Positions 1 through 64,000 of a DNA stretch of 64,000 nt are shown here, piece after piece. How positions within the stretch are numbered: position 1 is the stretch's first letter; the number at the start of each line of letters is the position of its first letter. The position numbers were made by a program, and so were the translations under genes. The notes under the pieces were generated by a model. The model made no database searches and had not been told where the DNA came from. It saw only the letters and a list, made by a program, of their open reading frames with translations. The stretch is from Verrucomicrobiota bacterium (GTDB lineage Bacteria; Verrucomicrobiota; Verrucomicrobiia; Limisphaerales; AAA164-E04): the NCBI GenBank assembly GCA_047947115.1, contig CP170459.1:1568001-1632000 (forward strand), written 5' to 3'.

Positions 1-387
1 GTGATGGTTTTCGACGGCCTTGTGGCGTTTGGCTTCATCGGCGTCACCGAGGTTGCCTTCGCCATCGATCATGATGAGCACATTCTGGACACCTTCACCT
101 TCGGCACGTTTGCGCATTTCCATCAGGTATCCACCGTCGGTTGCCTTGTCTTTAAAGAACTGATTGACGTATTCGACGGCTTCGATGCCGAACTCGCGTT
201 TGGCGACCTTGGCGTAATCGAGATGGTTCAATTTACCTCCGAAAAGGGTTTTATGCAGTGACCATTCCGCCAGGGATATTTTGAACAACGGGTCCTTGGC
301 GGCGCTCAATGCGGGTGCGAGGGAGAAGGCTCCCATCGCCAGACCTGCTTGTTTGATAAAATGACGACGATTCATGGATGGCTTCAT
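1..387 (-). CDS. Tat-exported sugar phosphate isomerase/epimerase (xylose-isomerase-like TIM barrel), runs off window edge
   Basis: Not in ORF track; manual translation from ATG 387: [78 protein letters not shown]...; twin-Arg signal NRRHF, open to position 1. Confidence 0.8.
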
Positions 388-396
388 TTTGTGTAA

Positions 397-1776
397 TTAG
401 TCTTGTTGAGTGGATGTTTGTGAGTTGCTTTTTTGTTCCTTGAACAGTGCCAGGAACACGACCATGACGATGGCTGCAAAAACAGCCGGTTTGCCCCAGA
501 GCGGTTTCCATTCCAGAGATTTTAACTCCGATTTGCGTGCGGCTTTGGCTTCTTCTTCGAGAATGGCAATCTGGTTTTGCAGTGCCTCTTTTTCACCTTC
601 AGCAATGGTGGGCAATTGATCCTTGAGGCCTTGAGCTTCGGTTGTTTTGGCCTGGACTTCTGCTGCAAAGGTGGCTGCTGCTTCCGGTGTGTGTTTGGCT
701 TCAATGTTCCCTGCGATCTGCGCTCCGATAAACATGCCAAGTCCAAGGGTGAACAAAACCAGCATACCCTGAGCTTGTGCCCGGATTTGTTTCGGCGCAA
801 AGCGATCGGTGTAGATCTGACCAGTGACAAAGAAGAAATCGTAGCAAATACCGTGGATGACAACACCTGTGAGGATCATCCATCGTACCTCGTCCGGAGC
901 GCCGATGGCAAACAATCCATATCGAACCACCCAGGCCAACATGCCGACCGCCAGCATCCATTTGACACCGAGGCGCGCAAAAAAGAAGGGCATGATCACC
1001 ATGAAAAAGATCTCCGACATCTGTCCGTAGGACATGGTCTGGCCGATGGGCAGTCCGGTCATTTCAACGACACGGCTGGCGATCTGGTAGTAGAACGCCA
1101 AAGGGATGCAGATCAGGAAGGAAGATATCATGAATACCAGATAGGAGCGGTTCTTCAAGAGGACCAAGGCATCCAATCCAAGAATCTGTCCCAAGGTGAT
1201 TTTTCCTTCCTGTTTGTTTGGTGGGGTGTGGGGTAACATGAAGCTGACCACTCCCAGTGCCAGTGAAGCAACAGCGGTCAGGTAGAACATTGAAATGGAT
1301 GTATCCCACGCCAATCCTGTCAAAAGGAGACCTGCCGCGATCCATCCGATGGTTCCGAAAACACGGATGAGAGGAAATTCTTTATCTGGATTGGTCATGT
1401 TTTTCATGGCCAAAGTGTTGGAAAGTGCCAGTGTCGGGTAATAGGTCAGCATGTATCCAAAGAAAACCCAGTTGATCAAACCCGGAGAGGGTTCCGCCAC
1501 CTTCATCAATCCAGTTGCAGCCAGCATGATAAGTCCGCCGGCAAAGTGCATCACGCCCATGACACGCTGGGCGGCGAAAAACCGGTCTGCGATCATCCCC
1601 ACAAAGAAAGGGGAAATAATTCCAGCCAAGGGGCCAACAGAATAGGTCCATCCAAAATCTTTGGCTCCAAAACCGATGGTACCCAAATAATTGGGCGCTG
1701 TTACATACCAGGCTCCCCAGACGAAAAACTGGAGGAACATCATGACCGACAATTGAATTCTTACGATTGGGTTCAT
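397..1776 (-). CDS. MFS nucleoside:H+ symporter family (NupG/XapB-like) permease
   Basis: 459 aa, ~12 hydrophobic segments, N-terminal [25 protein letters not shown] and [15 protein letters not shown] motifs. Confidence 0.85.
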
Positions 1777-1957
1777 TGTTTTTTAATGGTTCGATGCTTT
1801 GATAGGGCTCAATTCTTGAAAAGGGATCAGCCCGGCATACAATTTCTCCTGCACACCGTTCGGACGGCACCGGGGAAATCGCTGAGAGGCTAAGGGATTC
1901 AGACCCCATATAGCAAGCTCATTGATTCGTGATGATGGACCTGAGGAATGATCATAG

Positions 1958-2097
1958 GTAGACCGGATCGTCCCTGATCCAGCCCGCGAGAGGTGCGATG
2001 GGGGAGCGGGGTTTTGGGCGCGGTTGGGTTTTCCGTTAAGGAGGGGAAGCGGGGGATGGTAGGCACAAGGATTGCGCGCCGAGACGCCACGCTCTAC
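1958..2097. repeat. Degenerate GTAG...CTAC REP doublet
   Basis: GTAG at 1958 followed by imperfect hairpin CCGGATCG-TCCC-TGATCCAG; inverted partner ending CTAC at 2094-2097 (reverse complement GTAGA-GCGTGGC-GTCTC-GGCGCGC). Confidence 0.4.
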
Positions 2098-2136
2098 CTG
2101 GGGTTTATTTACTATTCACTATTTTAAATTCACCAT

Positions 2137-3825
2137 TTATTTCGGCTTCCACGGAGCCTTCAAGGAAATGGTGCGGTTGAATATGATTTGGTCGGGAGTG
2201 GAATCTTTTGAATCCAGGCAGAAATAGCCGACGCGTTCGAACTGATAACGTTCGTCTTTGCTGGCGTTTTTAAGGCTGGGTTCGAGTTTGCAGTCCTTTA
2301 GGACGGACAGTGATTCCGGATTAAGAAATTCTTTGTAGTCCTTCTTGTCCTTGTCAGCGTCCGGCTCTTCAACGGTGAAGAGTCGTTCGTAAAGGCGGAC
2401 CTCTGCGTCCACGGCATGTTGGGCGGAGACCCAATGGATGGTTCCTTTGACTTTTCGTCCGGCGGTGGCACCTCCACTTTTGGAATCCTGATCGACAGTG
2501 GCACGGATTTCCACCACATTGCCAGTCTCATCCTTGACGACTTTTTCGCATTTCAGGATGTAGGCGTAGCGCAGGCGGACCTCTCCTTCAGGCTTGAGTC
2601 GGAAGAATTTTTTGGGAGCGTCCTCCATGAAATCCTCCTGTTCGATATAGATTTCACGGGTGAAGGGCAGGATACGTGTTCCGGCTTCGGGGTTTTCGGG
2701 ATTGTTGATGGCTTCAAGTTCTTCGTAGTGATCCTCAGGAAGGTTTTCGATGACGACTTTAAGTGGTTTGAGTACCCCCATGACACGTAATGCGCGTTTG
2801 TTCAGATCCTCGCGGATACTGTGTTCCAGCACGGCGATGTCGGTCAATCCATCGTATTTTGTGATGCCAATCCGCTTGCAGAAGTGTCGGACGGATTCTG
2901 CGGTAACTCCACGTCGTCGGAGTCCCGAGATGGTGGGCATGCGGGGATCATCCCATCCGGAAACGTTCTTTTCTTGCACGAGCTGTAGCAGTTTGCGTTT
3001 GCTCATTACGGTATAACCGAGATTCAGTCGGGCAAATTCGATCTGTCTTGGTAGCGGGCGTGGAAGGTTGACGTTTTCCAGGATCCAGTCGTAGAGCGGA
3101 CGATGCACCTCAAATTCCAGTGTGCAGAGCGAGTGGGTGATGCCTTCGATGGCGTCGCTCAGGCAGTGGGCGAAGTCATACATTGGGTAGATTGGCCAGG
3201 CGTCTCCGGTGCGGTGGTGGTGCACGCGCCGGATCCGATACAGGGCCGGGTCTCGCATGTGTATGTTGGGGGACGCCATGTCGATTTTGGCACGCAAGGT
3301 TTTGCTGCCGTCTTCGAATTCACCGGCGCGCATGCGTGCGAAGAGGTCGAGATTTTCTTCCACGGACCGATCGCGGTTGGGGCTTTCTTCACCGGCACGG
3401 GTGGGTGTTCCACGTGTACGCATGAAATCTTCGGCCGAAAGATCGCAGACGAAGGCTTTGCCGGCTCTGATCAGGTCCTGAGCAAAGGCGTAGAGTTTTT
3501 CAAAGTAATCGGATGCAAAAAACTGATTCTCCTTCCAATCGAATCCCAGCCAGCGGACGTCTTCCTTGATGGAGTCCACATATTCGGTGTCTTCGCGGGT
3601 TGGGTTGGTATCGTCGAATCGCAGGTGGCAGGTGCCCTGATTTTCCTGCGCAACGCCAAAGTTCAGGCAGATGGACTTGGCGTGTCCTATGTGCAGGTAG
3701 CCGTTGGGTTCCGGTGGGAACCGGGTGATGATATGGTTGTGCTTGCCCGAGGCGAGGTCGCCCTGGACGATCTCGCGGATAAAGTCCAATGAGTCGTTCG
3801 ATTCGTTTGATGCTTCCGATGCCAT
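2137..3825 (-). CDS. glnS: Glutamine--tRNA ligase
   Basis: [17 protein letters not shown] (HIGH) and VMSKR motifs; anticodon-binding domain with [13 protein letters not shown] 3825 preferred over TTG 3837. Confidence 0.97.
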
Positions 3826-4039
3826 AGATTGATTCAATAAGCTTTCAACGATTCCTGATCGTTATCCGGAAGACGATACCGATGCTGTCGAGCAAGGCAA
3901 CGCCAATGTGCTGGTTTTGTGATTGTTTTGGCAAGTTTGCCCCGGAGATTTGATTGTTTGGAGGGGGGAGAGATTTGTATCGGGGGTTTTGATTTATCAT
4001 TTTTCAGTTCCGGACCTTTGTGCTAAGGTCTGCTCCAAC

Positions 4040-5635
4040 ATGCAAATAACAGGTAAACATTTGATTGGGGATACATTGGGAGCGGTTGGACAGGAAACGT
4101 TTCAGGCTTCTAACCCGTCCACGCAAGTGGCTTTGGAGCCCGCTTTTCATGAGGCGACAGTTGCGGAAGCCGGGATGGCTCTGCGTTTGGCCCAGGAGGC
4201 TTTCGATCCATTTCGCAGCAAATCGCCTGAAGAACGCGCTCAGTTTCTGGAGGCCATAGCCGATGAAATCATGGCATTGGGCGAACCTTTGTTGGAACGG
4301 GCGCACCTGGAAACTGGGTTGCCTATGGCCAGGCTGACCGGTGAGCGTGGTCGCGCTGTGAATCAGGCAAAGCTTTTTGCCCAGGTCATTCGCGAAGGTT
4401 CCTGGGTGGATGCCCGCATCGATCAGGCGATTCCGGATCGGCAACCACTGCCTAAACCGGACGTGAGGCGTATGTTGGCCCCCATTGGACCGGTCGTTGT
4501 ATTTGGTGCCAGTAATTTTCCATTGGCCATTTCCGTGGTGGGATCCGACACGGTTTCCGCTTTGGGGGCAGGGTGTCCGGTTGTAGTAAAGGGGCATCCG
4601 GGGCATCCCGGGGTGTGTGAGATGTTGGGGCGTGCCGTTCAGAATGCGGTCAAGAAATGTGGTTTGCCGCCCGGTGTGTTTTCCATGTTGCAGGGAGCAG
4701 GGCATGAACTTGGTGTGGCCTTGGTTCAACATCCGTTGACACAGGCGGTTGCTTTTACAGGATCACTGCGCGGAGGGCGTGCTTTGTTTGACGTGGCCAA
4801 TGCCCGCAAGGAACCCATTCCTTTCTATGGCGAGATGGGAAGTGTGAACCCTGTGTTCATCCTGCCCGGAGCGGCGGCGGAACGGGGTGACGCGATTGCC
4901 GAACAGTATGTCCAGTCGGTGACTCTCGGGGTTGGGCAGTTCTGCACGAATCCCGGCATGCTGATCGGGTTGAAAGGTGACTCTCTGGATCGACTGGCTC
5001 AAAAAACGGCGGAAGCAGCCGGCAACGCCGGGCCTTCAACCATGTTGCATCAGGGTATCTGCCGGTCTTTTGATGCGGGGCTGGAAAAACTGAGGAGCAT
5101 TCCCGGGGTTCAAACCCTGGGAAGTTCTACGACGGCATCGGATTCCTCCAAAACACAGGCTGCTTGTCACATTTTCGAGGCGGATCTCAGCACCTTGTTT
5201 GCACATCCGGAATTGAAGGAGGAAAACTTCGGTCCCTCCTCTGTTTTTCTGAAGGGGGATTCCGCCGAACAACTGGAACAGGCTGCCGAAGGTTTGGAAG
5301 GGCAGCTGACTGCCACCATTCATGGAACTGAAGAAGATCTTCAAAATCATGCCCGGCTCGTTCAAATTCTGCAACGCAAGGTGGGGCGTTTGATTTTTAA
5401 CGGATTTCCCACGGGAATTGAGGTCTGTCCGTCCATGCACCATGGAGGTCCTTATCCTTCCACCACGCACACTCACTTTACCTCGATCGGAACGGCTTCG
5501 ATTACCCGGTTTGTGAGGCCTCTCTGTTTTCAGGGATTTCCGGATGCCGCCCTGCCAGCGGAACTCCGTAATCGAAACGAGCGAGGCATTCTTCGTATGG
5601 TGGACGGGAAATATACCACAGACGATGTGAAATGA
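4040..5635 (+). CDS. NADP-dependent aldehyde dehydrogenase, 2,5-dioxovalerate/alpha-ketoglutaric semialdehyde dehydrogenase-like
   Basis: VVFGASNFPLA, FTGSLRGG, EMGSVNP, GQFCTNPG catalytic Cys, ENFGP, HGGPYPST; ATG at 4040. Confidence 0.9.
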   Translation: MQITGKHLIGDTLGAVGQETFQASNPSTQVALEPAFHEATVAEAGMALRLAQEAFDPFRSKSPEERAQFLEAIADEIMALGEPLLERAHLETGLPMARLTGERGRAVNQAKLFAQVIREGSWVDARIDQAIPDRQPLPKPDVRRMLAPIGPVVVFGASNFPLAISVVGSDTVSALGAGCPVVVKGHPGHPGVCEMLGRAVQNAVKKCGLPPGVFSMLQGAGHELGVALVQHPLTQAVAFTGSLRGGRALFDVANARKEPIPFYGEMGSVNPVFILPGAAAERGDAIAEQYVQSVTLGVGQFCTNPGMLIGLKGDSLDRLAQKTAEAAGNAGPSTMLHQGICRSFDAGLEKLRSIPGVQTLGSSTTASDSSKTQAACHIFEADLSTLFAHPELKEENFGPSSVFLKGDSAEQLEQAAEGLEGQLTATIHGTEEDLQNHARLVQILQRKVGRLIFNGFPTGIEVCPSMHHGGPYPSTTHTHFTSIGTASITRFVRPLCFQGFPDAALPAELRNRNERGILRMVDGKYTTDDVK

Positions 5636-6489
5636 TTCAGTTTCCTTTCCATCGGTTTCAGGCTGCATGTCCGGGTTTGTCCGTCGCGGTGGCTGTCACA
5701 TTAATGACAGCTTGCGGACCTTCGCCCAGGGGGGAAACCGGTTCATCCCCAGGAAATCGAGTTTCTTCAGGATCAGCCGAAGGTCCGGTGTTGCAAGATT
5801 CCCTCGGGCAGGCTGCCGAAACGGTCAGTTCAGATGAGCCCGGGCTTGCCGACGGCCATGCCGAGCCTGAGACTGTTGTCGAAGATTTCGAGATGCCCTC
5901 CCTCATGGATTACGCCGAGGCTGAGGAAGCGATGACCGAGGGGACGGAGCTCTTGTCTCAAGGTGATTTCGAAAAAGCCATCGAACAGTTTGAATTTGCC
6001 AGGAAAATAGACTCTGAAAATGAAGAGGTTTATTTCAATCTGGGCTACGCTCTGACAAGGGTGGGCAGGAAAGAGGAGGCCATCGCCGCTTACGAGAAGA
6101 CCATTAAAATTTTTCCCGATTACGGTGAGGCCCATAATAATCTTGGAAACCTTCTGATGAACCGGAAATCGTTCGACAAAGCTGTCGAACATTTCAGGGT
6201 GGCGCTGGAGATCAATCCGGATCATGCCGTGGCCCATAACAACCTGGGCACGGCTCTCAGTCGTCAAAGCAAGTTCAATGAAGCGATGCCTCACTTTTTC
6301 AAAGCAACCCAGTTGGATGACGGCTACATTCAGGCCTGGTGCAATCTGGGCAACGCCTATGTTTCTCTGGGACGTTTCGAGGAGGCTTCAGGGGCATTCC
6401 AAAATGCCCTGAGTATTGATTCAACCTTTCCCCCCGCCCTCCGTGGCATGCAGCGTCTCCAAGTCAAAGCTGGCGGCCTGTCGAGGTAG
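5632..6489 (+). CDS. Tetratricopeptide-repeat protein, possible lipoprotein
   Basis: About 5 TPRs (YFNLGYAL, AHNNLGNLL, AHNNLGTAL, AWCNLGNAY); LMTAC lipobox-like; ATGA overlap with upstream gene. Confidence 0.85.
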   Translation: MIQFPFHRFQAACPGLSVAVAVTLMTACGPSPRGETGSSPGNRVSSGSAEGPVLQDSLGQAAETVSSDEPGLADGHAEPETVVEDFEMPSLMDYAEAEEAMTEGTELLSQGDFEKAIEQFEFARKIDSENEEVYFNLGYALTRVGRKEEAIAAYEKTIKIFPDYGEAHNNLGNLLMNRKSFDKAVEHFRVALEINPDHAVAHNNLGTALSRQSKFNEAMPHFFKATQLDDGYIQAWCNLGNAYVSLGRFEEASGAFQNALSIDSTFPPALRGMQRLQVKAGGLSR

Positions 6490-6530
6490 AGCAGGCTTTG
6501 CGTTCATCTGTGGCAACTGCGGATGGACTT

Positions 6531-9500
6531 CTATCTCTCGGCTCGCAGCCGGTAAAACGATTGGATGGGATTCTTTGTCTCCACAATGATCTCCAGATGT
6601 TGCTCTGAGTTTTTTGGAGTGGTCCGTGCTGCTTCCTCCCAAGCGCCGCTCTGGATGGAGGAAGTGGATTCAATGACGTAGGTCACTTCCGGTTGTGCTG
6701 TAAACCCAAATAGGATTTGCCCGCCGCTGTTCCTCAGTTCAAAACTTGAGAACTTCAGGATGCTGTTCGCATCGTTTGGATCCGTTGCCGCCAGGAATTC
6801 ATTAACGTTCAGGAATCCATCGCCGTCTGCATCGAGAAAAGCATCCAGGGGATCTGCCGGATCAAGTCCGTTCGCCAGTTCCCAGGCATCGTCCATTTCA
6901 TCCGCATCGGCGTCAGCAGCCTGGCCGCCATTCAACTTGAAGGTGGACCAGTTGTTTGGGTTGCTTCCGTCTCCGTCCAGTTTGATGCGCAGTAGTCCAA
7001 ATCCTTGGCCGTCCGCTTCTCTGGGCCAGGGGAGTTCGTTGTCGTATTGTACTTCATCCATGACCAGATATGGGGCAAATCCGGCGTCCGGATCGGGTGG
7101 GCTCAGGGGCTCGTCCGGCCAGAGCAGTCGGATGGATTCGCCGATGTTGTCGAGTTTGCCCAGGTAGGGGCCCAGGACGGGGACATCGGTCGGGATTTGG
7201 TATTTCTGACGAAATGCGTCCGGATCGGTTTCTGTGACAATCAGTCGGCCTTGGGCTGCGATCCGTTGATTGACGGGGAAATCGAATTCAATTCCGCCCC
7301 GAATCTGCCAGGTGTTTTGAGGGAAACTGATATCGAACAACGGGAGGTCTCTGTTGGTGCGGTTCCTTAATTCGATGAACTCATCGTTGTCAATAGTTGG
7401 GTGATACATGACACGTCCCACTACGATCGGCCCTGCATAGGGTTCCGCGTTGGGTGCTCCGGCTCCCTGAAGGAATAACGAAAGCGCCTCCTGAGGGTCG
7501 GTGTTTCGCAGATTGGTTCCGAATGTTTGATGGCTCAGTGTGCGAATGGTATCTGCCCCGTCGGGATAGCGTCCCATGGATCTCCCGTTTTCGGATGCGG
7601 GGAATTCAACTGCATCGACAAATGCAATGATGTTTCCGCTGGTATCGGCCTGGGTCAAATGAACGGTTTCGCCGAATGCGGAACTCAAGGCAAAAGGAAC
7701 CCGCGGATTATTGGTCAGGAATGCTGTTTCGTAAATGACTTGAAATCCATTGGGAACGATTACCGTTCCTGCCGGAATCTGGTATTTTTTCAGATCTTCC
7801 TCTTCATCGCTCAGGAACCAGCCACTGAGGTCGACCGGTGTGGCTCCCGGATTGAACAATTCGATGGCATCCACAAACGGAGGGTCGGTGTGCGCCAGGA
7901 TTTCATTGATTACCACGCTTGGGCGCGTTTCTGTTCCATAGGTTCCCGGGGTGCCATGCACCTTGGCACTTGCTTCCCAGTGATCCGGGTCATCGACATC
8001 TCCCTGCAATGATACCGCCTGAAGAGAACTACCCAGTCCGTCTGCGCGTTTGGGCCAGTTGTTAGAGTCATCATACCGTACCGAAAAAACCACATTGGCA
8101 TCGGCGTCCACAAAAGTGATGCGTTCACCTTCGTCGGCCAATCGACCTTCGAATGATCCGGCTGCAAGACGCATCCCGGTATTTCCGTAAAAGGAAAGGA
8201 AAGCGTCTCGATCGCCGGCGATCACGATGCTTTCGCCCGGAGCAAGCAGCACTGCTCCAAATTGGTAACGGATGCCTTCGATAAACTCGCCGCCGGCCAG
8301 ATCAACAGTGCCCGATCCTGTATTGGTCAATTCGATGAATTCCACATCTGACGGCGGGAAGGGGTGATACATGATTTCCGTGGGACGAATGGACAACGCC
8401 AGATCGCTGGCCAGTGAAGGATCGACCAGCATCGCAAAATCGACGTTCACATCGGCTCCGATCGCTTCGCTGGTGGTCATGAAAGGTCCACCTTCCACGA
8501 TGGTTGTGTCCGGCGCCAGGGTGGTGGACGCAATGCTGCGCCAGATGCCTGAATCTCCTGTTTCGAAATAAAGAGTGTCGGCTTGACGTCGAATGCGGAC
8601 GGTGGCGGCGTTGACAGTCAGTTCTTGCTGCCCCAAAACGGTGGTCGGGGTGGTTCGTGAAACGGTTCGGGCCACCAGTCTGTTGCCGTCTTCAACCCCC
8701 ACTGCGAACCAACTGTCTCTTCCTTCTTCCTTTGAACTGATCATGATACCAGCCCAGGTTCCGTCGCCCAGGTTGGAATCGAGTCGGAATTTGCCGTGCA
8801 GGGACCAGTCGGAATTTGCCGGCAACAGGCGTGCCATGTAAGGGAATTTGGCTTGAGACTGTCTCCAGGGGCGGGGTTCATCGCCGGTGATGTGGATGGT
8901 CAGATGGCCCGGCCTGTTTTCCAATGAAAACCAGACTCCCTCCGGATGATTGTCGGCGAAGCGTCCTCCACGAATCTGCCACCAGGGATCGAGAGTTGAA
9001 TTGCCAAAACCACTGAATCCATGGCGCCCGTAAATCGACGCTTCTCTTTTCTCGCTCACCAGATTGCCGGCTCCGTCCCGGGTGCTGGCTTCAATGGAAT
9101 ACCAACCGGGCCTGGGGAACTGCACTGAGGCCCGGTTTGGAGGGTCTTCGGTCAACGCCACTCCTGTCTGTTGATGTTTCCAGGAGATTCTCAGATTGTC
9201 TCCTTCCGGATCGTAGCTCTGGCCGGCATCCAATTTGAGCGATTCATCGAGATCCATGTTCCAGGATGCAGGGCTTGCATCAATGGAAAGGACTGGAACC
9301 GCATTTCCGTTGCGTGAGACCGAGATCTGTGTGGTTTCCCGTATGTTGCCCCATTGATCCAGTCCATGCAGCGTCAGCGTATTCAGTCCTTCTCGAGTGC
9401 GGATGGATTCCAGTTTCCATTCGGTTTCGTCGATTCGTGTGAAACGGGCCTGGGGTTGGCCTTCCACGATGACAGAGAACACACCAGAGGAGGATTGGCC

Positions 9501-12500
9501 TTGCAGAGTGATGGTTTCATCGGATGTTTCGAAATCAGCCCCGTTGTTCGTGGAGACATTCAATCCGAGCCCGGCAGTGCGTCTGAGTTGGTTTAGACCG
9601 TATCTTTCTCTGGACCGGAACCAATTGGTGTAGGTGCTGCGATTCACATTATAGCTGCTGCTGGCTGCTTCTTCCGCATCCAGCCAGGCAAGCATGCGGG
9701 GGGATTCATGCGTGTATTGATCGAGCAACTCGGTCAGGTAATACTGGAAAAGGCGCATGTTGTAAGGCTGGCGGATGTAAGTGTCGACCTTGGGTAATCC
9801 CTGGAAAAACGGGGCGCCGACATTTCCAAAGGTCAAGTCACTGTCCCAGTGCAGAAATTGGAATTTGCCGTCTGTTGCGCGACGATACATGTAGCCGTTT
9901 TTGCCTCGTCGCAATGAGATGGAATCCCAATCGTCTATGTATCCCCTTACCACAAACATTTTCATGATGGCTTCGGGGTCGGCCAGTCGCTCGATCTCTT
10001 TCTGATCGTAGTTTCCCGAGGCGGTTTGAAACAGGCGAATCAAGGCGCTGAAGTTATCTTCTGTCTCGCGCGTTCGCTTCATCCATTCGGTGCGGTAGCG
10101 TCCCGGGTTATCGCTGTTTTTGTAGTTCCAGGATGCGTCCTGATTTTGACGGTCCCAGGTATCCCGGAACCACCATTCATCATCGATGCGGTATAAATCA
10201 CCATCGCTTCCCATATCGAAATTGCGATCCAGGAATTCATTTCCGACCGGCTCGGTGTCTTCCCTTAATTGCGGACTCCCGTTGTTGATCATGGTGTGTA
10301 TGAACTCGTTTTCGTTCACTGGGTGACCCAGGAGGTAAAGCATGTAGCGGGCAATACGGTTGTGATGCCGTCTTCCCCCGTTGGCGGCATCGTTGTCCCA
10401 CCTGTGTTTGACACGTCCCCGAAACGGTCGATCCTGGGGGAGTTTGATTTTGGCTCGGTCCAGGTTGCCGCCTCGTGTCCATGGACTGCCGGAGTTTCTT
10501 ATCCCGGCGTTGTAAATGATGTCCTGCTCATTGGAGATGAATGTGGCATTGAAGTAATGATTCGAAAGCCGAGGAAAGTCGTAGTCATACTTGCTTGTCT
10601 CCCCGCTGGAAATAGCTCCCATGTCATAGGCTGAAACCACCATGCGTACCGTGCGTAAATCGGTGTTGATCGATCGATTGTCCACAACATAAAGAGCAGG
10701 AGCGTTGGGGCCGTTTTTGGGCAGGTGTTGGATCTCTCCTTTGACCGTTTTGGCTTCCACATAAAATTGAACAATCCGTCCGTTCACTCGATAGGACGTC
10801 AGGTCCTGGCTGTATTGACCGTCCCCTGCCACTGAATCACCTCCTGAAATTCCGTCATCGTGCATTTCGTCGAAATCCCAGGTGCCTGAATTATTCGAGT
10901 TGTCCAATCGGTGATACACGCGGACATATTCCAGTGCTTCGGTGGATTGTACATTTGCAGTGATGGACACCACATCGGCACTTGTTGGAACTGCTGGGGA
11001 ATGTTGCAAATGACCTAATTGCGGCGGAGGGGTTTCTTGCAATCTGGAGTTGGGTTTTGCGGGGGTGCCGAGTTGGGAAGGAATGGGAATGAGGAAGTTG
11101 TTGGCGATGCTGTGGTCCCAGGTGGAGAAGATCAGTCTGGGGGAACCGGATACCCAGCGCGCACTGAATCGGATCTCGTAATCCTCCCGCCGATTCATGG
11201 ATGTTGCGTCAATTTCGGTCCGGTTCGGGCGGTTGTCGCCGCGTCCATCGGAGATGAGGTGCATCACCCCTTCATCATCCATGTCAGTCTGCCAGTGATT
11301 TCCTTGTGCCAGCCAGCCAGTGGCACTGCGGTTGTTGCCGGACATGCGGTCTGCATTGTTGAGAATGTCGGTTCCGTCTCGAAGTCGAATCAATTGGATG
11401 TCGCGCAGCATGACATATCCATCGTTCACAAGATGGAAATAGATTTCCTTGTAATCGGTCGCGCTGCCGAAGGTGCGCAACTGCTGGAATGTGTCCTGAT
11501 AACGAAAGGTTTGCCAATCCGATTTGGAAGTCTCATCACTGGATCGCCAGGCGGAGCCGAACGCATTGTCTGCGTGGGGGTGGGTGAGTTCCAGGCTGCT
11601 TCCGCCTCCGTTGGCGAGTTCGGGCCATTCTCCTCCAGCTCTGTAGTCCACTTCGTCTGCAAGGTTACCCCATGGGTCCACCAGGCGAATGCGTTCGCCA
11701 TTGTTGCTCAATTGACCGTCGAATTCCCCTGCGACGGGGGGATTACCGTAAATTTCGCGGAAAGCATTTAAATCGGAGGCCACTATCAAGAAGGCGCCGG
11801 GTGCCATGGTGGTTCCGGCAGGAAACATGTAGCTGATGCCATCTTTAAATGCCCATCCGGTGAGATCAATCGTTTCGCTGCCACGATTAAAGAGTTCAAT
11901 GTATTCTCCCCTGGTCAAATTGGAGGGGGGGTCATACATGATTTCATTGATGACGATTTCAGTTCGGATGATCGGTTGATTCGCTGAATTCGGAGTGGGG
12001 GATTCGCTTGCATACCACTCTGTGCCACCTTCCGGAAACGCCTGCCAGGTCCATCCGAGACGTGGCGTGTCAAAACGATAAGCCTTCAACACTGTGTTCT
12101 GCCGGTTGACAATCGACAGGGTATGGCGCCCTTTGCCAAGTTTTGCCGGGGTGCTCACTTGCAACCTGCTCCCGGCTGGAATGACTTGTTCGATCAGGAT
12201 TGCGTCCTCGAACGCGTCAGCCAGCATGATGCGAAGCGTGTTGGCGGGAATTGGGTTGTTACCTTGGTTGAATACCTCCACCCACTCCAAGTCCCCGTCT
12301 TCTGAATAGTGTGCTTCGTTCAGATGCACTTCTGGCCGAATGCTGTCGCTTCCGTTCTGGTCGTCCGGTGTGGGCGTCGTAAATGCAAACCATGCAGCGC
12401 CGCCATCCGGCTTTCTTCCAATGGAGCGCCCATCCCGGGTAATGGTCGCCCGAATAGCTGAAAGGGGCGTTTTTCCATCCGGTGATGTCAGGTAAAGTGT

Positions 12501-13889
12501 TGTCTCCGAGCTTGGGGTCAGTCCGGTTTCCCCGAAACGAATGACCCCAAAACTTTCAGGCTGCAAAACAAGGTCTTCGTTGATTTTGAATTGGGCCAGG
12601 CGGCCCGGTGTGTCAGATAAGTAATGGTCCCGCAAGTTTTGGGGAGATGACAGAGGGTTGTAAAACTCAATGAATCCTTTGCTGCCGACAAGTGGAAGAA
12701 TTTCGTTGAGAACGACGGAATTGCTGCTTTGAGTGGACATCCGCAATCGCGCTCCAAATACAACATCTGATGAGGTGGGGTTGATCTGGTGAACTTCCAC
12801 AGCCAGCAGATTGGTTCCGGTTTTCAGCATGGATCCAGGTGCCGAAAGGATATCTTCTTCAATCGTTGCGTTAGAGACTGCGCCACCGGCTGCCGTTGTC
12901 GTGAAGGTCAGCGTGCCGTCGGGTAAACGGATCCGCCCCATTTCCTGTCCATTCAGGTAGAAAGCGGCTCCATCATCCAGAATGGTGTCCAAACGCAGAG
13001 TGGTGAGATCCGGGTTTCCTGAAAATTGGAATTCTTTTCTGAAGTAATATGTCAACTGATCTTCATCATTCAGGGGGGTTCGAATGCCGGGTGAGGGCAG
13101 GGCTGAGTTTTCAAAACCGAACAGACCGCCTCCTTGTTTCCAATCCGAATCATCGTAAGCCACGTTTTTCCAGGATGTGCCGAGGTCTTGGTTGCCGTCA
13201 TGGAATTTCCATGTATCCGGGAAATCAACCAGTGCAATTCCGGTGGTTAGGTCAATCTCGGGAGTCTCGATCGGAGTTTCGGCTCCTTCAATGGGTTCCG
13301 TGCCTGGTGTGCCTTCCGGCTTGAGGCTGGTCGACCAGGATCTCGGATCATTGACCATGCCATCTCCGTTTTTCAACACCAGAGAATGCCCCAATCCGTC
13401 CGCAGCGACCGGCCAGTCGCCCGAGTCTTCGTAGTCTACTTGAACAACTGTGACCCCGTTTTTGTCTTTTACGATGATGGTATCCCCTCCATCACCCAAT
13501 TTGCCTGTCCATGGGCCAAATACCCGCACGGAATCAGGAATGCCATAGAAGGTGCGGAGTTCTTCACTGCTTCGGTCGCCAATGACGATCCTCTCCCCTG
13601 CTTTCAAAAAGGCTTGGTCAGCCCTGCCGGGGTCGAAATCCGGAAATTGATAGGAAACGCCACCCGCAAGCGACCAATGGATCATGTCCAAAGGTGTGGT
13701 GCTTTGATTGTGCATTTCCAAAAATTCCGGTGCATCACCACGAGGGTGATACATGATTTCTGAAATAACCACTTGTTCGGCGAACAGACTGTATGGATGG
13801 AAAAGAATATTTGTCAGCAAACAGGCGGTCAGATACAGGAGGGTGCGGAATTTGGCAAAGGATCTCATTTTCGTATGTCGGGCTTCCAT
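6531..13889 (-). CDS. Giant secreted multi-lamin-tail-domain / CotH-family kinase / PKD protein (~2450 aa)
   Basis: Repeated V(V)I(S/N)EIMY(H/D)P...E(F/Y)IEL.N lamin-tail motifs (about 7), CotH-like core (GIRNSG, DDWD, FLHWDSDLTFG), PKD-like LDAGQSYDPEGD, Ca-binding DxDxD repeats near C-terminus; start likely ATG 13889 or 13868. Confidence 0.85.
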   Translation of the reverse strand: MEARHTKMRSFAKFRTLLYLTACLLTNILFHPYSLFAEQVVISEIMYHPRGDAPEFLEMHNQSTTPLDMIHWSLAGGVSYQFPDFDPGRADQAFLKAGERIVIGDRSSEELRTFYGIPDSVRVFGPWTGKLGDGGDTIIVKDKNGVTVVQVDYEDSGDWPVAADGLGHSLVLKNGDGMVNDPRSWSTSLKPEGTPGTEPIEGAETPIETPEIDLTTGIALVDFPDTWKFHDGNQDLGTSWKNVAYDDSDWKQGGGLFGFENSALPSPGIRTPLNDEDQLTYYFRKEFQFSGNPDLTTLRLDTILDDGAAFYLNGQEMGRIRLPDGTLTFTTTAAGGAVSNATIEEDILSAPGSMLKTGTNLLAVEVHQINPTSSDVVFGARLRMSTQSSNSVVLNEILPLVGSKGFIEFYNPLSSPQNLRDHYLSDTPGRLAQFKINEDLVLQPESFGVIRFGETGLTPSSETTLYLTSPDGKTPLSAIRATITRDGRSIGRKPDGGAAWFAFTTPTPDDQNGSDSIRPEVHLNEAHYSEDGDLEWVEVFNQGNNPIPANTLRIMLADAFEDAILIEQVIPAGSRLQVSTPAKLGKGRHTLSIVNRQNTVLKAYRFDTPRLGWTWQAFPEGGTEWYASESPTPNSANQPIIRTEIVINEIMYDPPSNLTRGEYIELFNRGSETIDLTGWAFKDGISYMFPAGTTMAPGAFLIVASDLNAFREIYGNPPVAGEFDGQLSNNGERIRLVDPWGNLADEVDYRAGGEWPELANGGGSSLELTHPHADNAFGSAWRSSDETSKSDWQTFRYQDTFQQLRTFGSATDYKEIYFHLVNDGYVMLRDIQLIRLRDGTDILNNADRMSGNNRSATGWLAQGNHWQTDMDDEGVMHLISDGRGDNRPNRTEIDATSMNRREDYEIRFSARWVSGSPRLIFSTWDHSIANNFLIPIPSQLGTPAKPNSRLQETPPPQLGHLQHSPAVPTSADVVSITANVQSTEALEYVRVYHRLDNSNNSGTWDFDEMHDDGISGGDSVAGDGQYSQDLTSYRVNGRIVQFYVEAKTVKGEIQHLPKNGPNAPALYVVDNRSINTDLRTVRMVVSAYDMGAISSGETSKYDYDFPRLSNHYFNATFISNEQDIIYNAGIRNSGSPWTRGGNLDRAKIKLPQDRPFRGRVKHRWDNDAANGGRRHHNRIARYMLYLLGHPVNENEFIHTMINNGSPQLREDTEPVGNEFLDRNFDMGSDGDLYRIDDEWWFRDTWDRQNQDASWNYKNSDNPGRYRTEWMKRTRETEDNFSALIRLFQTASGNYDQKEIERLADPEAIMKMFVVRGYIDDWDSISLRRGKNGYMYRRATDGKFQFLHWDSDLTFGNVGAPFFQGLPKVDTYIRQPYNMRLFQYYLTELLDQYTHESPRMLAWLDAEEAASSSYNVNRSTYTNWFRSRERYGLNQLRRTAGLGLNVSTNNGADFETSDETITLQGQSSSGVFSVIVEGQPQARFTRIDETEWKLESIRTREGLNTLTLHGLDQWGNIRETTQISVSRNGNAVPVLSIDASPASWNMDLDESLKLDAGQSYDPEGDNLRISWKHQQTGVALTEDPPNRASVQFPRPGWYSIEASTRDGAGNLVSEKREASIYGRHGFSGFGNSTLDPWWQIRGGRFADNHPEGVWFSLENRPGHLTIHITGDEPRPWRQSQAKFPYMARLLPANSDWSLHGKFRLDSNLGDGTWAGIMISSKEEGRDSWFAVGVEDGNRLVARTVSRTTPTTVLGQQELTVNAATVRIRRQADTLYFETGDSGIWRSIASTTLAPDTTIVEGGPFMTTSEAIGADVNVDFAMLVDPSLASDLALSIRPTEIMYHPFPPSDVEFIELTNTGSGTVDLAGGEFIEGIRYQFGAVLLAPGESIVIAGDRDAFLSFYGNTGMRLAAGSFEGRLADEGERITFVDADANVVFSVRYDDSNNWPKRADGLGSSLQAVSLQGDVDDPDHWEASAKVHGTPGTYGTETRPSVVINEILAHTDPPFVDAIELFNPGATPVDLSGWFLSDEEEDLKKYQIPAGTVIVPNGFQVIYETAFLTNNPRVPFALSSAFGETVHLTQADTSGNIIAFVDAVEFPASENGRSMGRYPDGADTIRTLSHQTFGTNLRNTDPQEALSLFLQGAGAPNAEPYAGPIVVGRVMYHPTIDNDEFIELRNRTNRDLPLFDISFPQNTWQIRGGIEFDFPVNQRIAAQGRLIVTETDPDAFRQKYQIPTDVPVLGPYLGKLDNIGESIRLLWPDEPLSPPDPDAGFAPYLVMDEVQYDNELPWPREADGQGFGLLRIKLDGDGSNPNNWSTFKLNGGQAADADADEMDDAWELANGLDPADPLDAFLDADGDGFLNVNEFLAATDPNDANSILKFSSFELRNSGGQILFGFTAQPEVTYVIESTSSIQSGAWEEAARTTPKNSEQHLEIIVETKNPIQSFYRLRAER

Positions 13890-14360
13890 GGTATCGGTTC
13901 CACTCTGCCATGTTGTCAGGTGGAGTGGGGGACAGAAATAAGCTAATTGCATGCCAAAGCAATGCAAAATAGCAATAACAGTCCAACACGAAGCCGATGC
14001 CATGGAATTTAATTTCGATTTGCCAAGTAACCCGAATGGTTCTGTCCGGTGGAATTTGATCCATGGTGCGAAGAGCGGGACCAACTGTTCGGGATTGAGA
14101 ACGGTCAACGAGTAAAAGTCCCGTGTTGTCAGGTTTTAAAAACGGAAAAAAACTTGCTTGGCGGCGGTTGGATGGGCTTTGGTTTGGTTTTTCCAACCAC
14201 TTGTTGGTAAGGTGAAAAACGCCAGGATTTACCTGTAAATCCAACGTGAACAAATGGAAAAGACACTCTATCGGCACCAGGATGGGTGGCAATGGAAGTC
14301 GAAATAATCACAAAAAAAAGTTGTCATATTTGAGAATATGCACCAAGTTATACCAAATGT

Positions 14361-14390
14361 GGTCATCGAACCTTGGCGGGTTTGATGGCC
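14361..14390 (+). promoter_or_regulatory. 5'-UTR stem-loop upstream of porin gene
   Basis: GGTCATCGAACC-TTGGCG-GGTTTGATGGCC, 12-bp stem with two G-U pairs on the + strand, 29 nt before ATG and upstream of AGAGGA SD. Confidence 0.45.
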
Positions 14391-14419
14391 TAGTTTGTTA
14401 AAAAATTAGAGGAACTGAT

Positions 14420-15604
14420 ATGAAATTTAACAAATGGACAGTTGCGTTGGCAGCCGCAGGGCTGGTCAACCTAGGATCTGTAACTCAAGCGGAAGAAGCC
14501 AGCAATGCTGTGATGACCGCGTTATCGAAAACAACCATTAGTGGTTACGTGGACGCTTCGGTGTCCTGGTCGGATGTGAACTCCAACCCAGTTGCTGGGG
14601 GAGTACCCTTACACGGTCGAGTCGCATATCAAAACACAGCTAAAATGGATGGCTTCAACTTGGACGTGATCGGCTTAACCCTTGAAAAACCTCTCGATGA
14701 GAGTGATTGGGCTTCCGGTTACGTGGTAGACCTTCTCTTGGGTCCTGATGCAAGCCATTACGTTGCTGCAGCTCCATTCGCTGTTGCTGGGGCGACCAGT
14801 GATACGGTGGCTATCAAGCAGGCTTACGTTGCTACGCGTGTCCCTGTCGGCAACGGTGTGGACCTGAAGTTGGGCACATTTGATGCAATCATTGGGTATG
14901 AGGTGTTTTCCAACGGAGCTAATCCTAATTATAGTCGTTCATTTGCCTACAACTTGGAACCCTTTGCTCACACCGGAGCTTTGGCCTCTTATCAAGTGAA
15001 TGACCTAGTCGGATTCAGCGCTGGGATTGCCAACACCTCTGCTTCGGTGATCAATGACCGTGCTTCTGCCCTGGGTGCAAGTTCCTCCCATTTCTCTTAC
15101 ATGGGAGCTGTTTCTATCGTGGCGCCTGAAAGCACAGGTTTCCTTTCTGGAGCTACTTTGTATGCAGGATTTCTTGATGGCCTCAATGGGGGTCCTAGTT
15201 CTGATCCTGATACCACCAACTACTACCTTGGTGCTACCATGCCGACCCCGATCGACGGTCTCGCCCTCGGGCTTGCTTACGACCGCGTTGTTGACGTGGC
15301 AGGTGCTCCCGGCACTGACGCTGACGTGATTGGTGCTTACGCCTCCTATCAGGCCACAGACAAAATGGCTATTCATGGCCGTATTGAATACGTCACCGGT
15401 GACAACGGTCTTTACTACGTTGGTAACGGTACCGATGACAATGAGTTGCTCGGCTTGACCGCAACCGTTGACTACAGTCTCTGGGAGAACGTGATCACCC
15501 GTGTCGAAGGTCGCTGGGACCAGCAGCTTGATGATAACGGTGACCAATACGGCAGTGGAGACGACGTCTTCACCTTGACGCTGAACGCGATCTACAGCTT
15601 CTAA
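14420..15604 (+). CDS. Outer-membrane beta-barrel protein (putative porin, DUF1597/BBP2-like)
   Basis: Signal peptide, TTISGYVD, GYEVF...NPNYSRS, PFAHTG motifs, C-terminal aromatic LNAIYSF; SD AGAGGA. Confidence 0.8.
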   Translation: MKFNKWTVALAAAGLVNLGSVTQAEEASNAVMTALSKTTISGYVDASVSWSDVNSNPVAGGVPLHGRVAYQNTAKMDGFNLDVIGLTLEKPLDESDWASGYVVDLLLGPDASHYVAAAPFAVAGATSDTVAIKQAYVATRVPVGNGVDLKLGTFDAIIGYEVFSNGANPNYSRSFAYNLEPFAHTGALASYQVNDLVGFSAGIANTSASVINDRASALGASSSHFSYMGAVSIVAPESTGFLSGATLYAGFLDGLNGGPSSDPDTTNYYLGATMPTPIDGLALGLAYDRVVDVAGAPGTDADVIGAYASYQATDKMAIHGRIEYVTGDNGLYYVGNGTDDNELLGLTATVDYSLWENVITRVEGRWDQQLDDNGDQYGSGDDVFTLTLNAIYSF

Positions 15605-15635
15605 TCGAGCAATCGATTTTAGAATCTTTTATGTT

Positions 15636-15666
15636 AGCCCCACGGACAATATCCGTGGGGCTTTTT
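15636..15666 (+). terminator. Rho-independent terminator
   Basis: AGCCCCACGGA-CAATA-TCCGTGGGGCT followed by T-tract. Confidence 0.85.
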
Positions 15667-15717
15667 CTTGTCCATCAACCTTGTTTCCGCAAATGCGAGA
15701 GGTATATATTTCCGTAT

Positions 15718-16731
15718 ATGAAACATATGATGAAACATGCATTAATGATGGCTCTGGGTTTGTGTTGTATGAACGCAATCGCTGCAGAAGGGGAATCTGC
15801 CTATGATCAGGCCAAAAAGGCCGAATTGAGAGAAAGTGCTAATTCGCTCTTCGGACCACTCCCGGATGCCATGCCCGGATCGGAAAACGACACAGATTAC
15901 CGTAAGCATCTTGGTGAAAAACTGTATTTTGACACTCAATTATCGAAAAACAACACCATTTCCTGCAACTCCTGCCACCGTGTGGATCAAGGCCTGGGTG
16001 GAGTTGACAATGCTCCCGGTTCGACCGGCGCTTTTGGTGATATCGGCGGTCGAAATGCGCCCACCGTTCTGAATGCGGGATTCCAATTGGCGCAGTTCTG
16101 GGATGGGCGCGCCGCCGATTTGCAGGCACAAGCCAAAGGCCCGGTGTTGAACCCCATCGAAATGGCCATGCCGCATGAAGGGGCCGTGTTGGATCGGATT
16201 CGTATGGACGATGATTATCGTGCACTTTTCAAAAAGGCTTTTCCGGATGCCAACCCCGCCATTACCTACAATAACGTGGCCGAGGCGATTGCTGCTTTCG
16301 AACGAACCCTTATCACCAAAGACCGATTCGATGATTTCCTTAAGGGAGACGACGAAGCCTTGACTCAGTTGGAACTGAAAGGATTGGAAACATTTACCGG
16401 GATTGGATGCACGACCTGCCATATTGGGCCACTCTTGGGAGGTTCTATGTATCAAAAGATGGGCTTGGTGAATGCCTATGAAAACTTCAGTGATATTGGG
16501 CGCGAGGAGGTTACCAAGAATGAGGATGATAAATACAAATTCAAAGTGCCTACCCTTCGGAATATTGCGATCACTGATCCCTACTTTCATGACGGAGGCG
16601 TTGCAACGCTCGATTTTGCCGTACGCAAAATGGCCTACATGCAGTTGGGACAACAACTCACCACTGAGCAAACCGACGCCATCGTCGCATTCCTTGGCGC
16701 CTTGACCGATAAAGGTCGCACCGGTAAATAA
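15718..16731 (+). CDS. Di-heme cytochrome c peroxidase (CcpA/MauG family)
   Basis: CNSCH and CTTCH heme motifs, RNAPTVLN, QFWDGRA, FKVPTLRNI, PYFHDG; signal peptide after ATG 15718. Confidence 0.92.
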   Translation: MKHMMKHALMMALGLCCMNAIAAEGESAYDQAKKAELRESANSLFGPLPDAMPGSENDTDYRKHLGEKLYFDTQLSKNNTISCNSCHRVDQGLGGVDNAPGSTGAFGDIGGRNAPTVLNAGFQLAQFWDGRAADLQAQAKGPVLNPIEMAMPHEGAVLDRIRMDDDYRALFKKAFPDANPAITYNNVAEAIAAFERTLITKDRFDDFLKGDDEALTQLELKGLETFTGIGCTTCHIGPLLGGSMYQKMGLVNAYENFSDIGREEVTKNEDDKYKFKVPTLRNIAITDPYFHDGGVATLDFAVRKMAYMQLGQQLTTEQTDAIVAFLGALTDKGRTGK

Positions 16732-16739
16732 TACGTCTC

Positions 16740-18191
16740 ATGCACTCATTGAATTCCTACCTGCGATGCTGCTTCATTATCGCTTCATGGTTGGCGTGCA
16801 GTATTGGCCATGCAGCTGATGATCGTCCCAACATCCTGTTCATGATGGCGGATGATCACACTTCGCAGGCATGGGGATGTTATGGATCCAGATTCTCACC
16901 TCATTTCACCACCCCCAACATCGATCGAATTGCAAAGGAAGGAGCCAGACTGACTCATTGTTTTGTGACCAATTCCATATGTGTGCCAAGTCGGGCCTGC
17001 ATCCTGACTGGGCAATACAGTCATGTAAATGGTGTGAAAACCCTTGCCGATAGTTTGGACCCGAAAAAGCAACATGTTGGACATTTGTTGCAGGCAGCTG
17101 GTTATCAAACCAGTTTGATTGGGAAATGGCATTTAAAGTCAGTGCCAAGTGGATTTGATTATTGGAACATCATCAAGGGGCAAGGCCGGTATCACGAACC
17201 TGTCATGTACGAAATGGATATGGAAAATCCCAAAGTACAAAAAGGGGGCTACTCCACAGATGTGTTCACAACCACCGCTTTGAACTGGTTGGATCGGCGG
17301 GAAAAGAATCGACCATTTTGCCTGATGCTTCATTTCAAGGCGACTCATGAACCCTGGCAATTCCATGCGCGGCATGCGGATTTATTTGAAAATGTATCAT
17401 TTCCGGAACCTGAAGACATGCTTGGTGCAACTGGGCCAGTTCACTCTCGGATACCGGGTTGGCCGTTGGAAATTTTAACCAAAAGAATGACAAGTCATCC
17501 AAATCACGGAAACGGTTATTTGAAACTGACTAGTCAGGATCCAGTGGCGATACGTAGGCAGACCTATCAGAAATTCATAAAGGACTACCTTCGTTGTGCG
17601 GTAGCTATTGATGAGAATATAGGCAGGGTTCTGGATTACCTTGATCGGAACGAACTGACACGAAAAACAGTGATTATTTACACCAGCGACCAGGGATACT
17701 TCCTTGGGGAGCATAACTATTTCGATAAGCGATTCATGCTTGAAGAAAGTCTGAGAATGCCATTGGTGATAAAGTATCCGGAAGAGATAATAGAAGGCAC
17801 CGTTAATAAGGACATGATACTCAATGTGGACTTTGCAGCCACGATACTTGATTATGCGGGGCAAAAAACTCCCTCAACAATGCAGGGAAAAAGTTTTAGG
17901 GAGAACTTAAGGGGGAATACGCCAGCAAACTGGCGAGAATCCATGTATTACCGATACTGGGAAAATAGTGAGGAAAGACCGGCTCATTATGGAATTCGCA
18001 CTTATGCGGATAAATTGATTTACTATGATGGGTTGAAAAGTGGAGTCAAAGAATCACGCTGGGAGTATTACGATCTTAAGACAGATCCAGGGGAAACCCT
18101 CAATGCTTATGATACTGCTTTAGATCAAAAAAGAGAAGAAACGCTGAAAAAGTTGTTGTCAGACTGGCGGAAAACACTGGGTGACGAATAA
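16740..18191 (+). CDS. Formylglycine-dependent sulfatase (secreted)
   Basis: RPNILFMMADD, CVPSRACILTG (CxPxR), GKWHL, YTSDQG; signal peptide. Confidence 0.92.
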   Translation: MHSLNSYLRCCFIIASWLACSIGHAADDRPNILFMMADDHTSQAWGCYGSRFSPHFTTPNIDRIAKEGARLTHCFVTNSICVPSRACILTGQYSHVNGVKTLADSLDPKKQHVGHLLQAAGYQTSLIGKWHLKSVPSGFDYWNIIKGQGRYHEPVMYEMDMENPKVQKGGYSTDVFTTTALNWLDRREKNRPFCLMLHFKATHEPWQFHARHADLFENVSFPEPEDMLGATGPVHSRIPGWPLEILTKRMTSHPNHGNGYLKLTSQDPVAIRRQTYQKFIKDYLRCAVAIDENIGRVLDYLDRNELTRKTVIIYTSDQGYFLGEHNYFDKRFMLEESLRMPLVIKYPEEIIEGTVNKDMILNVDFAATILDYAGQKTPSTMQGKSFRENLRGNTPANWRESMYYRYWENSEERPAHYGIRTYADKLIYYDGLKSGVKESRWEYYDLKTDPGETLNAYDTALDQKREETLKKLLSDWRKTLGDE

Positions 18192-18579
18192 TTTGCATTA
18201 AAAAACGCAAAAAAGGGCGTTCCATAAGCCTGAATAATGAATCTTGATTGACTTAAGAGCATGGCTGTGATTGCATTCTTTTGTTGGTTGATCCAAAAAA
18301 ATCGTGAGGAAATGAAAGAAAGCCCCTCTGATCGGCCAAAACAAACCAATTAATTTAAATAGCTGCTGTCTCTTCTGATCAAAATTGCCAAAAAAATGGT
18401 TCACATTTAAAATAATGTTGGCCTGAATTTTGCTTTTTATGCGATTTGATGTATTGTGATACGGCATTCCATCGTTAATGAAGGCTGTGTTAAGGCATTT
18501 AGCCTAGTTTTCATTTGACGATTTGCTGGAAGTGATGCAAATTGAGTTCCAATTTTATTGGGAAAACGCACGTACTAAC

Positions 18580-21500
18580 ATGAATAGAGTTATGAAACTA
18601 AAACCATCAGGCGGTTGCCGGATATTTCTGGCGGCCTTCGTTGCCACGCTAGCTAGTGTGGCCCAGTTGTTTGCAGCTGATGCTGCAATTAATTGGAGCA
18701 ATCCGGCTGATATCGTTTATGGGACGCCTCTGAGCAGCGCTCAGCAGAACGCCACATTTACGAATCCAGACACGGGTGCTTCATTGCAGGGGACTGTTAT
18801 ATACACCCCGTTGGCCGGCACGTATCTTAATGCCGGAAGTCAGCAAGCACTGACCGTCACCTTTGTGCCGAACTCCAACCAGGGAGTCAACGCGAATGCG
18901 GTGACCAAAACGGTGTTCCTCAATGTGCAGAAAGCACCTTTGACTGCGTCGGCACCAAGTATAACTGCCGAATATGGAACAGCAGTTGCCAACTACATAG
19001 CAGGCCTGAATGGTGATCTGGTCACTTACAGTGGATTTGTTCGCAATGAAAACAAAGATAGCGCTGGCGCAATCTCTGTGAAACCTACCATTGAGATCAA
19101 AGATACTAACAACTCAACACCAGCTGGTTCTGTTAAGGCTGTTACATTTGCTACTCCGCCTTCATCGTCAAACTACAGTATAACTACGGTTAACGGAACA
19201 CTTACCATTGCTCCGAAGACCCTGGTTTTTGATTTGGCAAATAAAACCAAACTTTACGGTGAAACTCCTATTGCTCCACACTTGGACGTTCCTCAAGGAG
19301 CGACCGGTAATTTTGGTTTGGGCAATGATGGTCGCGGAACAGGTTGGGAAAATGGTCAAGACGCTAATGTAAAAGTTAGCCAGGTTCACAACGTTACTGA
19401 GAAATCAAATGTTGGAACCTATGACATCAACATCCTTTTGGAAGAAACTACTCCAAATATCCTGCGCAACTACACTGTGAAGATCAACAATGCGATCTAC
19501 ACAGTTACCAAACGTGATCTTCAGGTTGCTGTTGATCCAGCCAACGCGACTATCAAGTATGGAGAAAAATTCCCTACATTTAAGGCAACCTACACCATTG
19601 TTGAGCCAGGTGCGCAAACATTCGACATTGCCAATGTTAATAAAACTGGCAATGCCTTGTCTACCGTAAGCGGTGTATTGACTGGTGCTGTGTCGTTGGT
19701 GCTTCCAGCCGCTAATGCAAACGTTGCGAACTCGCCTCATGATGTCAAAACCGATGGTGGAACAACATTTGGCAACAACTTCAATATTGTTCGTGTTAAT
19801 GGTAAATTGACTGTTAATAAAACGGACCTGACCATTAAGGCGTCCAATCGTACAAAAATCACCGGTGTCGCACTGCCAGGTATCGGCTCGCTGCAAGTTG
19901 AGTTTCCTAATTCTGGAGATTTCAAATTTGGTGAAAGCCCATCAAATATCTTCAATCCGTTCCCACCAGAAATGCAGTACAGTTTTGTGAATCCAAACCC
20001 GGATCCAACTGCTGGTGACACAACGGACAATGCTGATTTGAATGTGAATAACGGTGTAGGTGCCAAGCCTGGTACTTATTCGTCCGCAATTGCATTCAAA
20101 AATCCAGCTCTAACAGCCGCCAACTACAACATTATTCAACAAAATGGTGATTTGAATGTTACCTTGCAACCGCTTCAGGTTAGCTGGGCACCTCAAACAA
20201 CCACTTTGACATATGGTGATGGATTTGACGCTACCAAGCATTTGAATGCAAAGGGAACAACGACTGTTCCATTTGGGAATGGCACTTACGCCATTCCATT
20301 CACCGTGACTTACGAAGCCTTCAATAAGGATAATGTTAGCCAAGGTGCTATAACGCCTGGTTCAACATTGCCTAGTGGAACCTTCCGAGTTACTGCGACT
20401 GTAAAAGTAAATCAGGCACAGATCACTGCTGATCAGAATGCAAATCCTGCACAAGCACCCGCTCAGGTACCTGCATTCGGTGATGGACTTGCTTCTCTTG
20501 ACTTCATCTTTGTTAAGAAAGCCCTGGAAGTTACCGCTGATAAGCAGGAACGCACATTTGGAAGCGCCAACGGTTTCGATAAAACAAAAGTTGCTTACAA
20601 AGGATTTGTTTTAGGTGATACCGATGCAAATCTGACCAAGAAGCCTGAAGTTGGTGATCCAACTAACGCGGCATCTGATGTGGGTGATTATAGCATCATT
20701 CCTTCAGGAGGCGAATCTGGGAACTATAGTTTCAACTATGTATCCAGCACCCTGAAAGTGAAGCCTGCTGCTACAACAGTTACTTGGAATCCTGAAGCTG
20801 CTGGTGGAGACGTTAAAAAACACGTTACCTATGGTACAGCTATGTCAGCTACACCAAACGTAAATGCCGCTGCTAACGGCGGTGTTGCCGGTACTATCAC
20901 CTACAGCATCAACATCAATGATCCTCGTGCTCTTACAGTTCCTACAACGGATGTGAAAGCCACGTTTACACCTTCTTCGCCCAATTATTCGAAGTCGGAA
21001 CTAACCAGAACGATCAATGTATTGCGTAAGGAATCTGTAGTTGCTCCATCAGGTCAGACATTGATCTTTGGTGACGACATTCCAGCCCTGAGTGGAACAG
21101 TTGGTTTCCTCGACGGTGATGGCATCGAAACCACCTTCAAATCCATTGCATACAAGGGTATCGATGTTGGTGATTATTTGATCTCAGCTGAGTTCAAAGA
21201 TACGTTCGGCCGATTGAAGAACTACAACATCAAGTTGCTCTCAGCAGCTGAAAACCGAATCAAAATCAACCCTGCTACATTGAACATTGAAACTCAAGAT
21301 CAGACAAGCGCAGTCAACGCAGGTGGCCCTAAAGCTACTGAGTTGAAATTGTTCGGTCTTAAGGCTGAAGCCAATGTTTTGGAAGGTATCGCAATGACCA
21401 AAGCAGAACTCGACTTGGCTTACACCCAAACCGGTGTAACCGTTGTTGATGAAGCTGATGGCAACAAGAACAAGACCTATGATAACACCAAGGTGACCTT

Positions 21501-24129
21501 GAACGACGCAATCAAGAACAATGCATTGTTGAGTCGTGTTTTCACCAGCTTGGCAAACATACCCACGATGTCTGTTCCTAATTTCAGTGACGCCAAAGAG
21601 GCTAACTTCGAAATTAAAACTGACGTAGATACCAAGCCGATTGCTGATGACGGTGATCCGATCGCTGTTGGTTCCAACTACAAGTTGGGCACTGTTTCCA
21701 ATGCCACATACGGTGTTGGAAAAGCAAAACCTGCCATCACTTGGACCGACAAGGCAATCACCTACGGTGCTGCTATCAAGACCGACCAGTTGAATGCAAC
21801 TGTTCCTAATCCTCCCGAAGGATTGAACAACAAGAAGGGAACTTTTGTTTACAAGATTGGTGACGCCAATGGTTCTGATGCCTTGGGTGCTGTTTTGGAA
21901 ACCGGAACATACACCTTGCATGTGACCTATACTCCTCATCCTGATTTCTCTAATCAGTATTTGAGTGCAACCAAGACTATCAAGTTGACGGTTAACAAGG
22001 CACAGCTGGATGTTCATATTCCTAACATTACCAATTACATCTACGGTGATCCGTTGCCTGTTCTTCAAGCCATTGATCTGACCTATGGAACAGTTGTTAA
22101 CAACAACCTGACCAACGGATTCGTCAACGGTGATGATGCTAGTATTTTCAACAACGCTGGATCCATTCAGCCTGTTGTTGCGATTCTGCCAGCATTAAAC
22201 GCTAAACTTGAACCGACCGACTTCACAGTGGCAAACAGCCCTGCTCGAGTTGTCTTTGGTCAGGTTCCCGTAACGAAGAACTACAATATCAATATCTCCA
22301 CCGGTGTTATGACGATCAATCGTCGTGCACTGACTGTGAAGCCAGCTGATATTACCACGCCTTTCGGAATGAGTGTTCCGTTGACCTTGGAATACATCAA
22401 CCTGGCTCCTGGAGAAACGGCCGCCAACTTGAGCAATCCTGGATTTGCTTTCATGAACCCATCCGCAAACATTGCGACATTGGCTCCTGGAACATATTCC
22501 ACATTTGCTAATGGTGCCTTCGGTAACAACTATGTTGTGACCCACGCTCCTGGTAACCTGATCGTTGACCGTGCGCTTGCTGTGATTAACATCAACAACA
22601 ATGTTCACACATATGATGGTTCCACAAAGTCTGTGACTGTCACCACCGTTCCTGCTGGTTTGTCAACCACAGTCACTTATGATGGCAATGCTCAGCCTCC
22701 TGTGAATGCAGGTAGCTATGCAGTCAGCGTGACAGTGAATGATCCCAACTATCAGGGAACCGTGAACGGCACCTTGGTTATCAATAGGGCCGCTGCAACC
22801 GTCGCAGTTTCTGATACTGTTCGGGTCTATGATGGCACACCTAAGTTCGCTACCGTAGCAACCACACCTGCAGGACTCCCCGTAAGTGCTACTTACAACA
22901 AGAACCCTGCCGGTGCCACAGCAGCGGGAACATACGACCTCAAGGTGACGGTTACTGATCCTAACTACACAGGTAGTGCTGAAGGCGCGTTTGTGGTAGA
23001 AAAAGCTACTGCTCAGATTGCTCTGTTGAACACTCAACAAGTGTTTGACGGAACTCCTAAGACAGTGGGCGTTCAAACCACTCCTGAGGGAATGACTGCA
23101 ATTGTTAACTACAATGGTCAAACCACTGCACCTAGTGCTGTTGGAACCTACGATGTGACAGTTGCCATCTCGAATGCCAACTACAAAGGAACCGCAACGG
23201 GTCAGTTGAACATTCTCAGTGCAGCGACCATCTCACTGTCCAACACCAGTGTTTCATACACCGGTAATGCTCAGAGTGTCACTGTTACCACTGCTCCTGC
23301 TGGATTGAAAGTGAATGTGACCTACAACAAGAGTCCTAACGCTCCTACAGCAGCCGGAACCTATGAAGTTGTCGCCACTATCGAAGACGCCCTCTACAAG
23401 GGATCTGCGAAGGTCACGTTCAGAATCCTCAAGGCTAACGCAACAATTCAGTTTGTTGCTAGCTCATTGGAAACGAACTGGCAATCACCTGCTGCCGCTC
23501 AGGTCACCACCAATCCTGCCGGATTGAATACAGTGATCACATATAACGGTAGTACGACCTTGCCAACTGAGCCCGGTGATTACGAAGTAGTCGCTACGGT
23601 TGTCGGCAGCAACTATTCTGGTAGCGCCACTGCCACATTCAGTGTTGGCAAGGCTCCTCAGAACATCGCGTTCCCAGCCATTCCGAACCTGACGATCAGT
23701 GGTCAGCCTCTGTTGCTGATCTTGAATGCAACGTCTGATTCCGGATTGCCTGTGAATTACACAGTGACTGCTGGTTCAGCAACCATCAACGGTAACGTGT
23801 TGACCGTAAACCAGCCAGGTAGTGTTGTTGTGACTGGTCAACAGTTGGGTAACGACCGTTACCTGGCTGCTGAGGAAAAAGTTCGTTCCTTCCAGGTGAG
23901 TGGAACCGGTGTTCCTCTGGGTGCACCTCAGACCACTGCATCGTTGACTGATGACGGCGACGTTAGCTTGAGTGTTTCTGGTGAACCTTTCACCACCTTG
24001 AGCGTGTATGCCGCAGATGTTCTCACCGGTGAATTCAAGCCAGTTGTCAAGATTGGTTTGGACCAGAACGGTAAAGGAACATACAACACTCCTACCGAAG
24101 GTGCTGAGCGTTACTTCCAAGTGAAGTAA
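18580..24129 (+). CDS. Large secreted surface protein/adhesin with MBG and Ig-like repeats (~1850 aa)
   Basis: Signal peptide ending AQLFA; repeats W..P..I.YG...LNA and about five tandem ~75-aa units (YDG..K.V.VTT.PAGL...VTY....P..AG.Y.V..T..D.NY.G); T/A/V/N/G-rich, mature part lacks Cys; start 18580 or 18592. Confidence 0.8.
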   Translation: MNRVMKLKPSGGCRIFLAAFVATLASVAQLFAADAAINWSNPADIVYGTPLSSAQQNATFTNPDTGASLQGTVIYTPLAGTYLNAGSQQALTVTFVPNSNQGVNANAVTKTVFLNVQKAPLTASAPSITAEYGTAVANYIAGLNGDLVTYSGFVRNENKDSAGAISVKPTIEIKDTNNSTPAGSVKAVTFATPPSSSNYSITTVNGTLTIAPKTLVFDLANKTKLYGETPIAPHLDVPQGATGNFGLGNDGRGTGWENGQDANVKVSQVHNVTEKSNVGTYDINILLEETTPNILRNYTVKINNAIYTVTKRDLQVAVDPANATIKYGEKFPTFKATYTIVEPGAQTFDIANVNKTGNALSTVSGVLTGAVSLVLPAANANVANSPHDVKTDGGTTFGNNFNIVRVNGKLTVNKTDLTIKASNRTKITGVALPGIGSLQVEFPNSGDFKFGESPSNIFNPFPPEMQYSFVNPNPDPTAGDTTDNADLNVNNGVGAKPGTYSSAIAFKNPALTAANYNIIQQNGDLNVTLQPLQVSWAPQTTTLTYGDGFDATKHLNAKGTTTVPFGNGTYAIPFTVTYEAFNKDNVSQGAITPGSTLPSGTFRVTATVKVNQAQITADQNANPAQAPAQVPAFGDGLASLDFIFVKKALEVTADKQERTFGSANGFDKTKVAYKGFVLGDTDANLTKKPEVGDPTNAASDVGDYSIIPSGGESGNYSFNYVSSTLKVKPAATTVTWNPEAAGGDVKKHVTYGTAMSATPNVNAAANGGVAGTITYSININDPRALTVPTTDVKATFTPSSPNYSKSELTRTINVLRKESVVAPSGQTLIFGDDIPALSGTVGFLDGDGIETTFKSIAYKGIDVGDYLISAEFKDTFGRLKNYNIKLLSAAENRIKINPATLNIETQDQTSAVNAGGPKATELKLFGLKAEANVLEGIAMTKAELDLAYTQTGVTVVDEADGNKNKTYDNTKVTLNDAIKNNALLSRVFTSLANIPTMSVPNFSDAKEANFEIKTDVDTKPIADDGDPIAVGSNYKLGTVSNATYGVGKAKPAITWTDKAITYGAAIKTDQLNATVPNPPEGLNNKKGTFVYKIGDANGSDALGAVLETGTYTLHVTYTPHPDFSNQYLSATKTIKLTVNKAQLDVHIPNITNYIYGDPLPVLQAIDLTYGTVVNNNLTNGFVNGDDASIFNNAGSIQPVVAILPALNAKLEPTDFTVANSPARVVFGQVPVTKNYNINISTGVMTINRRALTVKPADITTPFGMSVPLTLEYINLAPGETAANLSNPGFAFMNPSANIATLAPGTYSTFANGAFGNNYVVTHAPGNLIVDRALAVININNNVHTYDGSTKSVTVTTVPAGLSTTVTYDGNAQPPVNAGSYAVSVTVNDPNYQGTVNGTLVINRAAATVAVSDTVRVYDGTPKFATVATTPAGLPVSATYNKNPAGATAAGTYDLKVTVTDPNYTGSAEGAFVVEKATAQIALLNTQQVFDGTPKTVGVQTTPEGMTAIVNYNGQTTAPSAVGTYDVTVAISNANYKGTATGQLNILSAATISLSNTSVSYTGNAQSVTVTTAPAGLKVNVTYNKSPNAPTAAGTYEVVATIEDALYKGSAKVTFRILKANATIQFVASSLETNWQSPAAAQVTTNPAGLNTVITYNGSTTLPTEPGDYEVVATVVGSNYSGSATATFSVGKAPQNIAFPAIPNLTISGQPLLLILNATSDSGLPVNYTVTAGSATINGNVLTVNQPGSVVVTGQQLGNDRYLAAEEKVRSFQVSGTGVPLGAPQTTASLTDDGDVSLSVSGEPFTTLSVYAADVLTGEFKPVVKIGLDQNGKGTYNTPTEGAERYFQVK

Positions 24130-24164
24130 TAGGACGCGCGTTTCATAACTTTATCTGAAAGCAA

Positions 24165-24197
24165 ACCAGGGGCAGTCAAGCTGCCCCTGGTCTTTTT
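24165..24197 (+). terminator. Rho-independent terminator
   Basis: ACCAGGGGCAG-TCAAG-CTGCCCCTGGT then CTTTTT. Confidence 0.8.
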
Positions 24198-24261
24198 GTA
24201 TCCAAGTTTTGTATACATCCTTGTCCTTGTTGTGAACCTTCTTGATCGAACAAAAGCATTA

Positions 24262-25881
24262 ATGGGCGGACGAATGTTGCGTGATATTCGCGGCACCATG
24301 GTGATCGCCCTTTTTGGAAGGGTGTGTCACTTCTTTGCTTTTGTTTATGCTGCACGGTGCCTGGGTGATGGGCTTGGGGAATCAACCGAGGCTTTGGGGT
24401 GGGCTCAATACTTGCAGTTTGTGTTAACGTTGGGATTAGACATTGTAGCTGTAAGGCATTTGGCAGCTAAATCGATCAGTTTTGATCAGTTGGTGCCAAG
24501 CGTATTTACCTCAAGGCTTCTAATTTATGGTTTCTGTTCGCTGGTTTGGGTTTTTGGTTTGTTGTGTTTGAAACTTCCTTGGCATGTTTTTCAGCTGTGG
24601 CTCGCCGCTGTGCTGAATTTGTTTACGTTAGGGATGAGTTTTCAATGGGTATTTCAAGGAAAGGAACGCATGCCAGCTTTCACCTTGATACAGGCGTTGA
24701 TATCTGCCTGTATTTTGTGCTGCTTCCTCGTTGGTTTTAGTGTCGGTGATTCACCTCAATTATCCAGAAATGATGTTCGTTTTCCTAATGAAATTGCTTC
24801 TCATTTAAGGGAATCCATCCGACCAGTCGATCAGTGGTTACTGGACCAACTATCAGACGAAACCAAAATCACATTGAATCTTCGTAATGAGGCGGCTTTT
24901 GATGAAGATCAATTTACTAATGCGGTCATTAATGATCTCAATAGAATCATCCAGGGAGATTTGATTGATTCAAGGAATCTTGAAGGAATTCAATTGGATC
25001 CTGTTATCAATGAAATGTTGTTTCAGCAGCCTGTTGGGATGCAGGTTCAAAAATTGAACCGTCAAATTTTGGAGGAAGTGTTTGGAGACAAGATAAGTAA
25101 GATAAACCTTGGTACGAAGGCAGGAGCTGATCTATGGGTCATGGGAATTTGTCAATTGTTGGTCACTACTGGGGCATGGATTTATATTAAAATTTATTAT
25201 CGCGTATCCCTTTATGCTAAAAGGAAGTGGCGTGATATTGGAGTATACATTAATGAAGGATTACCAAATTGGATTTTCGGACTTTTATACAACACTTTGA
25301 TTACAGTAGGAATGTTGAGTTTAAAGAGATTATCGGCCGGCAACGCTCAATTTGCAAACCATGATGACGCTTATGCCACTCTCTATCGCCTGGCGCTAGC
25401 TGTTCATTTTATTTTAGCTTTTATTGGTTCAGTCATTTATACGCGCATTGTTATCTGGAAAAATGAACGTAATGACTTTTTCTTTCGTGTGGCTTTGGTT
25501 TGTTCCGGAGTCATTGTTTGTGGCGTATTGTCCTGTTCCGTGATTCACTGGGTGCATCCCGTCTTGTATCCATTTCTATTTCAGAAAGAGGTGTTTTTGC
25601 CCGCAGCTCCCTACATGTCTTTAATGTTGTTAGGGCGATTTGTTGGGTTAACCAGCGGCATTCTTGTATGGGGTATGTTGGCTTATCACCGTGATTGGCG
25701 CGCTGTGTATTGTGCTATTATTCCAGTTTCAGGATCCGTTTTGTTGCATTTTTTACTCGTTCCTCAATATGGTATGCATGCCGCCGTGTTACTCAATTTG
25801 GGAGGAGAATTAGGACTTTTCTTTTTTTGCCTGATCGGGTTTGTGGGACTTCGTAAATCTGTTCAATTTCGTAGAAAATGA
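24262..25881 (+). CDS. Wzx/MOP-family oligosaccharide flippase with a soluble insertion
   Basis: Many TM segments, YAARCLG, LGLDIVAVR, QWVFQGKERM, LVPQYGMHAAV motifs; start uncertain (24262 or 24274). Confidence 0.7.
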   Translation: MGGRMLRDIRGTMVIALFGRVCHFFAFVYAARCLGDGLGESTEALGWAQYLQFVLTLGLDIVAVRHLAAKSISFDQLVPSVFTSRLLIYGFCSLVWVFGLLCLKLPWHVFQLWLAAVLNLFTLGMSFQWVFQGKERMPAFTLIQALISACILCCFLVGFSVGDSPQLSRNDVRFPNEIASHLRESIRPVDQWLLDQLSDETKITLNLRNEAAFDEDQFTNAVINDLNRIIQGDLIDSRNLEGIQLDPVINEMLFQQPVGMQVQKLNRQILEEVFGDKISKINLGTKAGADLWVMGICQLLVTTGAWIYIKIYYRVSLYAKRKWRDIGVYINEGLPNWIFGLLYNTLITVGMLSLKRLSAGNAQFANHDDAYATLYRLALAVHFILAFIGSVIYTRIVIWKNERNDFFFRVALVCSGVIVCGVLSCSVIHWVHPVLYPFLFQKEVFLPAAPYMSLMLLGRFVGLTSGILVWGMLAYHRDWRAVYCAIIPVSGSVLLHFLLVPQYGMHAAVLLNLGGELGLFFFCLIGFVGLRKSVQFRRK

Positions 25882-26789
25882 AGAATCCAATCAAACAAGC
25901 ATGGATCGCCTTCAAGTATTGGCGAACCTTTCGAAAGTATCCAGGTGTGTTTCGACTAGGAGACGCGTGTTTGCAAATTAGCAGAATTCTTGTGCCTGGT
26001 CGCCTCAATGATTCATATGCCTCTCGGGCGTTGAATCGTTATTTGGATATTTTTAAGGATTCTCATGGTGAACATATTTCGCGGATACGTTGTGTTCCCA
26101 TTGATCTTGATTATTTTTGGAATGCTCCGGTAGACAATAACATGTTTTTCATGGTGGAGCAGGAATTGAATCCCGAAAATCCCCACTGTTATACAACGTT
26201 GCCCATCAAGTTGGACGAAGTTCGAACAATCATTGATGTCGGAGCTTGCGAAGGTCTCTTCGCGTTTCGTATGGCAAAACAATTTCCATCCGCAGTCGTT
26301 CATTGTTTTGAGCCTTTTCAAGAAATGGCGGATTTGATAGATCTCGGTGCCATCGAAAATAGTTTGGTAGATCAAATCAAGGTCCACCCCTTGGCAGTGG
26401 GAGCCACTGAGGGTTTTGTTAAATTCATGGCTTCAGATTCTCCTGATGCGGGAGAGGTGATGTCATGTGCTGAATCGGACCCTGAGGCTATGCGGGCGAC
26501 GACTTTGGACCGCTTTGTTTCCAGTCAACAACTTGAGTTATCTCAGCGAGACTTGATTAAGATAGATGCCGAAGGTGCCGACCTTAATGTGCTGAAAGGG
26601 GGGGAGGACATGATCCGGCGTTACCGTCCGCAGATCGCTGTGACAACCTATCACAAGGATGAACATCCGGAGGAGATTTACACCTGGTTGAGAGATCTTG
26701 ATTTGGGATATCGATTTCGTTTAAAAGGATTTTCTTTTTGGACTGAGATACCTCGGCCGGTTTTATTGCAGGCCAGCACATTGGATTAA
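25878..26789 (+). CDS. FkbM-family SAM-dependent methyltransferase
   Basis: IIDVGACEG, HCFEP, TTLD, LIKIDAEGAD motifs; ATGA overlap with flippase. Confidence 0.88.
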   Translation: MKNPIKQAWIAFKYWRTFRKYPGVFRLGDACLQISRILVPGRLNDSYASRALNRYLDIFKDSHGEHISRIRCVPIDLDYFWNAPVDNNMFFMVEQELNPENPHCYTTLPIKLDEVRTIIDVGACEGLFAFRMAKQFPSAVVHCFEPFQEMADLIDLGAIENSLVDQIKVHPLAVGATEGFVKFMASDSPDAGEVMSCAESDPEAMRATTLDRFVSSQQLELSQRDLIKIDAEGADLNVLKGGEDMIRRYRPQIAVTTYHKDEHPEEIYTWLRDLDLGYRFRLKGFSFWTEIPRPVLLQASTLD

Positions 26790-26815
26790 TCTGTCTTAAA
26801 AACGGATGCTTCGGT

Positions 26816-27178
26816 TCAGAGATGCCCAGGCCATGGGTTTTTATTTCTTTTATAGAATCCTTCTTCTTTGTCATCAAAGAACAATTTGAGCAACGGGTGT
26901 TTGAATTCTATGTCCTGAGGATCCGATTTCAGGCTGGTTTCGGCTACATAGGTGACGGATGAACTCCCGTGGACCAGCACATGGTACCAAGGCTGGTTCT
27001 TGTTCGGTTGAGTGTTATTTTTTTGGTACCAATCTTCTGATGCCTTGAAACGTGTATCCATGGCGACAATTAAGCCACGGTAATCATAGCGCACATGCTT
27101 GACGCGTTGACCTACAAGAAAACGAGGGTTTTTTGGTCCGTCATCATTGGCAATGAATGCATCGTTCCAGCGAAACAT
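26816..27178 (-). CDS. hspQ: Heat shock protein HspQ (YccV domain)
   Basis: F.VGQ.VKH..YDYRGLIV..D and QPWYHVLV...TYVAE motifs. Confidence 0.85.
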   Translation of the reverse strand: MFRWNDAFIANDDGPKNPRFLVGQRVKHVRYDYRGLIVAMDTRFKASEDWYQKNNTQPNKNQPWYHVLVHGSSSVTYVAETSLKSDPQDIEFKHPLLKLFFDDKEEGFYKRNKNPWPGHL

Positions 27179-27216
27179 GGTTTCTCCTATTCAATAACGA
27201 TTATTCTCGTGTGGAA

Positions 27217-30200
27217 TCAATCGTCTCCACCATTGTCCTGACGCTTTCGCTCCCATTTGGGGCGGGTGCGTTCGGGGAGTTCCTTGTCTACTTTCACGTA
27301 GTAGGCTTGTTCGCCGAATAGATGTTCCACTTCTTTCTGGATGTCATTTCCTGGCATGACCTGGTACTTTTCATGTGGTTCCATGAAAGCAAAGTTGCCG
27401 TTGGATTTCATGAAACAAAGGATGAGGGGGCAGGTTCCTTTATGTGTTTCAACCAACTTAACCAGTGTCTCCAGTTTTTCTGAGGTGAACGTTTCGTATG
27501 GGATTCTGAAGTGAATTTGTTGGGTGAAGCGTCGGGGTGCTTCGTCCAGATACATCAACTCTTGAGGAAATATTTTTGGTCGATCCTCGGCATTATTGAC
27601 TTCTCCGATTACCATCAAGGGTTTGTTGACTTCGAACAAATGTCGGTATTTGTCGTAATTGTCGTTCATGCACAAGATCTGCACTGTGCCCTTCAGGTCT
27701 TCCAGTGTGATCATGGCATAGGGTTTGCCACTCTTTTTCGAAAACCCTTGTTGCAGCGCAGATATCATGCCGCCGATTCTTGTCATGCTTCGGTCAGGTA
27801 GGGAGGCGATGCTTTGGGAATCACCCAGGCCATAATTGTTGAGGATGGTTTCATACGGATTCAGAGGGTGACCGGAAACATAGAATCCAAGCAATTCCTT
27901 TTCGGCGGCGAGACGTTCTCCGATGGGCCAATCTTCCACTCGGTCGGTGTCTGTTATCTCGATGTTTTCCGGTTCGTCCATCATGCCGAACAGGGAGGTC
28001 TGGCCCTTGGAACGGTCGGATGCGACGCTGGCAGCCCGGGATAGTGCTTTGTCGATCAACCCAAACAATGTGGCACGGTTTTCTCCAAGAGAATCGCATG
28101 CGCCGGATTTGATCAGGGCTTCCAGGATTTTTCGGTTCAATGAGCGTCCATCAACCCGCATGCAAAGGTCATACATGGAACTAAATTTTTCTCCCTCATC
28201 GCGAGCCCTGAGAATTTGTTGAACTGCAACTTCTCCAACTCCCTTGATAGCCGCCATACCAAAACGAATGACTTTGCCTCCCTGGGCGGGGGCGAAAACG
28301 ACGCGACTTTCATTGACGTCCGGAGGAAGAACTTCCACTCCGAGTTGCTTGGCTTCATCAATCAGAATGGTGAGCTTAGCCGTGTCACCCATGTCATTCG
28401 TCATCATAGCAGCCAGAAACTCGACCGGATATTTGGCTTTGAGGTAGGCAGTTTGATAGGCCACTACCGCATAGGCTGCTGCGTGGGACTTGTTGAAACC
28501 GTACCCTGCAAATTTCTCCAAAAGATCGAATACTTCGTTTGCTTTTGCTGCCGGGATGTTGTTCAGTTTGGCACAACCTTCGACAAACAGTTTGCGATGC
28601 TCCTGCATCACTTCGACCTTTTTCTTACCCATAGCACGACGGAGCAGATCGGCGCCGCCAAGTGTGTAACCTGCCAGGATCTGTGCCGCCTGCATGACCT
28701 GTTCCTGGTAGATCATGATGCCATAGGTTTCTTTGCAAATAGGCTCCAGCAGTGGATGTGGATATTCAATCTCCACTTCGCCATGGCGTCGACGGATGAA
28801 ATCCGGGATCAGGTCCATCGGTCCCGGACGATAAAGGGAAACCAAAGCTGTGATGTGTTCGACAGAAGCGATTTGAAACTTTCGACACAGATCGCGCATT
28901 CCACCGGATTCCAGTTGGAACACACCGATCGTATTGCCTTTATTCAGGAGGTCGTAGGTTTCTTTGTCGTCGAGCGGCAGAGTATCGATATCGATGTCAA
29001 TGTCTTTGGTCAGCTTGACCATCTCGCAGCAGTTGCGGATGACGGATAGGGTTTTCAAACCCAGAAAATCCATCTTCAACAAACCGAGATCCCCCACGGG
29101 ATTCATGGGATACTGCGTAACGGTGCCGCCCTCGTCGTCCTGTTTAAGGGGGAGAACGTTGTAAAGCGGTTCGGCTCCGATGACGACACCCGCTGCATGC
29201 ACTGAAGTGTTCCGGGTGCAATCTTCAAGAATGAATGCGGTGTCGATCAATTCGCGAGTGACATCTTCGGTGTCGTAAGCCTGCTTTAGATCGGGTGATT
29301 TTTCGAGTGAACTGGCCAGATTGATTTTAAGGTCATTGGGAACCATTTTAGCCAGGCGATCGACCTCACCATAGCTCAAGCCCATGACCCGGCCTACATC
29401 ACGGATCACCGATTTGGCGCCCATGGTGCCGAAGGTCCCGATCTGGGCGACACATTCGCTGCCGTATTTTTGGCGTGTGTATTCGATCACATCGGCGCGT
29501 CGATCGTCTGCAAAGTCGATGTCGATATCGGGTGGATTGACACGTTCTGGATTCAGGAATCGTTCAAAGAGCAGTCCGTATCGAATGGGATCGACGTTAC
29601 TGATTTCCAGCAAATAGGTCACCAGAGAACCCGCAGCGGAACCACGCGCCACGCAGGAGATACCTTTGGAACGGCCGTATTGGACGAAGTCACCGACAAT
29701 CAGGAAGTAACTGACGAAACCCATTTGTTCGATAACCCCCATTTCGGTGTCCAGACGGTCGGTCAGGACTTTGGCTGCCGCGGCGATGCCGGGATCCTGC
29801 ATGGCGGTTTCCGGTTTGTAGTCGTCCGGTTTCCCGTTTTTATGGGGGGCTTCGTAAGTGGGAAGCCGGGTTGGGTCTGCCACGCGTTCGACGATAAATT
29901 TCTCTCCGTCCACTCCAACATCGATGTCGTAGCGCTTTTTTAAACCTTCTGCCAGCAGTTGTCGCAGGTATCCTTCGCGAGTGTAATGTTCGGGTGGTTC
30001 AAACACCGGATAATGCAGCTCGCCAAAGTTAATTTCCAGATGGCACTTCTCGGCGACCTCCAGTGTGTTTTTGACGGCGTCGGGAACTTCCTTGAACAGT
30101 TCGGCCATTTCTTCCGCCGATCTGAGATAAAACTGTTCCGGCACATAACTCATGCGCTTGGTGTCATTGAGTTGCGCCTGTGTGCCGATGCAGATCAGCG

Positions 30201-30870
30201 AATCGTGAGCATGTGAATGTTCTTTTTTGATGTAGTGAACATCATTGGTGGCGACCATCTTGAGATCGAATTCACCCGCCCATTCGATCAAATGACGATT
30301 GACCACCTGCTGTTCTGGAATGCCGTGGTTTTGGAGTTCGAGATAGAAATTGTCCTTTCCGAAAATTTGTTTGAACCAATCGATGGCTTCACGCGCTTCC
30401 TGGAGCTTGTTGTGAGAGATGCATGCCGGAATCTCACTGGCAAGGCATCCTGAGAGAGCGATCAGCCCATCTTTGTGGTCTTCGAGAATATCCTTGTCGA
30501 TGCGGGGTTTGTAATAGTAGCCGTTCAGATGGGCATCGGAAACCAGTTTGACCAGATTTTTGTAGCCCGTTTCGTTTTGTGCAAGGAGTACCAGGTGGTT
30601 GTAGACCTCTTTTCCGCCAATGCTGGATTTCTTCTCCAATCTGCTCCCCGGGGCCACGTACACCTCACAGCCGATAATGGGTTTGATGCCTGCTTTGTTG
30701 GCCGCCTGGTAGAAATCGATCGCGCCATACATCACACCGTGATCCGTGATGGCCATGGCTGGAAACTCCAGCTCTTTGGCATAGTTCATGAGCCTGTTTA
30801 CCTTACAGGCGGCATCCAGCAGTGAATATTCCGTGTGCAGATGTAAATGGACGAATTCGGCCTTCCCCAT
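27217..30870 (-). CDS. dnaE: DNA polymerase III alpha subunit
   Basis: [17 protein letters not shown] domain, [17 protein letters not shown] catalytic motif, [11 protein letters not shown] 30870. Confidence 0.98.
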
Positions 30871-30980
30871 GGCGGGCAGTATATCCCTACTGACAAGGGT
30901 CCCAAAGATCAAAAAAGCGAAGTCGCCCTATTTTTCGCAAAACCGGATGATCATCCATCCGAATCGGGGTGAAAAATCAA

Positions 30981-32501
30981 TTATTCATTTTGTGCGGAAC
31001 GCGGAATCCGGTTCAGCGTGTAACAGACAACCGCATGATCGAGGGGTTCATCATCCGAGGAGCGAAGCCCTTTGAAAGTCATTTCATGCACATAACCTTC
31101 TCTCAGTCCATCCACGTCCAGGTTCATCACACGTCGATCCTTTGAAAGTAGGCTGGATCTGATGTTTAATGTTTGCTGGTCGATTTCTTCACTGCCATAG
31201 CTTGAATGGTAGTGGTAGGTATAACTCCGCATATGAACAGGTGAATGTGTGATCCCGGAATGAGGGCCCAGTGGTTTGGTGAAAGTGACTTTGAATCCGC
31301 CGGGTTGCGCGTTGATTCGGTGGATTTCAAAAGGTGTGCTTCCCGCCCAACTCAATCGCTCCATGCCAAACGAACGATGCCCCAAAGAATTCCAGCCACG
31401 ATTTGTTTCGCCAATGATCAGGCCTCCCTGTGCGTCCCATGCCAGCCGGAGCGCCCCACACTGCAAGCCTTCCGCGAATCGAAAACAGGCCCCCTGGTAG
31501 ACGCCTTCCACTTTTTCCATATACACCCGCAGGATCATGGACATGGTAAATTCCCCGACAAAGGCCTGTCCTGCAAACGGTCCGAACTTGCCATCAGTCG
31601 TGTCCCATAAAACGTCCGTTGCACTCATTCCCATGGTGCGATAAGGAAACCATACCGGTGGGAGTTGGTAGGCCGGGATCTGTTGGGCAGCTTCCACAAC
31701 GGTGATGTTTTTGGGGAGGTTTTTTTCAATGTTAAAAGTGGCTTCAGGTCGTCGGCAATGTTCGAGAGCATCTGCATGTCCATGAAACACCCCGCTCTGA
31801 ACATGGAGAAGGGGACATGTGGGAAACCAGTTGCCTTGTTGGTCCGTGGCGAATATTCCCCCGTCCGGATGCAATCCCATTCCACTAGGTGAGCGAAATC
31901 CTCCTGAGACCGGTTGCCAGGATCCGTCAGGAGTCACTTTGATGCTCCAACCGCGCCATGCTGTATCCTCGGGAACCGGTCCTTTTCCAATGCCTATGTT
32001 GAGTGTGATCCATGCGTTTCCCTGATCATCGAATTGAGGGCCATACGCATATTCATGGTAGTTGCCGGTGACGCCCCAACCTTTCGCAATCGTCCAATAC
32101 TCGTCAGCGAAACCGTCCTCGTCCGTGTCACGGATACGGGTGAGTTCAGTGCGTTGGACCGTATAAAGAGCGCCGTCCCGATACGCCAGCCCGAGTGGTT
32201 CGTGCAGACCTGATGCATACTTTCTGTAACGGGTGGATGCCGGATTATTCGTTTGACTTGCGATCCAGATCTCTCCTTTGCGTATGGCGATGGCCATGCT
32301 GCCATCCGGTAACAAAGCGAGACCGCTCACCTCAAGTTTTAGCGATTCAGGAATCGTGAAGGTCTCCAAGGTATACGGTGAATCGTTTGAGATCGCATCA
32401 CCCTGCACTTTGGGGATTGTTGGAAGAGAAAGTAGCGCCATGACGCCCGCAAAGAGTCCGGCTTGCCATTGAATGAGTCTCATCGCAATGGTTCTATTCA
32501 T
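30981..32501 (-). CDS. Secreted beta-propeller protein (glucose/sorbosone-dehydrogenase-like) partnered with multiheme cytochrome
   Basis: Signal peptide; LEVSGLA, ASGLHEPLGL, DTDEDGFAD, GNYHEYAYG, GFRSPSG, DQQGNW; ATG 32501 overlaps upstream TGA. Confidence 0.65.
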   Translation of the reverse strand: MNRTIAMRLIQWQAGLFAGVMALLSLPTIPKVQGDAISNDSPYTLETFTIPESLKLEVSGLALLPDGSMAIAIRKGEIWIASQTNNPASTRYRKYASGLHEPLGLAYRDGALYTVQRTELTRIRDTDEDGFADEYWTIAKGWGVTGNYHEYAYGPQFDDQGNAWITLNIGIGKGPVPEDTAWRGWSIKVTPDGSWQPVSGGFRSPSGMGLHPDGGIFATDQQGNWFPTCPLLHVQSGVFHGHADALEHCRRPEATFNIEKNLPKNITVVEAAQQIPAYQLPPVWFPYRTMGMSATDVLWDTTDGKFGPFAGQAFVGEFTMSMILRVYMEKVEGVYQGACFRFAEGLQCGALRLAWDAQGGLIIGETNRGWNSLGHRSFGMERLSWAGSTPFEIHRINAQPGGFKVTFTKPLGPHSGITHSPVHMRSYTYHYHSSYGSEEIDQQTLNIRSSLLSKDRRVMNLDVDGLREGYVHEMTFKGLRSSDDEPLDHAVVCYTLNRIPRSAQNE

Positions 32502-34792
32502 GATCCGGGTTCCTTCATTCGATATCCCATTCGGTGAAAGCCATCTTCCTGGACGGGCTTGAGCCACAATTCTGATTGATTTGAGCTTGTGCGCCATTCG
32601 GGTATGCCTTGGATGATTTCAATATCCAGTGAATCAGTGATGCGAAAACACTCATCCGTGAGTTCTTCATAAGAGCTATTGGAACTGATCAGAAGTTGCA
32701 GGCCTGCCTCATCTGAGGGCCATTGCAGTTGACGTGTGATCCCATGTTGCTCGGCGTGGATGCGATCTTGTATCGTGATGGATTTCCCTACTTGATAGAT
32801 GAAAGTCGGTATACCCTCCGCATCCAATTGATATCCACGGAAGAGGTTTTGATGCTTAAGCATGAAGTCATTATTATCTCCTACGGCCCACACTCCTTTG
32901 GTGTCTGGAAACCATGCCCGTTTTCTTCCTAATGGAGAGGCGAGAGGAGTGAACCGGTCATCCCATGTGGATTCGGCGCTTAGAAAATCTCCTTTCCAGG
33001 CCAGTGACCATTGACATTTTTTTGCGTCGAAAGCCACATGAAATGATTCGGGGAATCCCACCGCGATGGCATGCAGTCCCGCTTGCTGCATGAATGTTCG
33101 AAACACGATGGGTTTGTCCTGCGGGATTAATTTGAAGTCATCCTTCTGTTCCATACCTTCCGGCAGTCGGGATTGATCCAGTTCGTTCAGATAGGCCCAG
33201 ATGCTGTCGATCTGTCTTTCCGCTGATCCACCGTGTCCATTGATGCTGGGGTTGCCGTTTGGCCAAAACGCCGGCATGCGGGTGCCAGGGCGGAAGGCCG
33301 ACGGATCAAGCAGGTAATCTCTAAACCAAGGGGCGCGCAGTCTTTCAGCCGCATGCTTCAAGTCCATGGCTTGAATCCCCAGCGAACGATTTCCGTTGAG
33401 TGGATGGCATTGGATGCAACCAAGGCCGTTGATTCCTGCGAGCGCCCGTCCCCACATGTTGCGGCCGACCTGATTTTCCTGGCCGTTTCTGGGGGTGGAT
33501 TGTTCTCTGGGATCAGCATCGATCCTGGCAAATGAGTTGGCCAGGAAATGCGCATGGGATTCCCCAAAATCCGGCATGCGGGTGTTCATGTAAGGCCGTG
33601 CGGGGAGACTGCCTTGAATCGTTTTCAGCAAGGCCTCGAGCTTCATTTTTCTGCCCACTCCATTGAGGTGAGGCGGAAATCTTCCTTCGTCTTCCAAGTC
33701 GTCGCCTGTGGTGGTGAAATAATCCCGTTGTGCTTCATCAGGTCCTACCAAGGTTCCGCGGGCATGACATGCGTCACACCGCAGGGTTTCCATGTATGCT
33801 TCGACACCCAATGTTGGAATGCTGTTTTCACTGGGTGTTGAGTGATTTAATGCTTTTCGAATCTGTTGGCGTTGTCCGGGGTTCAGCGCATACCAAGGCA
33901 CACCTGATTGAGGGGCTTCAGCCAGACATCCTGAATCAAGTCTGCATTCCGAAAGATTGGATTGATTGGGAACCGCCACTTTCATGTTCTCTCCCAATGT
34001 ATGGCATTGGCCGCATTGTAATTGTTGGAACCATTGACGTCCCGATTCGATGGAGTCGGAGCTGTCCGAGAGCAAACTTTGAGAACGAAGCGTATTGGTC
34101 ATGAGGTAGGAGGTGAGATCCAGTGCTTCCTTGGTTGAAAGATGAAAGTTGGGCATGCGAAAGGAGGGGCGGGTTTCCTGTGGGTTGCGCAGGAATGAGA
34201 ACAATCCGCTTGTCACATACTTTTTATTCACATGCCTCAGTGAATGCTTGTCCGATTCAGTGTCGTCCAGCAGGGCGTGACATGCCACGCAACCCAGGGA
34301 TTTGAAACGTTCTTCACCTTCGATGGCATTGCCGGAAGGGTCGGTTTCTTGCTCACGGTGGAGGTGGGTTGGTTGCCAAAGGAAGTCGGTCAATGCTTGC
34401 GTTATTTCAGAAAGTTGTGGTGCGGGAATGCCGTGTAGCAAAGAGGGCATGCGTGTTCCGGGTTGTTCTGCATGAGGATGTTCTAGCCACTCGTTGATGT
34501 AGGCTCTCTTCAAACGGAATCGAGCGCGTTCGAGCCTGGGTGCGTCAAAGGCAGGCAACTCGTTTAATATCAAGGGTTTTCCCTTATGGCATTGATAACA
34601 CCCCAGCTCATTGATCAATATCCAGCCTTTCGTTACTTCAGAATGAAAGGAAGCCGCCCCTGGCTCATTGGATGGGGGAGGGGAAGGTGTCGCGCCGAAG
34701 ATGTGACTTGCCAACAGGCAGCCAATCAACCAAAAGCGCCCCGTTAACGGAGTCAAATGATCTGGCGCATTGGGTCGTCTGGAACGTTTCAT
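32498..34792 (-). CDS. Periplasmic pentaheme c-type cytochrome domain protein
   Basis: Five CxxCH motifs (CYQCH, CVACH, CGQCH, CDACH, CIQCH), repeated PGTRMP-type motifs; signal peptide. Confidence 0.82.
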   Translation of the reverse strand: MKRSRRPNAPDHLTPLTGRFWLIGCLLASHIFGATPSPPPSNEPGAASFHSEVTKGWILINELGCYQCHKGKPLILNELPAFDAPRLERARFRLKRAYINEWLEHPHAEQPGTRMPSLLHGIPAPQLSEITQALTDFLWQPTHLHREQETDPSGNAIEGEERFKSLGCVACHALLDDTESDKHSLRHVNKKYVTSGLFSFLRNPQETRPSFRMPNFHLSTKEALDLTSYLMTNTLRSQSLLSDSSDSIESGRQWFQQLQCGQCHTLGENMKVAVPNQSNLSECRLDSGCLAEAPQSGVPWYALNPGQRQQIRKALNHSTPSENSIPTLGVEAYMETLRCDACHARGTLVGPDEAQRDYFTTTGDDLEDEGRFPPHLNGVGRKMKLEALLKTIQGSLPARPYMNTRMPDFGESHAHFLANSFARIDADPREQSTPRNGQENQVGRNMWGRALAGINGLGCIQCHPLNGNRSLGIQAMDLKHAAERLRAPWFRDYLLDPSAFRPGTRMPAFWPNGNPSINGHGGSAERQIDSIWAYLNELDQSRLPEGMEQKDDFKLIPQDKPIVFRTFMQQAGLHAIAVGFPESFHVAFDAKKCQWSLAWKGDFLSAESTWDDRFTPLASPLGRKRAWFPDTKGVWAVGDNNDFMLKHQNLFRGYQLDAEGIPTFIYQVGKSITIQDRIHAEQHGITRQLQWPSDEAGLQLLISSNSSYEELTDECFRITDSLDIEIIQGIPEWRTSSNQSELWLKPVQEDGFHRMGYRMKEPGS

Positions 34793-34942
34793 GGTCGGGC
34801 GCCACTATAAGCGACCCGACATTTGAAGTCGAATGTTCAATCCAGAAAAACCGGTGGTTGTTCCCATAAATTCGTGATAGACTAAACGATCCACGACCGA
34901 TCTTCAAGCGGTGGGATAGATGAGAAGTCATTGTTGAGTCGT

Positions 34943-35680
34943 ATGAAATTTGTCGTTCTATGGGTGCTGGTTGGTTGTTTTTACGGCATCGTTTCCCTAG
35001 CGAACTCGCCGGATGCGGAGTCTATCAAAATGGCATCTGAAAAATTGTATGATGCCGCCCTGATTCGGTTTCAATCGGAAGCATTCTCCGCTGAGGATGC
35101 CTGGAAACTGGCGCGTGTTGCATTTGATTTTGCTGAACACCTGGATCCTTCCGATCGCAAGGAATCCGTGGCGAGGCAAGGTATCGCCGCTGCCCGCGCT
35201 TGCGTTCAACAATCCTCCCAAATGGCCGAAGGATATTATTATCTGGCATTGAATCTTGGACAACTGGCTCGTTGCCGCAGATTGGGCGCTTTGAAGCTGG
35301 TTCGCGAAATGGAAAAAGCTTTCTTGAAAGCGCGTGAGCTGAACGCCAGCCTGGACTTTGCAGGACCGGATCGTTGTTTGGGGAGACTCTATTTACAAGC
35401 GCCCGGATGGCCCGCCAGTGTTGGAAGTTCCCGGAAAGCGATGGAACACTTGACTGAAGCGATGCTTATCCATCCCGAATATCCGGGGAATGTGCTCCAA
35501 CTGGTGCATGCATGTCAGGAATTGAACCGTCCAGGAGAGGCCAGTCGCTACTTTCGAATGACCCATCAAATAACTCAACAAATGAATCAAAACTGGGCTG
35601 ATCGGCTGCCTCCCATCGTCCTGGTGAAGTGGCGTGCATTATTGAAGGACATTCAGACCACGATGTCTGAGGAATCCTGA
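34943..35680 (+). CDS. Secreted TPR-like protein (TatT-like)
   Basis: Signal peptide; EGYYYLALNLG, AGPDRCLGRLYLQAPGWP.S.G motif. Confidence 0.55.
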   Translation: MKFVVLWVLVGCFYGIVSLANSPDAESIKMASEKLYDAALIRFQSEAFSAEDAWKLARVAFDFAEHLDPSDRKESVARQGIAAARACVQQSSQMAEGYYYLALNLGQLARCRRLGALKLVREMEKAFLKARELNASLDFAGPDRCLGRLYLQAPGWPASVGSSRKAMEHLTEAMLIHPEYPGNVLQLVHACQELNRPGEASRYFRMTHQITQQMNQNWADRLPPIVLVKWRALLKDIQTTMSEES

Positions 35681-35697
35681 GGTAGAGCTGCATTTTG

Positions 35698-35980
35698 TTA
35701 GGGACGCGCTGCTGTGCGTCCGCTGTGGCGCCCGACTACGCCATCAACATTCCCACACCCCCAGCGTGCTCGCCGCCCCGCGGCAGCGGGGCCCTACCGG
35801 AGGCGTTAGCTTCTGGGTGGGTAGGGACGTGCTGCTGCGCGTCCGCTGCGGCACCCGACTACGCCATAGACATCCCCACACCCCCAGCGCGTTCGCGGCC
35901 CCGCGGCAGCGGGGCCCTACCGGAGGCGTTAGCTTCTGGGTGGGTGGGGACGTGCTGCTGCGCGTCCGCTGCGGCACCGA
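35698..35980 (+). repeat. Tandem GTAG-REP doublet array (REPIN/BIME-like), about 2.3 units, period 123 bp
   Basis: Units start 35698, 35821, 35944; each has GTAG-GGACG(C/T)GC-TGCT-GCGCGTCC ... GGCCCCGC-GGCA-GCGGGGCC-CTAC (100 bp) plus a 23-bp linker. Confidence 0.88.
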
Positions 35981-36059
35981 TTGAATGATTCAGCTGAAAT
36001 ACAGCTGAATCGACCTTGGCTTGCCTGATTTGAGCGGGTGGGGTAAAGGTGCAGTGCGG

Positions 36060-36890
36060 ATGCGAAACGTTCAGATTCAATGCATGGTATGTTTTTGTGG
36101 TGTGCTGCTGTTTGCAGTGAGCATGATTGTATCCTTGTCTGCAGATGATGTGAAGGTTGGGGCAAATAAGGCGCTATCGGCCGAGGAGATTTTGGAGCAG
36201 GTGCGCCTGATCTTGAAGGAGCCTCGAAAAGATCTTCCAGTCATTACCTACCTGAGGCGTTCGGTCATCACAGAATTGGACGCAGAAGGTAAACATCAAA
36301 AGGTCACACAAAAAACACATCGAGCCTACTCGGACGAGAGAGATCAGCTGCTTCTGGAAGTTGATGGACGACCTGCCACTCAAAAGGAAATCGACAAGGA
36401 CCGTGCTCACAATCTTGATCGCCAGCAGAAGTTTCTCCACCGACAGGCTGATAAGGACAGCGATCACAATGAGGATCTGATGGTGAAAAACATGGATCTC
36501 TTCCGAAAGAAGTTTTCGTTTCTACTGGACGGAGAGGAACGCATTCAGGAGCGTGAGTGTTACGTCCTGCGGTTTATCCCCGATCCGGAATTTTCCCTGG
36601 ACAATCGGTTTGTAGATCGCCTGATGAATGCCGTGCGCCCCAAAGTATGGGTGGATAAGAAAGCCTTTCGCATCGTTCGTATTGAAACCAAATTGGTTGA
36701 ATCCGTGTCCTTTCTGGGGGGTCTCGCAGGCGTGCTCCGTGACATTGAAATCAATGTGGATCAAAGGGAGCATTTGCCCGATGTTTGGGTGGATGATACC
36801 GTCTCGGCGTTCTTTGACGTGCGTGTGTTTTTTAAGACTTATCGGTTTCGGCTTAAAAGCAAATCTTCTGAGTTTGAAATATTACAATAA
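36060..36890 (+). CDS. Exported hypothetical protein (LolA/MucB-like beta-rich fold possible)
   Basis: Signal-peptide-like N-terminus; F.F...GEE.I..R.CYVL.F.P and VWVDK..F.IVRIE pattern. Confidence 0.55.
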   Translation: MRNVQIQCMVCFCGVLLFAVSMIVSLSADDVKVGANKALSAEEILEQVRLILKEPRKDLPVITYLRRSVITELDAEGKHQKVTQKTHRAYSDERDQLLLEVDGRPATQKEIDKDRAHNLDRQQKFLHRQADKDSDHNEDLMVKNMDLFRKKFSFLLDGEERIQERECYVLRFIPDPEFSLDNRFVDRLMNAVRPKVWVDKKAFRIVRIETKLVESVSFLGGLAGVLRDIEINVDQREHLPDVWVDDTVSAFFDVRVFFKTYRFRLKSKSSEFEILQ

Positions 36891-36908
36891 TCCGGGCCTG
36901 ATATGTTC

Positions 36909-37643
36909 TCAGTCAGTCTCCCATATGTTTTCTTCGATCAATTTTTTTGTGACCTTTCCTTTCCAGTCCTTGTTGGCAGCCGGGCTTGCGGGGCTGGGGT
37001 GGAGGATTTCCGTTGTTTCGATGCCCATGGGATCAGCCGCTTCGACGGCGCGTTGATACGCAAAACGGCCCACACCGATAACTTTTTCGGGTTTCAGGAT
37101 TTCGAGCACCTTGCAGAGATGGACGGTGCAGGCATCGAAGAGGGATTGCCTGAGTTTGGCCGGGAGTTTGTCAGGCGTTAGGTTGCGTCCGGACTCCTCC
37201 AAAAACGCCAAAGGACAGTAGTTGGCGACGAAGTGATCCTTGAAAAAGGACTCCGCTTCACCAAATCGATCTTGAAACAAACCCCATAACCTTTTTCCAC
37301 TGACTTCCGAACGCGGGCAGGCGAATCCCTGAATCGGGCGTTTGGGGTGAGTGTTCTTTGGACCGGTTTTGATTTCCTGAATCCCCATCCAGTCCCTGAC
37401 AAAGCTGATTTCGCCGAAAGGCACTGCTGTTTGCACCATGCCGAAGGGGCCGGGGTTCATGCCCAGAAAAATGAATCGTTTGCGATTGGCGGCAAAGTGT
37501 TTAAGGTAATCCTCGTGTGCGGAACGTCCGTATTGGATAGGGTTGTAGACCCACGCGACGGGAGGCGGGAACAACAGTTTCTCCAAGTCCTCACACAAGG
37601 TTCGGGCCGCCAGGATCATTTTTTTCGCACTTGCGGTAGTCAT
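36909..37643 (-). CDS. SMUG1-family (family 3) uracil-DNA glycosylase
   Basis: VYNP, FLGMNPGPFGM.QT.VPFG, RSEVSG.RLWG, NYCPL, HPSPASPAAN motifs; ATG 37643. Confidence 0.9.
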   Translation of the reverse strand: MTTASAKKMILAARTLCEDLEKLLFPPPVAWVYNPIQYGRSAHEDYLKHFAANRKRFIFLGMNPGPFGMVQTAVPFGEISFVRDWMGIQEIKTGPKNTHPKRPIQGFACPRSEVSGKRLWGLFQDRFGEAESFFKDHFVANYCPLAFLEESGRNLTPDKLPAKLRQSLFDACTVHLCKVLEILKPEKVIGVGRFAYQRAVEAADPMGIETTEILHPSPASPAANKDWKGKVTKKLIEENIWETD

Positions 37644-37690
37644 GATATTTTCAAACCGCGGCAGCATAGGAAACTGAGCAGAGAAAACCA

Positions 37691-38374
37691 ATGAAGATTC
37701 TTTTGACGAATGATGACGGGATCGACGCTGAAGGTTTGGAGTGCCTTCAGCAGTCTGTAGGGGGAGAGCTGTACGTAGTGGCTCCCGCGGATCATGTTTC
37801 GGAGTGTGGGCATCGCATCACCACGCGGACATCGCTCAAATTGGAGCAAAGAGGTGAACGTAGGTGGGCCGTGCACGGTTCGCCGGCTGATTGTGTGCGG
37901 GTGGCTGTGAAGCATCTATATTCTTCCATTACCTTTGACTGGGTGTTGTCCGGTGTGAATCAGGGGGGGAATCTTGGTATAGACCTTTACTATTCCGGCA
38001 CTGCGGCAGCGGCTCGCGAAGCGGCCATTTTCGGAATTCGATCCATCGCTTTCTCGCACTATATTAGACGGGAAATCGACTTGGACTGGCAACATGCGGG
38101 GCGACGTGTGCAACGTGTTTGGAAGGCGCTGGGAGAGATACTTCTTGAGCCCGGTCGATTTTGGAATGTCAACCTGCCGCATCTGGAGGCAGGCATCCCA
38201 GAGCCGGAGTTGCGGTTTTGTGAACCGTGCAAACACCCTTTGCCGGTAGTCTATACAGGTGATGAGGGAGAAGCTGTTTATTCCGGACGATATCCTGATC
38301 GTCAGAAGACCAAAGGCAGTGACACGGATCTTTGCTTTGGTGGGGCCATTACGGTTTCACAAATTTCGATATAA
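37691..38374 (+). CDS. surE: 5'/3'-nucleotidase SurE
   Basis: MKILLTNDDGIDAEG, GSPADCV, SGVNQGGN, YSGT motifs. Confidence 0.93.
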   Translation: MKILLTNDDGIDAEGLECLQQSVGGELYVVAPADHVSECGHRITTRTSLKLEQRGERRWAVHGSPADCVRVAVKHLYSSITFDWVLSGVNQGGNLGIDLYYSGTAAAAREAAIFGIRSIAFSHYIRREIDLDWQHAGRRVQRVWKALGEILLEPGRFWNVNLPHLEAGIPEPELRFCEPCKHPLPVVYTGDEGEAVYSGRYPDRQKTKGSDTDLCFGGAITVSQISI

Positions 38375-38375
38375 A

Positions 38376-38405
38376 AAAAAGGACGGTCTGGAGACCGTCC
38401 TTTTT
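38376..38405. terminator. Bidirectional Rho-independent terminator
   Basis: A-tract-GGACGGTC-TGGA-GACCGTCC-T-tract between convergent genes. Confidence 0.85.
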
Positions 38406-38432
38406 GCAATAGATGTTCGCTGGTGGACTGGA

Positions 38433-39512
38433 TCAGCCTTCTGTTTTTTCGGCAAGCAGGGCTTCGATCTTGTCTTTGAGAAGATGTCTTTCGGTATGTT
38501 CGATGGCTTCCACCAGCTCCCCTTTTTTATTGACCAGCCACATGGTGGGGACGGCTGTGATACCAAAGCGCTGTCCAAAGGCATTTTGCCATCCTTGACC
38601 ATCAAAATACTGGGGCCAGGGCATGTTTTCCTTTTTCGTAAAACTCGTCAGTTTACCTTCTGATTGATCGAAGCTGATGCCAATAATCTCGAATCCCTTC
38701 GGATGGAGGCTTTCATAGGCAGCCTTGACGTTGGGTAATTCCTGGATGCAGGGACCGCACCAGGTTGCCCAGAAATCGATCAGAACGACCTTGCCGTTCA
38801 TCTTTTGTAAGTCGACCTCCCGGCCGTCCACCGCGGTGAATTTCAAATCCAGTTTGGAACCCCACATGCCCAATCGCTCGGCCAGACCTCGGGCAGCGGC
38901 TTTGATTTGTTCGTTTTTGGCGTTTTCACTGACTTCCTTGGCTATTTCGATGCCTTTTTTTCCGCCCAGTTGTTCGGCGATATACATCAACATTTGAGGG
39001 ATTTCTTCATTATCGGGAAACTCCTTGGTCAGCTCACGCACTCCTTTTTCAAATTCCAACAACACTGCTTCCCGACCTTCGGCTTGTTTGGCCATGGCCT
39101 GGTTCTGGATCATGATGCTTCGGACCTGAAATTTTTCAGCTACGGGCAAATCGAGTTTAAGTAACTCGGGAGCTGCTTCGACATATCCATACTCCTGAAG
39201 AGCCTTCTGCAGGTGTTCTTTCTCTGATGTCCTGGCCTCTTCTGCTTTGGCGTGATCTGGGTGCTTGGTGTAAAACTCCTTGGCAAGTTTGGCTGCTTTA
39301 AAGGCTTGCGCTCCGTTTTCTTCGATAAATTTCTCAACTTCTTCCTGACTGGGGCGATTGGTCTGCCAGTCGGCAGGTGCTGTTTTGAGTTGTCCGGCTT
39401 CTTCAACTTGCTTCCACAAAACGTCCGCTTCATCCGATACGGCACATGATGGCATGGCCAGCAATCCGCATATGGCGCTCATTGTCAGGTATTTCTTGAT
39501 CGTGTTTTTCAT
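38433..39512 (-). CDS. TlpA/ResA-family thiol:disulfide oxidoreductase lipoprotein
   Basis: GKVVLIDFWATWCGPC, FGITAVPT; lipobox-like LAMPSC; helical N-terminal domain. Confidence 0.88.
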   Translation of the reverse strand: MKNTIKKYLTMSAICGLLAMPSCAVSDEADVLWKQVEEAGQLKTAPADWQTNRPSQEEVEKFIEENGAQAFKAAKLAKEFYTKHPDHAKAEEARTSEKEHLQKALQEYGYVEAAPELLKLDLPVAEKFQVRSIMIQNQAMAKQAEGREAVLLEFEKGVRELTKEFPDNEEIPQMLMYIAEQLGGKKGIEIAKEVSENAKNEQIKAAARGLAERLGMWGSKLDLKFTAVDGREVDLQKMNGKVVLIDFWATWCGPCIQELPNVKAAYESLHPKGFEIIGISFDQSEGKLTSFTKKENMPWPQYFDGQGWQNAFGQRFGITAVPTMWLVNKKGELVEAIEHTERHLLKDKIEALLAEKTEG

Positions 39513-39637
39513 GTTCTAGATGATTAAAGCTGCTTAAAGCCTATCTTATTCGTCAGGAAATGCACCATGTTTTTCTGTCACAGATTTTTTGCAATCTCCT
39601 GCTTTGCATCAAGGCCCTGGCCGGTTATAAGGTTCTC

Positions 39638-40921
39638 ATGCATTCATTTTTCTCGTTTCGGATATTCACTGGAGTGATTCTTTTCCTTTCTATATCAATG
39701 CTTCGTGCCGGAGAACGTTCCGAGCCAACTTGGTGGAAAGGCAATCTGCACACTCACTCTTTGTGGAGTGATGGAGATGATTATCCTGAAATGATCATGG
39801 ATTGGTACAAATCCAATGGTTATGATTTCGCGGTTTTGTCCGATCACAATGTGATCCAAATTGGTGAGCGATGGTCGAATGTTGCTGCCAACAAGGGAGG
39901 AACCACCGCCTACGAGAAATATGTGGAACGTTTCGGTGCCGAATGGGTTGATTCACGTATTCAGGAGGGCAAGGTGCAGGTGCGCTTAAAGCCTCTAAGT
40001 GAATACCGACCGTTGTTCGATGAGCCGGGAAAATTCCTGATCATCCAAAGCCAGGAACTTACGGACCGGTATCTGACAGCGCCCATTCACATCAATGTGA
40101 CCCATATCCGTGAGCCCATCCAACCGCAGGGTGGTGGTTCAGTGCTCGAAGTCATGCAAAACAATATCAACGCCATCTTGGCTCAGCGTGAATCCACCGG
40201 GCAGCCGTTGATGTCGCACATCAATCATCCCAATTTTGGTTGGGCCATCACTGCCGAGGAGTTCATGCAGTTGAGAGGGGAAAAGTTTTTCGAAGTCTAC
40301 AACGGGCATCCTTCCGTGCATAACGAAGGCGATAAAACTCATGCCAGTATGGAACGTTTTTGGGATATCGTACTGACTTGGCGGTTGGCCGTGCTGGATT
40401 TGCCGATCATGTATGGGATCGCCACAGATGATGCCCACAACTACCATGAGCAACGGGTCGGTCTGAGCAATGCCGGACGTGGATGGGTGATGGTCCGTTC
40501 GAGAAATTTGACGCCTGACCATTTGGTTCGCGCAATGGAGGTTGGTGATTTTTATGCTTCATCCGGCGTGAGCCTGAGCTCGATCCATCATGATTCAAAT
40601 GGTCTCAAGCTCCGGATTCGGCAAGAACCCGATGTTTCTTACACGACCTATTTCATTGGAACAAAACAGGATTTTGACACCTCGCATGAACCACTGCGTG
40701 CCGGGGATGGCAATCCGGTCAGGGTGACACATCAGTATCATGAGTCAGTGGGACAGGTTCTGGCTCAGGTCGATGGGATTGCTCCATCATATACTTTCAA
40801 GGGTGATGAAATCTATGTGCGTGCCAAGATTGTTTCCAGCAAGCCAATGAGCAATCCGTACAAGGCTGGCGAAACCGAATGTGCCTGGGTGCAGCCCGTT
40901 GTGGTCAATTCTGGGAAATAA
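39638..40921 (+). CDS. Secreted PHP-domain metallo-phosphoesterase
   Basis: WWKGNLHTHSLWSDG, SDHN, INHP, EVYN, TDDAH, GDFYASSG metal-ligand motifs. Confidence 0.8.
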   Translation: MHSFFSFRIFTGVILFLSISMLRAGERSEPTWWKGNLHTHSLWSDGDDYPEMIMDWYKSNGYDFAVLSDHNVIQIGERWSNVAANKGGTTAYEKYVERFGAEWVDSRIQEGKVQVRLKPLSEYRPLFDEPGKFLIIQSQELTDRYLTAPIHINVTHIREPIQPQGGGSVLEVMQNNINAILAQRESTGQPLMSHINHPNFGWAITAEEFMQLRGEKFFEVYNGHPSVHNEGDKTHASMERFWDIVLTWRLAVLDLPIMYGIATDDAHNYHEQRVGLSNAGRGWVMVRSRNLTPDHLVRAMEVGDFYASSGVSLSSIHHDSNGLKLRIRQEPDVSYTTYFIGTKQDFDTSHEPLRAGDGNPVRVTHQYHESVGQVLAQVDGIAPSYTFKGDEIYVRAKIVSSKPMSNPYKAGETECAWVQPVVVNSGK

Positions 40922-40932
40922 GGTTTTCAATG

Positions 40933-40962
40933 AAAAAGGCCTTCCGTTTTGGAAGGCCTTTT
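40933..40962. terminator. Bidirectional Rho-independent terminator
   Basis: AAAAAGGCCTTCC-GTTTT-GGAAGGCCTTTT between convergent genes. Confidence 0.85.
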
Positions 40963-40988
40963 GAAATTACTTTGAAGTGAGATTGGTG

Positions 40989-41498
40989 TTACTGCCCCTT
41001 CAATTGGTTGATGGCAAAGACGACCGCTCCGATCAGGATGACAATGGCGACGGCGCCGATCAGAATGAAGATCTTGTTTACCTTATTGCTTTTCTTGGCA
41101 AAGGTCTTGTCATCTTTGGAAACACCTTTGGAACCTTGTTCCAGATCGTTCAGTTTAACGCCGCCTTGAGGCAGTGTTACGGTCTTGGTTGCGACCGCGC
41201 TGGAACCACCTTCATCGCCCGCAAATCGCAGTTCGATGGAACCCAGTCGAAGCACTTGGCCCTTGGTCAGAGTCCCTTCGGTGATTTTTTTATCATCGAT
41301 GAATGTTCCATTGGTCGATCCGAGATCTTTCACCTGAACGGCGTCACCCTTGAGTGACAGCTCGCAGTGATGACTCGACACCGAGCCCTCAGGGATTTGA
41401 AAAGAATTATCTTCCGAACGGCCAATAATGATTTTGTCCGCCTTCAATTCCACTGTTTTCCCCGTAAATCCTTCGCTTATAACGACAAGTTTGGCCAT
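40989..41498 (-). CDS. FHA-domain membrane protein
   Basis: IIGRSEDN, SVSSHH, DLGSTNGTF FHA motifs; single C-terminal TM helix; ATG 41498. Confidence 0.88.
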   Translation of the reverse strand: MAKLVVISEGFTGKTVELKADKIIIGRSEDNSFQIPEGSVSSHHCELSLKGDAVQVKDLGSTNGTFIDDKKITEGTLTKGQVLRLGSIELRFAGDEGGSSAVATKTVTLPQGGVKLNDLEQGSKGVSKDDKTFAKKSNKVNKIFILIGAVAIVILIGAVVFAINQLKGQ

Positions 41499-41577
41499 AT
41501 CGGTGTGGTTAACGCAGTTATTATCCTGAGGAAATGACACAAGTCAAACCGTTTTCTGGTTTATCTATTCTTTAACG

Positions 41578-42744
41578 TTAGCTTCCCTGGGTGCCGATCA
41601 AGTCTCTAAATCTTTGAAACAACGGCGTTGAATCATGTGGCCCCGGTGAAGCTTCCGGGTGATATTGAACGCTGAACATGGGCTTGGTGCGGTGCCGCAA
41701 CCCTTCCACAGTCTGGTCGTTCAGGTTAATGCGATCCACTTCCACATCAGTGGATAGCGTATCAGAATCCAATGCGAATCCATGGTTCTGGGAGGTGATT
41801 TCCACCACCCCTGTATCCAGGTCCTTGACGGGTTGGTTTCCGCCTCTGTGTCCAAATTTCATTTTGAACGTCTTGCCGCCCATGGCCTGCCCAAGGATCT
41901 GGTGTCCCAGGCAGATGCCAAACATCGGGTAACCGTGATCCATCAAGTCCTTGACCGTCTGAACTGCGTATCCCACTGCCGAAGGATCTCCCGGGCCGTT
42001 GGATAAAAACACACCCTGCGGATTAAGGGCTTTGACTTGGTCGGCGGTTGCGTTGGCTGGTAAAACGTGCACACGAAATCCGTGTTGTCGCAGCCGTCGA
42101 AGAATGTTGTATTTCATCCCGAAGTCCAGCGCGACAATGTTCAAGTCTGCCTCAGGCAGGGGGTGAAAGGATTTTCTTGGATCCGATTGTTCCAGCCCTT
42201 GAATCAGGCGGAAATCGCGACTCAGTTCGTCCTTCTCATCCCATATGAAGGGCTCGGGGTGGGTGACTTCCTTGACATAATCCACACCCAGTAACCCTTC
42301 CCAGCTCTTCGCTTTTGCGATCGCGTCCTCATCGGAAATTTCTTCGGTCGACAAAAAGCCGTTCATCGATCCCTCCACACGCAAGCGTTTGGTCAAAGCC
42401 CGAGTGTCGATGCCCTGAATGCCGGGGATACCGTTTTCTTTGAGATAGGTGTCCAAGTCGGTATCGGCACGCCAGTTGCTCACAACTGGCGACAGCTCGC
42501 GGACAACAAATCCGGACAGGTGGGGCTTATAGGACTCCACATCGGCGGTGTTTACACCGTAGTTTCCGATGAGGGGGTAGGTCATGGTCACGATCTGGGC
42601 TTTGTAGGAAGGATCCGTCAAAATCTCCTGGTAGCCGGTCATCGATGTGTTGAAGCATACCTCGCCGCAAAGTGATGTTTTGGCGCCAAATGCTTTTCCT
42701 CGGAAAATTGTTCCGTCCTGTAATGTTAAAACCGCATCCATCAT
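41578..42744 (-). CDS. carA: Carbamoyl-phosphate synthase small subunit
   Basis: GEVCFNTSMTGYQE, LSNGPGDP, FGICLGHQ, SVQYHPEASPGPHD. Confidence 0.97.
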   Translation of the reverse strand: MMDAVLTLQDGTIFRGKAFGAKTSLCGEVCFNTSMTGYQEILTDPSYKAQIVTMTYPLIGNYGVNTADVESYKPHLSGFVVRELSPVVSNWRADTDLDTYLKENGIPGIQGIDTRALTKRLRVEGSMNGFLSTEEISDEDAIAKAKSWEGLLGVDYVKEVTHPEPFIWDEKDELSRDFRLIQGLEQSDPRKSFHPLPEADLNIVALDFGMKYNILRRLRQHGFRVHVLPANATADQVKALNPQGVFLSNGPGDPSAVGYAVQTVKDLMDHGYPMFGICLGHQILGQAMGGKTFKMKFGHRGGNQPVKDLDTGVVEITSQNHGFALDSDTLSTDVEVDRINLNDQTVEGLRHRTKPMFSVQYHPEASPGPHDSTPLFQRFRDLIGTQGS

Positions 42745-42924
42745 TCAAATATCCGAGGCCTCATGCTAGAATGCCCGATTGCTGGGTCAAGTTATAATAT
42801 CCAGACAACCCCTATCGCCACGCGATTCTTGGGAATATGACAACTTGATTCGACCTTTTGCTCAATAAAAAGTGACCCGGTTCTCGGATTGCCAAATGGT
42901 TCCCGTTCGGGCAGCATGAAGTCC

Positions 42925-43920
42925 ATGAAACGCGTCGTGATAACGGATTACCTGGAACCGCCTGCAAGCATCGAAACGCAAGTGCTCGAAGGTGTGGCCA
43001 ATGTGGAATGTCTTCTTGCCAAAAATACTCAGGAATTGATGGGGGAACTGACGGATGCAGATGGCATCATTCTTTGTCACGAGGTTTCCATTACCCGGGA
43101 AGTTGTTGAGGAATTACATCAGTGCAAGGCGGTTGTAAGATGTGGGGTTGGGTTTGACAACATTGACCGCAAGGCAGCCGGTGAGCGTGGTATTTATGTG
43201 TGCAATGTTCCCGATTACGGTGTGGATGAAGTGGCGGATCACGCCATAGCCATGGCATTGGCATGTAATCGAGGTTTGATCAAAGCCGAACGAACCCTGC
43301 GAAAGGGCTTGCAGCCTTGGGATATGCGATCCATTCAACCTATTTTCCGCGTTGCCGGTGCGACCATGGGAATCATTGGCCTGGGTCGTATTGGGGGCGC
43401 GACTGCGTTGCGTGCAAAAGGATTGCGGATGAATGTTCAGGCTTATGATCCTTACGTGCGGGCTGGAACTGACAAGTTGTTGGGGGTTCCTTTGGTTGGG
43501 CTTGAAGAACTGCTTAAAACCAGTGACATCGTCTCAGTGCATACTCCTTTGACCGAGGAAACCCGAAAACTGATCGATGCTTCCGCCTTGTCCCTCATGA
43601 AATCCACCGCTATCCTGGTCAATACGGCACGCGGAGCTGTGGTGGACACCGACGCTTTGGCTGCGGCGCTCAAAGAAGGGCAGATCGCAGGAGCCGGAAT
43701 CGACGTGCTGCCCGATGAACCCGCCACCTCTGATATGCCCCTGATTCAACTGTGGCAGCAAGACCGGCAACCCCCGGTCAATCTGATGATCACCCCTCAC
43801 ACAGCTTTCTATTCTGATGCCGGCTTGGTGGAAATGCGCGAGAAGGCGGCCCAGGAAATCCGGCGTGTCCTGTCCGGGGAGATGCCCAAGAACTGCGTCA
43901 ATAGAGAATTCCTTCAGTAA
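42925..43920 (+). CDS. D-isomer-specific 2-hydroxyacid dehydrogenase (CtBP-like)
   Basis: GVGFDNID, NVPDYG, GIIGLGRIG, NTARG, TPHTAFYS; start 42925 or 42916. Confidence 0.88.
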   Translation: MKRVVITDYLEPPASIETQVLEGVANVECLLAKNTQELMGELTDADGIILCHEVSITREVVEELHQCKAVVRCGVGFDNIDRKAAGERGIYVCNVPDYGVDEVADHAIAMALACNRGLIKAERTLRKGLQPWDMRSIQPIFRVAGATMGIIGLGRIGGATALRAKGLRMNVQAYDPYVRAGTDKLLGVPLVGLEELLKTSDIVSVHTPLTEETRKLIDASALSLMKSTAILVNTARGAVVDTDALAAALKEGQIAGAGIDVLPDEPATSDMPLIQLWQQDRQPPVNLMITPHTAFYSDAGLVEMREKAAQEIRRVLSGEMPKNCVNREFLQ

Positions 43921-43929
43921 GATGGATTT

Positions 43930-44694
43930 TCAACCTTCCTTCTCGGTGGTGGTACTATTTTGGTAGGTGGAAAGATGAGGCGGTACCAAGTCCTGACGCT
44001 CCAGAAGGGACAGGGCTTGGGTTAACACATCTCGTTGCCCTGCTGGGTCCAGAGGCTTCCCTAGTGCAAACCCATGCGGGAAAGGAACGAGGAGCCCCCG
44101 GGGTGGGCCAACCTTGATGGCGACATCTTTCAGAAACTGGAGAACGACGGTGGTAATCCCTCGTTGTTCCAGGGCTGCTGCTGCCAGACTCACGGTCTGG
44201 TTACACATGGGTCAGACCGGCACCAACAGCACAGCGTCCACACCATCGTCCGCCAGGGCCTCGGAGAATTCCGGCGCTGATCGGGAGGTAAACCGTCCGG
44301 GAGCTGTGATGGATCCCATGAAGGAAAGAAGACGATGATTCAACGCACCAATCCTGCCTTCCGCTTCAAAGGTTCTGAAGTGGTCCAGTGGAAATCCCAG
44401 GTTAGGATCCTGTTCCAGACCGGAATGGTCAAAGGATTGGGAACGATGGGTTTCGATCAGGCTGCCCACATCGCTATCAGTGGGTATCCATCGATAAGAG
44501 GGGTCTCCGCCTTTGACATGGTCATCAAAAGGTTCTTGGTTGGGGAGCACAAAGCCAGCGCTGGAGGCCAAGGCGAACCGGCACTCTGAAAGAGGTTTTT
44601 GCAAAGGGCTCCAAGGGGTTGGGTTGATTTTTCTCCAGGGATAAGCCTTGAGAAAAAGTCGCACACTGAGGGAAAGTTCGCTGGTTTTTGCCAT
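43930..44694 (-). CDS. GrdB/PrdB-family reductase selenoprotein with in-frame UGA (Sec) at 44212-44214
   Basis: ORF-track ORFs 44212..44694 and 43930..44208 are in one frame: ...DAVLLVPV-TGA-PMCNQTVSLAA...; N-terminal half has GrdB-family-like motifs (KPLSECRFALASSAG, GDPSYR.IP, FDH...DPN..FPLD); SECIS-like hairpin follows UGA. Confidence 0.85.
44184..44200 (-). promoter_or_regulatory. Putative bacterial SECIS element
   Basis: mRNA: UGA-CCCAUGUGUAA-CCAGAC-CGUGA-GUCUGG; perfect 6-bp stem, loop begins after 17 nt from UGA with G at loop position 2. Confidence 0.65.
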
Positions 44695-44846
44695 TTTTAG
44701 GAGTTGTAACGTCTTCGATCCATGATAATCTGGATCTCCGCCATTGGTAAGGCAAAGGAAATTTTCACGAAAATTCCTTTACAGGTCGGCCGCGCACACT
44801 ACACTGCGCTGCTTGTTATTTTAGAGGCATTTGCCAAAGAAGTTGT

Positions 44847-45104
44847 ATGGAAGCAAAATCAAAGACAATCGAAACCTATCGTAGACACGACAAGGACACA
44901 GGTTCCGCAGACGTTCAGGTAGCTATTTTGACCAAGAAAATCCTCTCGTTGACCGAGCATTTGAAGATCAACAAGAAAGATTTCAGCAGCCGACGCGGTT
45001 TGCTGATGATGGTCTCCAAACGCCGTCGTTTGCTGGATTACATTAATCGCACCGACCATAAGCGTTATGTTGCACTGACTCAGTCACTTAACCTGCGTCG
45101 CTAA
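44847..45104 (+). CDS. rpsO: 30S ribosomal protein S15
   Basis: DTGSADVQVAILT, HLKINKKDFSSRRGLLMMVSKRRRLLDY. Confidence 0.97.
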   Translation: MEAKSKTIETYRRHDKDTGSADVQVAILTKKILSLTEHLKINKKDFSSRRGLLMMVSKRRRLLDYINRTDHKRYVALTQSLNLRR

Positions 45105-45152
45105 GCGCAAGCACTCCGGCCGGACTTCACGGCTGGCGGTTACCATTTTAAT

Positions 45153-45339
45153 TGTGTCGACAGGCAGGGAAATATATACCTGCCTGTCCTGATTTGTGGA
45201 AGGGGCGTGCACGAATCAGGTTATGGCACACAGTCACGCTCCGGAAACACCGAAACCAGACCCGTTGGACCAGGGAAATTTCTTTCAGGAGCCGACATTT
45301 TTCTGTGGATGTTGAAAGAAGTTCCTCAGGGCCAACGGG
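45153..45339 (+). promoter_or_regulatory. Structured rpsO-pnp intergenic leader RNA
   Basis: Hairpins 45159-45188 and 45189-45219 closed by 45153-45158/45225-45230, plus a long irregular stem 45261-45339. Confidence 0.55.
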
Positions 45340-45387
45340 CATCAATGAAATGACAGCGTCATGATGGCGTTGGATTTTCCTATTGTT

Positions 45388-47562
45388 ATGTCTGAAAAAA
45401 CTACGATCAAAGTCGGGGACAAGGAAATCATCCTTGAAACCGGAAAAATGGCCCGTCAAGCAGATGGAGCCGTCACCGTCCAAATGGGCGAAACAATCAT
45501 TCTTGTTGCAGCTGTGGCTGCTTCCGAAGCGCGAGAAGGTCAGGACTTTTTCCCGCTCACCGTTGATTACAGAGAAAAGGCATCCGCAGCCGGTAAATTT
45601 CCCGGCGGTTACTTCAAGCGAGAAGGACGCCCAAGCGAAAAAGAAATCCTCACTTGCCGTCTGACCGACCGCCCCATCCGGCCTCTGTTTCCAAAAGGCT
45701 GGTTCAACGAAGTTCAGGTTCAAACGCTCCTGCTCAGTGCCGACGGCGAAAATGACCCGGACATCATGAGCATCTTGGGAGCATCGGTTGCTCTGACTGT
45801 CAGTGATATCCCATGGGCCGGGCCTCTTGGTGCCGTGCGTGTGGGGCGTATTGATGGTGAGTTCGTCGCCAACCCAACACATACCGAGCGCGAAGAGAGC
45901 GATCTGGACCTGATCTACGTGGGCAATAAAACCGATGTCGTGATGTATGAAGGCAGCGCCAACGAAATCACTGAAGAGGATTTCATGGCTGCTCTTCGAT
46001 TTGGCCAGGAAGCCTGTCAGCCCATGATTGAGGCACAGGAAAAATGGCGCGCAGCCATCGGCAAACCCAAGCGTGAAGTCGTCACGCTGCAAGTGCCCGA
46101 CGAAATCACCGCTGAAGCTCGCAGCCTGATCGCCGACAAAGTCATTCCCACCTTGCTGATCGAATCCAAGAAAGAGCGGGAAGCAGGATGGAATGCCGTC
46201 AAATCTGAAGCCGGTGCAAAGCTGAAGGAAAAATTCGGTGAAGACGCCGTTAGCGGACAGATGCTTGGTGAGATTTTCTACAAAATCCAGAAAGAAGCCG
46301 TTCGCAAGTTAATTCTGGACGATTCCAAGCGCTTGGACGGCCGAGGATTCTCCGACCTGCGCCCCATTAATTCCGAAGTAGGCCTTTTGCCTCGTGCACA
46401 CGGCTCCGCACTCTTTACTCGAGGAGAAACCCAGGCATTGACTTCCGTTACGCTGGGAACTTTGGACGACTCTCAGACTTTCGATGCCTATGCCGGTGGT
46501 GAAACCGAGAAGCAATTCCTGTTGCACTATAACTTCCCGAATTTCTCAGTTGGCGAAACCGGTCGTATTTCCGGCCCTGGTCGCCGCGAAATCGGACATG
46601 GAGCATTGGCCGAACGTTCCATCACCCCGATGTTCCCGTTTGAATCGTTTCCTTATGCCGTTCGCATCGTCAGTGAGATCATGGAATCCAACGGTTCCTC
46701 CTCCATGGCGACTGTTTGCGGAGGTTCTCTGGCATTGATGGATGCGGGTGTGCCGTTGAAGGCCCCTGTCGCCGGTATCAGTATCGGGATCTGCACGGAA
46801 ACGGATGACGATGACAACATTGATCGCTATCAAGTTCTGACCGACATCATCGGTTGGGAAGACGCCTTTTGCGACATGGACTGCAAAATCGCGGGCACTT
46901 CCAATGGAATCACTGGATTCCAGCTGGATTTGAAACTCAAGGGATTGCCCTTGGGAATTATGGAAGAAGCCCTCCAGGCATCCAAGGAAGCTCGTAAGGA
47001 TATTCTTGAGCAGATGGCCGCAACGATTGCCGAGCCTCGCAAGGAATTTAGCAAGTATGCGCCTCGCATCACCACCATCCGTATCAACCCCGACAAGATC
47101 GGCGCTCTGATCGGACCTGGCGGCAAAAACATCAAACGCATCGTTGAAGAATCCGGATGTGAGATCAACATCGAGGACGATGGTTCGGTCAAGGTTTACT
47201 CCGTCTCTGAAGAAGGGCTCAATATTGCCATGCAGGAAATCGACGGGATCACCGCTGAAATCGAAGTGGGCAAGACCTATCGGGGCAAAGTTGTTTCCAT
47301 CAAGGAATTTGGTTGTTTTGTGGAAGTCCTCCCCGGACAGGATGGGCTGTGTCACATCAGTGAACTGGCCAATTTCCGAGTCAAACGCACCGAAGACATC
47401 GTTCAGATGGGCGATGAAATCTGGGTCAAGGTCATCGGTATTGACGACAAAGGACGCGTCAAGCTTTCCCGCAAAGTCGCCATGGAAGAACGCGACAAGC
47501 TGATGGAAGAAAAAGAGTCGGGTGATGCCGGTTCTGAAGATGCATCCGGCGAAGAAGAATGA
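45388..47562 (+). CDS. pnp: Polyribonucleotide nucleotidyltransferase (PNPase)
   Basis: DFFPLTVDYREK, PGGYFKREGRP, RREIGHGALAER, SNGSSSMA, KH (IGPGGKNI) and S1 domains. Confidence 0.98.
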   Translation: MSEKTTIKVGDKEIILETGKMARQADGAVTVQMGETIILVAAVAASEAREGQDFFPLTVDYREKASAAGKFPGGYFKREGRPSEKEILTCRLTDRPIRPLFPKGWFNEVQVQTLLLSADGENDPDIMSILGASVALTVSDIPWAGPLGAVRVGRIDGEFVANPTHTEREESDLDLIYVGNKTDVVMYEGSANEITEEDFMAALRFGQEACQPMIEAQEKWRAAIGKPKREVVTLQVPDEITAEARSLIADKVIPTLLIESKKEREAGWNAVKSEAGAKLKEKFGEDAVSGQMLGEIFYKIQKEAVRKLILDDSKRLDGRGFSDLRPINSEVGLLPRAHGSALFTRGETQALTSVTLGTLDDSQTFDAYAGGETEKQFLLHYNFPNFSVGETGRISGPGRREIGHGALAERSITPMFPFESFPYAVRIVSEIMESNGSSSMATVCGGSLALMDAGVPLKAPVAGISIGICTETDDDDNIDRYQVLTDIIGWEDAFCDMDCKIAGTSNGITGFQLDLKLKGLPLGIMEEALQASKEARKDILEQMAATIAEPRKEFSKYAPRITTIRINPDKIGALIGPGGKNIKRIVEESGCEINIEDDGSVKVYSVSEEGLNIAMQEIDGITAEIEVGKTYRGKVVSIKEFGCFVEVLPGQDGLCHISELANFRVKRTEDIVQMGDEIWVKVIGIDDKGRVKLSRKVAMEERDKLMEEKESGDAGSEDASGEEE

Positions 47563-47605
47563 TTTCACTTGGGTGCCTGAAAGCGCCCAAGCTTTGAATT
47601 AAAAC

Positions 47606-47633
47606 AAAAAGGCGGACGTTTTGTCCGCCTTTT
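47606..47633 (+). terminator. Rho-independent terminator
   Basis: AAAAAGGCGGAC-GTTTT-GTCCGCCTTTT. Confidence 0.85.
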
Positions 47634-47751
47634 ATTTGTAATAATTGGAATTCAAGATCGCTGCCGATTTGAGTTTTAACCACAATGGGGATGGAAGGGC
47701 GAGAGTCAGAGATGGTAACTCGGCTTGCGCTATCGGTTTCTGGATTGTTAA

Positions 47752-49125
47752 ATGAAGAACGTGCAACAACAACAAACACTCAGCGAAATGGTCGAATTTG
47801 CAGGCACCGGCTTGCATAGTGGCAACAAGGTGACCGCAAAATTCCTGCCAGCGCCTGCCAACACAGGGATTGTGTTTCGCCGGGTGGATCTGGAAGGTAA
47901 GCCCGAGATTGAGGCCCGCGTGGACAACGTAAGCGACACAACCCGCTCCACCACCTTGTCCAAAGGCAACATCAAATTGCACACGGTCGAGCATATCCTG
48001 TCCACTTTCTCCGGTATGGGCGTGGACAATGCCATCGTTGAACTGGATGCCAATGAACCTCCGATAGGTGACGGTAGTGCCCGGGATTTTTGCGAAGCGG
48101 TGCGCAAGGCTGGATTATCCCTTCAAGCGGAAAACCGCGAGCCGCTCAAGATCACCGAACCCATGGGGGTTCAGGTAGGGGATTCCATACTGTCTGTTTT
48201 CCCATACGACGGGTTCAAAATCAGTTGCACGAGCTCGGATGCCAAAGGCCAGTTTACCCAGTATTACTCCACCGAAATCGATCCCGAGACATGGGAGGTT
48301 GAAATCTCCAAAGCTCGCACCTTTTGTTTTTACGAAGAAATCGAGTTCCTCATCAAAAACGGACTTATCAAAGGAGGCAGCCTGGAAAATGCGGTCATCA
48401 TTCGTGATGACGTGGTGTTGACCAATGAGCCCCTTCGATATCCGGATGAATTCGTGCGGCACAAGATTCTGGATATCATAGGTGATCTCTATTTGATCGG
48501 GCGGCCCGTCCAGGCGCACATCATTGCCATACGGCCCAGCCATAAGATCAACTGTGAACTTGCGCGACAGTTCGCTGCGATCGCCAACAAACCCAAAGTG
48601 CCCACCCAAACCTTTGCACCGCCTGCAGAGGAATCGAAATCCAAGGCTATGGTTGAACCGGAAAAGGAATTGCCACCTCCCATTCCGCAGGATGCCACAT
48701 CGTTGGACGTGAACATGGTCATGAAGATCCTGCCCCATCGTTATCCTTTCCTGATGGTGGATCGAGTGACAAAAATCGATGGGAATAAAATCCAGGCGAT
48801 CAAAAACGTTTCGATCAATGAGCCCTTCTTCGAAGGTCATTTTCCAGGACACCCCATCATGCCGGGCGTGCTTCAGCTTGAAGCCATTGCCCAGGTGGCG
48901 GGTATCTTAACGCTCAACAATCCCGAGAACTGGGGCAAGATCGCATACTTCCTGGCAGCAGATACCGTCAAATGGCGCAAACCTGTGTTACCAGGTGACA
49001 CTTTGGTGATCGATGTGGAGGTCATGAAAAGCAGGGGGAAAATCGGCAAGGCCAAAGGAGTTTGTTCGGTCAACGGCAACACCGTGAGCGAGGCTGTGGT
49101 GACCTTTATGATGGCCAAAGCGTGA
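47752..49125 (+). CDS. lpxC-fabZ: Bifunctional UDP-3-O-acyl-GlcNAc deacetylase / 3-hydroxyacyl-ACP dehydratase
   Basis: GTGLHSG, TVEH, RHKILD (LpxC) fused through a linker to LPHRYPFLMVD, FEGHFPGHPIMPGVL (FabZ). Confidence 0.95.
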   Translation: MKNVQQQQTLSEMVEFAGTGLHSGNKVTAKFLPAPANTGIVFRRVDLEGKPEIEARVDNVSDTTRSTTLSKGNIKLHTVEHILSTFSGMGVDNAIVELDANEPPIGDGSARDFCEAVRKAGLSLQAENREPLKITEPMGVQVGDSILSVFPYDGFKISCTSSDAKGQFTQYYSTEIDPETWEVEISKARTFCFYEEIEFLIKNGLIKGGSLENAVIIRDDVVLTNEPLRYPDEFVRHKILDIIGDLYLIGRPVQAHIIAIRPSHKINCELARQFAAIANKPKVPTQTFAPPAEESKSKAMVEPEKELPPPIPQDATSLDVNMVMKILPHRYPFLMVDRVTKIDGNKIQAIKNVSINEPFFEGHFPGHPIMPGVLQLEAIAQVAGILTLNNPENWGKIAYFLAADTVKWRKPVLPGDTLVIDVEVMKSRGKIGKAKGVCSVNGNTVSEAVVTFMMAKA

Positions 49126-49146
49126 GGCGGCGGATTACTCATCGTC

Positions 49147-49911
49147 ATGATACATCCTACTGCCATTATTCATCCTTCTGCGGAAATTGGTCCTGATTGC
49201 GAGATCGGTCCATTTTGTGTGATCGGAGAAAACGTTCGGTTGGGACGCGGCAATCGCCTGCATTCCCATGTGGTGATTGATGGATTCACCTCGCTTGGCG
49301 AAGAAAACGAAATCTTCCCCTTTGCCGCTATTGGAACCCGCACTCAGGATTTGAAGTGGAAGGGAGGGGTGACGCACACCGAGATCGGCAACCGCAACAC
49401 GATCCGCGAAAACGTCACCATCCACAGCGCCACGAGTGATGGAGATAAAACCGTGATCGGTTCCAATAACCACCTTCTTGCTTACGTGCACATCGCACAT
49501 GACGTGCAGTTGGGGAATCACATCATCATGTCCAATGTAGCCACCTTGGCTGGCCACATCGTGGTTGAGGATCACGTCGTGATCGGAGGCCTGGGGGCGG
49601 TGCATCAGTTCTGTCGAATCGGGCGTTATGCCATTATCGGCGGTTGTTCCAAGGTGGTTCAGGATGTGCCTCCGTTCATGCTGGCCGATGGAAATCCAGC
49701 CCGTAGCCGCACGGTCAACAAAGTCGGACTCGAGCGCAACGGATTTTCCGATGAGGTCCAGCAGTCTCTCAAAAAAGCCTACAAGATCCTCTTCAGATCC
49801 GGTTTGACCACAAAAAATGCAGTGGACCAAATCGAAAAGGAACTGCCTGACAATGCCGAAATTCAACATCTGGTTGAGTTCATGAGGGCCAGTCAGCGTG
49901 GAGTGGCTTAG
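49147..49911 (+). CDS. lpxA: UDP-N-acetylglucosamine acyltransferase
   Basis: IHPTAII hexapeptide repeats, HIAHD, VHQFCRIG, QDVPPF. Confidence 0.96.
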   Translation: MIHPTAIIHPSAEIGPDCEIGPFCVIGENVRLGRGNRLHSHVVIDGFTSLGEENEIFPFAAIGTRTQDLKWKGGVTHTEIGNRNTIRENVTIHSATSDGDKTVIGSNNHLLAYVHIAHDVQLGNHIIMSNVATLAGHIVVEDHVVIGGLGAVHQFCRIGRYAIIGGCSKVVQDVPPFMLADGNPARSRTVNKVGLERNGFSDEVQQSLKKAYKILFRSGLTTKNAVDQIEKELPDNAEIQHLVEFMRASQRGVA

Positions 49912-50110
49912 CCTGAAATTCCTTGAGAGCTCGAATTGATCTGATGCTGGATCTCGAGGGGCTTGGAAATTGGAAAATATTGCAGGCCAATAAATTTTCT
50001 TGATAGCGAATGTAATTGGCGTAACTTCGTACTCAATTCCCGAAATTCAAATGGTTCCCGCTTTAGGGAGAAATCGGGTTTGTTTCCAATTACATCGTAA
50101 TCTTTAAATC

Positions 50111-52186
50111 ATGAAACGTTTCTTCTTATTAAGCCTCATGTTGGCACTCAGTTTGTCTGTGCAGGGGCAGGCTTTTTTCACCTGGACGGCCGCTGATGGT
50201 GACTTTTACACGGGTTCCAATTGGGATCAAAATCGCATTCCGGGTGTGAACGATGTCGTCATCATCAACAACGGAGGAACAGCCACGATCGCCGCCAACG
50301 CAGGCAATCGGGAGTTGAGTAGCTTCGAACTGGGTGAGTTGGAGGACAGCGATGACTCGGGTCATATCATCATGAACGGTGGATTCTTCCGCATAGGTGA
50401 AAGTCCTGGCGACTCCAAGATCCACATCGGTGAAGGAAACATCCAGTCCACATTCGTCATGAATGGCGGAACCATCTTATTTGATGGTCCCGATGACCCA
50501 ACTCTTGCGGGGTCACGCAGCAGCGCCGGTGTGAACGAAAACGACTGGGAAGTCGGTGAGCATGGTGTCGGACGCTTTGAAATGCACGGTGATTCGGTTT
50601 TCCGTGCAGGCGATGACTTGAAAATCTCCGAAAATGCCGCGGGCACGGGTTCTGTATTGATTGATGGAAACGCCAGGCTTTCTGTGGGGAGTGGTATCGC
50701 CGTGTCCAGCGGCGGCACAAGCGTTCAGGAACTGATCATCGGTGGTAACGCTGTTGTTGATTCCGGAAACAGCATGGGCGCAGGTAGTCCGGATGGTCAT
50801 ACCGATGAAGGATACCTGACACTTGCCATCGGCGGAGGTAACGCCAAAGTGGTTGTGCAGGACAGCGGAACGTTGAACTTTCGGGTGCTGTCCTCCCGTC
50901 AAGGTGTCACAGAATTCACGGTCAAAGACAACGGACAAGTCCACATCTTTGACGTGATGGCCGGTGCCGGTGGCAGCGCGGAAGAACGTCCCGTTCAGGA
51001 AGGCGGTTTCCGCAGTTCGCTCTCCTCGGGTCCGGAAACCGAAAGCACTCTGTTGCTTCAAGACAATGCTGTCATGACCGTGAACGCCGAAAACGGCATT
51101 GGCATTAGCGGTCCTCGTGGAGCTGCCGACGCGGGAGGTCAGGCGATTATGATCGTGCGTGACTCTGCCTCCTTCCGGGTGGAACAGTATTTTGCACTGG
51201 GAACAGGCACCCAGTCGGAAACCTCTGACGGCACCTTGGAACTCCGTGGCCCTGATGCCTCCGTTTACATCGGAGAAAACTTCAACATGGCCGTGGACCC
51301 CGAGGGTGTCATTCCGACCACCGACGCCGCCAATGAGGACGGAACTCCGGTTCCTGCCAAATCCACGCTCAGCGCTGTGATTACCAGCTCCGCCCATGGG
51401 ACAGTGGAAGTCGGCGGCATCGCCCGCATCGCACAAGGTATATTGAAAGTCAGCCTGGACGGTTATACTCCAAGAGGCGGCGAGACTTACACGCTGATTC
51501 AAGGTGGCACCGTTGAGGGCGAATTCCGTGAGCTGGATTTTTCAGGCGCTGAACTTGCCGAAGGGCTTTCCTGGGAAGTGCAATATGCAGCCGATAAAGT
51601 CACTTTGCTTGTGGATGGGCAGTCCTCCGTGGGCGGCACGACTACTTTGTCGATCGATGCAGACGGAGATCAGTTGACCCTTTCATGGGAAGATGGCGGA
51701 ACCCTTCATGGAGCATCCTCCATTAAAGGCCCATGGACTGCCATTGATGGCGCTACCAGCCCACATTCTATTACCACCGGCAATGCCTCAGGTTTCTATC
51801 GAGTGGGGCAGGGTGGCCAGACAGTGTCCGTTGTCTTGAGCGGCGCACAGGAAGTTCCAGCTGTAGCATCTGGTGGCACAGGCTCGGGAACACTCACAGT
51901 GAATGGAACCACACTGAGTATCCATATCAAATACTCGGGATTGGGATCGAACTTTGCGGCGGCACACATCCATGGCCCTGCTGAACGGGGAGCCAACGCC
52001 GGAGTGCTCGTTCCTTTGAGCACCCCTGAATTGCACACCGCAGACGGAAACACAGCCGGAACATTTTCAGGAACTGTGGAGATATCCGCCGAAACAGCAG
52101 CCGCCATTTTGGAAGGCCGCGCGTATCTGAACATTCACACCTCAGGGAATGGCACCGGTGAAATACGTGGCCAAACGATGCCTTGA
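50111..52186 (+). CDS. Secreted beta-helix-like repeat protein with C-terminal CHRD domain
   Basis: Signal peptide; Gly-rich beta-strand repeats; C-terminal LSGAQEVP...AAHIHGPA...YLNIHT...GEIRGQ (CHRD). Confidence 0.75.
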   Translation: MKRFFLLSLMLALSLSVQGQAFFTWTAADGDFYTGSNWDQNRIPGVNDVVIINNGGTATIAANAGNRELSSFELGELEDSDDSGHIIMNGGFFRIGESPGDSKIHIGEGNIQSTFVMNGGTILFDGPDDPTLAGSRSSAGVNENDWEVGEHGVGRFEMHGDSVFRAGDDLKISENAAGTGSVLIDGNARLSVGSGIAVSSGGTSVQELIIGGNAVVDSGNSMGAGSPDGHTDEGYLTLAIGGGNAKVVVQDSGTLNFRVLSSRQGVTEFTVKDNGQVHIFDVMAGAGGSAEERPVQEGGFRSSLSSGPETESTLLLQDNAVMTVNAENGIGISGPRGAADAGGQAIMIVRDSASFRVEQYFALGTGTQSETSDGTLELRGPDASVYIGENFNMAVDPEGVIPTTDAANEDGTPVPAKSTLSAVITSSAHGTVEVGGIARIAQGILKVSLDGYTPRGGETYTLIQGGTVEGEFRELDFSGAELAEGLSWEVQYAADKVTLLVDGQSSVGGTTTLSIDADGDQLTLSWEDGGTLHGASSIKGPWTAIDGATSPHSITTGNASGFYRVGQGGQTVSVVLSGAQEVPAVASGGTGSGTLTVNGTTLSIHIKYSGLGSNFAAAHIHGPAERGANAGVLVPLSTPELHTADGNTAGTFSGTVEISAETAAAILEGRAYLNIHTSGNGTGEIRGQTMP

Positions 52187-52211
52187 GCAAACGATTCCAA
52201 TAACGATGACC

Positions 52212-52245
52212 AAAGCGCTTCACCTTCACTGGTGAAGCGCTTTTT
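52212..52245. terminator. Rho-independent terminator
   Basis: AAAGCGCTTCACC-TTCACT-GGTGAAGCGCTTTTT. Confidence 0.85.
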
Positions 52246-52685
52246 CATTTTAGATCACGAGGGTTTATAAGATGTTGAAGTTTTTCTTTCATTTTTACTA
52301 TGGAGAGGGATTCCGCCCATTGATTGAGTGGATAGGATTGTGAGCCGGGATGGACGATAAACACATGTTTTAATTTCAAGTCCTCCTTGGCCCCGTTTAG
52401 TGACTTTGTCACGCTGGGGGGCGTCGGTGTATTTGAATTCCAGCCCGTAGCGATTTCCGTTGATGAAGAGCATCAGGTCCAGTTTCGCGCCGTCATGGGG
52501 TCTTCGAGGCGTCTGAAGTCGGCTGGTGATTCCAGGTCAAAGTATTCTGCGTTGCGTCCTTTGACGAATTGCCAGGCAAGTGTTGTCTTGCCACACTGAC
52601 ATGGGCCAAGAAGCAGCAACACCGGATTCGTCCGAAAACGGGATTGAATTCGATCCGACAGTTCGGGACGATCGATTAGCTTCAT
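52245..52685 (-). pseudogene. Internally deleted, frameshifted AAA_14/DUF4143-type ATP-binding protein remnant
   Basis: N-terminus MKLIDR...LLGPCQCGKTTLA...YFDLESP..RRLEDP joined out of frame to C-terminal GAKLDLMLFINGNRYGLEFKYTDAP; a second frameshift at the G6 run 52416-52421. Confidence 0.75.
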
Positions 52686-52791
52686 TCTTGCAAACAGAAC
52701 AAGCAATGTTCCATTTGCAAGGAATAATCGTTAGCTCTATTTGGGAGATTAAAGCAGATTGTTATTGTAATAGGCACATAATAAATGTGTT

Positions 52792-53601
52792 TTAGATAGA
52801 GCAAAGCTCTTTCATCCGCTCCAACCCAACTTTGATGACTTCCTTGGGATCTTTTGCCCAAAGGTCCTGGTTGAAGAGTTCGAGGCTCATGGCTCCCTGG
52901 TAGCCTTTTTCCCGGAGGATTTGGATTTCGGCTTTGAGGTCGATGACGCCGTCGCCGATCATGACGCGGTCCGGATCGGTCTGGGTGAGGGAGGGTTTGT
53001 CGGGATGGGCATCGTCGATGTGGTAGTGGCTGATTTTTTCCACCGGGATCGCTCTAAGTTCATCCATGGTGGAACCGCTGTTCCAGTTGTGAAAAGCATC
53101 AAGAATCAGGGTCGCATCCGGATGGTTTGTCTTTTGGACGATGTCCCAAGCTTGGGAGAGTTTGTGAATGGATTTGAAAAAGCTGATGTATTCGAAGGTT
53201 GGTTTGATGCCTGTTTGGCGTCCAATTTCAAGTAGGTCGGCATATCTTTCGGGCAACCTGGAAACGTCGCAAGGTTCGATGGGGGGGGTGGCCACGATGT
53301 AGGGGGCTCCGATGCGGGCGCCGAGTTCGAAGCGGCGTTTGGCTTCGTCGAGCACGAGTTTGTATTCCCATCCCTCCATTTCGCCCCATTGACGAATGGC
53401 TATGCAACTGGGGACAATAAGACCGTAATCTTTCAAGGCTTTTTCGACATCGGAAATCTCACCGCCCTGGCCAACGTGTTCGTAGAGATCATTGATCCAT
53501 AGTTCGACGCCATCATAGCCAACTTCACCGGCGAGTTGGATTTTCTTGAGCAAGGGTTGGGGTTTGATCGTGCTGGTGTTGAGACAAAGTTTTGGGTTCA
53601 T
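52792..53601 (-). CDS. Sugar phosphate isomerase/epimerase (AP endonuclease 2 TIM barrel)
   Basis: CLNTSTI, GYDGVELW, TFEY, LDAFH, HYHIDD, DRVMIGDG, SLELFN metal ligands. Confidence 0.85.
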   Translation of the reverse strand: MNPKLCLNTSTIKPQPLLKKIQLAGEVGYDGVELWINDLYEHVGQGGEISDVEKALKDYGLIVPSCIAIRQWGEMEGWEYKLVLDEAKRRFELGARIGAPYIVATPPIEPCDVSRLPERYADLLEIGRQTGIKPTFEYISFFKSIHKLSQAWDIVQKTNHPDATLILDAFHNWNSGSTMDELRAIPVEKISHYHIDDAHPDKPSLTQTDPDRVMIGDGVIDLKAEIQILREKGYQGAMSLELFNQDLWAKDPKEVIKVGLERMKELCSI

Positions 53602-53637
53602 GAGTTTTTGGTATTTATTTGAAAATAGGATTGCCAG

Positions 53638-53870
53638 GTAGGGTCTCCCGACAAGTCGGGACTGCGGGGCCGAGAGCGCGTTGGAAATGTGTGGAAGCCT
53701 GCTGCGAGTGCGGACACGTCGGCAGACGCGCGGCAGCGCATCCCTACCAAGCCAGGGGCTGTCGCCTCCGGTAGGGCCCCGCTGCTGCGGGGCCGAGAGC
53801 GCGTTGGAAATGTGGGGAAGTCTGCTGCGAGTGCGGACACGTCGGCGGACGCGCGGCAGCGCGTCCCTAC
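53638..53870 (-). repeat. Second tandem GTAG-REP doublet array (same family as 35698-35980, opposite orientation)
   Basis: GTAG at 53638 and 53771, CTAC ending at 53747 and 53870; 100-bp unit plus 23-bp linker whose reverse complement CGGAGGCGACAGCCCCTGGCTTG resembles CGGAGGCGTTAGCTTCTGGGTGG. Confidence 0.88.
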
Positions 53871-53928
53871 CATGCGAGAGTGTTGATCAGTGAGGATATT
53901 GATTTTTCCTAAAATCATTTCAACACGA

Positions 53929-55347
53929 TCAAAACGGCCCCAACCGTGGCGGCATGGGGTCCATGGTGAAAACGCTGGTGTCGAAGCACCATTGGAGCAG
54001 GCGCATCTTGCGGTCCTTTTCATCCGGGCGATCCCACAGGTTTTCGAATTCATCGGGATCGTTTTCCAGGTTATAAATTTCTCCCTCATTGGTCCCGTGA
54101 TATACCACGATCTTTTCTGTTTTGGAACGTAGCATGGTGCCATAGGCATGACGATGGGTCCAGGCGTTGTAGTATTCACTGAATACGAAGTCACGATGAT
54201 GGTCGGGATCTGATTCACCGCGGCAGATGCTGGTCAGGCTTTTTCCCTGGAATCCTTCGTAAACTGGAATGCCCGCCGCTTCGCAAAAAGTGGGGGCAAG
54301 ATCCAGCAGTTCGATCAGTCCGCCGCATCGAATGCCGGACTTGTACCCTTCCGGCCAATGGAGCACGAGAGGGACTCGCAGTGCTTCTTCATAAAAATGC
54401 GGTCCTTTCAGGTAAAGGCCATGGTCGCCCAGCATTTCACCATGATCGGACATGAAAATCAGCAGCGTGTTCGCCAGTTGACCGGTCGTTTCCAGAGCTT
54501 CGATGATGCGGCCGAGTTGGTCGTCGATCAAGGTCACCATGGCGTAATAAGCCGCAGTGACCTGTCGCCGGTCGTCATCGGTCATGGCTTCGAGATCAAA
54601 ATATCCTGGTTCGTTGTGGGCCCATCGGTGGTCGAGTTTTTGGTAAGTGGATTTGTTGTTCCACTCTCCTTCCTTGATCTTGGGCAAGAGCATGTCGGCC
54701 GGATTGTAGCGTTTCATGTAATCCGCCGGAGGATCGAAGGGGTGGTGCGGATCAAAACAGTTGAAGCTGAAAAACCACGGCTCGTCCTGATGGTTCTGAA
54801 TGAACTCGATGGTTTTTTCAGCGCACCAAGTTGTCTGGTGAAACTCAGCAGGGACACCCTCTTTGACGTAAGGAGTCCCCGGACCTTGATAAAGCGCATC
54901 CCAAGTTTTCCCCTTTGAGGTCAGCCACTGAGTGTAGGCGTTTTCGGGCCAATCCGGTTGGGGGTGGTGCGACCAGTCGAAGACGGTATAACCGTCATCG
55001 ATTCGCTGCTCAACACGTCCTTTGGCGCAACTGGAAAGGTGCAGTTTACCTGCCAAACCGCAGGTGTAACCGTGATCTGCGAAGATGCGGCTCAGTAAGC
55101 GTTCGTCCTTGGGGATTTGTTGTCCGTTTTGTCGGCAGCGTGTCGTGCGTGCGTAACGTCCGGTTAGGAATGAAGCACGGCTGGGCGTGCAGACCGGGCT
55201 TTGGCAGTAGGCGCGTGTAAATGCGACTCCGTCTCGAATCAATCGATCAGTGTGCGGCGTGTGGATACGGTGGTTGCCGAGTGCACGCACCGTGTCGTAA
55301 CGCTGCTGGTCGGTGCAGATCCAGAGGATATTTGGACGTTCCGCCAT
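53929..55347 (-). CDS. Formylglycine-dependent sulfatase (cytoplasmic, choline-sulfatase-like)
   Basis: RPNILWICTDQQR, CTPSRASFLTG, GKLH, DPHHPF, SDHGEMLGDH; no signal peptide. Confidence 0.92.
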   Translation of the reverse strand: MAERPNILWICTDQQRYDTVRALGNHRIHTPHTDRLIRDGVAFTRAYCQSPVCTPSRASFLTGRYARTTRCRQNGQQIPKDERLLSRIFADHGYTCGLAGKLHLSSCAKGRVEQRIDDGYTVFDWSHHPQPDWPENAYTQWLTSKGKTWDALYQGPGTPYVKEGVPAEFHQTTWCAEKTIEFIQNHQDEPWFFSFNCFDPHHPFDPPADYMKRYNPADMLLPKIKEGEWNNKSTYQKLDHRWAHNEPGYFDLEAMTDDDRRQVTAAYYAMVTLIDDQLGRIIEALETTGQLANTLLIFMSDHGEMLGDHGLYLKGPHFYEEALRVPLVLHWPEGYKSGIRCGGLIELLDLAPTFCEAAGIPVYEGFQGKSLTSICRGESDPDHHRDFVFSEYYNAWTHRHAYGTMLRSKTEKIVVYHGTNEGEIYNLENDPDEFENLWDRPDEKDRKMRLLQWCFDTSVFTMDPMPPRLGPF

Positions 55348-55362
55348 ATTGAGAGAACCGTC

Positions 55363-56343
55363 TTAAGAATTTGGGAAACTAACCATTCGAATCTCATGCG
55401 CACCGTCGGCCCGCGCGTATTCGTAATAATACCTCAGTTCGTTTTCAAGTTGCAGCGGGTGCAGGTATCGGAGTGATCCACTAGCGTGCGGTGAAGTTAG
55501 ATAAGGTCCGTCAGGTGTGATACGATGCCATTGCTTGAGGTCGAGGCTAATGGCCAGCCCGGTTTTTTCTTCATAGTTTTCCGTGTGGCTGGGGCCACCG
55601 TCGTAGAAGCCCAGATACACAGGCGGGAGTACCTGAACAGATCCCAGGCGTGCGGCGTGACAATCCCATCCGGATTCACGCGGGGCGAAAACGTCACCCA
55701 ACCATTCGAAATGGACACCGTCATCACTCACGGCCAAGGCGGACGAAGATTTGGAAAGGCCGGTGTTGTAGATGTCGGATGTTGCGTGCATTTGCTGACG
55801 TTCTTCCTCATTGACAGAAGTGTTGCCGGGGGCGTAGCTGAGGAACATATAGATTTTGCCGTCAACTTCCATTACGAAAGGGTCCTTGACGCCTTCGCAC
55901 TGGGTTTGTTCGGCGGTCAGGATCGGTATGCGTTGGTTGATGTCAAAGTTGGAAGGATGATCCGCTTCGAGTAAATCGACCCGCCAGCGTTGGTCTGCCG
56001 GATCGACGTAGCTGAGATACATGCGCCAACGTCCGTCCTTGGTTTTGAACAGGCTGGCCTTTTCGATGGAATCGGTATTGAGTTCGTCTTTGGTGGTTTT
56101 CCAGATCGTTTCGAACTGAATGCCATCCTTGCTTTGGGCGACGAAACATTTGCCGCCGCGAATGGGGCGTGGTTCACGCGCTCGGTAGTAGAGGTAGTAG
56201 GTTTGATCCGATGGATCGAACACCACGCTGCAAGCTCCCACCCAGAAACCTTCGCCTTCACCCAGCGGTTCCACGACGACTGTTCCCCGTTCGGGATCGA
56301 ACGGCTTCAGGCCTTCCCAATAATTCAACGATTGTAAGCTCAT
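55363..56343 (-). CDS. Five-bladed beta-propeller glycoside-hydrolase-like protein
   Basis: YYLYYR, SKDGIQF, GVKDP, SDDGVHF, SLDLKQW Asp-box-like repeats; true start likely ATG 56343 (MSLQSLN). Confidence 0.65.
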   Translation of the reverse strand: MSLQSLNYWEGLKPFDPERGTVVVEPLGEGEGFWVGACSVVFDPSDQTYYLYYRAREPRPIRGGKCFVAQSKDGIQFETIWKTTKDELNTDSIEKASLFKTKDGRWRMYLSYVDPADQRWRVDLLEADHPSNFDINQRIPILTAEQTQCEGVKDPFVMEVDGKIYMFLSYAPGNTSVNEEERQQMHATSDIYNTGLSKSSSALAVSDDGVHFEWLGDVFAPRESGWDCHAARLGSVQVLPPVYLGFYDGGPSHTENYEEKTGLAISLDLKQWHRITPDGPYLTSPHASGSLRYLHPLQLENELRYYYEYARADGAHEIRMVSFPNS

Positions 56344-56852
56344 AGGATGTGTCTTTTTAAGCCCAATCGACAATGATTCCAATGGAAAAAGAAGTAGGTG
56401 AATCAGGGAGGGGAGATGTGGTTCGCAGGTAGATCGGATCGATCCGTCCGTAATCGATGGTGATGCGGGGTGTGGGGTGTGGGGTGCCGTGAGGTTTTCC
56501 ATTGAACGTAGAAATGCAAGGGAGTTGAGCCACAAGGCTTGCGCACCGGTGACGACACGCAATAAATCATGTAGGTGGCGGATGGGTTCTTCCATCCGGC
56601 CGTTTTGAGCCAGTTCGATGATGATTTGAGCGCTCTTTTGGGTATTGGGATTGGTGTGCTTTATGTGCGCAAGTCGGGTTCAAAAACTAACTATACCCCC
56701 ATACGTATCCAAGAGGTGCAATAGGGTGGGTTGAGGCGTAATGGCATTCGAATATCCAAACGTTTCCCTTCCGTATCCAGAGTGGTAACGACTTACCGCA
56801 GTCCGGATTTGCGCTAGATTCAGGCTGAGGTTTCTGAACTCCAGAATGGTTT

Positions 56853-59144
56853 CTACCGTTTCTGATGTTTTTCTGCTTTGGAAAGTGCCTGCGAGAACCA
56901 GTCGTTTCCGATGGCTTGATTTTGCATTGGCCGGGGAGGTGCCGTTTCGCGTCCTTGTGGTTTTCTGTCCGAGGGACGTGAGGAGCGCGATGTGGAAACC
57001 ATTTCCGGATTGGATTTCATGGAGAGGGCGATGCGTTTGCGGGCCAGATCGACTTCGAGGACGGTGACGTTGACCTTTTGGGCGACTTTGACCACGTCAG
57101 CGGGATCTTTGACAAATTGATCCGACAAATGGCTGATGTGTACGAGTCCGTCCTGGTGCACGCCGACATCCACGAAGGCGCCAAAAGCAGTCACATTCGT
57201 GACGATGCCGGGAAGTTTCATACCGGGTTTGAGGTCTTCGGGTTTTTCGATGCCATCCTGGAATTCGACTGCTTCGAACTGGCTGCGTGGGTCGCGTCCG
57301 GGCTTGGCGAGTTCCTGCATGATGTCGGTCAACGTGGGCATGCCGACGTCTTCGGTCTGGTATTGTTCCAGTCGAATTTGCTGGCGCAGCATGGGATCTT
57401 TCATCAGGTCGTTGACCGTGCATTTCAAGTCGCCGGCCATGGCTTTAACGACGTCGTATCGTTCCGGGTGAACGGAACTGGCATCGAGCGGGTTTTTGGC
57501 GTCTCGGATGCGGAGGAATCCGGCGGATTGTTCGAATGCTTTGGGACCAAGGCGCGCTACTTTTTTCAGTTCGGCACGTGATTTAAAGGGACCGTTTTCG
57601 TCACGGTGTTTCACGATGTTTTCGGCCAACTGTGGTCCAAGACCTGAAACGTAACTCAGTAACTGCCGACTTGCGGTGTTCACTTCGACGCCTACTTTGT
57701 TCACACAACTGAGCACCACATCGTCGAGCGAATGCCTCAAAGCGTTTTGGTCGACGTCGTGTTGGTATTGGCCGACGCCGATGGATTTGGGATCGATTTT
57801 GACCAATTCCGCCAGGGGATCCATCAGGCGGCGTCCGATGGAAACCGCTCCGCGCACGGTCAAATCATAATCCGCAAATTCTTCGCGAGCGGCAGCCGAA
57901 GCGCTGTAAACCGAGGCACCGCTTTCATTAACCATGACGATGGGGATGGTTTTGGGCAGTTGGAGTTGTTTGAAAAATTGTTCTGTTTCACGGCTGGCGG
58001 TTCCGTTCCCGATTGCGATGGCCTGGAGTTTGAATTCTTTGATCAGGACCATGACCTTGCGGACAGCGTCCATGCGTTCGCGTTCCGAGGCGGTCAGGTA
58101 GATGACGTCGTGATGGAGTAGTTTGCCTTGAGCGCTCAGTGCGACGGTCTTGCATCCAGTACGATAGCCGGGGTCAATCGCGAGCACGGCCCGTTCGCCC
58201 AGAGGGGAAGCCAGCAACAGTTCGCGTAAGTTTTCGGCAAAGACGGTGATGGCTTGTTCGTCGGCCAGTTTTTTGGATTCCAACCGCATTTCGGTTTCGA
58301 TGGAGGGTCCCAGCAGGCGCTTGTAGGCATCGTTTACCGCAGTTCGAACCTGTTCGCCGGCGGGGCTGTTATTTTGGACAAAATCCCGTTCCAGACGTTG
58401 AGTGGCTTCTTCCTCTTCCGGATGGATGCGCAGGATCAGGATGCCCTCGGTTTCGCCGCGGCGCATGGCGAGCAGGCGATGGGAAGGCACTTTCGAGAGA
58501 GGTTCGGTCCAGTCGAAGTAGTCGCGGTATTTCTGACCTTCCTCCTCTTTACCGGAAAGCACGCGGCATCGGACCAGGGCTTTGGATCGGTAAAGTTGTC
58601 GGGTTTGCTCGCGGGCGGTGGCGTCTTCGGAAACCCATTCTGCGATGATGTCGCGCGCTCCGGCCAGGGCTTTATCAGTGTCGGTGATTTCTTTTTCTGG
58701 ATTGATGAATTCTTTTGCAGCTTCAAACACATCAAAGGAACCCTGATCGAACAATTTGGTGGCCAACGGTTCGAGTCCGGCTTCGCGGGCGATGGTGGCA
58801 CGGGTGCGGCGTTTGGGGCGGTAGGGGAGGTAGAGATCCTCGAGTTTGCTGAGTGTTTCGGCTTTGAGGATGGACGACCTGAGCTCGTCGGTCAGCAGGT
58901 TGCGTTCATCCAGCGATTTGAGGATGGCGTCGCGTCTTTGATCGAGTTCGACCAATTGTTGCATGCGGTCGCGGATGTTGGTGACGGCTACTTCGTCCAG
59001 CATGCCGGTGGCTTCTTTGCGATATCGGGCGATGAAGGGTACGGTGGCGCCTTCGGAAATCAGTTTGGCCGTGGCGGATACCTGGGCGACGGTCAGGTTC
59101 AGTTCCTTGCTGATGGTTTCGATATAGTTTGTTGCGTTCGTCAT
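56853..59144 (-). CDS. tex: Tex-family RNA-binding transcriptional accessory protein (YhgF)
   Basis: GATVPFIARYRKEATG, DPGYRTGCK, NESGASVYSAS, DPKSIGVGQYQHDV, C-terminal S1 domain. Confidence 0.95.
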   Translation of the reverse strand: MTNATNYIETISKELNLTVAQVSATAKLISEGATVPFIARYRKEATGMLDEVAVTNIRDRMQQLVELDQRRDAILKSLDERNLLTDELRSSILKAETLSKLEDLYLPYRPKRRTRATIAREAGLEPLATKLFDQGSFDVFEAAKEFINPEKEITDTDKALAGARDIIAEWVSEDATAREQTRQLYRSKALVRCRVLSGKEEEGQKYRDYFDWTEPLSKVPSHRLLAMRRGETEGILILRIHPEEEEATQRLERDFVQNNSPAGEQVRTAVNDAYKRLLGPSIETEMRLESKKLADEQAITVFAENLRELLLASPLGERAVLAIDPGYRTGCKTVALSAQGKLLHHDVIYLTASERERMDAVRKVMVLIKEFKLQAIAIGNGTASRETEQFFKQLQLPKTIPIVMVNESGASVYSASAAAREEFADYDLTVRGAVSIGRRLMDPLAELVKIDPKSIGVGQYQHDVDQNALRHSLDDVVLSCVNKVGVEVNTASRQLLSYVSGLGPQLAENIVKHRDENGPFKSRAELKKVARLGPKAFEQSAGFLRIRDAKNPLDASSVHPERYDVVKAMAGDLKCTVNDLMKDPMLRQQIRLEQYQTEDVGMPTLTDIMQELAKPGRDPRSQFEAVEFQDGIEKPEDLKPGMKLPGIVTNVTAFGAFVDVGVHQDGLVHISHLSDQFVKDPADVVKVAQKVNVTVLEVDLARKRIALSMKSNPEMVSTSRSSRPSDRKPQGRETAPPRPMQNQAIGNDWFSQALSKAEKHQKR

Positions 59145-59380
59145 GTGCGAAAATCCTTCTTTGGCGAGGCAGGATGTAAATGGATTGTGCGGCGGGTGAC
59201 AATCACATTTCAGGTTTTTTTAGACAGTCACCGCCGTTGCGGGATCTGCGAGATATGCAGGATGGGTCCTGGTGTGCGCTGGTATTCTGGGTTCCTTGGA
59301 TGCTGTTTGAGGTTGGGTAGACTGAGTCATCAGGAAAAACTTTGTTTCGGGAGGTGTCCTGGCGTATACCTTCGTGCCGC

Positions 59381-60544
59381 ATGTTTGAATTGTTGAAGAC
59401 AGATACCACCAGTAAAGCGCGCCGAGGTCGTTTGACCACAGCGCATGGGGTGATCGAAACGCCGGTGTTCATGCCTGTGGGGACTCAGGCGAGTGTGAAG
59501 GCTTTGGATCCTCGGGAATTGCTTGAGATGGGGACTCAGATTCTGCTGGGTAATACCTATCACCTGGCCTTGCGTCCGGGCATGGACATCATGAATGAGG
59601 CCGGCGGCTTGCATCGGTTCATGAATTGGGATTTGCCGATTCTCACCGACAGCGGGGGGTTTCAGGTGTTCAGTCTTGCCAAAATTCGCAAAGTGCAACG
59701 CGACGGGGTGGAGTTTCGGTCTCATCTGGATGGTTCGCCGTTGTTCCTGGGTCCCAAAGAAGCCATGGCCATTCAACGACAGATCGGCTCGGACATTGCC
59801 ATGGTGTTTGATCAATGTCCGAACCACGATGCGCCTGAGGGCGAAATGAAGGAAGCGGTGGACCGGACCCTTCGTTGGGCGGAGCTATGTCGGGAGCAGC
59901 CTCGAGCGGAGGGGCAGCAGTATTTCGGGATCGTGCAGGGCGGGAGCAATGCCTCGATGCGCGAGTATTGTGCCAAGGAGTTGTGCAAAATGGATTTTGA
60001 CGGGTATGCCATCGGCGGGGTGAGTGTCGGCGAACCGGAACCCGAAATGATGAAAGCGGTGGAATACACCGAACCTTTCCTGCCTGCCAACAAGGCCCGT
60101 TACGCCATGGGGCTGGGAACGCCTGCCCAATTGGTGGAACTGGTGGCGCGTGGTGTGGATATGTTTGATTGCGTGTTGCCGACAAGGGTGGCTCGCAACG
60201 GAACTGCATTCACCAAGAAGGGAACGATCAGCATCAAGGCAGGGTATGCCAAACGTGACTGGAATCCGATCGAAGAGGATTGCGAGTGCTATGCCTGCCG
60301 TCATTTCACCAAGGCCTATTTACGGCATCTGCTCAATGTGAACGAGATTCTGGGACTGCGGATGCTCAGTGTGCACAACAGTCACATGTTTTTGGAACTG
60401 ATGCGTGATATTCGTTCACATCTGGACAACGGGACATTTGGCGAGTTCAGGAAGGAATTTATCGCCGGATACCAACCAACCCTGAAAGTGTTGGAGCAGC
60501 GGGCCAAACATGCTGCGGCACAGCAGGAATTTCTTTCAAATTAA
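59381..60544 (+). CDS. tgt: tRNA-guanine transglycosylase
   Basis: TPVFMPVGT, NTYHL, TDSGGFQVFSL, DMFDCVLPTR, zinc site CECYAC...H. Confidence 0.97.
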   Translation: MFELLKTDTTSKARRGRLTTAHGVIETPVFMPVGTQASVKALDPRELLEMGTQILLGNTYHLALRPGMDIMNEAGGLHRFMNWDLPILTDSGGFQVFSLAKIRKVQRDGVEFRSHLDGSPLFLGPKEAMAIQRQIGSDIAMVFDQCPNHDAPEGEMKEAVDRTLRWAELCREQPRAEGQQYFGIVQGGSNASMREYCAKELCKMDFDGYAIGGVSVGEPEPEMMKAVEYTEPFLPANKARYAMGLGTPAQLVELVARGVDMFDCVLPTRVARNGTAFTKKGTISIKAGYAKRDWNPIEEDCECYACRHFTKAYLRHLLNVNEILGLRMLSVHNSHMFLELMRDIRSHLDNGTFGEFRKEFIAGYQPTLKVLEQRAKHAAAQQEFLSN

Positions 60545-60608
60545 GCTGAATTAGAAGGTTTGCATCCCGCCAGGTTTAGGGTAGTTTAGCTCCAATTCAA
60601 ATAGCTTT

Positions 60609-63086
60609 ATGGAACTGCCCGGGCAAATAGTCGTATCTTACCCGCAGTGGCTGCCCGGCATTATGGGTGGCTTTGCGGTCTTTTTGTTGATCCTTGCCTG
60701 GACCTACCGTGGCACGGGAATGTCCTTGGGGCGGCGTTTATTCTGCATTCTGCTCAAGGGGGTTGCAGTGGCGCTTTTGTTACTTTGTCTGCTTGAACCC
60801 CAGCTTACCCGCCAGAAACCTGAAGCAGGTGCCAATTACTTCGCTGTGATGGCGGACAACAGCCAGAGCATGTCCATTTTTGATCCAGGCCTGAACCGTA
60901 CCCGGGCAGAGGCCGTCACGGGAATGTTGGTGACCGAGACTGGTCAATGGCGATCGAATTTGGAGGACATGTTTCAGGTGCGAAAATACGGGATGGATTC
61001 GCGTCTTCATGGATTGAGAGATTTTTCGGAACTGACTTTTGATGGTGGGGCCACCGGGCTTGGAGCGGCTTTGCGGCAGTTGGCATCCCGGTTTCAGGAT
61101 CAACCCCTGGCTGGTATGCTGCTGGTCAGTGACGGCAACGCCACGGATGGCAGCGATGCTTCTGCTTTGGATTTGAGCGGATTGCCTCCAGTCTATCCGG
61201 TGGTGGTGGGTTCTGATCAGACCTCCCGTGATGTGTCCATTCGAAACATGGCAGTCAATCAGACCGCCTTTGAGGATGCCCCTGTTACACTGCGTGCGGA
61301 TGTGGATGTGGTTGGATTCGGAGGTAAGGAAGTGGTGGCAAGGTTGTATGAAGCTGATTTTACGGCCAAACCTGATTCCATATCGACGCCCGATTCACTT
61401 CAAACGGACGCAGGTTCGCTCGAGCAAGAGCCTTTGGACAGCCAGTCACAGGGTGTTTCGAGTGATCAGACCACATTGACTTACAGATTTCAGTTTCGTC
61501 CCAGTCGCGCGGGTGTGTCCTTTTATCGGTTGGAAGTATCTGCGCTGGATGAAAGTTCGGGCCCGGGGCCCAGAGAGGAACTGGAAGAGGCCACCCTTGC
61601 CAATAATCAACGCCTGGCGGTGGTGGACCGGGACTCCGAACCTCATCGTGTTTTATACGTCTCCGGTCGTCCCAACTGGGAATATAAATTCTTGAATCGT
61701 TCCCTGGCCGAGGATGATCAGGTGCAGTTGGTCGGGTTGATTCGCATTGCCAAGAGCGCTCCGAAATTTGAATTCAAGGGCCGACGTGGAGAAACCAGCA
61801 ACCCGCTTTATCGTGGGTTTGACAAGAAAGATGAATTTACCGAGCAGTTGGATCAGGCGGTGTTCACTCGCATGAACATCAAGGACGAGTCCGAACTCGT
61901 GAGCGGATTTCCCAAGCGCGCCGAAGATCTATTCGGTTACACCGCCATCATTCTGGATGACTTGGAATCCGAATTCTTCACCAGGGACCAGATGAGCCTG
62001 TTGCAGAAATTTGTTTCCGAGCGCGGCGGGGGATTGATGATGCTTGGAGGTTACGAATCTCTGACACGCGGTGAATATGAGGATACACCCCTGGGACGTA
62101 TGCTGCCTGTTTATCTGGACTCAGGGCGAAACTTGCAGGGAGTGGAGAAGGTTTCGCTGGAGTTGACGCGTGAAGGGTGGTTGCAACCATGGATACGATT
62201 GCGTGCCACCGAATCTCTGGAGCAGGAACGACTTTCTTCCATGCCGGAATTCAAGGTCATCAACCTGGTCAAGGAAGTCAAACCCGGTGCCTCGGTCCTG
62301 ATGCAGGCCAAGGATCCGTATTCCGGAAATACTTATCCTGCATTGATCAGTCAAAGATATGGATCGGGCCGCACGATGGTCATGGCGGTGGGAGATCTCT
62401 GGCGTTGGCAGATGCATGACAAGACGGACAGTGGTGATCTGGGCAAAGCCTGGCGGCAGATGGTGAGAGGCTTGATTGCGGATGTTCCAGGCAGAATCAA
62501 AGTTGATCTCGAACGGGAGCACTCCGAGGCCGGAGCCGCCATGAAGGTGAACGTGGTGGTAAGGGATGAAAAATACTGGCCGATCGATAATGCGAATGTG
62601 CGTTTGACGGTCAAGACCTTGGCCTCAGACCCGAAGGAATCCGGTGGAGCAGATGAAGGTGCATCGGATGAATTGAATTCGGAAGTGGTCATCAACGCCG
62701 AACCCAGCATTCGTGAACCGGGCCTGTATGAGGCGACCTACATCCCGCGCATCTCCGGTGGTTATCATTTGGGGGTTGAGGTGACCGATGCAAACGGTCT
62801 GGTGATTGCCCGCGACGAAGCCGGGTGGACCAATGACCCGAGCGCTGAAGAGTTTCAATCCCTGGTGCCCAATCGGGCCTGGATGGATGCCGTGGCGCAG
62901 AAGACCGGAGGGCGTGTGTTGAAGCAAAGTGATCTCGACAGCTGGGCATCGGAACTTCAATTCGAAGCCGCCCCCATCATGGAAACCATTTCCACCCCGC
63001 TCTGGCATACGCCTTATCTGTTCGGAGCTGCCATGGTTTTGTTTGCGTTGGAATGGTACTTACGAAGAAAGAGAGGTTTGGCATGA
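60609..63086 (+). CDS. Membrane-anchored vWA / glutamine-amidotransferase-like (DUF1355-type) domain protein
   Basis: N-terminal TMs, MIDAS-like DNSQSM and SDGNATD, VLYVSGRPNWEYKFL, GGGLMMLGG, C-terminal TM ALEWYLRRKRGL. Confidence 0.7.
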   Translation: MELPGQIVVSYPQWLPGIMGGFAVFLLILAWTYRGTGMSLGRRLFCILLKGVAVALLLLCLLEPQLTRQKPEAGANYFAVMADNSQSMSIFDPGLNRTRAEAVTGMLVTETGQWRSNLEDMFQVRKYGMDSRLHGLRDFSELTFDGGATGLGAALRQLASRFQDQPLAGMLLVSDGNATDGSDASALDLSGLPPVYPVVVGSDQTSRDVSIRNMAVNQTAFEDAPVTLRADVDVVGFGGKEVVARLYEADFTAKPDSISTPDSLQTDAGSLEQEPLDSQSQGVSSDQTTLTYRFQFRPSRAGVSFYRLEVSALDESSGPGPREELEEATLANNQRLAVVDRDSEPHRVLYVSGRPNWEYKFLNRSLAEDDQVQLVGLIRIAKSAPKFEFKGRRGETSNPLYRGFDKKDEFTEQLDQAVFTRMNIKDESELVSGFPKRAEDLFGYTAIILDDLESEFFTRDQMSLLQKFVSERGGGLMMLGGYESLTRGEYEDTPLGRMLPVYLDSGRNLQGVEKVSLELTREGWLQPWIRLRATESLEQERLSSMPEFKVINLVKEVKPGASVLMQAKDPYSGNTYPALISQRYGSGRTMVMAVGDLWRWQMHDKTDSGDLGKAWRQMVRGLIADVPGRIKVDLEREHSEAGAAMKVNVVVRDEKYWPIDNANVRLTVKTLASDPKESGGADEGASDELNSEVVINAEPSIREPGLYEATYIPRISGGYHLGVEVTDANGLVIARDEAGWTNDPSAEEFQSLVPNRAWMDAVAQKTGGRVLKQSDLDSWASELQFEAAPIMETISTPLWHTPYLFGAAMVLFALEWYLRRKRGLA

Positions 63087-64000
63087 TCGTTTCCATGAAG
63101 AAGAAATGGATTCACACCGCGGTTGCCTGCGTGTTGATCCTGTTGATCAACCCTGGACTTGCGGCTGCCGAAAAAAGTGCCGAGGCTTCATTAGGCGGGG
63201 CCGGTAAGGCTGACTTGTTGATTGTAGTAGGAGCGGGCGGTCTCGAGCAGTATCAGGAATTGTTTTCCGAATGGACATCCATGCTTCGGAGTGTTGGTGC
63301 TCAAGCGCAGGCCAATGTCACGGTCGTCGGCCCCGAATTGCCGGAAGGAAGCACCGGGGATCTGAAGGACCAACTTCAGTCCACGATCGAATCCCTTTCC
63401 GCCGAAACGAGCGAACCGTTGTGGATTGCCATGATTGGTCACGGCACCTTTGATGGACGGACGGCAAAATTCAATATGGCCGGTCCCGATGTATCGAGTC
63501 AGGAATTGGCCGAGTGGTTGAAGCCGTTGAAACGACCGTTGGCGGTCATGAACACCGCATCCGCATCCGCTCCGTTTTTGAATGCCCTATCGGGTCCCAA
63601 CCGAGTGATTCTTACTGCCACCCGTGACGGATTCGAGCTCAACTTCGCGCGATTCGGTTCCTACCTGGTGAAGGCGTTGGGAAGTTCGACAGCCGATTTG
63701 GACAAGGATGGTCAAACGTCCCTGCTGGAAGCGTTTATCATGGCATCGCGCCAAGTGGACGAGTTCTACGAAGTGGAAGGGCGTTTGGCTTCAGAACATG
63801 CTTTGCTTGATGATACCGGTGATCAAAAGGGGATTGCTGCTGATTGGTTCAAGGGGGTGCGCCCCGTGAAACAACCCGAAGGCCAATCCAAACCGGACGG
63901 ACGCATTGCCAGTCAGTTTCACCTGCTTGAAAATACTCTGGAGAAACAAATGTCACCGGAAATCAAGCAGCGCCGTGATGAACTGGAACAGGCCATCTTC
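63083..64000 (+). CDS. Secreted caspase/C13-like-fold protein, runs off window edge
   Basis: Not in ORF track; manual translation MIVSMKKKWIHTAVACVLILL...LLIVVGAGG...WIAMIGHGTFDG...NTASASAPF...ILTATR...ADLDKDGQTSLLEAF; open to 64000; ATGA overlap. Confidence 0.7.
   Translation, partial: MIVSMKKKWIHTAVACVLILLINPGLAAAEKSAEASLGGAGKADLLIVVGAGGLEQYQELFSEWTSMLRSVGAQAQANVTVVGPELPEGSTGDLKDQLQSTIESLSAETSEPLWIAMIGHGTFDGRTAKFNMAGPDVSSQELAEWLKPLKRPLAVMNTASASAPFLNALSGPNRVILTATRDGFELNFARFGSYLVKALGSSTADLDKDGQTSLLEAFIMASRQVDEFYEVEGRLASEHALLDDTGDQKGIAADWFKGVRPVKQPEGQSKPDGRIASQFHLLENTLEKQMSPEIKQRRDELEQAIF

Follow-up and report, generated by a model that had tools for sequence, protein, structure and literature searches.

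A PrdB-like gene with an in-frame UGA probably read as selenocysteine, and without a detected partner subunit, in a Verrucomicrobiota genome

Two described systems resemble the protein analysed here. D-proline reductase PrdB (Clostridioides difficile, TIGR04483) is likewise a single domain of ~240–250 amino acids, with a UxxC motif in the same place and shared core motifs. In the Prd reaction, as given in the accessible text of PMC11229817, D-proline is bound by the pyruvoyl group of PrdA and its α-carbon is attacked by the selenocysteine (Sec) of PrdB; activity requires PrdA, PrdH and Sec, and the PrdB U151C variant is inactive. GrdB, GrdF and GrdH (TIGR01917, NF040794 and NF040795) also use a Sec nucleophile and share a homologous C-terminal domain (E = 1e-11 to 7e-15), but the GrdB-type models span 431–435 positions with an extra N-terminal half, against 254 amino acids here, and GrdB carries UxxCxxC and needs GrdE, GrdA and GrdC. 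Betaine- and fluoroacetate-type protein B complexes without a pyruvoyl group have been described, and even in the pyruvoyl-free GrdI and FarE systems the B selenoprotein is accompanied by a PrdA/GrdE-family subunit (PMC10838667, available portions). Because the B selenoprotein pairs with such a subunit there, partner-free catalysis would be without precedent in the systems described in that text.

The family itself is known and has been counted in selenoprotein surveys since 2005. In the Sargasso Sea, "Proline reductase PrdB" with UxxC ranked third in abundance among selenoprotein families (42 sequences, compared with 1 GrdA; PMC1088965, 2005), the GOS survey counted 235 "PrdB" sequences, given in its Table 2 as UxxC and pfam07355 (PMC2398784, 2008), five "PrdB" sequences without GrdA or GrdB were reported from the delta-1 symbiont of Olavius (PMC1976440, 2007), and a "PrdB" selenoprotein was listed in Anaeromyxobacter and Geobacter (PMC1794560). 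In their accessible sections, the Sargasso, GOS and Olavius surveys name the family after proline reductase without separating stand-alone clades, and two reviews (PMC9312934 and PMC13188914) handle it as D-proline reductase only. A literature search, with most subscription papers outside its reach, found no study characterising a stand-alone form. The survey "PrdB" and the protein described below are alike in PF07355, in UxxC, in UGA with a SECIS element, and in their aquatic abundance where GrdA is nearly absent, and the gene fits the survey category (PrdB homology, UxxC and UGA/SECIS). One member of its clade (L092) came from an Olavius Delta 1 genome, through which the clade would overlap with the survey sequences.

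The gene lies at 43930–44694 on the minus strand of the window, meaning the whole 64,000-nucleotide stretch that was analysed. The initial annotation had joined two adjacent ORFs, 44212–44694 (160 amino acids) and 43930–44208 (92 amino acids), into one reading frame, and translation bore this out: minus-strand 44694–43930 is a single 254-codon frame, broken solely by a TGA at 44214–44212 and terminated by the TGA at 43932–43930. With the internal TGA read as U, the product contains LLVPV-U161-PMC164-NQTV, the U-P-M-C motif (U161 and C164) being encoded at 44203–44214. ORF callers had placed the start of a spurious second gene at the ATG of Met163 (44206–44208, minus strand). The PrdB-like gene is divergent from rpsO, and a weak sigma-70-like promoter match (9/12, by consensus match alone) lies upstream of it at 44722–44750 on the minus strand; contigs from the RNA libraries X5 and X10 stop at 44685 and 44691, a weak hint of a promoter. 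A convergent D-2-hydroxyacid dehydrogenase identified by profile match (42889–43920, plus strand) probably stands outside the system.

For the Sec column, 287 relatives were confirmed in GTDB genomes and the best 80 of the 287 loci were compared. The codon was TGA in 79 and TGC in 1, in taxa labelled as Verrucomicrobiota, Acidobacteriota, Thermodesulfobacteriota, Planctomycetota, Myxococcota, Binatia, Gemmatimonadota, Nitrospirota and others. The frame stayed open for 82–100 codons past the TGA in 77/79 TGA loci, the exceptions being L086, where the Cys position carries a second TGA, and an L047 copy cut by its contig end; codon +3 after the TGA encoded Cys in 78 of the 79 and was TGA in the other. 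Among the best 120 of 1,666 protein homologues, 102 (one being the window's own) stop right before the Sec column, and the 18 full-length homologues have Cys (16), Trp (1) or Gly (1) at this position, of which the Trp and Gly entries are probably calls made under other codes. The check at the DNA level covered one Cys form, L063. The frame is conserved on both sides of the column, and the alignment across it, named as supporting evidence in the initial annotation, was continuous. The TGA was spanned by contigs of three public runs, X1 (DNA) and X5 and X10 (RNA libraries), with no other letter, and the TGA is no assembly error; X5 and X10 may stem from a single campaign, and the source sample itself could be X1. 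The gene was covered by contigs of the RNA libraries X5, X10 and X17, which as contigs cannot show transcription or its level. Records holding the stretch were mostly estuary, marsh, seawater or aquatic metagenomes, and the nearest named records were Verrucomicrobiota at 87% identity.

A perfect 6-bp hairpin 3′ of the UGA, also part of the initial annotation, was present at 44184–44200 on the minus strand (CCAGAC-CGUGA-GUCUGG, with G second in the loop) as the apical hairpin of a SECIS element. By itself it is weak evidence: its energy relative to shuffles gave z = −0.8 to −1.3, and a loose hairpin rule fired at 2,481 of 48,647 (5.1%) open-frame TGAs genome-wide. Because hairpin energy alone was unremarkable (z ~ −1, 5.1% chance rate), it was dropped as stand-alone evidence, and conservation and covariation were used instead. 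The covariation set comprised the window and 53 of the 79 TGA loci, picked for spread. In this set 96.8% of hairpin cells were paired, compared with 18%–35% in slid controls, and five of the seven pairs had double-sided changes, for example A-U (26) and G-C (25) at one pair and C-G (38) and U-A (9) at another, so that compensatory changes have preserved the hairpin. The loop G and U were invariant in 76/76 distinct sequences. Serine at codon +8 was encoded by AGY in 34/34 cases, versus 316/1,007 elsewhere in the gene, and leucine at codon +9 by CTG in 75/79 cases, versus 819/2,008 elsewhere in the gene; by these counts, synonymous codons at the hairpin (+8 and +9) are under constraint. In the TGC locus the hairpin was lost.

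Selenocysteine machinery was found elsewhere in the same genome, as had been proposed for checking: selA, selB adjoining selA, selD with its own TGA, and tRNA-Sec, all above curated cut-offs. In 50 of the 80 carrier genomes, mostly incomplete MAGs, selA was present in 44 of 49 TGA carriers and none was found in the single TGC carrier. The PrdB-like gene is patchy within the family, occurring in 6/7 genomes of genus g1, 3/3 of g2 and 0/11 of g3, and selA was present in 10 of the 11 g3 genomes, all of which lack the gene; the PrdB-like gene is accessory and stands outside the Sec machinery. Recoding of the in-frame UGA, the central proposal of the initial annotation, is supported by the column, the covarying SECIS hairpin and the Sec machinery, and from sequence comparison the UGA is almost certainly read as Sec161.

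Profile searches placed the protein in Pfam PF07355 (GRDB) at 44.1 bits against a cut-off of 22. On TIGR04483 (PrdB) it scored 121.7 bits over residues 23–233, across the TGA, against an equivalog cut-off of 300, compared with 453 bits for the true PrdB P0255 and 117–127 bits for natural Cys homologues; on the GrdB, GrdF and GrdH models (about 430 amino acids, versus 254) it scored 44–55 bits against cut-offs of 602–800. The GrdB/PrdB family assignment of the initial annotation therefore held for PF07355 membership and failed for identity with PrdB or GrdB, and by curated cut-offs the protein is a PrdB-like orphan outside both equivalogs. It also differs from PrdB in the motif itself (GG-C-GT-C-HR in P0255, PV-U-PM-C-NQ here), in its N-terminal arm, in its apparently separate clade, and in that PrdA is normally encoded in the same operon as PrdB and was not found in this genome. 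PF07355 was represented by one gene only in the genome. A search of 50% clusters returned 1,530 relatives, many in other PrdB-like groups, and the ESM Atlas returned GRDB/PrdB clusters and nothing else.

A quick tree of 96 rows with one PrdB row, which omitted six long rows that were chimeric or partial as well as every match <225 amino acids, placed the protein in a 28-row clade (SH-aLRT 98) together with GTDB relatives and CPMC Cys forms scattered within it; P0255 and the full-length GrdB L108 fell outside. Core residues common with P0255 were G47, F56, D64, R68, I70, D89, D96, N98, P102, M126, G127, R199 and G208, and a clade-specific N-terminal arm carried invariant F14, Y18, W20, R21 and W28. 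The AlphaFold model (pLDDT 90, pTM 0.90) predicted an α/β/α fold with U161 between strand 154–158 and helix 162–176, at the start of the helix. Solved relatives were found neither by sequence nor by Foldseek at E ≤ 0.001; the best VIA-align match (Z = 8.8, rmsd 4.8 over 140 residues) was among LacI, SDR and peptidase α/β sandwiches, a common arrangement that yields no function and no proof of a new fold.

Several relatives were unusual. Seventeen proteins of 380–420 amino acids (P0138, P0141, P0151 and 14 others) formed a sister clade in which the PrdB-like domain is followed by a C-terminal domain of ~150 amino acids, conserved, helical-looking and without a Pfam match in those scanned; no separate gene for this domain turned up in the window's genome or in the loci. 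The Verrucomicrobia relative L086 (1917–1928, plus strand) had TGA at both motif positions (U-P-M-U) and the same hairpin; this may be a UxxU variant with two Sec residues, or a mistake in a single MAG. One Binatia contig held two TGA-bearing gene copies ~4.2 kb apart (L047:7466 and L047:11649, plus strand). A complete Desulfobacterales genome (G087) contained three TGA-bearing PrdB-like genes from three clades (L110, L113 and L115), and PF09338 was not found in it. Loci L048, L063 and L076 were labelled Bifidobacterium/Bifidobacteriaceae and Akkermansia, their sequences match Verrucomicrobia or environmental carriers, and the post-TGA sequence of L076 is the same as that of Pedosphaera L055; these are probably mislabelled MAGs.

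Searches for partner subunits used PF09338 for PrdA/GrdE, which gave 0 matches in the window's genome (one contig, 95.8% complete) and none among 125 flanking ORFs. In 1 of 50 carrier genomes PF09338 matched a gene adjoining a separate full-length GrdB, and this match doubles as the positive control of the search. Profile searches for GrdA (PF04723; 0 in the genome and 0/50 carriers) and for the UGSC family (0 in the genome) had no such control. Orphan status, as initially proposed, was thereby upheld, and the gene content suggests that the product very probably acts on its own, without a pyruvoyl partner subunit.

For neighborhoods, 851 ORFs were clustered and Pfam was run on 125 of 143 flanking ORFs, the ORFs having been picked by length, which is unreliable in GC-rich loci; within this scope no operon was shared across phyla. 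Weak recurrences were cyclophilin upstream in 4/80 loci (two phyla), Fur in 2, and α/β-hydrolase(-OsmC) in Desulfobacterales. The cyclophilin-type PPIase gene precedes the PrdB-like gene on the same strand in L067, L085, L102 and L105 (Brocadia and Thermoanaerobaculia), and MsrB directly follows in L067. The convergent dehydrogenase, for which a possible link had been left open, adjoins the gene in 9/80 loci, all close kin, eight of them with pnp and eight with carA; because it stands beside the gene in close kin only, together with pnp and carA, the arrangement reflects synteny and the two are probably unlinked.

The best reading of these data is a partner-free, two-electron UxxC small-molecule reductase with PrdB-like chemistry, a full mechanism in which our confidence is evenly divided. 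The conserved column, the SECIS, the lack of PrdA/GrdE matches and of an operon common to several phyla, the apparently separate clade and the core residues of P0255 favor it, as do the betaine- and fluoroacetate-type protein B complexes that do without a pyruvoyl group, whereas the GrdE-like subunit kept even by those complexes counts against it; conserved neighbors, fusions of >434 amino acids (none found with P0003 as query, a weak negative) and a solved relative, any of which might have given a clue to the substrate, were lacking. In this mechanism, SelB–tRNA-Sec, steered by the hairpin, would insert Sec161, and the selenolate, positioned where helix 162–176 begins, would attack a substrate held in a pocket that, judging from the alignment, would be formed by motifs common with true PrdB (G47, F56, D64, R68, D89, D96, N98, P102 and M126-G127). 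Cys164 would then resolve the adduct, releasing the reduced product and leaving an Se–S bond, to be re-reduced by a general thiol or thioredoxin-type system. The N-terminal arm (F14, Y18, W20, R21 and W28) may serve as a lid in place of a partner subunit. With no PrdA available for Schiff-base formation, activation would have to come from the substrate itself, and without PrdA the D-proline reaction in its known form is impossible for this protein.

The strongest competitor to the small-molecule reductase is a general thiol-disulfide or peroxide oxidoreductase of redox housekeeping, a real selenoprotein using the U-P-M-C pair alone, which we consider rather unlikely. The pair may presumably be likened to glutaredoxin- or DsbA-type CPxC enzymes, the model places UxxC where a helix begins, just past a strand, Cys variants arise inside the clade, and several UxxC selenoprotein candidates with a thioredoxin fold are encoded in the genome. 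Scattered redox neighbors also occur (MsrB in L067, hydrolase-OsmC in L062, Fur in L041 and L069, nitroreductase in L045 and FMN reductase in L086), but each is limited to one lineage or two loci, and the N-terminal 160 residues, distant in sequence from UxxC, keep family-wide motifs that would be needless for a bare redox pair. PrdB is placed among thiol-dependent redox selenoproteins in Table 3 of PMC1088965, in its accessible part. Natural Cys forms at several places in the clade, set against the inactive PrdB U151C, suggest that ordinary thiol redox fits better than C–N cleavage. A bolder version of the small-molecule reductase, in which the clade is a single-subunit, pyruvoyl-free selenoenzyme of many phyla, marine Verrucomicrobiota included, that cleaves self-activated C–N+, C–S+ or C–halogen bonds (betaine-, DMSP- or organohalide-type), is a long shot; if it were true, a top-seven marine selenoprotein family mislabelled "proline reductase" would be an unrecognised route of osmolyte or organohalide turnover.

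A Se–Cys pair binds soft metals, and U161/C164 might accordingly serve in binding or detoxification of soft metals or metalloids (Hg, As or Cu) or in Se/S transfer, with no organic turnover. Single neighbors point that way (ZIP transporter in L046 and L053, DUF3641 radical SAM in L083, Fur in L041 and L069), but neither the 125 flanking ORFs nor the neighbor clusters contained a recurring metal-resistance operon, and this function appears improbable.

That the protein is a genuine D-proline (or glycine-type) reductase subunit, with a partner that has diverged too far or was overlooked, is very improbable, and largely refuted. TIGR04483 PrdB is the best curated match, many homologues are named PrdB by JGI, and a proline-racemase-family gene is present in the genome; against this, the score of 121.7 bits falls far below the cut-off of 300 (453 for P0255), PF09338 was not found in the single-contig genome (95.8% complete) and occurred in 1/50 carriers, and the accessible text of PMC11229817 gives both PrdA and PrdH as required for activity. 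The racemase-family gene lies between two ORFs that by inspection are DHDPS-like and FAD amino-acid-oxidase-like, a cluster that looks like hydroxyproline catabolism.

Readings in which the TGA is a genuine stop codon (of two small genes or of a pseudogene), arises from misassembly, or encodes Trp under a UGA=Trp code are scarcely credible: databases list the gene halves separately, single homologues carry W and G at the Sec column, and UGA=Trp has been reported in some Verrucomicrobiota (PMC13462651, available text), but the same codon occupies the same column across many phyla and the frame to either side of it is intact, the contigs of three runs agree, and a UGA=Trp code is excluded because TGA is an ordinary stop in this genome, closing 988 of 2,004 long ORFs (pnp and lpxC included), with Trp encoded by TGG and tRNA-Sec the sole tRNA with a TCA anticodon.

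For the genome itself, the analysis corrects the annotation, one Sec gene replacing two fragments, and the same split-gene error affects 102/120 of the best database homologues. Because a PrdA/GrdE-family gene was found in only 1/50 carrier genomes, part of the environmental "PrdB" cannot be D-proline reductase, and inferring Stickland proline reduction from such PrdB matches would be a mistake. What this abundant orphan branch does is easy to test, given its natural Cys forms and its tight clade.

Further UxxC selenoprotein candidates in the genome (loci L116–L120) had their TGA at 25240 (plus strand) and at 3793083, 5420377, 3457302 and 1762526 (minus strand); three were AhpC/TSA-Redoxin, one was Thioredoxin_7/PDZ, and one, with W-U-G-T-C, had no Pfam match at 1e-4. 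Three near-identical frames ~1.3 kb apart (C1:5354847, 5356134 and 5357427, minus strand) had a TGA in the same context and are probably an antisense frame of a repeat protein. Within the window, short repeats with near-duplicate peptide text in intergenic ORFs were seen at 35695–35988 and 53600–53900 and look like REP-type repeats.
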